Source: a bacterium (GTDB lineage: Bacteria > Hinthialibacterota > Hinthialibacteria > Hinthialibacterales > Hinthialibacteraceae). From it: a stretch of DNA of 64,000 nt. Of the stretch, positions 1 to 64,000 are shown piece by piece; positions within the stretch are counted from its first letter, which is position 1; the number at the start of each line of letters is the position of its first letter. The notes beneath the pieces were generated by a model. That model did not search any database and was not told the origin of the DNA. It worked only from the letters and a program-made list of their open reading frames with translations. The stretch spans positions 1,152,001 to 1,216,000 of the forward strand of contig CAXXMV010000008.1 of NCBI GenBank assembly GCA_963662285.2. Reading direction: 5' to 3'. The position numbers and the translations under genes are program-made.

Positions 1-3000
1 GTGATCCACGGCGCTTCCGGCTGCGGAAAGACCGCCTTGTTGGCGTGCGCATCTCAAGAAGTGGCCAAGACCCGAAAACGGATCGAACGCTTCATCGGCG
101 TCGCGCCACGGTCGTCTGACCTCCGTTCGTTACTAAGCAGCCTCTGCCAGGAATTGCGGCAGCGGAACCCGCGCACAGACGTGCTTCCCACCGAGATCAA
201 GGAGTTACGTGACGAATTCTCCCGGCATTTGCAGGTCGCCACACCGGAGCAACCACTGATCCTGTTTCTAGACGCCCTTGACCAACTTGCTGATGCCGAC
301 AATGGCCGGCTGCTGCACTGGCTGCCGCTTGGCTCGTTGCCAGCCCATGTTAAGCTCGTTGTTTCCTGCTTATCCGACCGGGCCGATGGTGATCTCGCCG
401 GGCAACCGTACGCCGAACTCAAGCACCGCCAAATCCCGACCGAGAATTTCATCAATCTGAACGTTCTCTCGGAAGCCGAAGCTCGCTTGTTACTTTTCGA
501 CCGGTGGCTCCCTAATACGGGCCGCAAGGTCAGTGATGATCAGCGGGCACAAATCGAGCAACGCCTTGCATCTCCGACATGCCGCCAGCCAATCTTCCTG
601 AAGATGCTTTTCGAGGAAGTCCGATTCTGGCATTCCTACGATCCAGCGCCGGTGCCGGGCGAGAGCGTCCCCGCGCTTCTTGGACAACTCTTCGACCGGC
701 TCAGCCTTGAGACGAACCACGGTCCGCTGTTGGTGAATCGCGTGCTGGGTTATCTTTCTGCATCCCGGCATGGATTGGCGGAAAATGAGATTCTGGAGAT
801 CCTGTTCGCCGACCCCGAGTACCGAGCCAAGCTCAACGAAGCCACCGAACAGACCCGGCAGGAGCTGCCGCCCAATGCCAAGCGCATTCCGATTACTCTG
901 TGGTCCCGGCTCCGGTTTGATCTTGCCCCTTACCTCACCGAGCGGGCCGCACCCGGCGCCAATGTGCTGACTTTCTACCACCGACAAGTCGGTGAGGCCG
1001 CTCGTGGTAAATACATGAGTGGTGACAACGAACTTCGTTCCCATCGCGCTCTGGCCGGGTATTTCCACAAACAGCACAATTACCTAGAATCAATAATAGA
1101 ACAGCATGCGCATGCAAGCCACCCATCAACTATGTCACGCCAGGCAAATCTACGGAAGGTGGATGAGCTTCCTTGGCAACGGTTACAAGCCCAGCAGTGG
1201 GATAAATTAGGAAGACTCCTGACCGATGTGTCTTTCCTCGAAGCCAAGGTCGCGGCGGGGATGCTTCATTCTCTAATCGAGGATTACAACAGCGCGTTTA
1301 AAGCAAGTGGCAACACCAAAGTAAGCGAATGGAGTTCTGATCGTCGAAGTTTTGGCATGAGTTTCTTCCTGCGGGCACTGCGAAAGAACGCAGAATTTAT
1401 TTCCGATGTGCCCACAGCAACCCGAACCCAGCTAATCCTCACTGGACTGAACGAGGCCTTTGATCACAAACTCCTGGTGGGGAGATTTGCGGAAAAATCT
1501 CTGCTCGTGCCCTCGCGCGCCCCCGCAGAGATTGCTAATCCGCACTCCGAAGAAGTCGTCTCTGTAACAGCAAGTGGTGACTGCCAAAGAGTCGCAACCT
1601 GCGATCTTCGCGGGCAGGTTATCATCTGGGATGTCATGAAGCGACGCTGGTTAACGCGGTATACTGCAGTCAAAGGCAGAGCAGAGGTTGTCTGCTTCCT
1701 CGACCTTGGTGGTGTGCTTTTGGCTGCCGCATGTGAGGACGGTTCAATCTACATTGCCGAATCAAGCACCGGCGACCAGCGCGCAAGGCTGTGTAAACAC
1801 AAATCTCAACTCTTGGCTCTCACGAGCAATGGAACTTACTTCGCTTCCGGTGGTGTTGATGAAAGAGTCTTTCTTTGGGAAACCAGATCTTTGCGGTTCT
1901 TGACTGAAGTTGGTGAGTCCAAAGGCCGCGGTATGATTCAATCTTTGGCTTTCGGTGCCGGACATTATCTCTTGGTTGGCACCCACACAGGTCGAGTCGA
2001 GTGTTGGGATCTGAGCAGCCCTACCGCTCCGAAACTATGCTATCAGTTCAACTTGCCGACGCCATCGAATCGTTTGGGGCCGTCTAGCATTGAGCAAGTA
2101 GCTTTTGTTCCTCGGACACGCTATGCGTGTGTTTCTGACTGGGAACCGAAAATCACGATTTTCGATGCGATTTCGGGTCAGTCGCTTAATCAGGTCAGAC
2201 ATCCCGGCAGTTATGCACCCCGGTTTGCCCCGACACAGGACGGGAAGACGCTAGTCTGTTCACATGATAAAGGGTTAATGGCTTTTGCAGTTCCCAGCGG
2301 TCAACATCTGTGGAAGATTGACGCGGACATGTGGAGTATTGGGAGCCTCGTGCTGTTGGAGGAGGATCGCAGTTCGTTCACTGGACACTCGGATAGTTCA
2401 GTAGCCATCTGGGATCTTGCTGATAGAAAACGGATTTGGGCACAGCCCGGCGTCCGCAACAGCGCCATATCGGCAGCGGCAATAGATCCAAGTCGCGCAA
2501 TCTGTGTTTCCGGAGGTACCGGAGGCCAAATCAGCGCCGTTGATTTGGAAACAGAGAAAACTCTGTACCATGTAAAGACGGACATTGGTTATGTGTGCGC
2601 TTTGGATGTCTGCGCAGTAAACAACGTTTTTGCCGCATTGGGTTGGAGTCGCTACACCATTGTGGCGTCAACCACCACGGGCCACGAAACCATGCGGTTC
2701 CCGACTGCTGAATTTGGACGAATGGTTTGCTTAAATCCACAAGGTGATCGCCTTGCTATCGGGTGCGAGCAAGACCTAACGGTATTTGATCTAGCAAGCC
2801 AAACTTCATTATTCAGAACTAAAGATGCCTTAACGGCTTGGATCGTCTCTGGTCTGTTTTCGGATAATCCAGATTTTTTATATCTCGGCGATTCCTGGGG
2901 GATTTGCCACGAAATTCAGTTGTCAACTGGAGGTGTGCGGCATCTCAATCCCGGCAACAACCAGATTCGCGGTTGGTGTCAATTCCTAACTGTACTGGAA

Positions 3001-3309
3001 GCCCAGAAATGCTTCATTTCGGCTGCGGGTAGCCAATTGTTTGTATGGGATTTGCTGTCTGGCTGTGTCCAGCGTAAACTCATCGGGCACCGAAGCGATG
3101 TATGCACAGGTACCCTCTCAAAGGATGGAAAATGGCTGATAACTGGCGACGAGCATGGCAGGATCATCTTATGGGAGACTGCCTCTTGGAGAATTGTCGG
3201 CGGGGCATTGCTTCAAGCCCCAATCCGTGTGCTTACATTTGACCAGATTCGATCATGTCTGTGGGCCGTGGACGCCGCAAGAGGAATATATCAATTCGCT
3301 TTGCAGTGA
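1..3309 (+). CDS. NACHT/STAND NTPase-WD40 repeat protein (NWD copy 1), 5'-partial
   Basis: Walker A GASGCGKT, Walker B LFLDALDQL, FYHRQ and RKVDELPWQ motifs, many WD repeats (..IWD, GH..); begins before the window. Confidence 0.9.
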   Translation: MIHGASGCGKTALLACASQEVAKTRKRIERFIGVAPRSSDLRSLLSSLCQELRQRNPRTDVLPTEIKELRDEFSRHLQVATPEQPLILFLDALDQLADADNGRLLHWLPLGSLPAHVKLVVSCLSDRADGDLAGQPYAELKHRQIPTENFINLNVLSEAEARLLLFDRWLPNTGRKVSDDQRAQIEQRLASPTCRQPIFLKMLFEEVRFWHSYDPAPVPGESVPALLGQLFDRLSLETNHGPLLVNRVLGYLSASRHGLAENEILEILFADPEYRAKLNEATEQTRQELPPNAKRIPITLWSRLRFDLAPYLTERAAPGANVLTFYHRQVGEAARGKYMSGDNELRSHRALAGYFHKQHNYLESIIEQHAHASHPSTMSRQANLRKVDELPWQRLQAQQWDKLGRLLTDVSFLEAKVAAGMLHSLIEDYNSAFKASGNTKVSEWSSDRRSFGMSFFLRALRKNAEFISDVPTATRTQLILTGLNEAFDHKLLVGRFAEKSLLVPSRAPAEIANPHSEEVVSVTASGDCQRVATCDLRGQVIIWDVMKRRWLTRYTAVKGRAEVVCFLDLGGVLLAAACEDGSIYIAESSTGDQRARLCKHKSQLLALTSNGTYFASGGVDERVFLWETRSLRFLTEVGESKGRGMIQSLAFGAGHYLLVGTHTGRVECWDLSSPTAPKLCYQFNLPTPSNRLGPSSIEQVAFVPRTRYACVSDWEPKITIFDAISGQSLNQVRHPGSYAPRFAPTQDGKTLVCSHDKGLMAFAVPSGQHLWKIDADMWSIGSLVLLEEDRSSFTGHSDSSVAIWDLADRKRIWAQPGVRNSAISAAAIDPSRAICVSGGTGGQISAVDLETEKTLYHVKTDIGYVCALDVCAVNNVFAALGWSRYTIVASTTTGHETMRFPTAEFGRMVCLNPQGDRLAIGCEQDLTVFDLASQTSLFRTKDALTAWIVSGLFSDNPDFLYLGDSWGICHEIQLSTGGVRHLNPGNNQIRGWCQFLTVLEAQKCFISAAGSQLFVWDLLSGCVQRKLIGHRSDVCTGTLSKDGKWLITGDEHGRIILWETASWRIVGGALLQAPIRVLTFDQIRSCLWAVDAARGIYQFALQ

Positions 3310-3315
3310 AACAAC

Positions 3316-3600
3316 ATGAATGCCACCTGCAAAATCGCCCACATTTTCATCAGCAGCACCTTCTGCGACATGCACGCGGTGCGGAACCACCTGTTCACAT
3401 CTGTGTTCCAGGACTTGCGGAAGCGGGTGGAACAGTTGGGGATGGAGTTCTTAGATGTGGACCTGTTCTGGGCTTGCCGGCCATAGACTTCGATGGGGAG
3501 ACTGCCAACTCCTAGCAATACTGTCGGTAATGGATCGATCGGGTCGAGCCGTTCTTCGTCCTCATCCTCGGCCAACGCTACGGCCGGGTGCCCGAGTCGA
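3316..3600 (+). pseudogene. Degenerate DUF4062 N-terminal fragment
   Basis: ATG 3316 reads MNATCKIAHIFISSTFCDMHAVRNHL..DVDLFW; after a frameshift and stops reads WIDRVEPFFVLILGQRYGRVPE. Confidence 0.75.
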
Positions 3601-3651
3601 GCTACTTCCGCAACACAACCATTCAGCAAGTGCAGTTAGGAGTTCTCGCTC

Positions 3652-4040
3652 ATGAGTGATACCAGAATACAGGCTCGCCTCCGCCCCGTCGTTCGGGTGT
3701 TTGTCAGTTCGACGTTCAGCGACATGAAACATGAGCGGAACGCTTTGGAGGCCGATGCCTTTCCGAAACTGGAGCAGCTCTGTCAGCGTCATGGGTTTCA
3801 GTTCCAAGCCATCGATCTGCGCTGGGGCGTCTCGACTGAAGCTGGGCTGGATCACCGAACGATGCAGATTTGCTACGAGGAATTGCGCCGGTCGCAAGAG
3901 ATTTCCCCGGAACCAAATTTCCTTATCTTGCTGGGCAACCGCTATGGATGGCGGCCTTTGCCAGAAGCGATCTCACAGAAAGAATATGAAAATCTTCGCA
4001 ATGCAGCAATGGAATGCGATAAAGACGGCAAGGCTATCAT
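3652..4040 (+). pseudogene. 5' part (DUF4062 domain) of NWD copy 2, interrupted by IS21
   Basis: VRVFVSSTFSDMKHERNAL..IDLRWGV..LLGNRYGWRPLP; rejoins in frame with 6850 onward when the IS and one ATCAT are removed. Confidence 0.9.
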
Positions 4041-4225
4041 TGCAGATTTCGGGCCAAATCGGCACCTGAATTCGGAGTAAATCGGCACCCCATTTCGGAG
4101 TAATCGGCAGGGGGTGATTGTGAAGGAGATTTTCGGCGGAAAATTGATCGTTTGCAGCACTGGGTCAATCAAACCATAAGGGCATAGTAGGCTTCATGCC
4201 AATGCGCATAGATTGGGAGAAGCCG

Positions 4226-5767
4226 ATGCCGAAGGAGAGATTGTCCATGCGGAAAATCAAAGAGATACTACGATTAAAATGGGAGTGTGGTCTGAGTAAG
4301 AAGAAGATCGCTCAGAGTTGTGGCATGTCACGCAGCACTGTGGGGGATTATCTGATGCGAGCCGGAGCGGCAGGGCTATCCTGGCCGTTGCCGGAAGATC
4401 TGACTGAATCGGAATTGGAGAAGCGGCTCTTTTCCAGCCCCCCCGGACGTTCGCCCGTGCAACGCCCGTTACCCGATTGTGCGTTGATTCATAAAGAGAA
4501 TAAGAGGAAGGGCGTCACTCTGGCGCTGTTGTGGACGGAATATAAACAAGAACATCCGGATGGGTATCAATACACGCAATTTTGTGAGCATTACCGCCGC
4601 TGGAGGGATCGTCTCGATACCTGTCTGCGCCAAGAGCATAAGGCGGGGGAAAAATTGTTTGTGGATTACTGTGGACAGACCATCCCAGTGATCGACCGAA
4701 CGACAGGCGAAGAGAGAGAAGCGCAGATTTTCGTGGCGGCGTTGGGGGCCTCGAATTACACCTATGCGGAAGCGACGTGGACGCAGCAGCTCCCCGACTG
4801 GATTGGAGCGCATGCGCGGGCGTTGGAATATATCAACGGTTGTCCGGAGGTTCTGGTCCCCGACAATCTCCGAAGCGGCGTCAGCCAGGCCTGCCGGTAC
4901 GAACCCGACATCAACCCCACCTATCAAGCGTTTGCGGCCCATTATGGGATCGCGGTGATCCCGGCCCGTGTGCGAAAAGCCCGTGACAAAGCCAAGGTCG
5001 AAAAGAGCGTTCAACTGGTCGAGAACTGGATACTGGCCCGCTTGAGGAATCAAACATTCTTCAGTTTATCCGAACTCAATCAGGCCATTCGTGAGCATTT
5101 GCAGGCTCTCAACGACCATCCGTTTCAGAAATTGAACGAGACCCGCCGGTCCTTGTATGAATCCGTGGATCGTCCGGCGCTGCGTCCGCTCCCGGTCACG
5201 CCGTTCGAGTATGCGGACTGGAAGCAAGTGACGGTGGGGAACGATTACCATGTGGAAGTGGAGCGGCATTATTACAGCGTTCCGTCCACGCACGTCCGCC
5301 GGAAAGTCGAAATCCGCTATACCGCCCGGATCGTGGAGATTTATTGGCGGGGGGAACGGGTCGCCAGTCATATCCGCAACCATCGGCAAGGCGGTTGCAC
5401 CACGGTTCGCGAACATATGCCCAAAGAGCATCGCGAGGTTCTCGATTGGACGCCGGAGCGCCTGCAGGACGAGGCCGCGGGCATTGGCGCATTCACGGGA
5501 CGCCTGATCGAACGGGTGTTTGAGTGCAGTCGGCATCCGCTGCAAGGCGCACGAACGAGTTTGGGGATTCTGCGTCTCGGCCAGTCGTTTGGCCCGGACC
5601 GGTTGGAGCGCGCCTGTGAGCGTGCGTTGTTGATTCAAGCCCTCACCTACAAGAGCATTCGCTCGATTCTCAAGAAAGGATTGGACCGTCTTCCTCCACC
5701 CGGGCCGCCGCCTCCGGCGCTCACCATTCAGCATGACAACATACGCGGCGCTCAGTATTTCCACTAA
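4226..5767 (+). CDS. istA: IS21 transposase IstA
   Basis: N-terminal HTH, LFVDYCG, VPDNL, DKAKVE (DDE), C-terminal HDNIRGAQYFH; alternative start 4196. Confidence 0.95.
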   Translation: MPKERLSMRKIKEILRLKWECGLSKKKIAQSCGMSRSTVGDYLMRAGAAGLSWPLPEDLTESELEKRLFSSPPGRSPVQRPLPDCALIHKENKRKGVTLALLWTEYKQEHPDGYQYTQFCEHYRRWRDRLDTCLRQEHKAGEKLFVDYCGQTIPVIDRTTGEEREAQIFVAALGASNYTYAEATWTQQLPDWIGAHARALEYINGCPEVLVPDNLRSGVSQACRYEPDINPTYQAFAAHYGIAVIPARVRKARDKAKVEKSVQLVENWILARLRNQTFFSLSELNQAIREHLQALNDHPFQKLNETRRSLYESVDRPALRPLPVTPFEYADWKQVTVGNDYHVEVERHYYSVPSTHVRRKVEIRYTARIVEIYWRGERVASHIRNHRQGGCTTVREHMPKEHREVLDWTPERLQDEAAGIGAFTGRLIERVFECSRHPLQGARTSLGILRLGQSFGPDRLERACERALLIQALTYKSIRSILKKGLDRLPPPGPPPPALTIQHDNIRGAQYFH

Positions 5768-5813
5768 AGCCAGCAGCGATGGCTGCTTTTAAAACCTGGA
5801 AGGAGACGAATTC

Positions 5814-6629
5814 ATGCTTACACACCCTACTCTGGAAAAAATGAAAGCCATGCGGCTTTACGGCATGGCCAAGGCCTTTGAAGAACAATTACAGATGGCA
5901 GATATTGGCGAGCTCCGGTTTGAAGACCGGCTCGGACTGTTGATGGATCGCGAGGAAAGTGAAAAAAACAACCGCTTGCTGCAATCGCGATTGCGCAAAG
6001 CGAAACTGGCGCAGTCGGCCTGTGTGGAAAACCTCGATCTGGCGGCGCGGCGCGGATTGGATCGAACGCTCATCGCGAAACTCATCGCGTGCGATTGGAT
6101 TGGGGAGCGCTTGAACGTGATCGCAACGGGTCCCACCGGTACGGGGAAAAGTTATTTATCTTGTGCTCTGGGCCAAAAAGCCTGCCGGGAAAGATACACC
6201 GTGGAATACCATCGCGCTCCCCGGCTCTTTCCAGAACTTCACTTGGCGAAAGGCGATGGCCGTTACGAGGCGATTCTGCGCCGCCTGGCCAAAACCGATT
6301 TAGTCATCCTCGATGATTGGGGACTCTATGTCATGAACGATGAAGCGCGCCGCGATTGTTTGGAACTCCTCGAAGATCGTTGCGGCAAACGTTCGACTCT
6401 CGTTACCAGTCAAATTCCGATCCAGCACTGGCACGAAACCATTGGCGATCCGACTCTGGCCGATGCCATTCTGGACCGCCTCGTACATAACGCATACAAG
6501 ATCGAACTGAAAGGAGAATCCATGCGTAAACGGAACAAGAAACTGGAAACAGAAAACAGCGAAGATCATGAAATCAATGAACTCGAACCAAAATCAAGGA
6601 GCAATAAGGCTCAGAAGGGGTCAAAATAA
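5814..6629 (+). CDS. istB: IS21 helper ATPase IstB
   Basis: GPTGTGKS, LVILDDWG, ADAILDRLVHNA..GESMR. Confidence 0.95.
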   Translation: MLTHPTLEKMKAMRLYGMAKAFEEQLQMADIGELRFEDRLGLLMDREESEKNNRLLQSRLRKAKLAQSACVENLDLAARRGLDRTLIAKLIACDWIGERLNVIATGPTGTGKSYLSCALGQKACRERYTVEYHRAPRLFPELHLAKGDGRYEAILRRLAKTDLVILDDWGLYVMNDEARRDCLELLEDRCGKRSTLVTSQIPIQHWHETIGDPTLADAILDRLVHNAYKIELKGESMRKRNKKLETENSEDHEINELEPKSRSNKAQKGSK

Positions 6630-6849
6630 AATCAACAAAAGGGGGGTAACTCCATTCGGCCTACGGCCTCACTCCGTTACCCCCCTTTTAACGCGAAGAA
6701 TGATGAGAGTATGATGAAAATACGACCCAACGCTGCTGGGATATCAAAGGGTGTCGGAAGGCTCCGAATTAGGGTGCCGATTTACTCCGAAATGCCCTGC
6801 CGGTTTAATCCCGGATTCCCCTGTCGTTTTAACCGAAATCCGCAATCAT

Positions 6850-9800
6850 CAAAGGAATAGGTGACAAGTCAGCCGAACAGATACTCAAAGAATGGTATCG
6901 ACTCGATGAAAATATTCTCCCCTCCGATCGAACACGGGATGATCCTGACTGCGCGCCACTGAACTACATACTGCAATCACGTCTACAAGTTGTTGATGGG
7001 CATCTAAAGTATGGTCGTAGGAAGAAAGTCTCAGGCATGGGAGACGAAGACACGCCAGAATGGATTGCCGTCCAGAATGTTCTCTGGAATATGATCAACG
7101 CAGCATTTCCAGCTGATGCCCGTTTCAAAAACCGCTTCAAAAACATTGATGGGAACAAGCATATCCAGGATGTCGACAGTACACTAGACCCCAAGCGCAC
7201 CGTACCACAGATCGTGCGTTTCCAGGGCTCCGCGACCGAGCAAGAGATATGGAGCGGCGCTCTTAGCGTCCCACATGCCGATCAACACGTCTTGGCGTTT
7301 TTCCGGGAGATCGAGAACCGCGTCGCCTTCTCCGATCCGAAGCAGATTGAGAACTTCGTTGATGTGGACCCGTCCGGTACACTCCAGATTGAGCAGTTGA
7401 AGGCAGAACTTCGCCTGCGGTTGGGCAGTTCGAATCTTTTCCCCAACAAGGTCCCCGTCCGGTTAGTGAAGGCTCAAGATAATCAGGGCAGCCTAACCTT
7501 TGATATCACGACGGATCACCTAGCCCCGCTTTGCGCCGATGTGGTAACGCGGATGACGGAGATCATCCAAGGTCAGATCGACGAGTATTGGCGCAAGACC
7601 GAGCCAGCCTCCATGGACCGTGCTGTGCGTGATTTGGAAATCGAACAGAACGAATACGAACGGTTCGCCAAGGAGCGTGGCGGTGAGGAATCGTTCGTTG
7701 GCCGAAGTGACCTTCTGGAAAGTATTCGATCTTATATAAAAAACGATTCGCCTTATCCACTCGTGATTTACGGTGATTCCGGTTGCGGCAAGACCGCCCT
7801 CTTAGCGAGAGCCTACCAGGAGATCCCTTCGAAGGAGAAGCCAATCATACGTTTCATTGGAACGACGCCTCGTTCTTCCGATGTCCGATCTTTGCTAAAA
7901 AGCCTCTGTCAGGAACTCCGCGAGCGACATCCCATCACCGAAACACTTTCCTCAGATGTTCGTGAATTAATGCAAGAATTCCGTCAACATCTCGATATGG
8001 CAACATCCGAGAAGCCTGTCATTTTATTCCTCGATGCACTCGATCAACTTTCCGAAGCGGACAATGGTCGTCAATTATCTTGGATTCCGTTTGGCCAATT
8101 ACCGAGTCATGTAAAGATCGTGGTATCGTGTTTCTTTAATGAAGACGAAAACGATCCTGTCAGCCAACCGTACGCCGAACTCAAGCGCCGCCAAATCCCG
8201 ACCGAGAATTTCATCAACCTCGACGTTCTCTCAGAGGCCGAAGCTCACTTGCTACTTTTCGACCGGTGGCTCCCCAAGGCGGGTCGCAAGGTCAGTGACG
8301 ATCAGCGGACGCGAATCGAGCAACGCCTTGCATCTCCGGCCTGCCGCCAGCCAATCTTCCTGAAACTGCTTTTCGAGGAAGTCCAACTCTGGCATTCCTA
8401 CGATCCGGCGCCGGTGCCGGGTGAGAGCGTCTCCACGCTTCTCGGACAACTCTTCGACCGGCTAAGCCTACCGACAAACCACGGTCCGCTGTTGGTGAAT
8501 CGCGTGCTGGGTTATCTGTCCGCATCCCGGCATGGATTGGCGGAAAACGAGATTCTGGAGATCCTCTTCGCTGACCCTGAGTACAAAGAGAAACTCAAGG
8601 AGGACAACAAGCGAAATCGCCATGAGCTGCCGCCCAACGCAACTCGCATCCCCATTGCGCTGTGGTCTCGGCTCCGGTTTGACCTTGCGCCATACCTTAC
8701 TGAGCGGGCTGCACCCGGTGCCAATGTGCTGACGTTCTATCATCGGCAGCTGGCAGAATGGGCATGCTGCTCTTCTTCAGAGGTGTTGACTCAGGATTGG
8801 CGTCCGCATCAACGACTGGCTGAATACTATGAGAAGCAGGTCTTTTTCGACAACTATGTCGAAGAACAGCGACTGTGTTCAGATGATGTAGTTGCAATTC
8901 CTCATCTTGCGAATGTTCGCAAAGTAACGGAATTGCCTTGGCAGAGACTGAAAGAAGCCCAACTTACGAGTCAATGGAATGAGGTAGGGGCCTTATTTAC
9001 AGACTTGATGTTTTTTGAGGCGAAATCTGGTGCTGGGCTCATCTTTGAGCTTACAGATGAACTCAGAACGGCTGCGGACACCATGCCACAACATCATCCG
9101 CAGAAGCATCTCATCAAAATCCTCGATAAAGCGCTCCGTCGGGATATTCACTTTATTGCGCGACATCGGAACGATTACCCGCAGGCGTTGTTCCAATGCC
9201 TTTGGAATTCGTGCGGGTGTCCGTACACCGAGAAGACTCGTGCTAAGGATCTAAAACACACTAGTATCGAGGTAGAGGAGCATTTGTCGTCTGCTTTGCA
9301 TGCTTTATTGGATTCATGGCGACTCCTCAAAACGGCAACCACTATCTGGTGTGAGGCTCTTCAGTCACCTGTGATCCCACCGACTCACTTGCCAGACCTA
9401 ATCTTGGAGGGGCACACCGGCATAATCATGAAGCCGGTTTTCAGCCCGGATTGCCTTAGAATTGCGACTTCTGCCCCTTTGGAAGGCAAAATTCGTATCT
9501 GGGATGTTTCTAGCGGGGTCTGCCTCCGCACGCTTGTGACTGGGGGTACGAATGGTCCTGCAGTCTGGTCTCCCGACAATCGCCACATTGCAGTAACAAC
9601 ATCCCAAGACAAAATGATCATCTGGGACTGGTATCTTGACAGAATTGAGAATGTTGTCGACCTACCGAGTTCTGAATGTGATGCGGTTGGAATTGGGATC
9701 GCTGTCTCACCGGATGGCAAGTATGTTGCCGTCTCGCATCGTTATGGGCTTGTTGTCATCTGCGACTTCCACTCTGGATCTGTGTTATCCCAAGTTCATT

Positions 9801-12184
9801 TTTCCGAGAGCTCCGTGTTTCTAATGGAGTTTTCCAGTGACGGGTCTTCGCTGGCTGTTGCCTCGTATGCCTCGTATGCCTCGTATGACTCCATGGTTCG
9901 ATATTTGGAAGTACCTTCTCTTGCTGAACAGCGGTCGATCCGGATCAACAACCTGTCATCGTGCGCGATGCTGCCTGAAGGTAATGTGCTTGCTGTTTGT
10001 GAAAAAGTGGTTGGGGAAGTTGGCTCACAAGTGATACTCTATGACGGTAGAACAGGGGTGATACGTGCAGTCGTGAACGACGGTACGTCAGCACAGTACG
10101 CAGAGCCACAATTTGTCGCATGCAGCGCTAATGGACAGCATGCTGCATTCATTCACAACCGAGGTGTGACTGTGATTGACCTAGATCGGGGCACGCGAGT
10201 CACGGCACCGATTCGCTTCGGCGCAACCGGATTCCCAAGCCTCTCAGCGGATGGCCGGCTCCTCGCGCAAACAGATTTGGACCAAGTAATGATTTGGCGC
10301 CTGGACTCATTAGAACCATCGATGATCCCAAGGCTCGAATGGGAGGTCAGAGAGGTTGCCCCTAGTTCGTGTGGCCAGTTCGTCGCGGTGGCTACTGAGT
10401 CAGATTTCAAAGGTTCCCTCAATGAATCCCCATTCGTCATACTGGAAACGGCTTCGGGTACCCTCATCAGTGAATGGCAACATCCCGGATCACGGCCAAT
10501 AGCATTTGATTGCATTGCCTGGTTTCATCACTCTGCGAAGGTTGCGTTTGCGAGTCACGGAGGAGGCCCAGTGTGGCTTTGGGGGCCTGATTGGACGAAC
10601 AACCTCTGCAGATTTGACCTAAGGGCTGCTTGCTTGAAGATATTGGTCTCTCCGAACGACGCTTGGATCGGTTGCACTTGCAAGGATGGGATGATCCAAC
10701 TAATCCAAGTTTGTCGCGCCGGGATGGCTGGTGTACGAACGCTTTTCACAAGTGAGCGCGGTGATCTTGAGGGCGGAGCAGATACGCCCCTAGCCTTCTC
10801 GTCGGACAGCATGCTGCTTGCGGCGTCCATCGACCATGCTGTTTACGTTAATGATTGGTTGGTGGAGGCAGACGAAAACCCAATTTACATATACCAAATT
10901 TTCAGTCCTGACGCGATAGTCATCCTAAAAGGTCACGCTGCCGCCGCCACGTGCCTAGCCTTCAACTCGGACGGTAGCCTTCTCGCATCAGCGGCACGGA
11001 ACAAAGAGGTTAAAATCTGGGATGTGGCAACTGGACGAGAAATTCACACTCTAGCGAATCATGCTGGCTCGGTCGATGCAGTGGCTTTCACCGACAACGG
11101 AAGACAAGTTGTCAGCGTGGATTCTCGACAACGCACTTACCTTTGGAATGTAGATAATGGCGAGTTAGTCCAACAATGGGCTGGGGCGTTTGACGCGGTG
11201 GAATTCGCAGTTTACCGCAGCCAGCCTCTTGGCGACAAACCAAGCCTCCTAGGGTACCACTTGGGATGTGAATTCCAAGTGGTTAATCCAGAGAATCTGG
11301 CGGTGAATGCAGCGCTGCCGACGCATTTCAACGACGCTTTGTTGTTTCTTCCTCAGACCCAGAGATTCATCCGATGGAATGCCGGCTTGTTAGAACTGTA
11401 TCGAGTTGGGGAGACTAAAAACCACACCAAGCCATCGGAATCCCCTTCCATATTCCGACCGGAAGTTCCTATTGACAAATTTCAACAGAGATGTCGGCTT
11501 TGTGGGCCGCACAACGGTAATTGCAGAATTTGCGGTGGGAAGAAATACATTGAGGCCCGTCACGATGTATCCCACTTGCGCTTCGAACTCCTAAGAAAAA
11601 AATGTCCTGCCTGTGATGGAACCGGGAAATGCTACATCTGTCATGCACGAAAGGCTGTCTCCGGGAAAGCTCCGCTTGTTGCTAATCCGACTGCTTTGCG
11701 CGGCCACCTGCGGCACCTACTCACCGACCAGCACTGGCAAAAGCATCTACAGACACAAAACGAATCAATCCGGGATTTACTGAATATCATAGGAACGGCA
11801 AAGAATCGGCACGAAGCCGCAGAATTACTCTCTCGATTGGATCTCCTGCAACTGTGGCTCTTGGGTCTTATAGGAGGTGCTCGAAGGACCGCGGGCTGGG
11901 ATCTCTACGATTTGCTAGGACGGCTCCGTCGACTCCAGGTACCGTTTCTTACTGTCCAAGAGGCGATGTTCTCCCTTGAAGAACTCGGGGTACTTCAACG
12001 TGAAATACGATGGCGCAATCGCGAGCCATACGAAGTCATGATCGTCAAACCCGAGAGTCACATCCGTTTTCTGTGCAATTTTCTCGCGGACATTCGGATA
12101 GACCTGAGTGAACCACCTAAGCCCAGTAGGCCCGTCGCATTGGATGACGGAGAAAAAACTGACGAGCAAGATTCCATTTGGTAA
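6850..12184 (+). pseudogene. 3' part of NWD copy 2: NACHT-WD40 with C-terminal Cys-rich zinc finger (open ORF 7037-12184)
   Basis: Frame open from the IS junction (KGIGDKSAEQILKEWYRLDEN); GDSGCGKT, LFLDALDQL, WD40 repeats, CRLC..CRICGG..CPACDGTGKCYIC; reconstructed gene about 1907 aa. Confidence 0.9.
9860..9886 (+). repeat. In-frame 9-bp tandem repeat (GCCTCGTAT)x3
   Basis: Encodes ASYASYASY within the WD40 region. Confidence 0.9.
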
Positions 12185-12198
12185 TCGCGAGACTTGGA

Positions 12199-12450
12199 AT
12201 GAAGGAGCGTGAATTCACATTTCGTGTTTTCGTCAGTTTGATCCCACGATTGCGGGACGATCTGAAGACCGAGCCAGATGCATTGCAGCGGGACGTGTTC
12301 CCTCGGCTGCGCGAGTACTGCCAGAAACACGGATGCCGGTTCCAGGCGATTGACCTGCGTTTCCGACATCGTACCGACCACGCAGTGTGTCGGGACTCCG
12401 CCGGACATAGGGCGTCAGCCAACGTTACGACTGGGTGTCCGAACCGCGCC
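12199..12450 (+). pseudogene. Second degenerate DUF4062 fragment
   Basis: MKEREFTFRVFVS..ALQRDVFPRLREYCQKHGCRFQAIDLR, later RYDWVSE in another frame. Confidence 0.7.
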
Positions 12451-12498
12451 ACTTCCGCGGAACAACCATTCAGATTGTGAACATAAGGATTTTTACCT

Positions 12499-12723
12499 AT
12501 GAATGATTCCAAACAACAGGCTCGCCTTCGCCCCGTCATTCGAGTGTTTGTCAGTTCAACGTTCAGCGACATGAAGCATGAGCGGAACGCTTTGGAGGCC
12601 GATGCCTTTCCGAAACTGGAGCAGCATTGTCAGCGCCAAGGGTTTCAGTTCCAGGCGATCGATCTGCGCTGGGGCGTCTCGACTGAAGTCGGCCTGGATC
12701 ACCGGACGATGCGGATCTGTTTT
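12499..12723 (+). pseudogene. 5' part of DUF4062 domain of NWD copy 3
   Basis: Near-identical to 3652-3876 up to ..HRTMRICF, then interrupted. Confidence 0.9.
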
Positions 12724-12827
12724 CCGTTTAGGGCAAATGTCCGGTAGTTAAAATTAGAAGGTGTCCCTTCCGAAAAACCATCCGATAACGGATGGAGAAG
12801 AAAAAAAACGGAAAGGAAGAGACACCC

Positions 12828-13700
12828 ATGATAAGTCCTACCCCAAACTCTCGTGAGAGTCAACAGGCTCGGCAGGAAAGTAAAACGCTAGCGCAGCAAC
12901 TGATCAATCGGGCGGTGGAAGGAACGGGGATGAGTCCCTGGGAAGCGGAAATCCTGGTGGACGTGGTTCAGGAGGTGTATTTTACCGAACCGGGAAATGC
13001 GCCCCTTCGTTCGGGTCAAATGCGCTACGACTGTGTGGCGGCGAACGAAGGAGTGGGCAAAGCGATCCGGGCGTGCCGGATGGTGAGCGTGGTCTTAACC
13101 CTGGTGGAAAAAGACGATTCGCAAGTAGTCGCCCAATTCAGCGTACAAGCCCTGCGCCAGGCGAGAATCCTGCGCCTTACGGAAGAAGCCTTCGAACAAG
13201 GAGGCGTGCTGACCCAGGAGGATTTGGCGCTGATTCTCAACAGCGACGTGCGCACCATTCGCCGGGATATTAGGGAACTGCGGGAGCGGAAAGGCATTCA
13301 CGCGCCCACCCGGGGCCAGGTGAAAGACATTGGCCCCGGCGTCACCCACAAAGAAGCGGCGCTCCAATTGTGGCTGGAAGGCCGCGAGCCGGTGGAGGTG
13401 GCCCGCCGCCTGAATCACACCCTGCACGCCGTGGAACGCTACATCCAGCATTTCAGCCGGGCGGCGTTTCTCCACCGCAAGGGATTCGCACCGCTGCAGA
13501 TTGCGCTGACGGTCGGTATTTCTTCGGCGGCGGCGCAGTTGTATCGGGACTTTTACGAACGATGCAAACGCAAGCGGGCGTATCAAGCGCGGTTGCGGGA
13601 GTTGGAGTGTATCGGCCTTCAGCACTATCAAGCGGAGGACGAGAAAAAAGGGGGACCTTTGCCCGGAAGGAATACGAAAAGCGGAAGGAGGCGGCCATGA
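12828..13700 (+). CDS. DUF1670-like protein A (HTH; candidate recombinase/transposase subunit)
   Basis: EAFEQGGVLTQEDLA..RTIRRDI..PTRGQVKDIGPGVTHK..NHTLHAVERY; purine-rich RBS before ATG 12828 (alternative start 12792). Confidence 0.8.
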   Translation: MISPTPNSRESQQARQESKTLAQQLINRAVEGTGMSPWEAEILVDVVQEVYFTEPGNAPLRSGQMRYDCVAANEGVGKAIRACRMVSVVLTLVEKDDSQVVAQFSVQALRQARILRLTEEAFEQGGVLTQEDLALILNSDVRTIRRDIRELRERKGIHAPTRGQVKDIGPGVTHKEAALQLWLEGREPVEVARRLNHTLHAVERYIQHFSRAAFLHRKGFAPLQIALTVGISSAAAQLYRDFYERCKRKRAYQARLRELECIGLQHYQAEDEKKGGPLPGRNTKSGRRRP

Positions 13701-14506
13701 AAACGCATCTCGATCACAACGCCGCCGCCTACGGCCCGGTGCAGTTCAAAACGTTCGCCGGGGCGTTGAACGCCTTCTTTCACCAGGAATGCCCTCAACT
13801 GGGCGGTCAGCGCACCCGACAGGTGCTGGTGCAGAGCGTCGTGGAGATGGTCGACCGATTCTATCCCGAAACCACGCACCTGCGTCCCGGTCAGATCGTT
13901 TGGACCACGGTGGATAAAAACGAGAAGGGCTCCTACGGCAAGAAGATTACTCAGAGCGAACTCACCAGCGTGGTGTTGGATCTGGTGCGGCCCGAAGACG
14001 CGGTGGAACGGGCCCGGGGCAAGCGCTTGCGGGACATAAAACGGGAAGCGGCGGCGCGCTTGTTCACGCAGGCGTACGAGCAGAACGGCTGCATGACCAA
14101 TGCCGAGGTGGCCATTCTCCTGAAAATCTCAGCGGCGACCGTGGGCAAATACATTCAGCAATGGGAAACGGAACACGACCGGTTGTTGCCCCGCCGGGGA
14201 ACGATTCACGATCTCGGTCCCACCCTGACCCACAAGAAAGTCATCATTCAAAAACTCTTTTTGGAAGGCAAGTCGGTGGGACAGGTGCAGAGGGAAACCT
14301 ATCATAGTCCGGAAGCCATTCATCGCTATATCCAGACATTTCGACAAGTCCTCTTATGTCGCCAGAAAGGATTCTCGAATGAAGAAATCTCCTTCGCCCT
14401 CAAAATCAGCAAGCGGTTGGCAGTCGAGTACCAATCTCTGATGGATGAGATGATCCATGAATATCAGTCTCTGGAATATCTCCTGAACCTTGATATTCCT
14501 GCGTAA
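13697..14506 (+). CDS. DUF1670-like protein B
   Basis: QAYEQNGCMTNAEVA..LPRRGTIHDLGPTLTHK..YHSPEAIHRY; ATGA overlap with gene A, RBS AGGAGG. Confidence 0.8.
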   Translation: MKTHLDHNAAAYGPVQFKTFAGALNAFFHQECPQLGGQRTRQVLVQSVVEMVDRFYPETTHLRPGQIVWTTVDKNEKGSYGKKITQSELTSVVLDLVRPEDAVERARGKRLRDIKREAAARLFTQAYEQNGCMTNAEVAILLKISAATVGKYIQQWETEHDRLLPRRGTIHDLGPTLTHKKVIIQKLFLEGKSVGQVQRETYHSPEAIHRYIQTFRQVLLCRQKGFSNEEISFALKISKRLAVEYQSLMDEMIHEYQSLEYLLNLDIPA

Positions 14507-14571
14507 TCTTGATATTCAATTGATGATTCGATGGAAGAGGACACCTTGCACGCACCGGACATAAACCCTTA

Positions 14572-14820
14572 TTTGACAAACTGCGGCGAGCGCAGGAGAT
14601 CTCTCCCAAGCCCAATTTTCTCATCCTGCTGGGCAACCGCTATGGCTGGCGGCCCCTGCCTGAAGAGATTTCCGTGGAGGAGTTCCGCACACTGGAGCAT
14701 GCCGCCGCGCAGATACCCGGCGGTGCCGACAAGTCAGCGGTCTCGGTTCTGTGGGAATGGTATCGTGAGGATACGAACGCCGTTCCGCCCGTCTATCCTA
14801 CCGCTCAGTCGATTGAGTAA
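14572..14820 (+). pseudogene. Continuation of NWD copy 3 DUF4062 region, truncated
   Basis: FDKLRRAQEISPKPNFLILLGNRYGWRPLPEEIS..WEWYREDTNAVPPVY, then homology is lost and a stop follows; no NACHT/WD40 downstream. Confidence 0.85.
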
Positions 14821-14859
14821 CGTAGTGACGCCCGTCCGGCAATGATTTACGCCTGCGGC

Positions 14860-15058
14860 TTCCGGACAAGCACCCGGAAGCCATCACCAGCCGTCCCTTG
14901 CTCCTCTATGGGGTTGCCAAACAGATCCATCACAGCGGTCAATCCACACTGACAATCACAAGTTCTCATAGACAGAGCGATATTATTCAGAAAATTTGGA
15001 GATCCTTGGCGGCTTTTCTTGCTTATCTGAAACGGAATGCGGAGCAGTTGGGGTGGGA
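14860..15058 (+). pseudogene. Transposase C-terminal remnant (IS1380-like)
   Basis: PDKHPEAITSRPLLLYGVAKQIHHSGQSTLTITSSH..LKRNAEQL resembles IS1380-family C-termini as recalled, not searched. Confidence 0.55.
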
Positions 15059-15107
15059 TGCTGATTCCGGTGAAAACGAACGGGGATTCCGGGAAGGAAA
15101 CGATCGC
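15059..15107 (+). repeat. Solo IS21-like terminal repeat
   Basis: TGCTGATTCCGGTGAAAACGAACGGGGATTCCGG: TG start and repeated GATTCCGG; sits where the transposase remnant stops. Confidence 0.45.
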
Positions 15108-15172
15108 TTGTGTACGCGCCGCTCAGAAATTGACAACTGCCTGATGATGTTCTCAATTGGACAGAGCATGAG

Positions 15173-15487
15173 GTGGCGCGCTGGGCCAATGATGTCGTCG
15201 GAGGATGGCCGGGCACTTGGTTCTGGATACGAATGTTCTCACAAGGGCTTCCACCGGATCTCAAATGCAAGCGTTGTGACTACGAAGAAATAGCAAACTC
15301 CAATACCTTGCCACCTCCAGCGCAGTGTCCGCAATGTGGCTTCGCCACCAACGAAAACGAGGAACGAGAGTTTTGTGCAATTCTATTTTCTACGGGCCAT
15401 CTATTTGACTTCTTAATACGCGCGAGGTTTTGCACTCGTGAGCGTCTCGGTGGTATGTTACGATACTATTACCGCAACGCAGCTTAA
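15173..15487 (+). CDS. Possible small zinc-ribbon protein or fragment
   Basis: CKRC..CPQCG pair. Confidence 0.3.
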   Translation: MARWANDVVGGWPGTWFWIRMFSQGLPPDLKCKRCDYEEIANSNTLPPPAQCPQCGFATNENEEREFCAILFSTGHLFDFLIRARFCTRERLGGMLRYYYRNAA

Positions 15488-15820
15488 TGCACTTTACTTC
15501 AGGTAAACCATTCAAAAAGTATATCCCAAACCTCAGATTGTTGACTTTTCACGACTGGAACATAACAAAACTGTACAAGACTGAATCACAAACGATCGAG
15601 ATTCCTGCTAAATGCTGACCTCAAGTTACTATTCTTCAAGAACTTGATTGTCATTCGAGTTTTTTGCCCCACGGGCGGGAGAGTCCCAGCGATTCCGCCA
15701 TCCGCCAAACGGCCGCCGCCGCTCCGTATTCGCGGGAGCGCTCGATGCGGAATCCGGCCGGTACGGTTGAGGGGCATCCCTGCTTGATAAACTCGCGCAG
15801 AGATACCAGTTGGGCGTGAG

Positions 15821-17209
15821 TCAGTCCGGTGATCCGTCCACGGGTGCGGTGACGGACCCGTCCGTCCTGGCGGGAGGTTTCCCGGAAGAGCCCGTAGGAA
15901 TCCTATGGTATTCAATCTCTTCCAGCACTTCCTTTGCATAGACCTTGTTGAATTCCACAAAACCTCCATTTTCACATTTAATATGCATATCCGGCAGACG
16001 AACTCTAAGCCCAATGTCGGCGGGAAGGATGGGTATGCCATCAGGTGTTGGACTTTGCGGTGGTTTTCCATCTACCTCAACGGCTGCATAGTATGGCAAG
16101 CCTTTCATCCTCGGATCGTCTACCACTCGCTGCACAAAGGCAGTGCGTCCATTGGTGCCGATACGACCGAACTCGTACCCCCACTCGGTTAATATGACGA
16201 GTTCTGGCTTATTCTTTAAATTCGAAAGGATTTCTACTGTCCCTTGTAAGCCGAGATGCCCCCCAGGGCTGTAGCGTTTCGCTCCTTTCTTCTCGAGTCC
16301 CCCAATGTGCAAAACCAGCAGATTGGAATTTTCGTAGAACGATGCAAGATAAGCTCCATTAAGATCGTCTTCCTTGCCAGCATTGATAGCCGTGTCGCCA
16401 GAGATAACAATCGCCGGTAGTTTATGCGAAGGAGTCTGAACCTCGGACGTCTCGGTTTTGGGATTCATAAGTTCGATTCGCATCCCAAATGCCGTCATTG
16501 CTCCCAAGAGTTCCTTGTGATAAGCCGGTAGTACTTTGAGAGTATAACTATATTTTTTGTTAACAGAATCGGTTGCCGCCGTGCGAAAAGCGAGAAGAAA
16601 CGGTTCCCGATCAAGAATCGTTTTTTCGCTTTTTTCAAGAAACGATGGAATATCCTGACGAACCTTGATTTCCTCTGAACCGTTTGGCAATACCCGTCGC
16701 CAAAAGAAAAAAGGGGCATTGTCGGGATGTTCCAACATCGACGCATACATGTCCGCCACGCCATAACTGACGATCATGTCCCATACTTTTGGCGTCTCCG
16801 GCGGCTTCCGGATTTTGACGCGCCAGCCGTTATACTGACGAAACAAGGAGATCAACGAAGCAAGGTCGTGACAATGATCCAAGTGATCGTGCGTAACGAT
16901 GACCATGTCGATATGGCCCAGGTTATAACGCGTTTCGCTTTGGAACAGTTTCAGAAAGCCACAACCAGGATCGATGACAGTCCCCTTACCACCCCACTGA
17001 AGGAAATACCCACCCCCCATAATGTTATAAAGGGTTGGAGTATGCGAATTCCAGCGCCGCAAAATTCGTAGTTCTCCCTGTCCTTCCCCAATACCGTCCT
17101 TCGCATTATCAGGTTCACGCCAAAAAACATCAGGCCCTTTCGATATCTCCTCGCCCTCTCGAACCAGTTCCAGTATCTCTTCCAGGCTCAGATGAAGGCC
17201 ATTACTCAT
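15821..17209 (-). CDS. MBL-fold metallo-hydrolase
   Basis: LRRWNSHTP, GGGYF, VIDPG, THDHLDHCHD (HxHxDH), ISGDT, GHLG. Confidence 0.88.
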   Translation of the reverse strand: MSNGLHLSLEEILELVREGEEISKGPDVFWREPDNAKDGIGEGQGELRILRRWNSHTPTLYNIMGGGYFLQWGGKGTVIDPGCGFLKLFQSETRYNLGHIDMVIVTHDHLDHCHDLASLISLFRQYNGWRVKIRKPPETPKVWDMIVSYGVADMYASMLEHPDNAPFFFWRRVLPNGSEEIKVRQDIPSFLEKSEKTILDREPFLLAFRTAATDSVNKKYSYTLKVLPAYHKELLGAMTAFGMRIELMNPKTETSEVQTPSHKLPAIVISGDTAINAGKEDDLNGAYLASFYENSNLLVLHIGGLEKKGAKRYSPGGHLGLQGTVEILSNLKNKPELVILTEWGYEFGRIGTNGRTAFVQRVVDDPRMKGLPYYAAVEVDGKPPQSPTPDGIPILPADIGLRVRLPDMHIKCENGGFVEFNKVYAKEVLEEIEYHRIPTGSSGKPPARTDGSVTAPVDGSPD

Positions 17210-17760
17210 CTACGGCCTCCTCTCTGACGAATCTGAGCCAGTTCTTTATCTACATTTATGATTTCATCATGAATCCTCTGATATGTTTCCAGCATACTGT
17301 TTGACTGCTTTTCAAGAATCTGCAATGATTCTTGGATCTTTTCGGTGGATTGAGTAATCTTGCGGATGTCCTCAGTCGTTGATTTAGCTCGCTCTATAAT
17401 ATCCAGGAGCAGGGTGATATCAGACTCCTTCTCCAGGTAATACGATGCTCCGGCAGCCATGCACTTCATGGCATTCTTATATTCGTCATTCCCTGTATAG
17501 ACGATAGACACAATAGTTGGGTATTTCGATGTTAGAAGTTTGATAATCCGCAGCCCTGATTCATTTATGGAGAGTTCCCTCTGTTTGGCGGGAAATATCA
17601 TGTCTACAATCGCAATGGAAATATCGTCTCCATGATCGGACAGAACCTTCTCCGTTTCCTCTTCATCCACTGCAGACAATACTTCGTAACCCTTTTGACT
17701 AAGTATTTTGCGCAATGCATTCGAGAGGTCTACGTCATCCTCAACGATCAAAATCCTCAT
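17206..17760 (-). CDS. Response regulator receiver protein with coiled-coil tail
   Basis: MRILIVEDD, AIVDM, IVYTG, YLEK; no DNA-binding output domain; start taken at 17760. Confidence 0.88.
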   Translation of the reverse strand: MRILIVEDDVDLSNALRKILSQKGYEVLSAVDEEETEKVLSDHGDDISIAIVDMIFPAKQRELSINESGLRIIKLLTSKYPTIVSIVYTGNDEYKNAMKCMAAGASYYLEKESDITLLLDIIERAKSTTEDIRKITQSTEKIQESLQILEKQSNSMLETYQRIHDEIINVDKELAQIRQRGGRR

Positions 17761-20335
17761 GATAGCACGTTTCCTTTTCTGCGTAGTATGGGAAAACCAG
17801 TGTAAATCGGGCACCTTGTTCGTAGGTATTATCGTAGTACACATTTCCTTGAGCGGAGAGTGCAAACACGCGGCAATGTATCAAGCCCATGCCTAGCCCT
17901 GTATTTTTACTGCTGCTCATCTTCTTGAAAAGACGGGGTTTCATATCGCTTGAAACACCTGGGCCATTGTCCTCAATATCGAAAGCCAGACCTGGGAGAG
18001 CCGATTCAATCATTCGGTTCTCTTTATCAGTAGCGAATCGCACAACAATCCTAATCCGTTTGTCTCCTTCATTCTCCTTTACAGCATCCATTGCGTTATC
18101 GAGAAGTACTTCCAGGCAGAGTTTCAGACCCGCCTTATCGATAGATACTATTTTCAGCGTTTCCACATACTCGAGATTGACCTTTACACCTTTGACGGGT
18201 GTAACAATTTCCGTTACGATCTCCTTCAGGTAGTCTGAAAGGGAAATAATTTCTTTACGGGATTCCGTCGGACGTTTGAGATTAAGCACGTCATCACGAA
18301 TGCGGCTGATCTTTAATAATTGGTTTTTGATGCCATCAATCAGATCCTGCATGTCCGGTAAAAGTTTGCCTTGATCCTTCAGTTGGGTTTCGAGCATCGT
18401 CAGAACGATCCCAGCAGTAGCAAGTGGCGTTTTTATATTATGTAGTACAAGTCCCAGGATATCTGATAGCGCATCGGATTCCGCTTTCTCGATACTTTTC
18501 TGTTCAACAATATAGTCGTGTAGGGCCATCGTGGCGCGTTTGGCTAAGTCGCGAATAACAGCGATCTTTCTCTCGTCACGATAGTTGGTGGTAATTTTGC
18601 TGTGTAAGCCAAGCACACCGATACAGACGCCATCCAGGATTAAAGGTTCGTAACAGAGAGCGTTTGCGTCCTTAAGAACCTCACGAGATTCTTCGCTCAG
18701 TTTCTCGCGGAATGTCTTAATGATATTTTCATTAACAACGATATCCACCAACGTTTCCGCTCGTGCTGTAATCGTTCGACAAGACCAGGATTGTTCATAA
18801 GAAAGTTGGTATTCGTTATTTACCACATTTTCGTATGCACAAAGATTTGGTATCTTCAGTCGGATGAGTTTGGCATTAGAGCCGTCCACGTATCGTATTA
18901 CATACTGCTGGCTGTCGGTAAGTTCGCACACCTGCTTTACGATAATTTGGAGTTGACTCTCAGGAGTGGTCTGGGTTTGCAATGACTGCTCGATTTTAGA
19001 AACTTGCGCTGAGGCCAATACGATATGTTCTGGAATTCTCGCACGATCGTCTTGGGTGGCGCGAAGAACCTCATGCGCGTAGGGCTTAAGAAGCGCGGCG
19101 GTATCTAGTTTAATTTTATCGCAGCCCACTTCGAGGAGCGCGATCGTCCGATTGTTTTCGATAATCGGGATATAGATATAAGGTAATCTATCCAGGCCGG
19201 GCAAAACCAAGTCGTAACCAGTTGGTTTTATGAAACTGTATCCATATCCCGTCTCCCGAGCATTGATCTCCGCTTCCAACAAGTTTAATGGATCAAACGC
19301 ATGAATATTAACTGTAATGTCCAGCTTCGGTGGAACTCGTATGCCAGCTGCTGCCTTCAGGATGAACGTCTCGTTGCTGGTACTGGGATCTCTCTGATAT
19401 ACTCGACAGTATTGAAAGAGGTGTGCTTCAGTATACTTTTCCAAGGTAATCCCAAGCGTAGCTTCCGCGATAATTTGAAGACGCTTCGATAAAGGTATCG
19501 CCTTTAGTTCCAGACTGTCCGTAAGATCCTGAACGGATTCCATGACTGCCAGAGGTCTGCCATCCGGTGTCTTAACGATTTCGCCAGCCGCATTCGTCAC
19601 GGGTTGCGCCCATACTTTCAAGAAAAAGACTCGCTCCTTATCGCGAAATGGAAGAGGTCTAAGAAAGATTTTTTCATGAGATATTCCATGAGTCAGAGAA
19701 AGATTAACTAAACATCCAGGGCAAGGACAGTATGGGTAGTCATGCCAGTGCGAACAGGGCTTTTTGGGAAGGTCTGGCCCGATCAAGCCAATAATCTCCC
19801 GCATTCGCTCATTCATAAACCAGACCTTAAAATGCCGGTCAATGATGTCCATCCCAATATTGAGTTGCGTCAGAAGGGACGGAGCGGCGGCGCGGGCTTC
19901 GAAAAAGTTCGATATCCAATCGCGTAAACTGGTCAGTTGTTCGATTTCTGATACGAAATCATGAATATCCTTCTTTCGATCCTTTTGATAAACATTCCAT
20001 TCCAGATAACGATACGCCCCAGCCTCAAGAGCCTTAAACTTACACTCAATAATCTCTGGAGAGGTATCTACAGGCACATTCGAGAAAATGACCGGGTAGA
20101 TTCGCGGGGCGATATTGACAAGTTTTTCTGTCGTTTCAATGCCGTTTAGACCTTTGCCCAGTTGATGATCCACAACAGCGAACTGGAAGCGGGAGGGATC
20201 CTCAGAAAGAATCTTTATCGCCTCCTCGCCGGTCTCCGCCCCAACAACTGTTCCATAGTCGGCGCGCAGTTCCTCCTCCAAGTGTTCCCGGTAGTCGCAA
20301 TCATCGTCGATAAGGAGGATGCCTTGCTTTTTCAT
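17741..20335 (-). CDS. Hybrid histidine kinase REC-PAS-GAF-HisKA-HATPase
   Basis: LLIDDD..VVDHQL; Cys-rich PAS-like segment CSHW..CPCPGC; HNIKTPL, LDNAMDA, EDNGPG, GLGMGL; RBS GGAGGTG before 20335. Confidence 0.88.
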   Translation of the reverse strand: MKKQGILLIDDDCDYREHLEEELRADYGTVVGAETGEEAIKILSEDPSRFQFAVVDHQLGKGLNGIETTEKLVNIAPRIYPVIFSNVPVDTSPEIIECKFKALEAGAYRYLEWNVYQKDRKKDIHDFVSEIEQLTSLRDWISNFFEARAAAPSLLTQLNIGMDIIDRHFKVWFMNERMREIIGLIGPDLPKKPCSHWHDYPYCPCPGCLVNLSLTHGISHEKIFLRPLPFRDKERVFFLKVWAQPVTNAAGEIVKTPDGRPLAVMESVQDLTDSLELKAIPLSKRLQIIAEATLGITLEKYTEAHLFQYCRVYQRDPSTSNETFILKAAAGIRVPPKLDITVNIHAFDPLNLLEAEINARETGYGYSFIKPTGYDLVLPGLDRLPYIYIPIIENNRTIALLEVGCDKIKLDTAALLKPYAHEVLRATQDDRARIPEHIVLASAQVSKIEQSLQTQTTPESQLQIIVKQVCELTDSQQYVIRYVDGSNAKLIRLKIPNLCAYENVVNNEYQLSYEQSWSCRTITARAETLVDIVVNENIIKTFREKLSEESREVLKDANALCYEPLILDGVCIGVLGLHSKITTNYRDERKIAVIRDLAKRATMALHDYIVEQKSIEKAESDALSDILGLVLHNIKTPLATAGIVLTMLETQLKDQGKLLPDMQDLIDGIKNQLLKISRIRDDVLNLKRPTESRKEIISLSDYLKEIVTEIVTPVKGVKVNLEYVETLKIVSIDKAGLKLCLEVLLDNAMDAVKENEGDKRIRIVVRFATDKENRMIESALPGLAFDIEDNGPGVSSDMKPRLFKKMSSSKNTGLGMGLIHCRVFALSAQGNVYYDNTYEQGARFTLVFPYYAEKETCYHEDFDR

Positions 20336-22788
20336 GATGATATCACCTCCTCGAGTGACATTGGCAGCCGCACCTCGAAACAACTCCCGCAGAGAAATAG
20401 ACTTCGCATAACTTTAATTGTCCCCTGAAGGCTTCCCTCTTTCACATCATGGACAATCTTTTGGCAAATATCGAGCCCCATACCGCATCCGTGTTCCTTG
20501 GTGGTGTAATGCAAATCGAAGACCCTATTGAAGTCCTTTTGATGAATCCCCGGACCGTTGTCGTGAACGCGGAGAATGAGCAAGGGATATCCTTTGTCGC
20601 TTTTATCCTCTAGAGCCTCAATATGGATTTCACTCGCCCGCGAGAATCCGTCTTCCTGAGAAAGCCGCTCGCACTGCTGGGCGGCATTCAGTGTGAGATT
20701 CGTGAGCAGTTGATCGAGATGACTGCGACGCATTTTCAAACACCGCTCCGCCACGAGGCGATCAATGGATAGTCTAAGATTCGCGTTATATTCCATGGTT
20801 TCCGTTTCAAGTCGGCTTACGATCTTCTCAATCTCCTCCCGGGCGTAAAAGATTTTGACATTCTCACGCTGTCCCCTGGCCATTGATCGGAATCCGTTGA
20901 TGACACGTTGCGCTCTGGAAAGCCGGGCCATAGCTGTGTGGAGAGTTTCCTTGGCGTCGATGTAGGTACCGGAGGCAATTTGCTGGATCGCTTTATCAAG
21001 TAAAAACCCGGAAGACATATCTCTTGACAAGTCGTGAGCCATACTGCCATAGGATTGCCCCATCATCTCGAAAGGTTTCATCTCTCGGATGCTCTCCTCG
21101 AGTTTCCCGATTTGGAGAATCTGTCCCACTTCTCTTGCAATACGTTGCGCGAGACGAATAGCATCCTCCTTGACAAAACCATTCACATCCGGATGGAAAG
21201 CGAAGAGGGCATAGGCGTTGTACGACGCTCGGCCGATATTAACCGGAACTCCCACGCAAGACTGATATCTGTATGCATGTAGAAGATATCGGTGTTTTGG
21301 CTTATCTTTGTCGAGCGCGTTAGAGGTGAAAACCTTTTCTCCACCCACTGCCGCATCGCGGATGGGACTCCAACCGAGTTTCTGCTTCTTCCAAGTATTG
21401 AACTTATTTGATGGGCCCGTGAGTGCCTCGATGGTGACCTCATCAGAAATCGGATTGATCGCAAATAGAGCAGCCGCTTCCGCATCAAGAGAGTCTCTTA
21501 AATCTTGGAGGGCAATCTCTATCTCCGATTCAGGGCGTGAAACGAGAGCGGCATCCTCGCCGGTTGGACGTTGCAGAAAGTCAGACAACGGCCTTTTCGA
21601 TTTACCAGGAGCGCTTAAAGCCTGAAACAATCCGTCCTGTCCGAACGGCTTGTTGATGATATCGTTGATAAATAGATTCGAATTGTCAGAGACTGTTTGC
21701 CGGTTGCTATCCAGTTCCTCGCCGGTAATGAGAACAATGGGACAGTCCGGAATAGCCTTCTCGATTTGCTGAGCAATCCGGATTCCCGAATAGTCTTTTC
21801 CTTCTCGATTCTCGGGATGAAGGTTTACATCAATAATCGCAAGATCGATGTCCACTCCACTCTTCTCGATTGTATTCAGAGCGCAATGCTCTTCTAAGCA
21901 GCACAACGTATTGACATTACATTCTTTACGAAGATATTGGCTTAGCGAAGAACAGAGTTCTTCATCATCATCGACGAGCAACAACGTACTAATTTTAGAG
22001 CGGGCGATTAGATCGGTAAGCAAGTTAACGGTGTCATCGGATTCGTATTGGCCTGTTACTGGATAGGAATTTGATATTTCAAATAACTCTTTCAGAGTAA
22101 CCTGAGATTTCACATAACTGATGTAGTCCAGCGTTACGGTTCGATTTTCCTGATCCGTTTTCTCCGGCAGGAACCATCCCGCGATCTCGTCGCCGCGCAC
22201 AGGGATTTGGTGTCCCGGCCAGTGTTCTTTTGGGAGAATCACGGCAAGTTCCCCGAGGAATGCTCTGGCACGCACCCCTGATTTAATTCTGCCCCAAGCC
22301 CAGGAATCGGTTATGGATTCGATGGTAAAGGATTTGATATCCTTTGCTTTCCAATTGGCAACATCATTCCACGGATCGCCATCCACGAGAATATGGCTGA
22401 CAATCTTCAGTTTATTCTTTCCGAAATCGCGATCGGCACTGGGAACAACGCACAAGCGATCACCGATGGCTATTTCCCTACCGTGAACGTCACTCATGCC
22501 ACCGCTCTTTTTCACGGCTTGGACAACGGCTTCACCATCGATTATTTCCTCGACAACACAGAATTCCCTGTATTTATCGTGTATCTTGAATCCGGGCCAG
22601 ACTTCCTTCCACGGCAGTAATGCCTCTTCGCCTCCTTCCAGTTCTACAACTGCAGCGGAGTAGTCCAACTCACGAACACGAGCCAGAACAACTTTCGATA
22701 ACCCACCGCCATCCGAAGGAGAGTGTGATGTGTTACTGTCCTTGGGATCGATTCCAGGTACGCGCGAATTCTTATCTTCCATGCTCAT
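20332..22788 (-). CDS. Hybrid histidine kinase with N-terminal S1-like domains (S1-S1-REC-GAF-HisKA-HATPase)
   Basis: ARVRELDYSAAVVELEGGEEALLPWKEV (S1-like); LLLVDDD..IIDV..KPF; AHDL, NLTLNAAQ, HDNGPG, GCGMGL. Confidence 0.82.
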   Translation of the reverse strand: MSMEDKNSRVPGIDPKDSNTSHSPSDGGGLSKVVLARVRELDYSAAVVELEGGEEALLPWKEVWPGFKIHDKYREFCVVEEIIDGEAVVQAVKKSGGMSDVHGREIAIGDRLCVVPSADRDFGKNKLKIVSHILVDGDPWNDVANWKAKDIKSFTIESITDSWAWGRIKSGVRARAFLGELAVILPKEHWPGHQIPVRGDEIAGWFLPEKTDQENRTVTLDYISYVKSQVTLKELFEISNSYPVTGQYESDDTVNLLTDLIARSKISTLLLVDDDEELCSSLSQYLRKECNVNTLCCLEEHCALNTIEKSGVDIDLAIIDVNLHPENREGKDYSGIRIAQQIEKAIPDCPIVLITGEELDSNRQTVSDNSNLFINDIINKPFGQDGLFQALSAPGKSKRPLSDFLQRPTGEDAALVSRPESEIEIALQDLRDSLDAEAAALFAINPISDEVTIEALTGPSNKFNTWKKQKLGWSPIRDAAVGGEKVFTSNALDKDKPKHRYLLHAYRYQSCVGVPVNIGRASYNAYALFAFHPDVNGFVKEDAIRLAQRIAREVGQILQIGKLEESIREMKPFEMMGQSYGSMAHDLSRDMSSGFLLDKAIQQIASGTYIDAKETLHTAMARLSRAQRVINGFRSMARGQRENVKIFYAREEIEKIVSRLETETMEYNANLRLSIDRLVAERCLKMRRSHLDQLLTNLTLNAAQQCERLSQEDGFSRASEIHIEALEDKSDKGYPLLILRVHDNGPGIHQKDFNRVFDLHYTTKEHGCGMGLDICQKIVHDVKEGSLQGTIKVMRSLFLCGSCFEVRLPMSLEEVISS

Positions 22789-23034
22789 TACGTTCCTATA
22801 TTCCGATTGCCTTACAGATTTACAACTCCAATCCAATCTCTACAAACCAGATTGAATCGATTGATCTTACCACATTTATTATATAAAAATAAAGTGTTAT
22901 TTAGTAAAAATACAATTTACTTGCTTCAATGTAACATGTTGAATAATAACAGCATACGCTAGGTTCTATTAATTCAATAATTTTTCTCTATAGGATCATC
23001 TTCTGAAATAGACTTTTATGATTTAGTATATTTG

Positions 23035-23307
23035 TGAGGTACATAATGAGGTACAAATTTGTTATTTATATTTTACTTTTCTCTATGAATTCCCAATTTT
23101 ATTGGTTATAATACAGAATATTTAATTCTGTAGCATTAGCTTGTATAACTGATTTCATTAGACTTACGCAAGTTTCGTTGTTTCCCGTTTCCTCTCCTTA
23201 TCTTACTACCATTTTTTATACGATTTACACTTCTGCTACGCTCTACCAACGATCACGGAATAGATTTTAGATTTCTTTCGTAAATCTGAGGTACAAATTG
23301 CGGTACA
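23035..23307 (+). repeat. Two pairs of TG(A/C)GGTACA direct repeats (integrase arm-type site candidates)
   Basis: Copies at 23035, 23047, 23287, 23299; 12-bp spacing within each pair. Confidence 0.6.
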
Positions 23308-23452
23308 ACCTGCCGATAGGATATCGGACGTCCGCTTTCTTACCTTTTATGGTAAAGAAACCCCTTAAACGATCACCTGATACCTGATCGGGTGATTACC
23401 GAATCTTTCCATCTATTCTTAATAACTGAATTCCAATTATTTATACCATGCA

Positions 23453-23884
23453 ATGTTTCAGTTTATTAATCTGATTTGTAGACGAAATTGTGGACACTTT
23501 TTCGACTCCCGCCGCCTCCACCATTTCGATACAAAACATCCCGTAAACAAAGCCACAAAAAAATCGGACAAAAACCACTCACAAATAAACACTTGCATAG
23601 CCAAACAAGAAACACCTTCAGAACAAAAGTTAACACCTTCAGAACACATTGTTGACGTAAATTTGCACGAAAAGTGTGCACATAGCGTGCACAAAGGTCT
23701 GGAATCCTTTTCTAAATTTTCCTCGGATGCCCCCATTTATTTGGAACAAGAAGAAATTGAATTGATCGAATTTTGGAGAAATTTAGGCAAAGAACGACGA
23801 TATATTATAAGGAAATTGGGTATCATACCTGATACAATTTTTCAGGCAATCAAATCAATTCTCAATGTTTTCGATATCGTGTAA
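23453..23884 (+). CDS. Hypothetical protein
   Basis: 143-aa ORF; C-terminal ELIEFWRNL resembles tails of phage-type repressors. Confidence 0.4.
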   Translation: MFQFINLICRRNCGHFFDSRRLHHFDTKHPVNKATKKSDKNHSQINTCIAKQETPSEQKLTPSEHIVDVNLHEKCAHSVHKGLESFSKFSSDAPIYLEQEEIELIEFWRNLGKERRYIIRKLGIIPDTIFQAIKSILNVFDIV

Positions 23885-24030
23885 GAGTAAGTCTTTATGA
23901 CCTGTGAGATCCCAATTTTCAAGCGGCGAGACGCACCGATTTAGTTTTTTTTATTATTGCGAACTAATGGAATAAAAAACCAGCTATTCTGTTAGCCACT
24001 GTTTCCACTAGAACTCTCATTGATCCAAAT

Positions 24031-24126
24031 CTACATCCCCCCGGTTTCCAAGCCGTGTGCGAAGATCCGTTCCACGATCTCTCCCCGTTTGCGTTGCAGG
24101 GCCTTGCCTCTCTTCCCCCGGATACC
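24031..24126 (-). pseudogene. Transposase fragment (IS1182/IS5-like)
   Basis: GC-rich patch in AT-rich DNA reading GIRGKRGKALQRKRGEIVERIFAHGLETGGM*. Confidence 0.6.
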
Positions 24127-24143
24127 TTTGAGTGATATTGAAT

Positions 24144-24449
24144 TTAATTTGAATATAATATTTCAAGACAATCTTTTATTATTTTGAAATCACTTGGACA
24201 AAGTTCATGCTCTTTGATTTTTCTTTTTATCTTCTCTATTGTTTTCACATATATAGATATTCTTTCTGATTTAAAAAGACGATGAAAACTTTTGATTGAT
24301 GGATTTATGTGGCCTTTATTCTCGATCAGTATTTTTAATGCTATTTTTTCCTGACGATTTAAATTATCAAGAAATTCTATTACGGTAATATGATTTCTTA
24401 AATCATAGTTTAATTTTTGGTCTTCATTCAGAGTCGTGTATAAAATCAT
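24144..24449 (-). CDS. Hypothetical protein (AT-rich)
   Basis: ORF in very AT-rich DNA; start uncertain (24449 or 24506). Confidence 0.45.
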   Translation of the reverse strand: MILYTTLNEDQKLNYDLRNHITVIEFLDNLNRQEKIALKILIENKGHINPSIKSFHRLFKSERISIYVKTIEKIKRKIKEHELCPSDFKIIKDCLEILYSN

Positions 24450-24477
24450 TTTTTTTCTCCGATATTTGTTGAATTTT

Positions 24478-24870
24478 TCATAATTTCCCGAATTTCTCTT
24501 CCTCAATACTAAATTTCCACAATAAAGTTGATAACTCTCGTTTCTTAAACTTTAAGAAACCGTATATAATTCTTTCTATATATAATTTGTGCCTCCCTTG
24601 TTTTAAAAATTTGTCTTTATTCTTTCCATATAAAAAATCCATAAAGAAAATGAATCTTTCTTTAATTGTTTTATTAACATGCATTGCTATTGCAGTAGTT
24701 AAATCGTTATAAGAGCTGAGATTAAAATACAATCTATAACGACTTTCTAAAACTTTTGCTTGACTAATTATTTTTTTAGTGTGAATGCTTTTTTTCATGC
24801 ACTCTTCAATTATTTCTGTGATTAATACCTGCTCAGGAAAAAAACGTTCAGTGTAAAATATGTTGTACAT
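24478..24870 (-). CDS. Hypothetical protein (AT-rich)
   Basis: 130-aa ORF with AAGGA RBS. Confidence 0.55.
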   Translation of the reverse strand: MYNIFYTERFFPEQVLITEIIEECMKKSIHTKKIISQAKVLESRYRLYFNLSSYNDLTTAIAMHVNKTIKERFIFFMDFLYGKNKDKFLKQGRHKLYIERIIYGFLKFKKRELSTLLWKFSIEEEKFGKL

Positions 24871-25174
24871 AATTGTTTTCCTTTAAGTCTTTTTTCTTAT
24901 AATTCTGCTGGGGATTATATTTTTTTTAGCCTTAAAAGTCAAACAAAAAGTCTCGCAACTAACTCTTTTATTTGAACTTAACTTCCATGGAAGTTCCATG
25001 GAAGTTTGAATGATCATATTTTGTAATAAAAGTTGAAAAGAGATTGCGTTTGTGAGTGTTTGCAGGTATCTTTTTGGATATAGTGTGATTTGTTCCATCT
25101 TTCCCAAAAGGATATCGAATTCTAGAAAAATAAGAGTTCGCTAAAGGTATGAATAATATGGGTGGATTAATGCT

Positions 25175-26458
25175 ATGAATAAAGAAAATTCAATATCAAA
25201 ATATTCTGCAAGAGAAATTTTGAAATCCGCAAATATTTTAAAAGATTTAGATTTTGTTACAAATATGCTTTTGATATTTTTTGAAATTAACCATGACTCC
25301 AAATACTGTGATTGGTTTGAGTTCCAACACTGGTTAAAAAACAATAAAGAATGTGATGAGATAAATGAAATTAGAGCAACTTTGGGGAAAGATAACTTAG
25401 AAAAATTTAATAAAGATATAATTGAAGGATTTAATACAAGCCCTTCCAAAAATACTAGTAAAATAAATATGATCAAGTCAGCTATAAAATCAATTAGCGA
25501 AAATCGCTCAACTTACCTTCCTGATAATCACTCACCTCTAAATATAAAGATATTTGAATTAATCAAACCCACTTCTTCAGAAATTGAAAAACTGGATTTT
25601 TCATTAGAAACAAGAAGATATCAATATATATTGAGAGAGAACATTCTTTTAGTTGATTATAGTATGAATGATGAAGAATTTGATTTTATTACAAAATTAA
25701 AGATTTCTGAAAGGAGAAATTATGAAACTGCGATGGATCAAATTGATCAATCATTCAAAATCTTTAAGTACGAAGAAGAAAATTTATTTTTATCTTCTGG
25801 AAATCTACGACGAAGACTAAGGTTATTAATTTTTAACGATTATTGGGTGTTACCTTTCATTAAAATGAATTATCGAAAAAACTTTTTACCTGTACAAATT
25901 ACCTCAAATATAGATGTAAAAGCAAAAGTGTTGAAAAGTAATGAATCAATTTCAGTTAAAGTTACTGATGTTGAAAGTAGCAATGACCTTTTTGGCTACA
26001 GGTTGGACTTTGTTCCGGAGATTCCAAAAAGTTCTCTAATACAGTTAGAGATAACTGAACTATATGATAAACCCAAAATTAGTCCAGATATTATTCAAAA
26101 TATCATTAAAGAACATGGAGAATCTATTAATATATCAATGAAATTTCGTTACTTATTCAAGTATGAGACCATGTTATCGAAATGCGAATACAAATTCGAT
26201 TGGAATTTTTACACTGGCAGTTTAGATTTTTTTAATCCAGGTAGCTATGACTATGACAGGGATGAATTTTTTGTTAATTTATATGCTAAAAATACTAAGA
26301 CTGGAAAATCCATTAATTTAATTATTCTTAATCCTGTATCAGATGGTGAATATTCACTACATATTAATCTAATAATTGGAGAAGGAGAATATATGGATGA
26401 TTTACTATACCAAGATGAAATAGGTACTCATTGGGAAGGGAGAATTAGATATCGTTAG
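25175..26458 (+). CDS. Hypothetical protein (AT-rich orphan)
   Basis: 427-aa ORF, unlikely by chance at this AT content. Confidence 0.75.
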   Translation: MNKENSISKYSAREILKSANILKDLDFVTNMLLIFFEINHDSKYCDWFEFQHWLKNNKECDEINEIRATLGKDNLEKFNKDIIEGFNTSPSKNTSKINMIKSAIKSISENRSTYLPDNHSPLNIKIFELIKPTSSEIEKLDFSLETRRYQYILRENILLVDYSMNDEEFDFITKLKISERRNYETAMDQIDQSFKIFKYEEENLFLSSGNLRRRLRLLIFNDYWVLPFIKMNYRKNFLPVQITSNIDVKAKVLKSNESISVKVTDVESSNDLFGYRLDFVPEIPKSSLIQLEITELYDKPKISPDIIQNIIKEHGESINISMKFRYLFKYETMLSKCEYKFDWNFYTGSLDFFNPGSYDYDRDEFFVNLYAKNTKTGKSINLIILNPVSDGEYSLHINLIIGEGEYMDDLLYQDEIGTHWEGRIRYR

Positions 26459-26513
26459 ATGAAAGATTCAGAAATCCAAAACATTTTTATACAACTTCCC
26501 CTACATCCCCAAC

Positions 26514-27776
26514 ATGACTAAGAAAATTTCCGATGGAGAATTGAACCGGACGGAGTCGTATATCGCTGCCGCTCGCCGGTCTGATCGAAAATCCTCTATT
26601 ATCCGTGATCCCGATTATCTTGATGATGAGAGCCTGCCTGAGGAGCAGCGCATTAAAGTTCTAGAAGAGATATTCTCTCGTGATGTGCGTAGCAAGGAAC
26701 TTCAAGCGCTTGCTTCCCATTTCGCTCCACTTCTCGACCAAAAACCTACTAATCATATACTAATTTGCGGTCCGACAGGTTCGGGTAAGACCGCTTCGAT
26801 TATTCATTTCCTCTCTTCGCTTCAATCACTAGCAGAACGCGAGGACACGCCGGTCGAATGGCGCTATGTTGAACTTTCAGCCCAATCGACCTGTTTTGCT
26901 GCTCTGAACCGCATCGCCGTCTCTTTGGATGCTTCACGGTCATATTATAAAGGTATTCCGGTTGAACTGATGCAATCTAAAATCCGTGAAAGTCTATCCC
27001 GCAAGAAAGGAACGATCATTTTCCTGCTTGATGAGATCGATTGCGTCCAGCATGACCGAGATATCTTTATGACCTATCTAATTAAAACGTTACAGAAACA
27101 AGTTCCGGTCAGACTTATTTATATTTTTACCACAAATCGGCTGGACTGGGAAAGGGCTCTGGACGCAAGAATCACATCTTGTATGAAAAAATATGATCTT
27201 ATCTTCAATCCTTACGATGCCGTGGAGATCGGCGAGATCATCAAATTGCGCGTAGAAAAAGCGCTCAATCCCGATCTGGTTGACGATTCGGCGCTTTCTT
27301 TAATCGCGGCGCTCTCATCACGCAATTCGGGCGACGCCCGCAAAGCGGTGGAACTGCTGGTTAAATCTGCGATGATTGCCGATCGCGAAGGCAAACGGCT
27401 CACGGTCGATGACGTACGGCTAGCGGAACGAACGCTAGAGGTTGAAAAGGCGCTCTCGCTTGCGCAAACGCTGCCGCTGCATCAGAAATTATGTCTTGCC
27501 GCCTGTTATTCGCTCATACTGCGCCACAAAAAAGGCGTGCATACCGGCGATGTTTACGACAAATACAAATCCCTGGCAGAGCGAATAAACGGTTCGGCGC
27601 TGAGTCAACGCCGCTTCAGTGATATATTGAACTCACTCGATCTATATTGCCTTATTCGCGCCCGTATCGTTAGTCATGGGCGCTACGGAAAAACTCGGCA
27701 AATTGAAAATCCTTTGGGCAAGGACCTTGCGTGCAAAATTCTTGATTGTATCAGCCGTTCTTTCGGCGGATTATAG
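26514..27776 (+). CDS. cdc6: Cdc6/Orc1-family AAA+ ATPase with winged helix
   Basis: GPTGSGKT, FLLDEID, FNPYDAVEIGEII..R, GDARKAVELL, RRFSDILNSL..SHGRYGKTRQI. Confidence 0.88.
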   Translation: MTKKISDGELNRTESYIAAARRSDRKSSIIRDPDYLDDESLPEEQRIKVLEEIFSRDVRSKELQALASHFAPLLDQKPTNHILICGPTGSGKTASIIHFLSSLQSLAEREDTPVEWRYVELSAQSTCFAALNRIAVSLDASRSYYKGIPVELMQSKIRESLSRKKGTIIFLLDEIDCVQHDRDIFMTYLIKTLQKQVPVRLIYIFTTNRLDWERALDARITSCMKKYDLIFNPYDAVEIGEIIKLRVEKALNPDLVDDSALSLIAALSSRNSGDARKAVELLVKSAMIADREGKRLTVDDVRLAERTLEVEKALSLAQTLPLHQKLCLAACYSLILRHKKGVHTGDVYDKYKSLAERINGSALSQRRFSDILNSLDLYCLIRARIVSHGRYGKTRQIENPLGKDLACKILDCISRSFGGL

Positions 27777-27932
27777 AAAGATTTATATAGAAAAGGTGAG
27801 ATCCGTTTCATATGCGAGAAAACGACCGATGGTTTCTATTGCGCGAGCCGCGAACGATCACCGACATCTGGCGAGCCAAACAACACCGAAAACTTGCCAA
27901 AATTCTTCCTGAGGATGATGAATGGGATTGAT

Positions 27933-29144
27933 TCAGCTCTTCCCTTTTGGTTTATTGGGATTTTTTTGCCGATTCATTGTCCCGCAGGCTTTACTGAAAT
28001 CTTGCTTTAGCGCTCGTTCGAACTTTGAGAGATAGTCCATTATCCGCTTAAGGGGCTTTTCAAACTGAATCGCCTCACCAAGAACGCTCCGGGCGCGTTG
28101 GGCATCGCCCTGCTCGATTTGACCAATGACTGCGCCGATGCAGGATTGGATTTTCTCGATAATCTCGCGCGTTTTCGGTTCCATTGCCTCAATCGATTTT
28201 TCCAATTCGATGCGCTTGCGAGTCTGTTGCAGTGCTTCAATGGCTTTTGGCATTGTTTCTTTAGGGATGGTCTTGGTCATACCTAAGATTTTCTGAAAAG
28301 CGGCGATGTCTTTTTCGAAGATCGCCTTATCGATTAGTTTCATTTTCTCTAATTGTGCGAAAATCTGGTGGTTCTCTATGCGGATACGATTTAACGCTTC
28401 AATCAGCTCAATACGGCCTTGATTTGTTCGCATGGATTGAGGAAGATGTTTCAGAATAGTCTTCAGGTTTATAAATATCTCATTTTCTTTCAAGGAGATA
28501 TGTCGTGAAAAACGTTCAGCCATATCGGCTTGGTCGTACGATTCATTGATAGGAAGTCTGTATTCCGAGAATAATCCTGTATCGTCCGCGCCGGTTCCGA
28601 TCGATCGCCCTTTTGGCCAAATTGCGAACAATAGCGTGATTAGGGCGATGATGAACGCCAAACTAAGCACTGCCGCCAGGAATGGAATTCGTAAAAGCAG
28701 CCAATCGAAGAATGACGGGACGAACGAGCGAATAGTGGCGTAGATCAGGATATACGAAATGGCTAGAGAGATTTTGAAGGAAGCGCCGAAATTGATCAAT
28801 ACTTGGTGGAACACAACGGCGGCTAGGCACAAGATCAGAGCGGCGGCGTAGGGGCCGAAACTCGCGATATTAAAGTGCATCCTGTATTGCGTGACTGAAA
28901 GCGCAATCGCAAGGATTATTCCAACTGCTAGCGAAATAAGACGGCCAGGTTTGCCGGTGAATCGTGTTCCTAAGGTGGCGCGGGTGATGCCAGTGAATAG
29001 AATAAAGTAGATCACGAAATCGATCACGGATGAATGCTGCAAATAGATGCGGGCAATGTCGATTCCCCGCAGTGGATCGAAGATTATAGAAAGGACGTCT
29101 TTTTGGATGACGAATCTTTGATTCGGAGCATGTAAGTCTATCAT
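27933..29144 (-). CDS. Membrane protein with about 5 TM helices and a C-terminal coiled coil
   Basis: Hydrophobic N-terminal 175 aa, helical charged C-terminus, RBS AAGGAG. Confidence 0.75.
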   Translation of the reverse strand: MIDLHAPNQRFVIQKDVLSIIFDPLRGIDIARIYLQHSSVIDFVIYFILFTGITRATLGTRFTGKPGRLISLAVGIILAIALSVTQYRMHFNIASFGPYAAALILCLAAVVFHQVLINFGASFKISLAISYILIYATIRSFVPSFFDWLLLRIPFLAAVLSLAFIIALITLLFAIWPKGRSIGTGADDTGLFSEYRLPINESYDQADMAERFSRHISLKENEIFINLKTILKHLPQSMRTNQGRIELIEALNRIRIENHQIFAQLEKMKLIDKAIFEKDIAAFQKILGMTKTIPKETMPKAIEALQQTRKRIELEKSIEAMEPKTREIIEKIQSCIGAVIGQIEQGDAQRARSVLGEAIQFEKPLKRIMDYLSKFERALKQDFSKACGTMNRQKNPNKPKGKS

Positions 29145-30136
29145 TTCTCCTTCTGAATAAAGGATTTATTAAAAGCTTTCGAATGACGAAGTGTGAGAAG
29201 ATTTCTTGTGGAAAAACATTTCATTTATGTGTTTTGTATCTCCGAAATGAGTGAACCGAAATCATTACAATAGAAATATCTCTACCTCCGTTGCAAGGGA
29301 GAAAATTTGATATAAATATTTTTCTGATTCCTGTGGAGTGATGAATCCTGGATTTTTGAATAACATGCAACATATTCAAAAAGTTCCATCGGAAAAGTTC
29401 TCACAGTCTCAATATATTTCTAATAAGTTTCTTTTCAAGTTGTTTTTATTTTTTGTTGGTTTACCTGAAGAATGTTTGTTTGAACAAAAGTCGGCGGTTT
29501 GTTTGTTTTTTTGGTTTTCGTGTTGTGCTGATGGTTTATGTCAGAGTTTGTAAAAAAAAGTTAACGGTTTCTTTTTGGTTGTGGTATGATTGTTTGAATG
29601 CTTATGAGAGGAGGATTTACCTATGATTGATGGGTTTTTCTGTTTCTGCTAAGCCTTGGAGGGGTTTGCAGTGTCCTTTTATTGTAGAGTTGTTTGATGA
29701 AGTTCGTTTTTTTTGTTCATAGAGTTTTTTGCGAGATAAAGTGGAATTGAAAAAAAATAGGGTTGACGTTCTTTTGAGGAATGTGTAATCTATTGGAGAG
29801 ATTATTTGATGTTGGAATTTATCTTTGTTTAAATTTTCAATATTGAAAAGAATAGAATTTTTTAATATTTTTTGAATTTTGTTTGCGTTGTATATGATCA
29901 TTTTTTAGGATTTTTCGAGAATAACTGGTTGTGAGTGATTATATACTCAGCCTCAATGATCTGTTTGAATTTGTTGTGGCTTCGTGATACTGCTTCGCAA
30001 GTGATAAATGAGGAGTTATTGTTGCGAAACACTACATTTAAATATGAGTAGTTTTACTTGTAAGTAGTAACTATCTTATTGAGACAAGATAGGACTGATA
30101 TTTATTATTGACGATACACTATGAGGTGCGAAGAAG

Positions 30137-31471
30137 ATGTTTAAGAAGGCGTATGATGCAGTGACGAGTAAGGTTGGCAAGACGGTGATGGGACTTGGAA
30201 TTCTTGGTATGGGTCTTGGAGTGATGGGCGCGAATGCTTCTGAAGTTATTCGCACCATATATATTGATACCTTTAACAGTGCTGCATATACACAATCTGG
30301 TGCTCAGCCGATGAGCATTGAGCAGAAGGCTAAAGCGCGTTCAGATTGGGATTCGCACTATATTACGATTAAAGATGACACGTTAGAGTACAGGATTGGC
30401 TCACCTGATTCAGATCCGATTGAGACCACTTTCCTCCCATCACGCGAGGAAGATCCCAAAGGCATTGAGCGGCAGAAAGTAATTGATGAGTACATTGATT
30501 TAGCAGAAGATTTAGGCGGTGTTGAAGTGAAGGCGAAGACGGTCAAGGCGACCTCAGACCTACCAACACAAGTCTATGGGAATGTGTATGATCTTATATC
30601 CGGCAATCCGGTAACTGATGGAACTTGCCGCTATTTTAATGAAGAAGGAGATATTAACGAAACCACAACTTTGGGCAACGATGGTTTTTTTTTGTTTACT
30701 CCCGAATACGATCCACTAAATTTTAACAAATTAGTTATTCAAACACCTCAGGATATGATGAATGTAACGGATAGAGGAGCAGGAGCGGGGCTCTCACCTC
30801 TGCGTTACGACGTCGGCCCAACCGACGATGGCAATCCATTCTATTTTTATCCAGGCCTTGCAACCGATATGATGGAGGGCCGGGCGCGATGGGAGTTGCC
30901 GGTTCATGTTTATTTTGGCGATAATCCAACACCTGAGCAATTAGAGAACATTCAGTCTGCAATGGATCGCTTCAATGAGCTCTGGGCGGATCAGATAAGT
31001 CCAATGAATGATTATATTTCTGCTAATGGACTTGATCGTCCGACTTTGCCAGAAACCTTTTTTGTCCGACGAGATTATTTTCAAAATTCAAATCTTGCAA
31101 CAAATTTTAATATGGCAACTCATCAGGGATGTAATCTTACTTTTCATCCAGGAGACGAACTTGTCGGAATTGTTGAGAACGGTGATCGGCAAATAGTATT
31201 TGCAACTCTTAATTATGGTTCAGGCTCAATGGAGCATGCGTTTGGTCATATTGCCGGTGCGTATCACACGGGCAATAATGGTATTGATTATCCGCCGGGA
31301 ATTGCAAGTGGCATGTCTCCATCAGCAGGCACATTAACAAAAGACGACATGCGCGTTTTCGCGGCTTTTTATGCTTGGCCGTTTGACAAGGTTAATATCA
31401 GAAACATCAGGTTCTTAACAACCGAGAACGTCGATATCGGAACACCAGTATTAAACTGGATGATGTATTAA
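30137..31471 (+). CDS. Secreted protein with metzincin-like domain lacking the catalytic Glu
   Basis: Signal peptide ending ANA; HAFGHIAGAYH then Met-turn-like SGMSP; C-terminus TPVLNWMMY. Confidence 0.7.
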   Translation: MFKKAYDAVTSKVGKTVMGLGILGMGLGVMGANASEVIRTIYIDTFNSAAYTQSGAQPMSIEQKAKARSDWDSHYITIKDDTLEYRIGSPDSDPIETTFLPSREEDPKGIERQKVIDEYIDLAEDLGGVEVKAKTVKATSDLPTQVYGNVYDLISGNPVTDGTCRYFNEEGDINETTTLGNDGFFLFTPEYDPLNFNKLVIQTPQDMMNVTDRGAGAGLSPLRYDVGPTDDGNPFYFYPGLATDMMEGRARWELPVHVYFGDNPTPEQLENIQSAMDRFNELWADQISPMNDYISANGLDRPTLPETFFVRRDYFQNSNLATNFNMATHQGCNLTFHPGDELVGIVENGDRQIVFATLNYGSGSMEHAFGHIAGAYHTGNNGIDYPPGIASGMSPSAGTLTKDDMRVFAAFYAWPFDKVNIRNIRFLTTENVDIGTPVLNWMMY

Positions 31472-31644
31472 TTTTTTTTCTATAAAAATTCATTGAGGTG
31501 AATTATATTCGAGAACAGATTCCCATTAACAATAAAAACAGAATATCTATTGCATTGGAATTGAGACAGCATTTTTTTTACTTTGTATTAGACGGTAAAT
31601 TAACATATGCTTAGTCCCACCGTAAAGGTGTATTAAGAGAATTG

Positions 31645-31685
31645 AAGACGCTGCTTTATCCAGAATGGATGGCAGCGTTTTTTTT
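31645..31685 (+). terminator. Rho-independent terminator
   Basis: AAGACGCTGC..GCAGCGTTTT stem followed by a T run. Confidence 0.6.
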
Positions 31686-31887
31686 ATATTAAACAACTGG
31701 TATCAGTGGTGGGGTATCTGCTGCTGTATGTAGAAGGGATTGCAGCCCTGGTATCAGGGGAATTTATATCAGGGATGGGTTCTTATGGTAGTTATTCCTG
31801 GATGTTTCAGTTTATTTTTGACCATAATAGGAATTATCGTATTTTTTTTGTTTTTGTTTCCAGGCATGAGAAACAAAAACTCATGAG

Positions 31888-32202
31888 GTGATTAAAAAAA
31901 TGAGCAAACCAGAAAAAGTAATTCAGAACGGCAATTGCCGAGTTTCTATATTCCAAAACAGCATGTCTTGTTTTGATGGATGCCTTCCGTTAAGGAGTGT
32001 TGTATTATCAAAACGGTACAAAGATAAAGAAGGCATATGGAAAAACAGTAACACATTAGATGTCAATGATATTCCAAAAATGATTGTCGCTTTGTCACGA
32101 GCGTATGCTTATATGACCTGTATTGAAACAAATCCTCAAGATAAAGAAATGTTTGGTATGGGTTATCAGGAGGTTGATTCATTGTTTGCATATCATTGTT
32201 AA
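31888..32202 (+). CDS. Small mobile-element protein (possible ssDNA-binding fold)
   Basis: SVVLSKRYKDKEGIWKNSNTLDVNDIPK..AY. Confidence 0.65.
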   Translation: MIKKMSKPEKVIQNGNCRVSIFQNSMSCFDGCLPLRSVVLSKRYKDKEGIWKNSNTLDVNDIPKMIVALSRAYAYMTCIETNPQDKEMFGMGYQEVDSLFAYHC

Positions 32203-32423
32203 TTTATTTTAATGCTCTTTTTGTATATCTCAAGAATTCATCTATTACCCGTTTCCATACTGATTCCGGTGTTTCCAAGTCTTCAAAGCAGCCGTTTACG
32301 GGTGGAGTGATCGTAAAAAATTTTTGTTGCGGAAATTTTCATTTAGGAAATTTGCTCCTCTTTTAGGAAGATATGAGGCCGTAATCCGAAAGATTTATAT
32401 AGTAGAATCGCTACCACTGAGTA

Positions 32424-32933
32424 GTGATGCCAATGAACTCCAACCAAGACTATGCAAACAATCCTCCCTGGTACATGACTATCCAGATGCCTGGTTATAA
32501 AAATGAGAACGAATCATCCCTAATAAACCGAAACATTTATTTTGATCCTCTATCTGATATGCAACATGAGAAGATCGATCAGGCCGACCGATTGCTCAAT
32601 CACACCGCTAAGGCGTTGCTGACCCGAACCTCCCTGGAGCGATCACATTCCAGGGAAAGAGACGATGAGATAAGCCAAGTACGCAACCATTTGGCTCAGT
32701 TCAGCGACATGCCTTTCGGCGTTAATCAAGCCAGGGACGGTATGCGCTGGAGTATGGAGCAGAATCTGATGGCTCTCTCACGCGAAGACCGCCAAGCGCA
32801 GATGTCGTTCTGGAACGACTTGTGGACGATGTCCCGTGAGCTGCTCACGTGCGTCGATTCGCATGAGAAACTCAACCGCCGTAAGAACATGATGAATCCG
32901 CCGGTCATTGAAATGATGTCTCAAATTCCATAA
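32424..32933 (+). CDS. Hypothetical helical protein
   Basis: 169-aa ORF directly upstream of the ATPase. Confidence 0.65.
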   Translation: MMPMNSNQDYANNPPWYMTIQMPGYKNENESSLINRNIYFDPLSDMQHEKIDQADRLLNHTAKALLTRTSLERSHSRERDDEISQVRNHLAQFSDMPFGVNQARDGMRWSMEQNLMALSREDRQAQMSFWNDLWTMSRELLTCVDSHEKLNRRKNMMNPPVIEMMSQIP

Positions 32934-32945
32934 AGGTGATCTGCT

Positions 32946-34955
32946 ATCCTCGATGAAAAACTACTATTTGAACTAAAACCTATTTTCGGAGATATTATTG
33001 ACCGTCTCTGGCGCGTCTACAACCTAGGCGATGCCGAAGAACGGCAAGAAGTGGAGCAGATGGTGCGGCAACTGCATATGGAATCGCTCCGCAGGCGTAT
33101 TGATGATGAAGGCATCAACCTGCGTCCGCCCCCGCCAGAGGTTATCGAAGGTGAGTATCCTGTGGGATGCGTGCTCTATAACGGTGAGTTGCGCGGCGAT
33201 TTTGGACTGCGGGAAGATGAATGGCTCCAGCACGTCGCGATCGTGGGCCGGAGCGGTAGCGGAAAAACAAACACGGTTTACATGCTTATCGCTAATTTAT
33301 TGCAAAAACGTATTCCCTTTCTGATTACCGATTGGAAGAGGAACTATCGCCCCATTATTTCTCCAAACAGTGAATTTCCCGTGTTGGTCTACACGGTAGG
33401 CAATCCACTTGTCCCTTTCCATTTTAATCCTCTGATTCCCCCGGAAGGTACGGAACCCACCGCCTGGCTCAAAAAACTAATTGAAATTCTGGCTCGGGCC
33501 ACGTTCGTCGGCGAGGGCGTCATGTACTTGCTGCAACAGGGCATTGATAAACTCTATACAGAAAGCGGCGTCTATTCCGGAAATGTTGTGCGTTACCCCA
33601 CAATGAAGGATCTCACAGATGTCATGGGTAAGATGAATGTTTCGGGCAGGGCCGCCAACTGGATGGCATCAACTCAAAGGGCGCTTTCGGCGTTATCGTT
33701 CGGAGCCATGGGAAGCGTGCTCAACACCCAATCCAACACTGGTCTGGCCGATCTGCTGGACAAACCGGTCATTTTAGAACTGGACGCGCTCACATCCACT
33801 GATAAATGTTTCTTTATCGAATCGCTCTTGCTCTGGATTCACCATTACCGATTGAACCGAAACGAACAACGCGAGAAGTTCAGACACGCCATTATCATCG
33901 AGGAAGCACATCACATTCTCAAGAAAAAAGAAGCCAGCGCTCAGGAAAGCGTTACGGAAATGTTATTGCGCGAAATAAGAGAATTAGGCGAATCTATTAC
34001 ACTTGTAGATCAACATCCATCACAGATTTCATTACAGGCCCTTGGTAATACATACTGCACTTTCACCATGAATTTGAAATCGCGTGAAGACGTCAATGCC
34101 GCTTCAGGGTATCTGATGTTTGATGGAGAAGAGCGCAAATGCCTGAATCGGCTCGAAGTCGGTCAGGCCATCGTTAAAATGCAGGGCAGATGGACCAAAC
34201 CTTTTTTGATTATTGTCCCACATATTAAGCAGAAGCAACAGGTGGTTTCAGATGAAGATCTGCAAGAATACATGAGACCATATTCCACAGATTCCGTTGA
34301 AGAAGAGCCACTACAAGGCAATTCCATGGAGATTTCGCTGGAATCACTGCCGGATAGTAAAGAAGATGAAATCCCTTTGGATGATATGAAAAAAGCTTTT
34401 CTGGAAGATATCCAGGAGAATCCATTGTCAGGAGTTGTACAAAGATATAAGCGGTTGGGACTGAGCCGAAGGAAAGGCAATGTAGTCAAGGAAGATTTGC
34501 AAAGCCGGGGAATCATTGCGCCAGTGGAAATCCTGACTCATAAGGGAAAAGTCGTCCTGTTAGAAATCAAAAAGTTCAATCATTATAATCCCATTCAATT
34601 ACAAAATCATTACAGAAATCCTGGCATCGTTCATGAATACTGGCGATCGAAAATCGCGGAGTTTTATCAGCAGCAAGGTTATTCAATCATTTCAGAACAC
34701 CAACTGGAAAGCGGTGATTATGTCGATCTGATTGCAAACAAAGGCAATGAGACTATCGCCATTGAGATCGAGACGGGTAAATCGGATATTGTTAAAAATG
34801 TCCAAAAGAATCTGGACGCCGGATACGAAAAGATTGTAATCCTTGGCGTTGATATTGAAAGCACTCATAGAATCCACACCAAACTTGGAGAGTTGCATAG
34901 GCAATACTCCAATCGAATAATAATCAGCAATTGCGCTGATGCAATAAGAACATAA
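32946..34955 (+). CDS. HerA/DUF87-like P-loop ATPase with C-terminal PD-(D/E)xK-like domain
   Basis: HVAIVGRSGSGKT, IIIEEAHH, DQHPS; VDLIA..IAIEIET; frame open to an ATC at 32946 behind RBS AAAGGTGA (first canonical start GTG 33051). Confidence 0.82.
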   Translation: MLDEKLLFELKPIFGDIIDRLWRVYNLGDAEERQEVEQMVRQLHMESLRRRIDDEGINLRPPPPEVIEGEYPVGCVLYNGELRGDFGLREDEWLQHVAIVGRSGSGKTNTVYMLIANLLQKRIPFLITDWKRNYRPIISPNSEFPVLVYTVGNPLVPFHFNPLIPPEGTEPTAWLKKLIEILARATFVGEGVMYLLQQGIDKLYTESGVYSGNVVRYPTMKDLTDVMGKMNVSGRAANWMASTQRALSALSFGAMGSVLNTQSNTGLADLLDKPVILELDALTSTDKCFFIESLLLWIHHYRLNRNEQREKFRHAIIIEEAHHILKKKEASAQESVTEMLLREIRELGESITLVDQHPSQISLQALGNTYCTFTMNLKSREDVNAASGYLMFDGEERKCLNRLEVGQAIVKMQGRWTKPFLIIVPHIKQKQQVVSDEDLQEYMRPYSTDSVEEEPLQGNSMEISLESLPDSKEDEIPLDDMKKAFLEDIQENPLSGVVQRYKRLGLSRRKGNVVKEDLQSRGIIAPVEILTHKGKVVLLEIKKFNHYNPIQLQNHYRNPGIVHEYWRSKIAEFYQQQGYSIISEHQLESGDYVDLIANKGNETIAIEIETGKSDIVKNVQKNLDAGYEKIVILGVDIESTHRIHTKLGELHRQYSNRIIISNCADAIRT

Positions 34956-35348
34956 AACAAACAACTAAGACAAAAACCGCAAAAATATCGAAGAGTGATC
35001 ATGCCGAAAGGCATCCTCTTTGGTACTGATGCAAAACCGCTGGATGAACCGGAACGGGGCCGAAAACCTTGTTCCGGTGATTTCAGCACTGTCCAGCTGT
35101 CATGAAATGAAAGGCTGTGAACGCAACTAACAGATGTAGAAGGTTCTCTCTTTCTTGGTAACACCCTTTATCAAAATCCTGTAACCGCATGAAACCGTAA
35201 AGGAACCGGGCGGAACCGCCCGTTTTGAATAGATCCGCCCAGACTTTTCTGGGCAATTTAATTTTATACCCAAATTCAATAATGCCTGGACACTTCAGGA
35301 AACAAGTGACCTGAAGGTCCATGCAAACAAAACATTGGAGAAAGAAAA

Positions 35349-35600
35349 ATGATACGACCAGCCAACCAAACAACACCCACCATCCACGTCATGACTTGTG
35401 GCGTGCAAGCCGAATTGACACCTGAAGAGATCGCCTGGGCTCACCAAGAGCTCATGAAAAAGATGAAAACGCCCGATCCAGACAATCCTAATATGTGGGT
35501 AACTGAAATTAATGGCCACAAGATCTGGGGCATTCTGGATGAAGGCGCGGGTCCAAACGGGGAAAACGTATTTACGATCCTTTTCCCTTCAGAATATTAA
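35349..35600 (+). CDS. Small plasmid/ICE-type hypothetical protein
   Basis: Ends FTILFPSEY; RBS GGAG. Confidence 0.7.
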   Translation: MIRPANQTTPTIHVMTCGVQAELTPEEIAWAHQELMKKMKTPDPDNPNMWVTEINGHKIWGILDEGAGPNGENVFTILFPSEY

Positions 35601-35614
35601 AGGAGGTGAAAGCG

Positions 35615-35836
35615 ATGATCGTACGTGGAATCATAACCCAGGAAGAGAAAGAGCGCATCAAAAAAGCGTCAACCCAACACCAGTTAATTCATGGCCAATC
35701 CGGAGAATTACGGATCTGGACCGAAGAAACACCCGACGATAAAGCGCTTTGGGTGGAATTGGATGTCAATGAAGAAATGATGGAATATTTAGAACGAACC
35801 GGATTTTTCGATGAAGCTGACACCAAGTCAAATTAG
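35615..35836 (+). CDS. Hypothetical protein
   Basis: Strong RBS AGGAGGTG. Confidence 0.65.
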   Translation: MIVRGIITQEEKERIKKASTQHQLIHGQSGELRIWTEETPDDKALWVELDVNEEMMEYLERTGFFDEADTKSN

Positions 35837-35927
35837 CCAAAACGTTCAGGAGGTAAAACCATCATGCAAAACAGTGAAATCAAATCACGTCAACATTTTC
35901 AATTTCAACAGAAAGGAAAAACCAATC

Positions 35928-36164
35928 ATGAGTATACAGGAAATCAAATGCCCTCATTGCGGGAACAGCGATATTGGGCGCATTCAACACTGCACGACAT
36001 TTCCCAGCAGCTACTACCGCAGATTACTCCGTGAGAAAGACGACTCCATCTGGGCTGACGATTACGTCAACGATGTCGTCGAAAATGTAGAGGCGTTATC
36101 AAAAACACTCTTATGTGAAATCTGTTACAAATTCTTCCCCGATCCCGGCATTCAGATCGAATAA
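35928..36164 (+). CDS. Zinc-ribbon protein
   Basis: CPHCG..CEIC; RBS AAGGA. Confidence 0.65.
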   Translation: MSIQEIKCPHCGNSDIGRIQHCTTFPSSYYRRLLREKDDSIWADDYVNDVVENVEALSKTLLCEICYKFFPDPGIQIE

Positions 36165-36263
36165 TTGTTTTGTCGCCAGTTAACCATTCAAGAACCCGAA
36201 CAATTCCCGAGGTGAATAAGCGGAATTATCCGGGATTTTTCATTTTAAAGGAGGAATAAAAAG

Positions 36264-37562
36264 ATGATCGTTACGCTTGAAACAGTCAGAAACGTGCTGA
36301 AGGAAGCCTTGGGCTTTAACAGCTTCGTCGCCGGTTTCATCAAGTCGATCCATCAGGACGATACCATACCAACCGCTTGTATCCGCAAGGATGGGGTGTT
36401 GATCGTCAACCCGCAATTCGTTAACCGGTATATCGAGAGCCAGCCGGACTTGTTTTGTCTGGTATTTCACGAAATCCTGCATCCTTTGTTCGGCCATTTC
36501 ATTTATAAAACCGGACAATTGGAAAACATCGCCGCTGACGCCATTATCAATGCGGCGATCAGCCAGCTTTACCAGAATCACTCCCAGCAAGGTCATTTGT
36601 TCACCAAACTCTATCAGTCAACTGACCTCGAGGGGCTGTTAAGACCTTCCAGTACGATGGAGCATGGCCGCTATCACTGCGTGTACGACCAGTTGTATAG
36701 CCCTGGCTGGCATTGTGACTCCTTAACCACCGGAGAATTGATCCAAACCCTCAAAATCCTGACTCCAGGAGACCAATCGGACAATATCCTATTACTTGGA
36801 ACGCATGGATTTGGCCAGTCGCCTGATTCAGTCAGCATTGATCCCTTCGATCATGACGATCTGGCATCGATAGCTCTGGATATCCAGAGTAGCCTTAATC
36901 GGCAAAAGAGCAAATTCCCCGGTCATGGTTCGATGCTATTGGATTTGATCATGGAAGCGCTCACAACCCGGATTTCCATCAAACGGGCGTTGTTAAGCCG
37001 GTTCACAACCAAACAGAAAGTTGACCGTTTTAAGATCACCAGCCAATCCCTACGCCTGACCACTTCACCTTTCCCCGTCAATCCTTCAAAACGCGACCTG
37101 GTTTTATTGTCAGCAGGAATCTACCCCTTCCATTTCCATAACCGTATTATCACTCAAAAGCACCGCCATGAAGGCCTCGCAGTGTATTTAGACGTATCCA
37201 GCAGCGTCGAGGATTATTTACCGAAGATTATCGGTATTCTCAAACAGTTCCAGAATGAAATCGACAGTATTTTCTTGTTCAGCAACGAGGTCGTGGAAAT
37301 CTCATTTCATCATCTGCTCAAGGGAGAGATCACAACAACCTGCGGAACCGATTTCAATTGTATCGCCGAATCGATCCTGAAACGGGGATTCAAAAAAGCC
37401 ATTATCATCACCGACGGATACGCTTGGATGAGCGAGAATTTGAAACAGAAATTGGAAGAAAAAAAACTTTCCACATTGACCATTCTTTTCGATAGCAATC
37501 AAAACTGTGAAGCATTCGCACCGTTTGGCGATGTGGTCCAACTAAATGATGTCTGCCTGTAA
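36264..37562 (+). CDS. DUF2201-like metallopeptidase-vWA protein
   Basis: HEILH..ENIAADAIIN; MIDAS DVSSS, GTDF, IITDGY. Confidence 0.85.
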   Translation: MIVTLETVRNVLKEALGFNSFVAGFIKSIHQDDTIPTACIRKDGVLIVNPQFVNRYIESQPDLFCLVFHEILHPLFGHFIYKTGQLENIAADAIINAAISQLYQNHSQQGHLFTKLYQSTDLEGLLRPSSTMEHGRYHCVYDQLYSPGWHCDSLTTGELIQTLKILTPGDQSDNILLLGTHGFGQSPDSVSIDPFDHDDLASIALDIQSSLNRQKSKFPGHGSMLLDLIMEALTTRISIKRALLSRFTTKQKVDRFKITSQSLRLTTSPFPVNPSKRDLVLLSAGIYPFHFHNRIITQKHRHEGLAVYLDVSSSVEDYLPKIIGILKQFQNEIDSIFLFSNEVVEISFHHLLKGEITTTCGTDFNCIAESILKRGFKKAIIITDGYAWMSENLKQKLEEKKLSTLTILFDSNQNCEAFAPFGDVVQLNDVCL

Positions 37563-37577
37563 AGGAGGTAATTCACG

Positions 37578-37772
37578 ATGAAAGTCTATGTCACCATCGA
37601 AACATATCAATGTATTGTTGTTGACGTTCAGGTCTTCCGAAACGAAAAAACCGCCGGGCAATTGGAGGAAGCATGGCGTAAGGAGCGGAAGATCACCAGT
37701 GAAGATGAGCTGGAGCATGAATCCGGTGAAGGAAACGAATTTCACGTTGAAGAATGTGAATTGAAACCGTAA
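37578..37772 (+). CDS. Small acidic hypothetical protein
   Basis: RBS AAGGAGGT. Confidence 0.65.
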   Translation: MKVYVTIETYQCIVVDVQVFRNEKTAGQLEEAWRKERKITSEDELEHESGEGNEFHVEECELKP

Positions 37773-37795
37773 TACGTAACTGAATCAAAGTCATT

Positions 37796-37835
37796 AAAAG
37801 GGGAGACGTCTCGAATCGGGGTGTCTCCCCTTTTT
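37796..37835 (+). terminator. Rho-independent terminator
   Basis: AAAAGGGGAGAC..GTCTCCCCTTTT. Confidence 0.7.
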
Positions 37836-37885
37836 GTAAATACCACCAATTCAATAAAAAATCAAAAATAAAAGGAGAAACGATC

Positions 37886-39379
37886 ATGTTACTCGAACCA
37901 CTAGGAATCTACGGATGGAAAAAACGGGATGAGAATTTGGTATTAGCGTCGCTTTTAACGGGTGATCCCTTATTGCTTATCGGGAATCACGGATGCGCCA
38001 AGACTCATATCGCCAACAAGATCGCCCAGGCGCTCGCCAAGCCATTTCTGGCTTACGATGCGTCCAAGGCGATGTTCGAAGATGTGTTGGGTTATCCCAA
38101 CGTGGAGAAGCTGCAAAAAGGGATCGTTGAATACGTCCCCAGTCCGGTCACGGTCTGGGACAAGGAGATCATCCTGATCGATGAATTGAACAGAGCGATT
38201 CCGGAACTTCAAAGTAAATGGCTTGAGCTTATACGCAGCCGCAAAATCATGGGCTTTGAGACTAAGGTCAAATGGGTCTGGTCGGCAATGAATCCAATGA
38301 GTTATGCGGGCGCCCAAGCACTTGATGAAGCGCTAATTGGCCGGTTCGCGCTGTTCCTCTATCCGCCGGACATCCTGCAGATGGACGAATCAGACCGGAT
38401 TCGGGTTACCACCCATATCAACGGGGATGACGCCCCCAGTTTGAACGAATGGTCTTTAAAGCAAGACATCAAGACGGTCTTCCAAGTAGAGGTTTTGAAA
38501 ACCGGTATCAAAATTCAGGATATCTTAACCAAAGCGGCGGAGTATTTCTACCAGCTGCGCAGCGAAATGAGCGCGCTTTCTGAATTCCTGGCGAAATTCG
38601 CCTGCCTGGTACTGAAAGAATCCAAAGAAGAGATCACTTTGGATGGCCGGAGAATGGGATTCATTTACCGGAATATATTAGCCAACCGATCGGTGGAAAT
38701 GGCCCAAAGGGATATTTTAGGGCTATCGATTCCTACCCTGGCTGAGTCAGCCAAATACGTGGTGCAGTCCAGTATCCCTATTGGGCTGAATGAGGCCTCT
38801 GTCAATCGGGAAGAAACGTTGCATACGATCGATGTTTGTTTCGATCTTCTCAGCCAGTATTTTGATGAGAATTCACAGATATGGAAAGTCGATCTGATTT
38901 ACGAGTTGTTTACTACCCCTGATTTAATCCGTAAAGCCCAGATTTTGCTCACTGAAGAATTGGGAGATTTGGTTCATTCCAAGGCCTGGAACGATCTGGC
39001 CGATCGGGAAGAGCACATCACCTTATTGGCCTATACCGCTTTACAAGCTGAGACAGAGTGTCCGGGAATCATACCCAAGGAGCTGCTGGATAAATTAAGC
39101 CGCAAAATCGACCCCAAAGACCTCTCCACCGAGTCATTCAAGTCATTAAAAAACGAATCAATCGAGTGGCTCGATGAAATTGAAAATCTAATTCAACAAC
39201 GATCTGGATTGGAACGGTTGATCGCTATTCAGCGGGTAGAAGCATTAGTAAAGAATGGAATCGTCACCCAATCGGATATAGAAGAGACCAAACAGCGAAT
39301 CGAAGGGGATTTGCGAACTTATCAAATTCTCATTCAAAACGCAAGGAAAGCATCAAGCGCAAAGGAGGCGGCAGCATGA
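37886..39379 (+). CDS. MoxR-family AAA+ ATPase
   Basis: LIGNHGCAKT, LIDELNRA, AMNP, LDEALIGRF. Confidence 0.88.
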   Translation: MLLEPLGIYGWKKRDENLVLASLLTGDPLLLIGNHGCAKTHIANKIAQALAKPFLAYDASKAMFEDVLGYPNVEKLQKGIVEYVPSPVTVWDKEIILIDELNRAIPELQSKWLELIRSRKIMGFETKVKWVWSAMNPMSYAGAQALDEALIGRFALFLYPPDILQMDESDRIRVTTHINGDDAPSLNEWSLKQDIKTVFQVEVLKTGIKIQDILTKAAEYFYQLRSEMSALSEFLAKFACLVLKESKEEITLDGRRMGFIYRNILANRSVEMAQRDILGLSIPTLAESAKYVVQSSIPIGLNEASVNREETLHTIDVCFDLLSQYFDENSQIWKVDLIYELFTTPDLIRKAQILLTEELGDLVHSKAWNDLADREEHITLLAYTALQAETECPGIIPKELLDKLSRKIDPKDLSTESFKSLKNESIEWLDEIENLIQQRSGLERLIAIQRVEALVKNGIVTQSDIEETKQRIEGDLRTYQILIQNARKASSAKEAAA

Positions 39380-40764
39380 TTAATTCAGTTAAACTCTGGT
39401 TGGAAAACGATCCCGTCATCCCTCAACTCAAACGCTTGCATTATGAAACGATCAATGTTTCATTGTCCGATGTTTTGCATAAAGGTATTCAACCCTGTAA
39501 ATGCGGCTCAGTCGTTGTGGGTCATAGTATGCCTTCAATGATTAAAGATATTCTTGATCAGGAAGAGTATCGAATCAAGGAATTAAAGCCGTTAGGATTG
39601 AATCAAGACATCGACAATCACCTCACCGGATATTTGAGTTTTATGTCCAACCATTTCAAAGAACTGATGAAATGGACTCATTCCAATGTCTATTTTGTGG
39701 AGTCGTTACAGCCCAAAGAAACCATTGAGTATGCCAAGCGTTTATTACGAACCCAATGGGATCGTAAAATAGTTCGAAATATTTTGCGGCATAGAAACAT
39801 GAGTTTCAATGATGTTCGACGGTTGATTAAGCGAAAAGATCCAACCATCACATTGCTGAAGAATGTCGATTTGGATGAACGTGATTTTAGCCGAATTTTG
39901 GATGTGGATGATTTCAATGACTATGACATGTTGTTGGTTAACAATGCATTTTACCAACAGTATTTTCGCTCGATTCATGTATTGGATCAGATAACCGATA
40001 ACTATGGGCATCTGCGATTGGTCGATAGTATCTCTCATTTTACAATCACGCTCGACGCCTCCGAATCCACAATCGATTATAACTGTCATTGCCAGGATGA
40101 AAAAGTCCGTTTTACTCCTGATGTTAGCAAGGACAATGAAGAACGTAAAATCGCTCAGGCGTTTGCCAAGCAATGGCGAATCGATGAGGGGCGATATTGT
40201 TTCACGACAACGATTGACCGGGTCGAAAAAATGATTGGACAGGATTCCATTCGGATTTATTTTGATCAGCTTGAATATGAGAAACCGGAAGCATTTCCTG
40301 AATCCTTCGCACCGATCGCCGATATTCGGATTCCTCAATACGGTCTTGATAACTATTTTACTGAGAATTCCACGATTCCAGATATCAAAGGAATTCTTCA
40401 ACAACATGGCATCGGTGTGAGTGGACGTAAAGAATCCTTACTCAACAAAGCCGCTCAGCTGGTGGAATTGGTTTATCTGAAAAAAGAGGCTGAATTGGAT
40501 GCGTTTTTTGCTGCTACCCGGTTTATCTTCATCCCTTTTAAGGACAAATTCGAAAAAAATGAACAACAATACCAGCCGTTTCCAGTGTTGGATAAGGATA
40601 GCCTGAATCAGTTTGTCCTGGCCATGTACATCACACGGCATCTGCGGGGTAATACCATCCTGGACGCCGGTCACTGCAACGATTCTTATTCGCTGGTTGC
40701 ATTGGCGAAGGCCCTCATCCACAAAAACATAGATTTAGATGGGATGTTCTTGAAAATGGAGTAG
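39376..40764 (+). CDS. Hypothetical protein with SAP-like motif
   Basis: TIPDIKGILQQHGIGVSGRKESLL; ATGA overlap with the upstream gene. Confidence 0.7.
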   Translation: MINSVKLWLENDPVIPQLKRLHYETINVSLSDVLHKGIQPCKCGSVVVGHSMPSMIKDILDQEEYRIKELKPLGLNQDIDNHLTGYLSFMSNHFKELMKWTHSNVYFVESLQPKETIEYAKRLLRTQWDRKIVRNILRHRNMSFNDVRRLIKRKDPTITLLKNVDLDERDFSRILDVDDFNDYDMLLVNNAFYQQYFRSIHVLDQITDNYGHLRLVDSISHFTITLDASESTIDYNCHCQDEKVRFTPDVSKDNEERKIAQAFAKQWRIDEGRYCFTTTIDRVEKMIGQDSIRIYFDQLEYEKPEAFPESFAPIADIRIPQYGLDNYFTENSTIPDIKGILQQHGIGVSGRKESLLNKAAQLVELVYLKKEAELDAFFAATRFIFIPFKDKFEKNEQQYQPFPVLDKDSLNQFVLAMYITRHLRGNTILDAGHCNDSYSLVALAKALIHKNIDLDGMFLKME

Positions 40765-40866
40765 TGCTTTGTCACGATTCGTGCGCTAACACAATCAATC
40801 GAATAAAAAGGGCAGGATGAGATGGATGTTTATTCTCGTCCGGCTTTTTGATTTGGTCACGCAAGC

Positions 40867-40890
40867 CCCGGCTTTATGCCGGGATTTTTT
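40867..40890 (+). terminator. Possible terminator hairpin
   Basis: CCCGGC-TTTAT-GCCGGG followed by a T run. Confidence 0.5.
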
Positions 40891-40913
40891 ATGTTAAAGA
40901 AAGGAATTTCGAT

Positions 40914-42011
40914 ATGAACACCGTTACTTGTCAACTCTGCGGAGAATCGATTCAAGGAGCCTTGTATGGGCACTTGGGTGAACAACACAGCATCGCAGCT
41001 CAAGAATACCTAACCCAATATCCAGGCGCTCCCTTGGTCGCTCCGGAACTGCTCAGTCAGATCCAATCAGGAAAAGTTGTTAAACGAACACCAGTTCAAG
41101 CAAGCGAGGAATTCCGCATACATGATACGGTTCTTAGAAAAAGAAATGGGGCCAGCCCCATAGTGCCTAACCTCGATCCGCATTATCAATTCCCACCAGA
41201 GGCCGCCTATCTGATCCAATCCATCAACCACAAAGAACATGTGATGATCGTTGGTCCTACCGGCACGGGGAAATCTTCACTGGTTATGCAGCTCGCAGCG
41301 CAGTCCAATACGCCCTTGCGCCGCTGCAACCTCAATGGCGAGACCACGGTATCCGACTTTCTCGGACGTTGGACGGTGCGCGGTAAAGAAATGATTTACA
41401 GCGAAGGCATCCTGCCCACCGCTATGAAGAATGGCGATTGGCTGCTGCTCGATGAGATCGATGCTGCCCTGCCCCAAATCCTCTTTGTGCTCCAGAGCGT
41501 TCTGGAAGAATGCGGCAAACTGGTGCTCATGGAAAAAGATGGCGAGGTTGTTGATCCCCATTCCGATTTTCGTATCATCGCCACGGCCAATACGATCGGT
41601 AATGGAGATGAAACCGGGCTTTATGCCGGTACTCAAATCCTCAATGAAGCTTTCAAAGACCGCTTTGCCACAGTCATCTATCTGGATTATCCGGATGAGA
41701 AGACCGAAACCGAAATACTCGCCAAGAAAATCTCCAATCTTAAAAAGACTGACATTGGGAGATTCGTTAAATGCGCGCGCCAGGTTCGGGAAGCCGCAGA
41801 GCGCGAAGAGTGCTATTGCAGTTTTTCCACCAGACGGTTACTCGCATTCGCCAGGAAGTACGATCACCTTGGCAACCTGACAAAAGCTCTTGAACTTACC
41901 GTTCTCAACAAACTCTCCCGGGACGATCGGCGCGTGGTCGAAGAGATCGCGCAGCGGCATCTGGGAGACCTGATGAGCGCAAATCCCTCGAAAGGAGCCA
42001 GTCAATCATGA
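40914..42011 (+). CDS. CbbQ/NirQ/CobS-like AAA+ ATPase with N-terminal C2H2-type zinc finger
   Basis: CQLC..HLGEQH; GPTGTGKS, LLDEID, ATANT, LNEAFKDRF, FSTRRL. Confidence 0.88.
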   Translation: MNTVTCQLCGESIQGALYGHLGEQHSIAAQEYLTQYPGAPLVAPELLSQIQSGKVVKRTPVQASEEFRIHDTVLRKRNGASPIVPNLDPHYQFPPEAAYLIQSINHKEHVMIVGPTGTGKSSLVMQLAAQSNTPLRRCNLNGETTVSDFLGRWTVRGKEMIYSEGILPTAMKNGDWLLLDEIDAALPQILFVLQSVLEECGKLVLMEKDGEVVDPHSDFRIIATANTIGNGDETGLYAGTQILNEAFKDRFATVIYLDYPDEKTETEILAKKISNLKKTDIGRFVKCARQVREAAEREECYCSFSTRRLLAFARKYDHLGNLTKALELTVLNKLSRDDRRVVEEIAQRHLGDLMSANPSKGASQS

Positions 42012-43888
42012 GAAATCTCAATGGTTTAGAAACAACCTTAGAGCGCGTCGGGCGGATACTGTCTCACAAATACAACATCACTGTCCGGTGCAAAGCCAAT
42101 GAATGCAAGACCGATGGCCGCACCATCTGGCTGCCGGCGCTTCCGGACAACATTTCGATGTCGCTTTGGACGCTGATTCGCGGCGAGCTCGATCACGAGA
42201 CTGCCCATATCCTGTATAGTGACTTCGCCGGCCAAATGAAAGGATTCAAACAGAAATGGGGCGACTTTGGATTCGATCTGCTCAACGTGATTGAGGATGT
42301 TCGCGTCAATTACGCCATGCAGAAAGAATACCCCGGCTCACGGCAAAACATCATGCACAGCATTGATGAGATCACTAAAACCCATCCCATCACGCAAATG
42401 CCGTTGCCTGTTCGCTTCCTTTGCGGCCTATTCCTTGCCGGAATGGGACTCTCGTATGACCAGTACGACAAAGAGGCTATCGAATTAGTTAAACAATTCA
42501 AAAGTGAAGCGGAGCGATTCAAATCCCTTCGTAGTACCGATGAAGCTTGTGAGATGGCGGAAAACATCCTTGAACATCTCATACACCAAGCAGAACACGA
42601 AAGCCAATCATCCGATACTCAGCAATCAAAGGGGAAGCCAGGAAAACAAGATTCATCATCCCAATCCTCTTCCTGTGAAGCCAATCAACAATCACCAGAG
42701 GGAAATCAGCAACCTTCACAAACCAGTTCATCCAGTGGTGAAGAACAATCCAGCAACCGTCAAAATGGCGCCAATGATCATCAGGATGATCCTGGAGATC
42801 AACAAGATAGTTCTCAGTCGAATGCACATTCGAGCTCGAACAGCAGTCAGAAAAGAGAACCTGGATATGGAAATACAGGCTCCTTGGACCAGGTTTTATC
42901 GGGAGAGTACTCATCCGCTGGACATCCATTTGAGATGCAACAAACCATTATGGAACATGTCCAGGAAGAAGTTAGTCAGGGAACACACCAACAATACAGG
43001 GTATATGATCCATCCCTGGATAAAGTAGTCGTACCGAGAGCACTCGATAATGGGGAGACCTATCAGAACCTGAGCAATACCGTCCGGCCCCATGTAGGAG
43101 CTCTTCGCCAGCAGTTGATTCGGATATTGCGGTCTCGTGATACCCGATTTTGGGTAAGTGAGCAGGAAGAAGGACAGGTCAATAGCAAGAGGCTTTACGC
43201 GCTGCTCAACCAGGGCTCGAATAAAGTATTCCGACAGATCAAGGAATGTGAATCGGACTCCGTAGCAGTGTCCCTGCTTATCGATCTATCTGGATCGATG
43301 AATGGCCCCCGGATTCATCTTGCCCGCCAGGTCGCCATTCTGTTTGCCGAAACGCTCAACCAGCTGCGTCTCCCCTCAGAGGTGATCGGATTCACAACTG
43401 AACCGGCTAAGAGGACATTTTCCAGGTTACAGCAAGAGACGGGAATGGATATACAGGAACTCTCAAAACTCTATGCCAGGTATTTCCCTTGCGTCTATTC
43501 CATCTTCAAAGCATTTGAGGAACCGTTCCGGTTACTCAAACCTCGCGTTCCCGCCATGAACGCCTTGGAATACACACCCATCGATGACGCCATCCTTTTT
43601 ACCGCTAAACGTATCATCATAAGAAAGGAAACCAGGAAAATCATCCTCGTCCTGACCGATGGCGAGCCGTACAGCGGCAATCCAACCATGTTGCAATCCG
43701 TCATCAAGCATCTCGAAGAAAACCTGCTGAAATGCGAGAAGGCGGGAATCGAGTGCGTTGCAATCGGTATCCAGACCGAATACGTCAAGCGATTCTTTAA
43801 AGAATACGTTGTCGTTCAAAACCTGCCTGAACTCCCCAAGGCGTTTTACGCCAAGTTTTCGGAACTCCTACGCCGAAACCGCCAATAA
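42008..43888 (+). CDS. CobT-like vWA protein
   Basis: TDGRTIWLP, DHETAH, NVIEDVRV, S/Q-rich linker, LIDLSGSM, LTDGEP. Confidence 0.85.
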   Translation: MRNLNGLETTLERVGRILSHKYNITVRCKANECKTDGRTIWLPALPDNISMSLWTLIRGELDHETAHILYSDFAGQMKGFKQKWGDFGFDLLNVIEDVRVNYAMQKEYPGSRQNIMHSIDEITKTHPITQMPLPVRFLCGLFLAGMGLSYDQYDKEAIELVKQFKSEAERFKSLRSTDEACEMAENILEHLIHQAEHESQSSDTQQSKGKPGKQDSSSQSSSCEANQQSPEGNQQPSQTSSSSGEEQSSNRQNGANDHQDDPGDQQDSSQSNAHSSSNSSQKREPGYGNTGSLDQVLSGEYSSAGHPFEMQQTIMEHVQEEVSQGTHQQYRVYDPSLDKVVVPRALDNGETYQNLSNTVRPHVGALRQQLIRILRSRDTRFWVSEQEEGQVNSKRLYALLNQGSNKVFRQIKECESDSVAVSLLIDLSGSMNGPRIHLARQVAILFAETLNQLRLPSEVIGFTTEPAKRTFSRLQQETGMDIQELSKLYARYFPCVYSIFKAFEEPFRLLKPRVPAMNALEYTPIDDAILFTAKRIIIRKETRKIILVLTDGEPYSGNPTMLQSVIKHLEENLLKCEKAGIECVAIGIQTEYVKRFFKEYVVVQNLPELPKAFYAKFSELLRRNRQ

Positions 43889-43929
43889 GCAGAATCCAAT
43901 TCAAACTCAAAACAAAAGGAGAATTTGTT

Positions 43930-44415
43930 ATGGATACGTCTGTCCATAATCCGCAATGCTTCGCCCTGTTTGATCCTATCGCGCCGGAATGCGCTTCCTG
44001 CGGGATTCAAACAGATTGTATGAGAGCGCAAGAGAAGCGTGTTAATATCCATGCTTCCGAGTGCTCTAAGCAAACACCCAGTACAACGGCCACACCGAAG
44101 GCAAATCCCAAACCCCAAAGAAAGAAGGCTCAACCCCAGTACCAAGCCACATCTTCCAATTACCCTGCGACTGGCGATGAACAATACATCCCTGAACACA
44201 CCCGCAAGCCACTGGAAATACCGCCAGTTGGATCACGGATCAAGACTTTCTACAGGGGCGAATCCTATGAAGCCCTCATCGTGGATGATCCTTCTAACAG
44301 CCGTTCGGATGGTCGATCGATTCTGTTCAACGGAACCGTCTATCGAACGCTCACCGCAGCCGCGCATGCCATCGCCCCCGGAATAAACTCCGGATCGGTG
44401 TGGCAAGAAGCATAA
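43930..44415 (+). CDS. Cys-motif and RAMA-like domain protein
   Basis: CF..ECASC..DC; ILFNGTVYRTLTAAAHAI..NSGSVW. Confidence 0.6.
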   Translation: MDTSVHNPQCFALFDPIAPECASCGIQTDCMRAQEKRVNIHASECSKQTPSTTATPKANPKPQRKKAQPQYQATSSNYPATGDEQYIPEHTRKPLEIPPVGSRIKTFYRGESYEALIVDDPSNSRSDGRSILFNGTVYRTLTAAAHAIAPGINSGSVWQEA

Positions 44416-44438
44416 AACCAATTGAAAGGATCAAAATC

Positions 44439-44789
44439 ATGAATAACAACGGAAACAAATCAACAATAAGCAAATCGAATCGCAACGTAGGCCCTGGTCT
44501 TCGAGACATCCTAACGGAACAATCGATCTTTGATAGCAATTTCAATGATCTGCAAGAACACGTTAAAGCTGCCCGTATAGGTGCTGCGATCCTGGAACTG
44601 ATCGATATCGTCGAAGCCAAATACCAGCCGGTCATATTCAAAAGTGTGGCCGCCTATCGGGCCGTGTCTCAGGAAGAATCGACTGAAGAGATTGGACGTA
44701 AACTCACTGAACTTGAACGGCAAAGGACACAGCGGGTAAGAGAAACACTAAAGCCGAAAAGACGGTGGTATTATTTGTTCCTGCGATAA
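44439..44789 (+). CDS. Hypothetical protein
   Basis: RBS AAGGA; 5' part duplicated at 49746-49869. Confidence 0.65.
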   Translation: MNNNGNKSTISKSNRNVGPGLRDILTEQSIFDSNFNDLQEHVKAARIGAAILELIDIVEAKYQPVIFKSVAAYRAVSQEESTEEIGRKLTELERQRTQRVRETLKPKRRWYYLFLR

Positions 44790-44808
44790 AGATATCTTCA
44801 ATGCATTG

Positions 44809-44836
44809 AAGGGGATGAAAGATTCCCCTTTTTTTT
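44809..44836 (+). terminator. Terminator between convergent genes
   Basis: AAGGGGA..TCCCCTT followed by a T run. Confidence 0.6.
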
Positions 44837-44867
44837 GGGGATTATTGTCTATATGGAAAGGAAATAG

Positions 44868-47800
44868 TTAAAACATGTATTGTTTATAAACACGATGTAT
44901 CATTTTTTCAAGTTGAGATTGATCTAGTAACTCATGTCCAGGCAATGTAATTAAAAAGGAATTTATTTGAGCGCGAGTGTCATCAAGGCTCATGACAGAC
45001 CTTTCTTCAAGAAATCCTTCATCTATAAAAAATTCTCTTAAGTCTTTACATTTATCCTTACGAAATCCAGCGACTGTTTGGTTCTCCAATTCTTGGATCA
45101 ACTTCTGAGCGTCTCCATCCTGATGTTTGGTTAAGTTGCTAACTTCATCAAGAAATCGGTCACTTACCGCTCCGGAATCCATTAACGCAGAGCGATCAAC
45201 AGGCTTGCCTCTCCCTACCCTTAAGCAGCGTGCAAGCACCTCAAAAACCTTACTCATCGCAACTGCACGTTTATAAATTCGAGAATCATCTGCTACAATT
45301 TGATACCCATATTCTTCCCCTAAACTTTGTAATTGACCCCAACGATTCAATCCTCGATCCAACAATCGGCAGAGCACATGAGGATCATCGATTACATGCC
45401 AAAGATGCATATTTCCGATAGGCTCCCAGGGATTGAATTCGGGGGCGCCTAAAAGTCTCCCATATTCTTCATGACTGCATTCACCAGGGTCGGGCGAATG
45501 ATAATGTTGTGGAGAAGGAAGATCGAACTGAGGGAGCCTTTCGGAATCCAAGAAGTTACGCACCTCTGCCAGATCAATGGGTTTATGTGGGATCCCACTA
45601 TCCTGCAATGTATATAACCATTTTCCCACTTCATCATGTTGAGCGGTGAAATAAAAAATTTGCCGTCCAGCGCGACACAATTCTAATACCGAATCAATGA
45701 TGGTTTGCGCCCGTATATCATCGCTATTACCCAAACTCTCATCCATAAGCAAGGGAAGCATTAATCCCGTTTCTTGTCGCTCAACAAAAGCCAAGCGAAC
45801 CGCCATCATAATTTGAAGTCGGGTTCCGCTTGAGAGTTCCTCCAGGGATTGCCCTTTTTCAAGTGATGTATCAAACGCTCTAAAAGAAGGAGTGTTTTGG
45901 TTATCGAGAAGTAGGCGATAACGCCCTCGAGTGATTTTTAAGAAAATGCGTTGCGCGTGGTGAAAGACTTCTGGCAAGTTGCTGGATCGATTGGATTTTT
46001 CAATCTCGTTTACCAATAGTGAACCTACTAAGGATATGTAATTTTTTTCACGCTCATGACGCAGTTGTTCCAGAATGGTTTCATCTTTAATTAGTGTACG
46101 TTCAATATCATCCTTGTTTTTTGCATCTTCTATAGCTCGTCTGATTCCTCCAATGTGATTGTTTAATTCATCCAATCGTGCTGCCATTTCCTGTTGTTGT
46201 ACGAGTTCATTATTCAGGTCGTCTTTGTCTCGCTCTCGCAATTCAGGATATTTTGTGAGCGATTCATAAGATTGCCGCTCTTCATGTTCGGCCAGTTTCA
46301 ACTCGTCTTTGGCGCTTAAGTATTCATCTAGGTTTCGGCAATATTCGTGCAGGGTCACTTCATCTCCCTGTTGGATTTCTACTGTCTCGAACAAAGTGTT
46401 ATATTCAATTTTCAGTTCTTCCATCTCCTTTTGATTGTCTTTCAATTTCTGCGTTGCCATACGGAAGGATCCTTTAGCCTCATTAAACGATTCGCGCCGT
46501 GAGTTCAATTCATCAATGGCTGCCATGGCTTCTTCTACGGTTTGCACTGTTTTGTTCGAATAAGGTGATAGATCCTGTTGTACTGCGTCTAGGCAAGTTG
46601 CATATTGTTCAATAGCATTTTGTCTTTCAGATTCCAAAGCATTTTGCTGATCGTGAGCCCGTTGCCAATTAACGATGTTGGCAATTAAGTGAGTAAGATG
46701 AGCATCAGGCATTGCTTCCACGGAAAACCTGAGGGCTAATCCAAATTTTTGTAGCAGACGGTTTCGTTCTTCTCGTAAGGAATCGAGTTCTTGCTGATGG
46801 TTATCGATCTTCTCCTGCAACTGCACCCATCTCATTGCCTTTTCCTGATCAACATTCATTTCAGCGAGTTGTTTATGAAGAAGCCTGGATTTTTGCATAA
46901 CACTTTTAATAGACCACGTCTCAGGCGGTTCCAATTCTAATTCTTCATATTCCTTTCGCCAATCAAGCCTTTTTTGCCGGTTAGGATGGGCAGAAAAAAT
47001 CCAGCCAAATAACACAAGACCCAAAAAAATCAAGACGCCTTCTAGCACCATCGTATAAGGTGGGGCCAAGATCGGAACATCCAACCAAAGCAGAACACAG
47101 CCAGCTGTAAGCATTGCTCCAGCGATCATCATGCCTAGCAGAAACCAACGATAATCCAATAGGCCGTTTCCCTCTGTAGCGTTCAGCCAGCGTACCAATA
47201 TATCAACGCCTTGTTGAACTTGTTGAAGCAAAGAATGCTTTTCAATATCCCCTACCCATTGTTTTAATTCGCCTTCCGCGAGCTGCTTTGCGCGGCACAT
47301 TTCTGCTTTCCGGGAAAATTCTACAAACTCATCCAGCGCAGATTGATCCAAACTTTCAAGACTTTCTAAATCAATGGAGGGATCAACACGCTTCCTTGCA
47401 TCCTTTTCCAAACGTTTTGACTTATCAATTTCTCGATTTAATCGATCTATTTCATGTTGAATGCTTTGCAAACGGTTGGCCCGTTTTCGCAGTTGACCTA
47501 AAAGATGTTCTGGTACACCATCTTCCGGTAATTGGCATTCTTCTAATTGCTGTTGAGCATCAGCGATATCATGTTTAGCTTGCTGAATCTTTTCCCGTCT
47601 TGATTCTCGCCCATGTTTGTTTTTCTCCAGGCGTTTGATTTCATCACCGATCAGCTGATCCATACCACGCGGATAGGTCTGAAAACGATCCAACGCCTTA
47701 TGTTTCTTTAATCGGCCTTCATGGTAATCAATTGCTTTCGTTAGCCATTCGGAACGTTCCTGCGCTGTACGCGCCTGGTATCGTTCTTCTTTAAGTTTTT

Positions 47801-48350
47801 TCAATTGATTTTCTTCTTCTCGTAGTGACTGTTGAGATTGCCGAGCAGTATGTAATTCTATTCTGACTTTTTTGAGTTCGCTCAATAAACTTTGAGGTCT
47901 CGATATTTTTTCTGAAAAGCGTAGTGAATCACCTGCCTGCCGTACGTCATATCCACCTGCTGCTTCACGAATTATTTTTTCGGCAAACGTTAGATTCCTG
48001 TCTTCAATTAACTCGTGCAAAGCTAGATAATATCGATTTCGGACATCCGAACCAGGAAATCCACGAGGAGATTCGGAGTCGATGCCATTGCACTGATAGT
48101 GAAATTTGTTCACATCCAGTTCTACTATCCACTCATCATTATCGATATCTACCCAACCAATCACAGATGGACGAAGAGGACTCATTGTATCTGGCCATAG
48201 CAAAAGTTGGATTGCACGAGCAGTCGTACTCTTTCCGGAAGCGTTCGGTCCATAGACCAAATTTATTCCTGGACTTAATGCATCAAGAACAAAGCCACCA
48301 TTCTCAAAACCAGGCATACGGCGTATGTCAATCTTTCGAAAGTGCATCAC
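44868..48350 (-). CDS. YhaN-like SMC/SbcC-type coiled-coil ATPase
   Basis: YGPNASGKST, long coiled coil with central hydrophobic segment, LSSGT signature, LLMDES. Confidence 0.88.
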   Translation of the reverse strand: MMHFRKIDIRRMPGFENGGFVLDALSPGINLVYGPNASGKSTTARAIQLLLWPDTMSPLRPSVIGWVDIDNDEWIVELDVNKFHYQCNGIDSESPRGFPGSDVRNRYYLALHELIEDRNLTFAEKIIREAAGGYDVRQAGDSLRFSEKISRPQSLLSELKKVRIELHTARQSQQSLREEENQLKKLKEERYQARTAQERSEWLTKAIDYHEGRLKKHKALDRFQTYPRGMDQLIGDEIKRLEKNKHGRESRREKIQQAKHDIADAQQQLEECQLPEDGVPEHLLGQLRKRANRLQSIQHEIDRLNREIDKSKRLEKDARKRVDPSIDLESLESLDQSALDEFVEFSRKAEMCRAKQLAEGELKQWVGDIEKHSLLQQVQQGVDILVRWLNATEGNGLLDYRWFLLGMMIAGAMLTAGCVLLWLDVPILAPPYTMVLEGVLIFLGLVLFGWIFSAHPNRQKRLDWRKEYEELELEPPETWSIKSVMQKSRLLHKQLAEMNVDQEKAMRWVQLQEKIDNHQQELDSLREERNRLLQKFGLALRFSVEAMPDAHLTHLIANIVNWQRAHDQQNALESERQNAIEQYATCLDAVQQDLSPYSNKTVQTVEEAMAAIDELNSRRESFNEAKGSFRMATQKLKDNQKEMEELKIEYNTLFETVEIQQGDEVTLHEYCRNLDEYLSAKDELKLAEHEERQSYESLTKYPELRERDKDDLNNELVQQQEMAARLDELNNHIGGIRRAIEDAKNKDDIERTLIKDETILEQLRHEREKNYISLVGSLLVNEIEKSNRSSNLPEVFHHAQRIFLKITRGRYRLLLDNQNTPSFRAFDTSLEKGQSLEELSSGTRLQIMMAVRLAFVERQETGLMLPLLMDESLGNSDDIRAQTIIDSVLELCRAGRQIFYFTAQHDEVGKWLYTLQDSGIPHKPIDLAEVRNFLDSERLPQFDLPSPQHYHSPDPGECSHEEYGRLLGAPEFNPWEPIGNMHLWHVIDDPHVLCRLLDRGLNRWGQLQSLGEEYGYQIVADDSRIYKRAVAMSKVFEVLARCLRVGRGKPVDRSALMDSGAVSDRFLDEVSNLTKHQDGDAQKLIQELENQTVAGFRKDKCKDLREFFIDEGFLEERSVMSLDDTRAQINSFLITLPGHELLDQSQLEKMIHRVYKQYMF

Positions 48351-49654
48351 AGGTTGTCCTCCCTTTGCGCAAGGAGACTCTCCAGAAGCAAATACCCTTC
48401 ATTAATCAGCATCTGACGAGCCAAAGATTTTGATGGATAATCTTCTTGCATTGCAATATCTGAAAATGCGTTATTACGAAAGACCTGCTCAATACGTTCA
48501 TGAGCATTGTGGATCAGATTAACAAACTGAGTTGGGTTGGTAGATTCCAAATCGATTATCATCCGGGCTAATATTCCAGGAGGATCGTTGGATCTTGATA
48601 ATTCATCCAGATTGAGAGTTGGGCGGGTCTGATTTTCGATTTTTTCGATTCGCACAGGAATTCCCGAATGTTCCAGGGAAAGATCTTCCTGCATTCTTTG
48701 AGACAACTCAAAAAGCTGAGCATACAATTGCGTTCGCCCTGTGAGTTGGATACGAAACAGTAGCAATTCTAAAGGACCGAATTCTGTATGGTGCTGCTCG
48801 ATAAAGTTCCGAATTGATTCAGTGCATTTCCAATCCCAGTCTTCACGGTTTACAACGTCCGTAAGGTCTATTGTAAGGTTCTGGTAACGTACATTCGAAA
48901 GAGGGACTTTTTCTATCTTTACGATCTTCTGGTTGCATAGTTCAAGAAGCCAAGGTCCATGTGTACCGATTTCTCCAGGATCAAGTGCTTGTGGGGAGCC
49001 GGGAATTAAAATCGATGGCAATCCTGCTTCTTGTAAAAGATTAGGAATATGAGTATGGCCGACTACCCATAATACAACCGGTACTTGCATTAATTCACGT
49101 CGTTGTACGGGTGCATAGTTGCTTTGGACTTGATCCACATCGGCATGCAATAAACCTATCGTTGGGACAGGATTTATTGCGTCCGATTCTAGCGATAATA
49201 AGGGATTTATTTTTACGTGTTCAGATGGAAATGACCATCCAATAATATTAAGAGGACCTTTCTCATTATTTGAGATGGAATGTTGCTCCCATTCACCACC
49301 TTTTCCAAGCAAGTGATAAAACTCTGTTCCCACATAGGATTCCAAACGAAAAAGAACGTCGTAATCGTGGTTGCCAGCAATTGCAACAGTGTGGATATTA
49401 TTTTCAGCAAGGAGTTTCAAACCCGATTCAAGCGGTCCAAAGGCCTCATAATAACGATTCTCATGATCAACAATATCTCCAGCCAATAACAACACATCCA
49501 CTTTATTTTTGATGGCGCGATCAACGATGAAATTCCACATATTCGCTGCCGAGAATTGTTTTCCTTCTAAATCGGAGGGAATTTTGGTGGAGCGCCTACC
49601 AATGTGGATATCAGCTGTACATAAGATTCTCATATTGTATTTCTCATTGTTCAT
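48347..49654 (-). CDS. YhaO/SbcD/Mre11-like metallophosphoesterase nuclease
   Basis: ADIHIG, AGDIVD, GNHD, GHTH, PGSPQ. Confidence 0.9.
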   Translation of the reverse strand: MNNEKYNMRILCTADIHIGRRSTKIPSDLEGKQFSAANMWNFIVDRAIKNKVDVLLLAGDIVDHENRYYEAFGPLESGLKLLAENNIHTVAIAGNHDYDVLFRLESYVGTEFYHLLGKGGEWEQHSISNNEKGPLNIIGWSFPSEHVKINPLLSLESDAINPVPTIGLLHADVDQVQSNYAPVQRRELMQVPVVLWVVGHTHIPNLLQEAGLPSILIPGSPQALDPGEIGTHGPWLLELCNQKIVKIEKVPLSNVRYQNLTIDLTDVVNREDWDWKCTESIRNFIEQHHTEFGPLELLLFRIQLTGRTQLYAQLFELSQRMQEDLSLEHSGIPVRIEKIENQTRPTLNLDELSRSNDPPGILARMIIDLESTNPTQFVNLIHNAHERIEQVFRNNAFSDIAMQEDYPSKSLARQMLINEGYLLLESLLAQREDNL

Positions 49655-49745
49655 AATATTAAGTATGAATCGGAATAGACTCTCCTAATTTCTCAAAATC
49701 ATTGCGAACTGTCAACCAAAAATTACGGTTGATAGATAAATTGGC

Positions 49746-49869
49746 CAAAATCATGAATAACAACGCCCAAAACAATCAGTAAATCGAATCGCAATGTAGG
49801 TCTGGCCTCCGAGATATTCTCGCAGAACAATCGATCTTTGACAGCACTTTCAACGATCTACAAGAACAC
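49746..49869 (+). repeat. Diverged direct repeat of 44432-44561 (frameshifted gene start)
   Basis: CAAAATCATGAATAACAACG..AAATCGAATCGCAA..GAACAATCGATCTTTGA..CAAGAACAC present in both places. Confidence 0.88.
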
Positions 49870-50706
49870 CGTTTGCCCATTCGCGTTTTTCAATGTATTT
49901 ACTACGGATTCCCGCATAGCAATAATGGATATTTCTCTGGAACCAAGCGAACGCGCTCCTTTATGGCTTGTGGTCGAAGTGATCAATTTGCCTTTGGATT
50001 TTTTATCAATTAACGAATAGAGCATCCAACAGAATGAGTGGGCATCAATCAGACGAACGGAATCAAGACCGGCTACTTCAGCAATGAGTGGGCGTAACCG
50101 ATCAAGTGTCTCATTGAAGGTCGAATAGTTCTCCCAACTGCACTGGCTGCGAGTCTTAAACTCGATTTCCAACTCATGAAACGCTCGATCAAAGCCGGTC
50201 GGGTGAATCGGCATGAACCGATCCATATCTTTGAGAAAAAACAGATAGGCCTGAAGTCGATATTTCTTCTTTGTAAGATTGCTAAATGTTTCAAATATCT
50301 CACCCTCATTTTCATTTCCGCGATAAAGCCCAAACAATAATGTCTCAATTTCGTGGCGAAGAAAGGGCTTTTGCTGAGCTTCCAGAAAAAGATAATGGAT
50401 CCGTTTCGCATGTCCGAAACGGTTCTGCCAATCAACAAGATTGTTGACCAAATCTCCAGACTGGATCTCAATCGCCTTAATCGTATTGCTCAGGATGCTG
50501 CCTGAACCTATAACGTCCTCGTTCCAGGTGTCATGAGCCAAAACGCTTAGAGCGTATTTTCTCACTCGCGGTTTATAGTTTTCCCAATCGGCAGCCGGGC
50601 CTTTATCAAAGCTGATGAAGGGATAACCAGATCGCTTTTTCACAAGATATTTGAAGCGGTCGAAGGCGTTTCGAACGGACTGAGGGTTAATCGTTGGATT
50701 GCTCAT
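49858..50706 (-). pseudogene. Probably 3'-truncated restriction/HNH-type protein
   Basis: ORF ends a few codons after running into the repeat fragment (..NANGQTV|FL*); LIDAHSFCW motif. Confidence 0.5.
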
Positions 50707-51092
50707 CCAGCCTCCTCCAGTTCCACTTGGGCGGCGGCGTTGAGAACTTCGTAGAGGCTCGATTCAAGAAGACGTTGGCGGGTGGTGTCAGAATTATTAA
50801 GTTCGGCTTCCAGACGGTATGGTATTGTCGGTTTATTTATTATTTCTAATGAAAAAATTAAGGAATTAAGAATTTTATGCATTAAGCGCCAAATAGTTTT
50901 CTCATAATCAGATAAATGGTTATGAGGCATACCTGTGCGTTCAGCAATTTTCTCTAAAATGGATTCAAGTGAATCACCTGTTATAGTAATTCCTTTTGAT
51001 TTCCATTTTTCATCGAAAGGAAGAGAAATTTGATCCCATATTTCCTTCAAAATATCTTGTTTTGGAGTTTTTGTTCTTTTTCCATGTGGCAT
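50703..51092 (-). CDS. Hypothetical protein
   Basis: Coupled between the TIR gene and the next gene. Confidence 0.6.
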   Translation of the reverse strand: MPHGKRTKTPKQDILKEIWDQISLPFDEKWKSKGITITGDSLESILEKIAERTGMPHNHLSDYEKTIWRLMHKILNSLIFSLEIINKPTIPYRLEAELNNSDTTRQRLLESSLYEVLNAAAQVELEEAG

Positions 51093-51094
51093 GA

Positions 51095-52009
51095 TTATTC
51101 TCCAATATGCTCAACAAACCATTCCCATAGATATTTCGTTGCGCCCTCTGCATCCACTTGTTTATTATCAATTTGTCTGTGAAACATTCCTAATTCACCT
51201 ATTTTCAAGAAAATTTCATAGCCATTATCTTCAACTGAGATTGAATCATTAAATGAATTATCATGATCGAAATCTAATGTATTCTCATTATAATAAATCT
51301 GCTCGCTGCCCATCATGCTGCCGATCCAGATTTTGCATGATTCCTTTGATTCTCCATCCACATATATTTTTGCATTAAATTTTGCGTTGGTGATATGGTT
51401 GATATCTGTTTCAACATGCTGATTTTCTGATTCAAGTGCTTTTAATGCTTGCTCAAAATATTTTTCTATATAATCAAATGAATCTCTTAAAAAACGATCT
51501 TTATCTCTTTGAGAGAATTTTTTCTTTATTTTTGTTTTAGGAATAGGAAGATTGTACACATCTGCTTCTTTGGATAGTTCAACATTATTTTCTAGCGGAT
51601 CTTGCTTTCCGAGTTTTTGGTTGATGATTTCAACAATCTTTTCTGGAGTAAAATCCCCATAATTTAAATATCCGATAGTCGCAGGTAATCCAGGAATCTC
51701 AGTATCATCAACTCGCAATGGCAAAATATATTCTCTGTTTTCTTTAAATGCCCTTGCTTGGGCATTTTGCCGTTCATGATTTGTCCAAGCCTTTTTCGAA
51801 TAGTGTTCTGAGATGATCATCAAGCAATATTGCGCTTTATTTGAATAAACATCTGCTAAATACTCGTATAAGTCCTTACCCCACAACTTAGCCAGTTCAA
51901 ATTCATCATAGAATACGCTTATATTCTCTTGCTTAAGCAAACGAGCAAGAGTCTCTGCAATATCTCTGTTTTCACCTGCAAAGGAGATAACTATATCGTA
52001 TTCTTGCAT
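51095..52009 (-). CDS. TIR-domain protein
   Basis: YDIVISFAGENR..VFYD..IISEHYSKKAWTNHE (catalytic Glu position)..ILPL. Confidence 0.88.
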   Translation of the reverse strand: MQEYDIVISFAGENRDIAETLARLLKQENISVFYDEFELAKLWGKDLYEYLADVYSNKAQYCLMIISEHYSKKAWTNHERQNAQARAFKENREYILPLRVDDTEIPGLPATIGYLNYGDFTPEKIVEIINQKLGKQDPLENNVELSKEADVYNLPIPKTKIKKKFSQRDKDRFLRDSFDYIEKYFEQALKALESENQHVETDINHITNAKFNAKIYVDGESKESCKIWIGSMMGSEQIYYNENTLDFDHDNSFNDSISVEDNGYEIFLKIGELGMFHRQIDNKQVDAEGATKYLWEWFVEHIGE

Positions 52010-52028
52010 TAAAAAACCTCTCTTCAAC

Positions 52029-54059
52029 TCAAAATCTACCCACAGCCTTCCTTACAGCATCTTCCGGATCGTTAAAGAAATTAATTTGGAATTTAGAGAA
52101 TAATTCCGGCGGCACGGTATTGATATCACCGGCATTGCTCATTGGGAGCAAGACTCGTTTTGCTCCTGCATCCAAGCATACTTGGAGGGTGTCTGCTAAA
52201 TTGTTGACTTTCGTAATTGTTCCGCCGATAGACATCGATCCAAGGATTACCTGAGATTCTTGCACCGGCAGACTGAGAGCACCTGAGCAAAGCGTAACAA
52301 AAGCAATCAGAGTAAGACCCGAACTGGAACCAATACCATGGAGATCTTGAACATTCAGGTGATAATCCCGTTCCTTGATACTGATTTGGCTGCTAACGTT
52401 CTTCGCATTCGCTCTGAAATAATTAAATGCTAGCTCGATTGCTTCTTTGGCTTTACTGTTCGTTCCTAAACCCGATTTCTCATATTTGCCAGAACCTTTG
52501 ATTACCTGGAGTTCTAATTTAAAAACTCCTATTCGTCCTTCATTCCCCTCAAAAGCACCGTATAAATGGCCTGGTTTACCTTCGCCCTCCGGTATTAATT
52601 TATCTCCTGTCATTTCTGGAACGGAAACATAAAATTCCTCTTGGCTCTCATTATCGATATAGGAAAAATTAACGTCATAGAATTCCATGCCTTGTATCTT
52701 TTTTAACTGCTCTTTTACCCGGCGTCTTCCAATCAGAGCATATTCAAGAATTTCTTGGGAATCTTCTTTAGAACATTCTCCATCTGGATATAGCAATTTC
52801 ATGAGGCCGGAGAACGTTTTGTTAATCGCTATGATATCGCGCTGGTTAAGGTCTTTTCCCATAAGAAAGTGTGTTCTGATCGTATCTGAGAAATTACGCT
52901 TGCGCATTTCACGGAAATATTCTGCCATATAGTCAACAATTAGGCCGTATGAATCGGTAATGAATTCAGGCCGCATTTTGGGGATTTCCCAACCGGGAAG
53001 ATAATGATGCATCCGATCAAAGAATGCGCTGTCGTTATTCATGGCTTCAGGGAATGGCGCGAAAAGATGTGATGTTGCGAGTAGAGATTCAAGTGGCTGA
53101 TTAATATTGCCAACAAAAACCATTGAAGCGTTGGCGTTCTTTTCCTCCTTCCCTCTGGCAAACGAACCGGACGCCATATAATCCTTCATAATCTGGATAC
53201 CATCTTTGTCTTTGAATGTGATCCCAGCAACTTCGTCGAACGCAACTACATCCCACAATCCCACCAAACCGATTGTTCGCTGAGCCATATTGTAGAAGAG
53301 GTTGGCTACTGTGGTTTGGCCTCCTGAAATAAGGATAGAATTTGGAGAAAGTTCTTTATAAACATGAGATTTCCCGGTTCCACGCGGACCAAGTTCGCAG
53401 ATGTTATAGTTATTCTCAACGAGGGGAATCAAACGAGCGAGCAGATGCCATTTAACCTGTGGTTCAAGTTTAGATGGCTCCATACCGGTAGAACGTATTA
53501 AAACGTCAATCCATTCATCCTTGGTGAATGCTTTACGCCCTTTGAATATCTCCTCGATCTCCATGTTAGGCATTTGTATGGGCTTTAAACTCTGAATCAG
53601 AAACGGACTTGCATATTTGTCTTCTTCATCCACAAAGTATTCCATCTGAAGAATACACCAGATGCCGCCGCCAAGGAGTTTATCAAAACGTCGAATATAA
53701 TCAGTTGGGACGTTGACACCCTTGATTCCTAAATTGGAAAAGGTTGCTTCATAGATATCCCTTTTCTCGTTCAATTTCACGGATACGTGATCAATAACAG
53801 AGTATCGCCCAGTTTCACGAATTTTGGACTTCACCTTTTCGGCTTCATCAGGGCGGATGTAATTATCGGCGAGAATTGATTTGACTTTTGTTAATCCTTC
53901 ATTGATGCTGGTCTCGTCATCGGTGGCGCAGTACATCCCCAGCAAATATTCCAACACATATACTGGGACGTTGTTGCAATCCTTCAGTAATTTTGTGAGG
54001 TCTTTACGCACGACGCGTCCGGAGAAGTGTTGGTTAAGTTTTTGATCAAGCGTATCCAT
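52029..54059 (-). CDS. brxL: BREX Lon-like protein BrxL
   Basis: GRVVRKDL, VPVYVLEYLLG, ELGPRGTGKSH, VAFDEV, Lon-like C-terminus. Confidence 0.95.
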   Translation of the reverse strand: MDTLDQKLNQHFSGRVVRKDLTKLLKDCNNVPVYVLEYLLGMYCATDDETSINEGLTKVKSILADNYIRPDEAEKVKSKIRETGRYSVIDHVSVKLNEKRDIYEATFSNLGIKGVNVPTDYIRRFDKLLGGGIWCILQMEYFVDEEDKYASPFLIQSLKPIQMPNMEIEEIFKGRKAFTKDEWIDVLIRSTGMEPSKLEPQVKWHLLARLIPLVENNYNICELGPRGTGKSHVYKELSPNSILISGGQTTVANLFYNMAQRTIGLVGLWDVVAFDEVAGITFKDKDGIQIMKDYMASGSFARGKEEKNANASMVFVGNINQPLESLLATSHLFAPFPEAMNNDSAFFDRMHHYLPGWEIPKMRPEFITDSYGLIVDYMAEYFREMRKRNFSDTIRTHFLMGKDLNQRDIIAINKTFSGLMKLLYPDGECSKEDSQEILEYALIGRRRVKEQLKKIQGMEFYDVNFSYIDNESQEEFYVSVPEMTGDKLIPEGEGKPGHLYGAFEGNEGRIGVFKLELQVIKGSGKYEKSGLGTNSKAKEAIELAFNYFRANAKNVSSQISIKERDYHLNVQDLHGIGSSSGLTLIAFVTLCSGALSLPVQESQVILGSMSIGGTITKVNNLADTLQVCLDAGAKRVLLPMSNAGDINTVPPELFSKFQINFFNDPEDAVRKAVGRF

Positions 54060-54068
54060 AATCAGTCC

Positions 54069-56627
54069 TTAAAAATCATCGAAATCACTCATGATTCCGA
54101 CGTTTACGTCAAATGGGATCGAATCATATTCCATTTGCGTTTCATCATCGATCAATCGTAGCTGATATTTGCCATTTTTAACGCCAGTCATTAATTTAAG
54201 CCGAATTGTAAATGTCCGATTATCGGCTTGATCTGAGTCACGATCTGCATGGAGAATCTCTTCGGTGGATACTGCTTTCCCCTCTTGATCCCACAATGAA
54301 ACTCGAAGCAATCGCGGGAGCATCTTGGAAGATATCTTTTCTGTTTGGAAGAAATTCAAAGTAAATATATTATTGGTGATCTTCTTATTAGTATTCGTTA
54401 ACGTCAGGTCTACTTTCTGAGTCTCTTTCGCCTTTTGTGATTGTTTTCTGGCATGAGTGTATTGAAGAACCGGTATGACAATTTCTTGTAACGATGTTCC
54501 ACCATGAACAAATAGGCTGCCACCGGAGTGCTTGAATCGGATATTTCCTCTTGGCGCATAAGCAACCAAATTTGATTCTTTTCCGAAGATTGATTTCAAG
54601 GAAATTTGCAGCGAACCTTCTACCGGCTCGCCTTGTTCGGCTAAAAGAAAACGCCGGTTATTTATAATACCATTAACGCCTGATTTCTGGATTTTATCAC
54701 TTTCATGGATCTGGCTTTTTTGGAAAAGAAAACCGTGATCGGCGGTTATAATCACATTCGTTGTATTGAGTGAGTTAACGATTTTTCTAACGCCTTCAAT
54801 GATCTCTTGGATTGCATCATCGACAGCACTGAAGATTTTTGATTCCGTTTCCGGTTTTTCTCCAATCGCGTCAATGGTATTGTGATAGAGATAGACAACC
54901 CGGCAATCCCGGACTAACTCACGAGATTCATCTTTCGAAGAAGAGAGCAAATCACTTAGTTTTATCGCCACGGAACCTTCGAAAGCGTTTTTTAGAACAG
55001 AATCGCGATGAGGAGTAGAAGAGGTATCGATCCCATCAACACAAATCTTGTTCTTATCGCTGAGGGAAATCTCTTTATTGGGAAGCAAGGCTGCCATGCC
55101 CAATCCCGTGAACGAGGGAACGCAGCCCAGCATATAGTCCAGCGATGCTTCCCCTCGAAGTTCCTTCATTAGTTCCGCTTCTAACTCTTTTGCGATTTCA
55201 TAGCGGAAGGCGTCGGAAATGATAACGAAAATTTTCTTGCGGTCGTTCTTTTGAAGCACTCTATTTTTAATGTAAAAACGGTAGAAATCTTTTTGTTGAC
55301 GAATGCCGTCTATTAGCCAGCGTTCTGTCAGGTTTTCCTGGATAATATCCGACCAAGTATGAGAAAGGTTTTCCAGGAACCAATTACAATAAAGATCGTC
55401 AATTTTGGGCGAGAGGTTTTTAAGAATATCGCTGCTAACCTTGTCATAATACTTGAAGAAATGACGGTAGAGTTGATCGGCTCGGTAATAATCACCTGTA
55501 TACTGTTCGATCATTACTTCAGGCGGTAGTTTCGGAAATTTTCCTGTGAATCGATGTTTGAAGCGGAATAGATGAATCGCTGCTTCAAGCGCCATGTAGA
55601 CATCCAAAAAGGAACTGTACCAATGCAAGGTTTTCCGCATTGAGATCCACGACAACCAGGTCTCGTAGTCTTCTTGATCATCCAATAGTTTATTAACAAT
55701 GCCTAAAATGATGATCTTGTCAAAGAATTCAAAGGTATCGGCTTCCAGGCATTCTTCTGGTTGCCAGGATTCAATCTGTTTCTTTATCTCTAATTCATTG
55801 AACGCCTGGATGGAAAGGTAATCATACAGTTTCGCGTGTTCTTTATGATTCTCCCAATGATCGATTAGGACTTGGGCGTTATTGCGCTTGTGGAGCATAA
55901 AATGCGCCCAGCCGTTTGGAGTGGATCGTTTCAATTGAGTCGCAGTGACGGTTAGTACAAGGTTAAAGAACAGTTTCTTCAAAGTTGGCGTCTCTGATTC
56001 GTATCCCAAGTATTCTTTGACGAATTGCCAAAAGACGGTTTCTCCAGGAAATTTGGCGATCTGCTGATAACGCTCATTATCTTCTTCATCAATCTTATCT
56101 AAAAAGATTGAAAAGAGGATCGATTCAAAATCGATCATTTTACAGCGGCAGACAACCGCCATCATGGCCAGTTGGATCTCTTTTTCAGAGCCTAATGGAA
56201 CATCTATATTCTTCAGGGCTTGATTACGGGCTTTGTTATCAAAGAATTGGAGGTTTTCTTTGATAATGGGTTTGAGCGCAAGCATCTCGATGCCTAATTC
56301 ATCCATAATGATGGAGGAACGGTCTGCGCTGAACTCTTCTGAATAGAGCAAGATATCCAGTATCCAGTTTTCCCGGAAATCTGGTTTTGGAGCAGAAGAA
56401 TAAACTACATAATTCGATTCGGTATCTTTTTCTTCCAGCGTATGTTTGATCTCGAAATAATTGTTGTCGATCACAAGCAGTTTTGCATCTCCGAAATCGA
56501 TTTTATCCAGATCGTTTTGGAATTCCCCTTCATCATCGTACCAGAAGAGAATGCGGCGCTTGTATGGATGCTTAATAGGGGCTTCGAAACGTTTTGCTAA
56601 TGCTTGGTTGACTTTTTCCAGATTCAT
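54069..56627 (-). CDS. pglZ: BREX PglZ alkaline-phosphatase-superfamily protein
   Basis: IISDAFRYE, PSFTGLGMAALLP, TADHGF, FVHGG. Confidence 0.95.
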   Translation of the reverse strand: MNLEKVNQALAKRFEAPIKHPYKRRILFWYDDEGEFQNDLDKIDFGDAKLLVIDNNYFEIKHTLEEKDTESNYVVYSSAPKPDFRENWILDILLYSEEFSADRSSIIMDELGIEMLALKPIIKENLQFFDNKARNQALKNIDVPLGSEKEIQLAMMAVVCRCKMIDFESILFSIFLDKIDEEDNERYQQIAKFPGETVFWQFVKEYLGYESETPTLKKLFFNLVLTVTATQLKRSTPNGWAHFMLHKRNNAQVLIDHWENHKEHAKLYDYLSIQAFNELEIKKQIESWQPEECLEADTFEFFDKIIILGIVNKLLDDQEDYETWLSWISMRKTLHWYSSFLDVYMALEAAIHLFRFKHRFTGKFPKLPPEVMIEQYTGDYYRADQLYRHFFKYYDKVSSDILKNLSPKIDDLYCNWFLENLSHTWSDIIQENLTERWLIDGIRQQKDFYRFYIKNRVLQKNDRKKIFVIISDAFRYEIAKELEAELMKELRGEASLDYMLGCVPSFTGLGMAALLPNKEISLSDKNKICVDGIDTSSTPHRDSVLKNAFEGSVAIKLSDLLSSSKDESRELVRDCRVVYLYHNTIDAIGEKPETESKIFSAVDDAIQEIIEGVRKIVNSLNTTNVIITADHGFLFQKSQIHESDKIQKSGVNGIINNRRFLLAEQGEPVEGSLQISLKSIFGKESNLVAYAPRGNIRFKHSGGSLFVHGGTSLQEIVIPVLQYTHARKQSQKAKETQKVDLTLTNTNKKITNNIFTLNFFQTEKISSKMLPRLLRVSLWDQEGKAVSTEEILHADRDSDQADNRTFTIRLKLMTGVKNGKYQLRLIDDETQMEYDSIPFDVNVGIMSDFDDF

Positions 56628-56633
56628 AATGAT

Positions 56634-56894
56634 TTAACGGTACGATCCCCCTCGCGTAGTAATCGATTCAATAATTACGATTTTTTTTTCATGGTTAATC
56701 GCGAACACGATTCTCCAGTCGTCAAGACGATATCTCAAACAATGGGACAAAGCGCCTTTGAGTGATTTTATATTATTGTGTTGAAACTCACCTGATTCGA
56801 GTTTCTCTAAAACGTGATCAACTCGATTCCGTGTTTTACTGTCGAGATGAAGATAGGCTCTCTTGGCTTGAGTGGTTAAGCGGATTTCATACAT
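56634..56894 (-). CDS. RelE/ParE-family toxin
   Basis: MYEIRLT..IKSLKG..LRYRLDDWRIVF..RGGSY. Confidence 0.88.
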   Translation of the reverse strand: MYEIRLTTQAKRAYLHLDSKTRNRVDHVLEKLESGEFQHNNIKSLKGALSHCLRYRLDDWRIVFAINHEKKIVIIESITTRGGSYR

Positions 56895-57123
56895 TTTTTT
56901 GTATGTCCCGCCATGAATGCGTCTCGCCTTTCTTTAATTGTTGAATCCCTTCTTCGATATCTCGTCTCATGCCCGGGTCACTGAGAAGTTCCATCGTCGC
57001 GTCCCATTCATCACGGGAGTGCAAGTATTCCGCGTAGTCAACTACCTGCTCCAACTTTTCAGGGGATAAACACTCAATGGTTTTTTTTAATCGATCTTCT
57101 AATTTTTGAGTTGCAATGCTCAT
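56887..57123 (-). CDS. Putative antitoxin
   Basis: Small acidic ORF overlapping the toxin start; ATMELLSDPGMRRDIEEG. Confidence 0.8.
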   Translation of the reverse strand: MSIATQKLEDRLKKTIECLSPEKLEQVVDYAEYLHSRDEWDATMELLSDPGMRRDIEEGIQQLKKGETHSWRDIQKNV

Positions 57124-57148
57124 GGCTCACCTCACAAATGAATTTAAT

Positions 57149-60100
57149 CTATATTTTAGCAGTAAGTTCTTGGAATTTCGCATAGTTTACCTTCACGCCG
57201 TCATCGAGGTCGATTTCGATCTGCATATCCGCATAGTGGCGTAGGAGTTCGTCGTATTTACGGAGTTCTTCCTGTTGTTTTTTTAGCCGGGTGATTTCCT
57301 TTTGGGCGTTGCTTTTATCGCGGGCATTGGCGTTTTCTGTTGTTTGGTTCAACTGTTGCAGGCGGATTTCTATTTTGCCTTGATGCTCGTGCAAGTAATC
57401 GGTTCTCATGCGGGAAAGTGTTGATTTATCGTAGCGGTGCATGTAGATCAGTGCGTTGAAGGCTTTTTGCTTGCCAGATGTGAATAACCAATAGATGGGG
57501 CGTTTCTTGTAGACTTGGGTATGATCTTTATAGAACTGTCCCACGAAATACCGGCGGATGGCTTCCACTGGATTCTCGTTGCTCTTTTGTCCGAACGTGG
57601 CTGCGATGTATTGAAGGTTCTCTTGCAGGGATGCTTCGCCGAACGAAACCTTCATGAACTCGACAAAACGGGAAACGATGTCATCTTCAAAGTAGTCCGC
57701 ATCAAGGATGGGGATAATATTATCATCATCGGCGGGGAAAGTGGAATACTTGGATATGTCAAACTCTCCCCCTGCATAAGCAAGACCTTCTTGATCCAGC
57801 GAATAGCGTCCGAACATGCAACCAACAGCATAAGAGATAAAAGACTTGATATCCCGTTCCCGGTCGGCGTTACGGATGGTAATTTCTTCATCAGGCACAT
57901 CAGGTGTAAGTTCGTCTTGCAGCCCATAGATGTCGATGAAGATGCGGTTTAGTTCTTCTTCGTTTGATTTAAGTTGCTGGAACTGCTGCTCAGAAAACTT
58001 ATTCCATTTATCAAAAGAATTCTTTAATGAGCTATCTTCTTTATGTTTCAAAAGCGGATGAGTCTCAAAATCCCAGGAAGTCTCAAAAGAATTCCAGTCA
58101 TATTTCGAGATAGATATATTATTCTCAATTATAGGAATTATAGTGTTTTTGATTTTATCCGATACTGTTTTTAGCGGTAAATTGCCTATATTCCATGCTT
58201 GAAAATTCAATGTAGGATTTATCGCTTGAAGGAAAGATTTCGTAACATCTGTATTTAAAAACGAAAGTAAAATCTTTACCGTATTCACATCAGAAAATGC
58301 TGCTGATCCTCCTGCATCAAATAAACAACCACATTCAATAAACCTTACAGAGAAATCTGAAGATGATACAGATGACCAATTCACATTTGCTTTAAAGATA
58401 TAATCATCATTAAATGCATGAGCCGGTATTTTACCATTTTTGTCTTTCGTATTTTTTATAGAAAAGCCGTCATTTTGCCAGTTAACGACATATTCAAGAT
58501 TTCCGTACCATTTTCTAAATGATCCACCTTTAAGATAAGGAAACCATTTTTTCCCACTTAACTTTGCTTCTTCCTTTGAATTAAAACCTATTCCTAAATC
58601 ATTTTCATTTATTTCATGCCATGCTCTTAGAAATAATTCATTGTTTCCAGTGATCATCCCTGCTCTTGGAGTTGCAACTTTATGTATAGGAGATTCTTTT
58701 TGAAAAATTTCTCTAACTGCATTACTAACCCAATAGGCGATAGGCGAGCCAGGGATTTTTTGGAAGTCGGATGTCACCGTTGAGTAACGGTATGACACGG
58801 ATGGATTTTGAATGGCTTCTTTGAAAGCAGAAATATGCTCGTCGTATGTTCTTACGTGGGAAAGATCAAAAAATTCACCGGCGAGGTCTTCTTGTTTTGA
58901 TTTCTTCAACACAAAAGAGACTAATGGAACAAAGGCGGAATCGAAAAAGAAATGATATTCTGGCTTAACCAAACTGATTATTGAGGAGTTATCAATAATA
59001 TGCTTTCGCATCCATTCATAGGATTGAATAAACATCCAGACAAACGGAGTAACCAAACCAATATAGCCATCTTCTTTGACAAACGAGAACATCCTTTCAG
59101 AAAATGCGGCAAAAAGATCAGCTTTAGTATTTGGATAATGTTTTTTAACATAATCCCCTAAAAGAGTGTTTAAATACTTACCGCCAATGTAAGGAGGATT
59201 CGTTACGACAATATGATACTTGGTTGTAAGAAACTCAGATAGTTTCATTAAGTGGTTCAACGCAGGTTTTGAAAAATCATCCAGCAAAGAGAGACTGTCA
59301 TCAACAAATTCAGGTTGATCAAACAGTGAACCATGATAATTCGTCTGAGGTTGAATGAGAGAACCTAGCACCTTACCGTGTTGAAAGTCTTCTAACAATT
59401 GCGTATATGCAATCTCAAACGATTCGATGCCTTCCGAATTTTCAAACGCCAGAATATTAAGATTGATTTCTTCACTCAAAATGCGCCGGGATTTACTCCT
59501 CGCTTTCATCATTAGAGTAAAACAAGTCAACTGAATCGCTCGATCATCGATATCTAAGCCAAAGAGATTCTTCTCCAAAATCATTTTGGGGACGTCACGT
59601 TTGTCATATCCCTTTTCCAAATAGATTTCATAGAGCAAGTCGAAAGCATAAACCAGGATATGCCCCGATCCGCAAGCCGGGTCGAAAAATGTAACCTCTT
59701 CTGGATTAACGTTTTTTAGGATTTTTTTTGAGGCGACGCTATCATCATTAGGTTTAATATAATACTCCATTGCCGAAGAAAGTTTGGATTGAGAATTCGC
59801 TTCCAACCATGCCCGTCCCAGGCTATTATCGACCATATACTGAACAAGCCATTTTGGAGTAAAAAGCTGCGTTACAACCGGGATTTGGTCGTTACGATAT
59901 TTCTTCTTGGCTTTGATCGCCTCATCTTTTCTCTCCGATATGTAATATTGATATAGCCAACCGACGATCTCAACTTCCCGCCAATCCTCTTCAGGGATAT
60001 CTTCAACCATCCGACGTGTAACTGAACCGGCAAATAAGAGATTGGAGGGAAACAGCAGTTCGCTATAACCTTTTACTTCTTCAAAGAGAAACGGAAGGCT

Positions 60101-60583
60101 TTTGTGAAGCGCGTTACATTGGGCGATTATCAATCGCTTATAGAGTTCATCGTCCTTATGTTCCTGTTGCAAGCGATAAATTTCTTCTTTATCAAAAGGA
60201 AGGTCAACCTCTAAGGCGTGAGTGAGTATATCCGGCTGTTTCTTTTCGAGATCATGCGAAGAAAACACTCGAACATTCGTAGGCAGGTAATCATTAACCT
60301 CCATAAAGCGTAAAGCAATAAAACGGTTGAACCAGGTATAAGCGATCTCCTCCATCACCGTGTCGAAGCCCTTGGATACGATTTGCTGAACCAGTTTACG
60401 CCGCTGATCCCGAATCTCTTTATTATGAACTTTGCCATCAATTACAATACCGTCAGAAGATTCCTGCTCCTCCTCACAGATATTCTTCGCCGTGATGCCG
60501 TAATAAGCCGCCCGTTGAGACGCCTGTTCGATGAGCAGTTTCCGCGCTTCAATAGCAAATTTTTCAATCGCTTTTTTATCCAT
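57149..60583 (-). CDS. pglX: BREX adenine methyltransferase PglX
   Basis: AYTWFNR, TQLFTP, DPACGSG, NPPY, KRPIYW, IDLDDGVKVNY. Confidence 0.96.
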   Translation of the reverse strand: MDKKAIEKFAIEARKLLIEQASQRAAYYGITAKNICEEEQESSDGIVIDGKVHNKEIRDQRRKLVQQIVSKGFDTVMEEIAYTWFNRFIALRFMEVNDYLPTNVRVFSSHDLEKKQPDILTHALEVDLPFDKEEIYRLQQEHKDDELYKRLIIAQCNALHKSLPFLFEEVKGYSELLFPSNLLFAGSVTRRMVEDIPEEDWREVEIVGWLYQYYISERKDEAIKAKKKYRNDQIPVVTQLFTPKWLVQYMVDNSLGRAWLEANSQSKLSSAMEYYIKPNDDSVASKKILKNVNPEEVTFFDPACGSGHILVYAFDLLYEIYLEKGYDKRDVPKMILEKNLFGLDIDDRAIQLTCFTLMMKARSKSRRILSEEINLNILAFENSEGIESFEIAYTQLLEDFQHGKVLGSLIQPQTNYHGSLFDQPEFVDDSLSLLDDFSKPALNHLMKLSEFLTTKYHIVVTNPPYIGGKYLNTLLGDYVKKHYPNTKADLFAAFSERMFSFVKEDGYIGLVTPFVWMFIQSYEWMRKHIIDNSSIISLVKPEYHFFFDSAFVPLVSFVLKKSKQEDLAGEFFDLSHVRTYDEHISAFKEAIQNPSVSYRYSTVTSDFQKIPGSPIAYWVSNAVREIFQKESPIHKVATPRAGMITGNNELFLRAWHEINENDLGIGFNSKEEAKLSGKKWFPYLKGGSFRKWYGNLEYVVNWQNDGFSIKNTKDKNGKIPAHAFNDDYIFKANVNWSSVSSSDFSVRFIECGCLFDAGGSAAFSDVNTVKILLSFLNTDVTKSFLQAINPTLNFQAWNIGNLPLKTVSDKIKNTIIPIIENNISISKYDWNSFETSWDFETHPLLKHKEDSSLKNSFDKWNKFSEQQFQQLKSNEEELNRIFIDIYGLQDELTPDVPDEEITIRNADRERDIKSFISYAVGCMFGRYSLDQEGLAYAGGEFDISKYSTFPADDDNIIPILDADYFEDDIVSRFVEFMKVSFGEASLQENLQYIAATFGQKSNENPVEAIRRYFVGQFYKDHTQVYKKRPIYWLFTSGKQKAFNALIYMHRYDKSTLSRMRTDYLHEHQGKIEIRLQQLNQTTENANARDKSNAQKEITRLKKQQEELRKYDELLRHYADMQIEIDLDDGVKVNYAKFQELTAKI

Positions 60584-60593
60584 AATTTTATAT

Positions 60594-60660
60594 TTAGTGA
60601 TTAGTGTGTAGTGTGCAGTGGATAGTTTTAACTACCTACAATACACTCCCCACTATCCAC
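60594..60660. repeat. Inverted heptamer-periodic intergenic repeat
   Basis: TTAGTGA TTAGTGT GTAGTGT GCAGTGG ATAGT..ACTATCCAC. Confidence 0.55.
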
Positions 60661-60666
60661 GGTCCT

Positions 60667-63600
60667 TTAATAAAGTCTGATTTCCTTGTTGTCTTTCAAG
60701 ATGTCTTCCAGTTCCTGCCGAATCTCTTTAATCCACTGCTCTAACTCATCCTTATTGTGAATTGTCTTCGAACCCGAAACCAGAGATTTCAAGGGAAGAT
60801 TGTGAATTGCAGGAGTTGGAGGAGTCTCATCATCTAGGCCTTCTTCCGGTTCCAGTTCTTCGATCTTCTTCAATGCCTGATCGACCAATATCTCAAGATG
60901 GCCTTCAACCGCCGCGACTTGGTTGCAATCCTGATATTGCTCCAACTCCAGAGCCAAATCATCGAAAGGTTTCAAGAATTCAGCGTGCCGAGAATCGTCA
61001 ACCTGATTGCCAATCAGTGCATCCACAATGACAGACCGCTGCGACTTCAGCAGTTGCTTTTTCAGTGTAATTTGTTTTTCGAGCTGCCTCTGGTAATCCT
61101 CGGAAATGAACTGTACAAGGGATGGAAGATCCTTGATCTGACTGTAAGGACTCGGAGAGGAAAGAATTGATTCTATATCTTCCAATTTTCCCTTAGATTC
61201 ATCACTCAAATAGAGTTTATTGCGCTCGAATTGGCCCACAAGTTTGGAAGCATTATCAAAGATTTCCACCATATTACCAAAGAAGCCTTTGACCGGTTCC
61301 AAATCATCGTGAAGATCGAGCAAATCATCTTTACGGGAATCTATCGCTTCGAAGAACGACTTGTTCTCTTTATTATCCAGAATGTTTTCAAACTGAGAAA
61401 TACACTGATCGACAGTTGCCTTGCCCGGATAATCCCGCTTCTGATAGTGGATGCGTAAGGCTTGAAGCTCTTTTAACTGAACGTCCAATAATGTGCGTAT
61501 CTTTACAGCTAAATCGTCTTCATCTTTTGGATAACTCGAATGCCCGGTGAGTTCTTTAACCGTTTTCTTGACGTTCTCTATAAGTAGCGTACCCACCTCT
61601 TCACGCAAAGTAATGACCAATTTTTCAGCATAAGGCGCTTTGATTAAATAATTGTGGAGAGTATTGTCTTTTCGATCCACAATCTCGCCGCCGCAACGGC
61701 AAATAATCTTCTTCGCAACAATCATACGGGCGACTAAACCAGAAACGTCAAGTTCGCCCCAACCATACGGCGCACGGGTGAATTTGTTTTGCAGATTTTT
61801 AAGCGTTATCTTATGGTTCATCTGCGTTTCCGTGTCGATAAACCGCTCTAATTCCTCCAGTGCAAGGCGGTTGGTTCCAATCTCGAACAAAGTATTTTCT
61901 TCAATATCGTTTGCGCTGAGAATGCGTATAACATCTTCCGGATTGCTAATAGGTTGGGTGATGTATTCAAAATATTTGTAGATATTCTGCACTAAATTTT
62001 GAAGCGCAAACTCCATTAATTCTTTAGATGATTTCCCGGTAAACTTAATATCCTGGCCGCCAAAGAATATTTCCGATCCTTTAACAGCATCCTCCAATTC
62101 CATGAGGACGCGGTTTCTTGCCTGATCGGACTCATAATTCTTGTCGCTGAGAATTTTCTGTATCGATTCTGGATTGCTCATGGAATTTTTTTGGCGAAGA
62201 TATTTCTCGGTTTGCTTAATAGTGCGGATTTCATCTAAGTAAGTGTCTCTTAGAGGAAGCCGCAACACAACACAATCACCATGTTCGATAGTTTTCGCCA
62301 TAAGAACCTGGCGATCCATATCAGACCATTCATGATTGGGCGTAATCACCCATAATGTGATTTCGTTGGTCTGCGCCCCTCGGATTCTGTTATCAACCTT
62401 TTTGTTGAAACTGAAGACGCGGTTCTTTGTATATTTGAATTTATTCTCTCGATAGATTCCCTCAAAGACTATTTCAGAAACATAATCAACGATTTCAGAT
62501 TCATCGATATCAACCTGTTGGATTTCTCTATTTACGTCTTGCTCTTCATGAGTAAGAAAATTGTATTCATCTCCATTTTGGTTAATGAGTGTTTGTTTTT
62601 TTAATCGTTGCAGCGATTCAGTAATCTGCTTTTTGAGTTCGATCTTATCTGCATCAACATGATTGAGAGAAAGCGTAGTAAGGTTTTCTATATTTTTTCG
62701 AACCTCTTTGACATATTTGATCATAAAAAGGATTTTAAGTAATTCGATATCTTGTTTTTGAAGATTGGAATTTTCATTTGCTTGCAGAAAAACTCTCCGA
62801 ATATTGGAATCCAAAAACGCTTCAAGCGCATTGTAAAAAGCATTAAGTGGTACAAGTGATCCGATTTCATTTTCCCGTACAGAAACCGCCGCATCTTGAA
62901 AAGCGCTAAGCATCGACCGTTCACCTTCAGAAAGATGCTTTCCCGTAGCCCCCATCCGCCGTATTTGCTCAAATACTTTTTGCATCAAATTAAATTGATA
63001 AGGAATGAATGGATAGAGATCAAGAAACTCTCCAACCGTCGCATACGATTTCATTTCCGCCGTGTTAGCGGAGAAAGAAACGAGATTCTTTACGATAGCG
63101 CTTTTGTCACCGTAAAAAGCTTTTAGTGTATCTTCAGCAACTTTAGTCTTGGTTAAAAGACGCTTTTTGATAACCTCATCTGTATTGGCGGAAGAGAGAT
63201 TCAAACGAGTAGAAAATCTCCCCATAATCTTTGAGAAATCATTTCCTTTGACTTTGGTAAGTGAATCGATGGCTTCCTGAGACGTTACAATAATCCAAGC
63301 CCGGCCACGCAACAGTTTGCCAAGGTCTTCCGTTACGGTTTGAAGATTTAGCATTAAATCAGTATTGTTACCAACATATTGACCGACTTCATCTACAAAG
63401 AAGAGAATCTTGTGGTTCGATCCCTTGGAATCGCAGTATTCTTTGACGTTCTTGCAGAATTTCTCGATGCTTAGGCTGTAACTCTTTTCACCATCATCAA
63501 ACCATTTACTAGCTGACTCTTTTGAAAGCCCGATGGCCTTGGATAGCGCATCAACAATGTTATCCCGGTCATAATAAAAAATATCCCGGCCTTCTTCCCA

Positions 63601-64000
63601 AGTTTGATCTGCGGTCTCGGAATAGGATTGCTTGAAGGCATCATAAGTACCTTCTCGCTGCATAGTGCGCTCCATCTCCGCCAACCAGGGGATTTCTCCA
63701 CTAAAGCCTTGTCGTTCGTTAAAGACTTTGTTGAAAACATCGACAATAGCGTCTTTTCTGGATTTACTATCTGATGATGACTTAGAATCTATATTGAAAA
63801 TAATTACTTCTAAATCACCTTTCTCAACAGAACGAGTCATGTCTCCATAGAGAAGAGGATCTTCGATTTTCTCTTTGAAATACCCCAAAGCATTTTTATC
63901 TTTTGTCGGTCGATTTTCCAAAAGATAGGAAACGATTTTCAAGAAATGAGATTTACCAGAACCGAAAAAGCCCGAAATCCATACCCCCATCTTATCGGTC
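60667..64000 (-). CDS. brxC: BREX ATPase BrxC, 5'-partial
   Basis: GVWISGFFGSGKSH, VDEVGQY, VTSQE, YPFIPYQ, APYGW; frame open to the window edge. Confidence 0.95.
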   Translation of the reverse strand, partial: TDKMGVWISGFFGSGKSHFLKIVSYLLENRPTKDKNALGYFKEKIEDPLLYGDMTRSVEKGDLEVIIFNIDSKSSSDSKSRKDAIVDVFNKVFNERQGFSGEIPWLAEMERTMQREGTYDAFKQSYSETADQTWEEGRDIFYYDRDNIVDALSKAIGLSKESASKWFDDGEKSYSLSIEKFCKNVKEYCDSKGSNHKILFFVDEVGQYVGNNTDLMLNLQTVTEDLGKLLRGRAWIIVTSQEAIDSLTKVKGNDFSKIMGRFSTRLNLSSANTDEVIKKRLLTKTKVAEDTLKAFYGDKSAIVKNLVSFSANTAEMKSYATVGEFLDLYPFIPYQFNLMQKVFEQIRRMGATGKHLSEGERSMLSAFQDAAVSVRENEIGSLVPLNAFYNALEAFLDSNIRRVFLQANENSNLQKQDIELLKILFMIKYVKEVRKNIENLTTLSLNHVDADKIELKKQITESLQRLKKQTLINQNGDEYNFLTHEEQDVNREIQQVDIDESEIVDYVSEIVFEGIYRENKFKYTKNRVFSFNKKVDNRIRGAQTNEITLWVITPNHEWSDMDRQVLMAKTIEHGDCVVLRLPLRDTYLDEIRTIKQTEKYLRQKNSMSNPESIQKILSDKNYESDQARNRVLMELEDAVKGSEIFFGGQDIKFTGKSSKELMEFALQNLVQNIYKYFEYITQPISNPEDVIRILSANDIEENTLFEIGTNRLALEELERFIDTETQMNHKITLKNLQNKFTRAPYGWGELDVSGLVARMIVAKKIICRCGGEIVDRKDNTLHNYLIKAPYAEKLVITLREEVGTLLIENVKKTVKELTGHSSYPKDEDDLAVKIRTLLDVQLKELQALRIHYQKRDYPGKATVDQCISQFENILDNKENKSFFEAIDSRKDDLLDLHDDLEPVKGFFGNMVEIFDNASKLVGQFERNKLYLSDESKGKLEDIESILSSPSPYSQIKDLPSLVQFISEDYQRQLEKQITLKKQLLKSQRSVIVDALIGNQVDDSRHAEFLKPFDDLALELEQYQDCNQVAAVEGHLEILVDQALKKIEELEPEEGLDDETPPTPAIHNLPLKSLVSGSKTIHNKDELEQWIKEIRQELEDILKDNKEIRLY

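What the first reader, a model, noticed from the sequence alone, without database searches (positions are those of the whole stretch)
12724..14571. Candidate new mobile element: two DUF1670-type genes, no recognisable transposase, caught inside a gene
Seen: removing 12724-14574 rejoins ..CGG ATC TGT TTT|GAC AAA CTG CGG.. to read HRTMRICFDKLRRAQEISPKPNFLILLGNRYG. This is collinear with the paralogue at 3652, which is uninterrupted at this site (HRTMQICYEELRRSQEISPEPNF). The ~1.85 kb insert has two blocks of imperfect inverted terminal repeats and TTT on both flanks. It encodes only two translationally coupled paralogous proteins. Knowledge: these match the function-unknown DUF1670 pattern, and I see no DDE, HUH, serine-recombinase or DEDD motif. 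Inference: the DUF1670 pair is itself the mobilisation machinery of a compact element family.
Basis: partly seen in the sequence, partly recalled or inferred. Interest (0 to 1): 0.9.

Follow-up and report, generated by a model that had tools for sequence, protein, structure and literature searches.

The report
Insertion sequence without a known transposase
A 1.85-kb jumping-gene-like insert sits inside a broken gene and belongs to a widespread family of such inserts whose only two genes encode DNA-binding proteins of unknown function, with no enzyme of any known transposase type.

Summary
Removing 12724-14574 makes the split DUF4062 gene collinear, base for base, with its paralogue at 3652. 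The insert carries two overlapping (ATGA) paralogous DUF1670 genes between two-block imperfect inverted ends.

It belongs to a real mobile family. Among 80 metagenome loci the A-B pair, the ATGA overlap (52 of 66) and the ends (left ACGATTAGGGCAnnTGTCC, right GGACAnnTGCCCTTAT) are conserved. Near-identical copies lie in unrelated flanks. Forty-nine complete elements measure 1845-1942 bp, which leaves room for no third gene.

The flanking repeat is 2 bp, nearly always TT and never AA, so insertion is orientation-specific. Both genes are under purifying selection.

Pfam, NCBIfam, PDB sequence search, AlphaFold models with Foldseek, and Rfam give only helix-turn-helix domains. No DDE, HUH, serine, tyrosine or DEDD module appears.

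Best reading: an autonomous IS family whose DUF1670 heteromer binds the ends and drives transposition. Whether the pair catalyses the reaction or recruits a host enzyme is open.

No paper mentions DUF1670 or PF07900. ISfinder could not be queried.

The parts
12499..12723 (+). 5' part of the interrupted DUF4062-type (STAND NTPase/WD40 family) gene, up to codon TTT
   Evidence: ORF. Weak DUF4062 hit. 90% nt identity to paralogue 3652-3872.
12722..12723 (.). Left copy of the flanking TT dinucleotide (target duplication or crossover core).
   Evidence: 2-nt flanks match in 47 of 49 distinct complete insertions.
12724..14572 (+). The element proper, 1849 bp
   Evidence: Boundaries from the paralogue alignment and the family end motifs.
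12724..12772 (+). Left end: CCG, then TTTAGGGCAAATGTCCGGTA with outer site GGGCAAATGTCC at 12731-12742, and inner site AAGGTGTCC at 12758-12766
12828..13700 (+). Gene A, 290 aa, DUF1670 (an alternative upstream ATG lies at 12792)
13697..14506 (+). Gene B, 269 aa, DUF1670 paralogue. Its ATG overlaps the TGA of A (ATGA).
14534..14572 (+). Right end: inner site GGACACCTT at 14539-14547, outer site GGACATAAACCC at 14557-14568, terminal TTAT at 14569-14572. The outer site departs from the family consensus at two near-invariant positions.
14573..14574 (.). Right copy of the flanking TT
14575..14820 (+). 3' continuation of the interrupted gene (DKLRRAQEISPKPNF...), ending at a stop at 14818-14820. 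The rest of the gene is missing.
3652..4080 (+). N-terminal part of the paralogue that serves as the uninterrupted reference; the equivalent site lies between 3876 and 3877

Best explanation
This is one copy, probably no longer mobile, of an autonomous insertion-sequence family about 1.85-1.94 kb long. The family's only genes are two translationally coupled paralogues, A and B, of the DUF1670 family.

Each protein is a chain of helix-turn-helix modules behind a small N-terminal helical/beta-hairpin domain. The central part is a DeoR/HTH_11-like winged helix, followed by an Arg-Gly linker and two further HTH motifs.

Proposed mechanism (inferred):
- A and B form a hetero-oligomer.
- It binds the repeated, partly palindromic 12-bp sites (GGGCAnnTGTCC). 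These occur at least twice in each end, with different spacing at the left and right ends.
- It pairs the two unlike ends.
- It inserts the element in one fixed orientation at a short T-rich target (W-T-TT-N3-W-T).
- This leaves the dinucleotide TT on both sides, either as a 2-bp staggered-cut duplication or as a 2-bp crossover core shared by element and target.

Shown here: mobility of the family, the ends, the 2-bp flank, the orientation rule, constant A-B linkage, purifying selection, and the absence of any recognisable transposase fold.

Inferred, not shown: that A and B bind the ends, that they act together, and that they (rather than a host enzyme) cut and join DNA.
For: Insert and empty site.

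Both genes are DUF1670 and paralogous.

Family size:
- 992 proteins at E<=1e-3 in the word-indexed search.
- 2171 clusters at 50% identity at E<=1e-3, and 280 at E<=1e-30.

Repeat-collapse signature:
- By my count of the table, 98 of the 120 listed clusters have a longest contig of 2.5 kb or less.
- 47 of 80 metagenome loci are 2.5 kb or less.

A is followed by B wherever the contig allows. The ATGA overlap is kept in 52 of 66 loci.

Same element in unrelated flanks:
- L013/L014/L015 at 99.8% identity.
- L005/L032/L006.
- L057/L058.
- L065/L074.
- L070/L071.
- L026/L028/L046.

Ends: 73 left and 57 right ends were recognised among 84 loci. Many positions are invariant.

Flanks, from 49 distinct complete insertions:
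- The 2-nt flanks are equal in 47 of 49.
- Left flank: TT 43, CT 3, TA 2, TC 1, and never AA.
- The non-TT rows mostly covary: TA/TA, TC/TC and CT/CT twice, against two mismatches.
- A 3-nt repeat fits only 28 of 49.

Target bias: A at -4 in 44 of 64, and T five bases after the dinucleotide in 40 of 53.

dN/dS was 0.00-0.35 in all 16 A or B comparisons that could be computed.

Fused A-B and triple-DUF1670 proteins exist, and none of 10 long forms scanned carries any other domain.

Predicted A-B complex: weak support.
- Score 0.47, best of 3 controls 0.00.
- That mark was reached by 58 of 80 solved complexes and 2 of 110 mismatched pairs. At 0.60 or under it was reached by only 7 of the 80 and by both mismatches that passed.
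- The runs agree in at least 63% of contacts, and the partner's pLDDT is at least 69.
- My own alignments were used.

No second sequence within 3 mismatches of either end exists in this 7.29-Mb, 92.5%-complete genome, so no partner element with the same ends is present.

Flanking genes of the long loci I inspected (10 ORFs scanned) share no transposase.
Against: - No catalytic domain or motif was found in A or B: Pfam and NCBIfam; PDB profile search, 0 hits; Foldseek against PDB, 0 hits at E<=1e-3 for either model.
- The models are of moderate confidence (pLDDT 74.8 and 81.5), so a small or novel active site could be missed.
- No transposition, circle junction or true empty/filled polymorphism was observed. 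The one read-level 'joint' is the paralogue.
- This genome holds a single copy.
- The right outer site of this copy departs from near-invariant positions (T where 46 of 48 distinct right ends have C; T where 41 of 48 have A). So this copy says nothing about current activity.
- The most conserved polar residues (R162, H174, H197, Y205 and others) lie in or beside HTH motifs. They may simply contact DNA.
- Related 'mini' pairs in Nitrospirota sit in a partly syntenic chromosomal block. The DUF1670 core is therefore not always linked to mobility.
- Flanks were de-duplicated only by identity, so some insertions may be inherited rather than independent.
Confidence: 0.6

Rival explanations
1. Adaptor model. 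A and B are the element's own end-binding and synapsis proteins but have no catalytic activity. They recruit a host nuclease, recombinase or topoisomerase that cuts and joins, much as Xer-dependent elements borrow XerCD (recalled analogy).
For: Only HTH-type domains were detected in both proteins. The fixed dinucleotide and orientation-specific insertion resemble site-specific recombination more than random DDE transposition. The four biased target positions outside TT match the bases a right-end/left-end junction would have at those positions (my comparison).
Against: The family occurs in very different hosts: contigs titled Nitrospirae, Sterolibacterium and Rhodospirillaceae, this window's small phylum, and Methanosarcina acetivorans as control genome. 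Any recruited enzyme would therefore have to be near-universal. Inverted ends with several binding sites are typical of self-contained transpososomes. No candidate host partner was identified.
Confidence: 0.22
2. Non-autonomous cargo element. The inverted ends are recognised in trans by a conventional transposase (for example IS630-like, which also gives a 2-bp duplication) encoded elsewhere. The DUF1670 pair is passenger cargo such as a regulator pair.
For: The proteins look like transcription regulators. Sub-threshold hits go to HTH families common in IS630/IS3-type transposase N-termini (HTH_23, HTH_28, HTH_29). A mini-pair exists in an apparently chromosomal context.
Against: No other sequence with these ends exists in this genome. 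The inspected complete elements carry the same two genes and nothing else. Both genes are under purifying selection within the element. End motifs and protein subfamilies change together (for example the CT-flanked group L079-L084). The fixed, non-palindromic TT is not the palindromic TA of IS630 (recalled). One IS110 gene near L058 is the only transposase seen in the flanks examined.
Confidence: 0.1
3. Not a transposon. The insert is a remnant of a larger integrated element or a gene-conversion/recombination patch, and the end repeats are chance or regulatory operators of the A-B operon.
For: Single copy in this genome. The surrounding region is a graveyard of paralogue fragments and another IS.
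Against: The insert boundaries are exact to the base against the paralogue. The same boundaries, ends and flanking dinucleotide recur in dozens of unrelated contexts.
Confidence: 0.02

Closest known systems
IS630 / Tc1-mariner elements
   Same: Compact element with inverted ends that hold more than one protein-binding site per end. A 2-bp flanking repeat at a fixed dinucleotide. DNA-binding part built from consecutive HTH motifs joined by a basic Arg-Gly linker. Sub-threshold Pfam hits to HTH_23/28/29 and very weak, non-significant Foldseek hits to Pax paired domains. The IS630 properties themselves are recalled, not tested here.
   Different: No DDE/RNase-H-like domain in either protein. Two paralogous proteins instead of one. 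The flanking dinucleotide is TT (non-palindromic, one orientation only, 43 TT against 0 AA), not TA. The left and right ends are unlike in length and site spacing.
Serine-recombinase transposons (IS607 family) and serine integrases
   Same: A 2-bp identical dinucleotide on both sides and strict orientation are what a 2-bp crossover core would give. The target partly resembles the element's own end-to-end junction (my comparison). The serine-recombinase mechanism itself is recalled.
   Different: No resolvase catalytic domain. Clear terminal inverted repeats, which IS607 lacks (recalled). No serine-recombinase fold among the Foldseek hits.
Two-gene insertion sequences (IS21: IstA + IstB)
   Same: Two adjacent, co-translated element genes. 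A real IS21-type element lies 6 kb upstream in the same window.
   Different: IstA carries an rve DDE domain and IstB an AAA+ ATPase. A and B here are paralogues of each other with neither domain.
IS110/IS1111 (DEDD transposase with bridge/seek RNA)
   Same: Orientation-specific insertion with a short shared core dinucleotide. For the bridge/seek RNA I saw only the search listing and abstract of PMC11187229; the shared-core property is my recollection.
   Different: No DEDD_Tnp_IS110 or Transposase_20 domain. Only about 104 and 66 nt of non-coding DNA at the two ends. No Rfam family match. Conserved inverted ends.
Pfam PF07900 (DUF1670)
   Same: Both proteins are full-length members (E about 1e-58).
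   Different: The family carries no functional annotation. Source names seen were 'hypothetical protein', 'biotin operon repressor' and 'CsgD family regulator'. Its link to a terminal-repeat-bounded mobile element is, as far as my searches go, not in print.

Membership tests
Insertion sequence (generic) | Short element bounded by terminal inverted repeats | tested here: met
   conserved ends in 73 (left) and 57 (right) of 84 loci.
Insertion sequence (generic) | Same element present in different genomic flanks | tested here: met
   seven sets of 85-99.8% identical copies whose similarity stops at the ends.
Insertion sequence (generic) | Short direct repeat of target DNA at the two junctions | tested here: met
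   2-nt flanks equal in 47 of 49. The paralogue shows that one TT(T) is extra. Duplication and shared crossover core cannot be told apart.
Insertion sequence (generic) | Encodes its own transposase | tested here: inconclusive
   Only A and B are encoded. No known transposase domain. Function untested.
IS630 / Tc1-mariner | DDE/D catalytic (RNase-H-like) domain | tested here: not met
   No Pfam/NCBIfam hit. The models are helical with only a two-strand hairpin. Foldseek gave 0 hits at E<=1e-3.
IS630 / Tc1-mariner | TA target duplication | tested here: not met
   Left flank is TT in 43 of 49 and TA in 2 of 49 rows (L020/L021, which share their left flank).
IS21 | IstA (rve) plus IstB (AAA+) gene pair | tested here: not met
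   Only a sub-threshold HTH-only hit to the IS21 model (18 bits against cut-off 160).
IS200/IS605 | HUH Y1 transposase; no inverted ends; no duplication | tested here: not met
   No Y1_Tnp hit. Inverted ends present.
IS607 / serine recombinase | Resolvase-type catalytic domain | tested here: not met
Tyrosine recombinase elements | Phage_integrase catalytic domain (R-K-H-R-H/W-Y) | tested here: not met
   No Pfam hit and no integrase among the Foldseek hits. The H...H...Y spacing I noticed falls inside ordinary HTH motifs.
IS110/IS1111 | DEDD transposase and structured non-coding guide RNA | tested here: not met
MITE / non-autonomous element | No coding capacity; ends shared with an autonomous partner | tested here: not met
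   Two conserved genes under purifying selection. No partner with these ends in the genome.
PF07900 DUF1670 | Score above the Pfam gathering cut-off (25 bits) | tested here: met
   197 and 193 bits.

The most novel reading that the evidence does not exclude
The DUF1670 A/B heteromer is itself a new class of DNA transposase or recombinase built on helix-turn-helix scaffolds, unrelated to DDE, HUH, serine, tyrosine, DEDD or Cas1 enzymes. Two paralogous subunits would bind two unlike ends. They would cut with a 2-nt stagger at a non-palindromic TT and insert in one orientation. One possibility is a covalent protein-DNA intermediate on a conserved Tyr, Ser/Thr or His lying in or next to an HTH (A: R162, D167, S/T173-H174, H197, Y205; the same positions are conserved in B). 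A remote analogy, recalled and not tested, is the catalytic tyrosine on the winged-helix domain of topoisomerase VI/Spo11, which also cuts with a 2-nt stagger.
Probability: 0.35. Interest if true: 0.95.

Novelty: new variant of a known kind. Interest (0 to 1): 0.82.

Why it matters
Every prokaryotic insertion sequence family described so far is assigned to one of a handful of catalytic classes. Here is a large family (over 2000 protein clusters at 50% identity, in bacteria and at least one archaeon) with textbook transposon anatomy and no such enzyme.

If the DUF1670 pair does the chemistry, it adds a new enzyme class to DNA transposition. It would also be a compact, orientation-specific, two-protein integration system. 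If it recruits a host enzyme, it is a new kind of molecular parasitism.

Either way it gives a function to a 'domain of unknown function', explains many orphan 2-kb metagenome contigs, and shows that IS-annotation pipelines based on transposase models miss a whole family. The question can be tested directly with a standard transposition assay.

Tried and rejected
- **Plasmids.** tblastn of A against 72,556 plasmid records found no match.
- **Viral contigs.** 58 pattern matches, none a relative.
- **Longer homologues.** Only one was found (528 aa, two DUF1670 units), so there is no fusion to a catalytic domain.
- **ESM Atlas.** Only HTH clusters, all scoring under 0.9.
- **PHROGs and PADLOC.** Only weak HTH-level hits.
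- **Rfam on 12600-14700.** Nothing at E<=1.
- **Promoter/terminator scan.** Not above shuffles.
- **Tyrosine-recombinase idea.** I considered that the conserved R...H...H...Y residues might be a cryptic tyrosine-recombinase site. I rejected it because the residues fall inside a DeoR/HTH_11-type winged helix and a standard HTH, and no integrase fold is found.
- **HKD/PLD-like and HUH motifs.** I rejected both on reading the sequence; this was not tested by any tool.
- **5-bp duplication (TT+ACG).** Rejected, because the three bases after the right-hand TT are random.
- **3-bp duplication.** Fits only 28 of 49.
- **Hairpin or palindromic targets.** Only L024/L027 (2 of 38) show one, against a control mean of 0.08.
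- **Copy number in three MAGs (G035-G037).** One collapsed contig each, which is uninformative.
- **Sequencing runs.** No RNA holder is listed. The laid contigs gave no circle junction and no true empty site. The joint 12716>14591 in X4 carries 23 intervening letters that are the paralogue's own sequence, so it is the paralogue.
- **Tools and sources not available.** The archaeal IS review I tried by a recalled PMC id is not held. Supplementary files of papers were not consulted. ISfinder and TnCentral cannot be reached, so 'not assigned to a known family' rests on NCBIfam and on word searches of the paper library, for which I saw only listings and abstracts.
Full report
**1. The observation**

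An ORF starting at 12499 encodes the N-terminus of a DUF4062-type protein and runs into the insert after ...HRTMRICF. The frame resumes at 14575 with DKLRRAQEISPKPNF...

I aligned each flank separately to the paralogue at 3652-4080. Window position 12723 falls opposite 3876 and 14575 opposite 3877, with no gap (199/221 and 74/94 identical). So exactly 1851 bp are extra.

The insert has a TTT on each side and two blocks of inverted repeat. It has two ORFs that overlap in ATGA. Both ORFs are full-length DUF1670 (E 3.6e-58 and 4.8e-57). Profile-profile comparison confirms they are paralogues (probability 99.9, 31% identity).

The interrupted gene is itself only a stump: it stops at 14818. The paralogue used as reference is split further downstream by an IS21-type element (rve + IstB).

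**2. It is a member of a mobile family**

*Family size and contig signature*
- A has 992 relatives at E<=1e-3 in the word-indexed collection.
- A profile finds 2171 clusters at 50% identity at E<=1e-3, 280 of them at E<=1e-30.
- By my count, 98 of the 120 listed clusters have a longest contig of 2.5 kb or less.
- 47 of 80 metagenome loci fetched are 2.5 kb or less.
- That is what assemblers produce for a multicopy repeat of about 1.9 kb.

*The gene pair*
- In these loci A is followed by an orthologue of B wherever the contig is long enough.
- The ATGA overlap is kept in 52 of 66 loci where both ORFs could be delimited. The remaining 14 are small spacers or truncated and mis-paired cases.

*Copies in different flanks*

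All-against-all BLASTN found sets of 85-99.8% identical copies whose similarity ends abruptly at the same two points while the flanks differ:
- L013/L014/L015.
- L005/L032/L006.
- L057/L058.
- L065/L074.
- L070/L071.
- L026/L028/L046.
- L024/L027.

*Selection*

dN/dS between such copies is 0.00-0.35 in all 16 comparisons that could be computed. Two A comparisons were dropped for unequal ORF length.

**3. Ends**

I scanned with the consensus derived from those sets. This recognised 73 left ends and 57 right ends among 84 loci, at a threshold of 15 of 22 matches.

Left ends begin ACGATTAGGGCAnnTGTCC. Right ends finish GGACAnnTGCCCTTAT. Many positions are invariant or nearly so among 62 and 48 distinct sequences.

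The left end carries three more terminal bases than the right. Each end has a second, inner copy of the partly palindromic site. In the window these are GGTGTCC at 12760-12766 and GGACACC at 14539-14545. The outer-to-inner spacing is 29 bp on the left and 18 bp on the right. The ends are therefore inverted but not equivalent.

**4. Flanks and target**

Forty-nine distinct insertions have both ends.
- The two bases outside the ends are identical on the two sides in 47 of 49.
- On the left they are TT in 43, CT in 3, TA in 2 and TC in 1.
- The informative non-TT rows mostly covary: TA/TA, TC/TC and CT/CT twice. The exceptions are CT/CA and TT/TA.
- A 3-nt repeat fits only 28 of 49.
- AA never occurs. 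With 43 TT against 0 AA, the element always has the same orientation relative to the T-strand.

Beyond TT the target is biased:
- A at -4 in 44 of 64.
- T at -3 in 39 of 64.
- A or T four bases after the dinucleotide in 41 of 53.
- T five bases after it in 40 of 53.

Near-identical copies differ at -3 and -4, so those bases are target, not element.

These four preferences coincide with the bases a right-end-TT-left-end junction would have. That is my comparison, and it is suggestive only.

Lengths without the TT are 1845-1942 bp, median 1874.

Caveat: flanks were de-duplicated by identity only.

**5. The proteins**

*Domain and structure searches*
- Pfam gives DUF1670 plus sub-threshold HTH families: HTH_11, Crp, GerE, sigma-70 r4, HTH_23/24.
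- NCBIfam gives nothing above cut-off.
- The AlphaFold models (A pLDDT 74.8, B 81.5) are helical, with one two-strand hairpin in the N-terminal part and three HTH-like units.
- Foldseek against PDB gives no hit at E<=1e-3 for either model. The best weak hits are multi-winged-helix regulators (MgaSpn, MntR/DtxR), sigma and TFIIB-type factors and, far down the list, Pax paired domains.
- A PDB sequence-profile search finds nothing.

*Conservation*

Among 106 A-like representatives plus the window's A (107 sequences; median 35% identity to the window's A), these residues are kept in at least 90%: R110, R116, A121, Q124, D132, T143, R162, G169, H174, H197, Y205 and F209.

The motifs RG...D-GP..[ST]H[KR] and H..A..RY are shared by A and B.

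*Fused forms*

Natural fusions exist: A-B (about 530 aa), a divergent unit plus A (about 500-530 aa), and three units (930-952 aa). Ten long forms scanned carry nothing but DUF1670/HTH.

*Predicted complex*

The result was weak support.
- Score 0.47 with best control 0.00.
- The mark was reached by 58 of 80 solved complexes and 2 of 110 mismatches. At 0.60 or under it was reached by only 7 of the 80 and by both passing mismatches.
- Contact agreement between runs is at least 63%, and the partner's pLDDT is at least 69.
- My own alignments were used.

**6. What is not there**
- No DDE, HUH, serine, tyrosine or DEDD module.
- No Rfam RNA.
- No third conserved gene. I inspected stop-to-stop frames in 22 loci.
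- Ten flanking ORFs include glycoside hydrolases, a penicillin amidase, a permease, one IS110 transposase about 500 bp from the element in L058, and five with no Pfam hit.

**7. This genome**

G000 (7.29 Mb, 8 contigs, 92.5% complete) has one copy. No other sequence lies within 3 mismatches of either end.

Apart from this genome, 2 of the other 34 genomes of its phylum have a DUF1670 match, one of them above the cut-off.

The window's right outer site has T where 46 of 48 distinct right ends have C, and T where 41 of 48 have A. This copy may no longer be mobile.

Contigs of run X1 show lower-depth, diverged pieces of the element. One piece has a different left flank that starts at 12721. A 94%-identical relative in X3 also begins at 12721.

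**8. Mechanism**

The anatomy is that of a self-contained transposon. It has several protein-binding sites in each of two unlike inverted ends, a fixed 2-bp flank, and two co-translated paralogous DNA-binding proteins.

The best-supported account is that an A/B hetero-oligomer binds and pairs the ends and directs insertion at TT. The asymmetry of the target and of the ends fits an asymmetric (A not equal to B) complex.

Two chemistries fit the data. One is a 2-nt staggered cut with repair, giving a duplication. The other is a 2-bp crossover core shared by element junction and target, in the style of a site-specific recombinase. The data here cannot separate them.

Who cuts is not shown: the pair itself (my preferred reading), a recruited host enzyme, or, least likely, an unlinked transposase.

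**9. Novelty**

'DUF1670' and 'PF07900' occur in none of about 8.4 million searchable papers and preprints. Four further word searches returned nothing relevant in the listings and abstracts I saw.

Source names for the proteins are 'hypothetical', 'biotin operon repressor', 'CsgD family regulator' or 'DUF1670'.

ISfinder could not be queried. Supplements were closed, and some IS catalogues live there. I file it as a new variant of a known kind (an insertion sequence). There is a substantial chance that its enzyme is categorically new.

**10. Limits**

All evidence is comparative. The models are of moderate confidence. Metagenome contigs may be chimeric at repeats: L020/L021 share a left flank but not a right one. 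No experiment or read-level evidence of movement was obtained.

Noticed in passing
window 4081-6832 (IstA 4196-5767, IstB 5814-6629): An IS21-type element (rve + Mu-transpos_C_2; IstB_IS21) splits the paralogous DUF4062-STAND-WD40 gene. Its N-terminus is 3652-4080 and the frame resumes at about 6833 and runs to 12184. So two neighbouring paralogues have each been hit by a different IS.
   Followed up: partly
window 12178-12480: A short ORF with a degenerate DUF4062-like N-terminus (…FRVFVS…QAIDLRF…) lies directly upstream of the interrupted gene. It is a further paralogue fragment, so the area is a graveyard of this gene family.
   Followed up: no
L094-L121 (genomes G068, G077, G155 and others): In 15 of 401 sampled Nitrospirota genomes there are tandem pairs of small genes matching only DUF1670 positions about 58-145 (hairpin + first winged helix). 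The one pair read in full, in L094, is 96 + 118 aa and overlaps. They sit in a roughly 1.3-kb block with partly conserved neighbours, so they look like a non-mobile 'mini' version of the pair.
   Followed up: partly
P0134, P0135, P0142, P0147 (930-952 aa); P0156, P0158, P0167 and others (500-546 aa): Natural fusions of two or three DUF1670 units occur in the orders A-B, X-A and X-A-B, where X is a divergent unit. No genomic context is available for them.
   Followed up: partly
L025, L030, L034, L043, L055, L077, left ends: One subfamily has a longer left end. The usual terminal motif is followed by its own inverted copy (a 34-nt palindrome) and then by a near-perfect inverted copy of the right end (TIR of 43-59 nt). 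Read on the other strand, the inner part looks like a right-end-TT-left-end junction.
   Followed up: partly
L024:93-2017 and L027:284-2208: In two contigs the element sits in the loop of a roughly 75-bp palindrome. That palindrome is itself shared by the two contigs while the outer flanks differ. This is either repeated targeting of a small palindromic repeat or a composite that moves as a unit. It is not a general feature (2 of 38 insertions).
   Followed up: partly
L006, L041, L044, L053: In these four loci the best match to B falls on gene A itself, so no separate B was found. In L006 and L053 the contig runs on after A, and L053 carries a 545-aa ORF without a Pfam hit on the other strand after A. 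L041 and L044 end within about 100 bp of A, so there B may simply be off the contig.
   Followed up: no
window 12721 onward, runs X1 and X3: The run that best holds the window (X1) also has lower-depth, 93-95% identical pieces of the element, and one contig with a different left flank starting at 12721. A second copy or strain therefore exists in that sample that is not in the assembled genome.
   Followed up: partly
L058:3916-5415: An IS110-family transposase gene lies about 500 bp upstream of the DUF1670 element. It is probably just a neighbouring IS.
   Followed up: no
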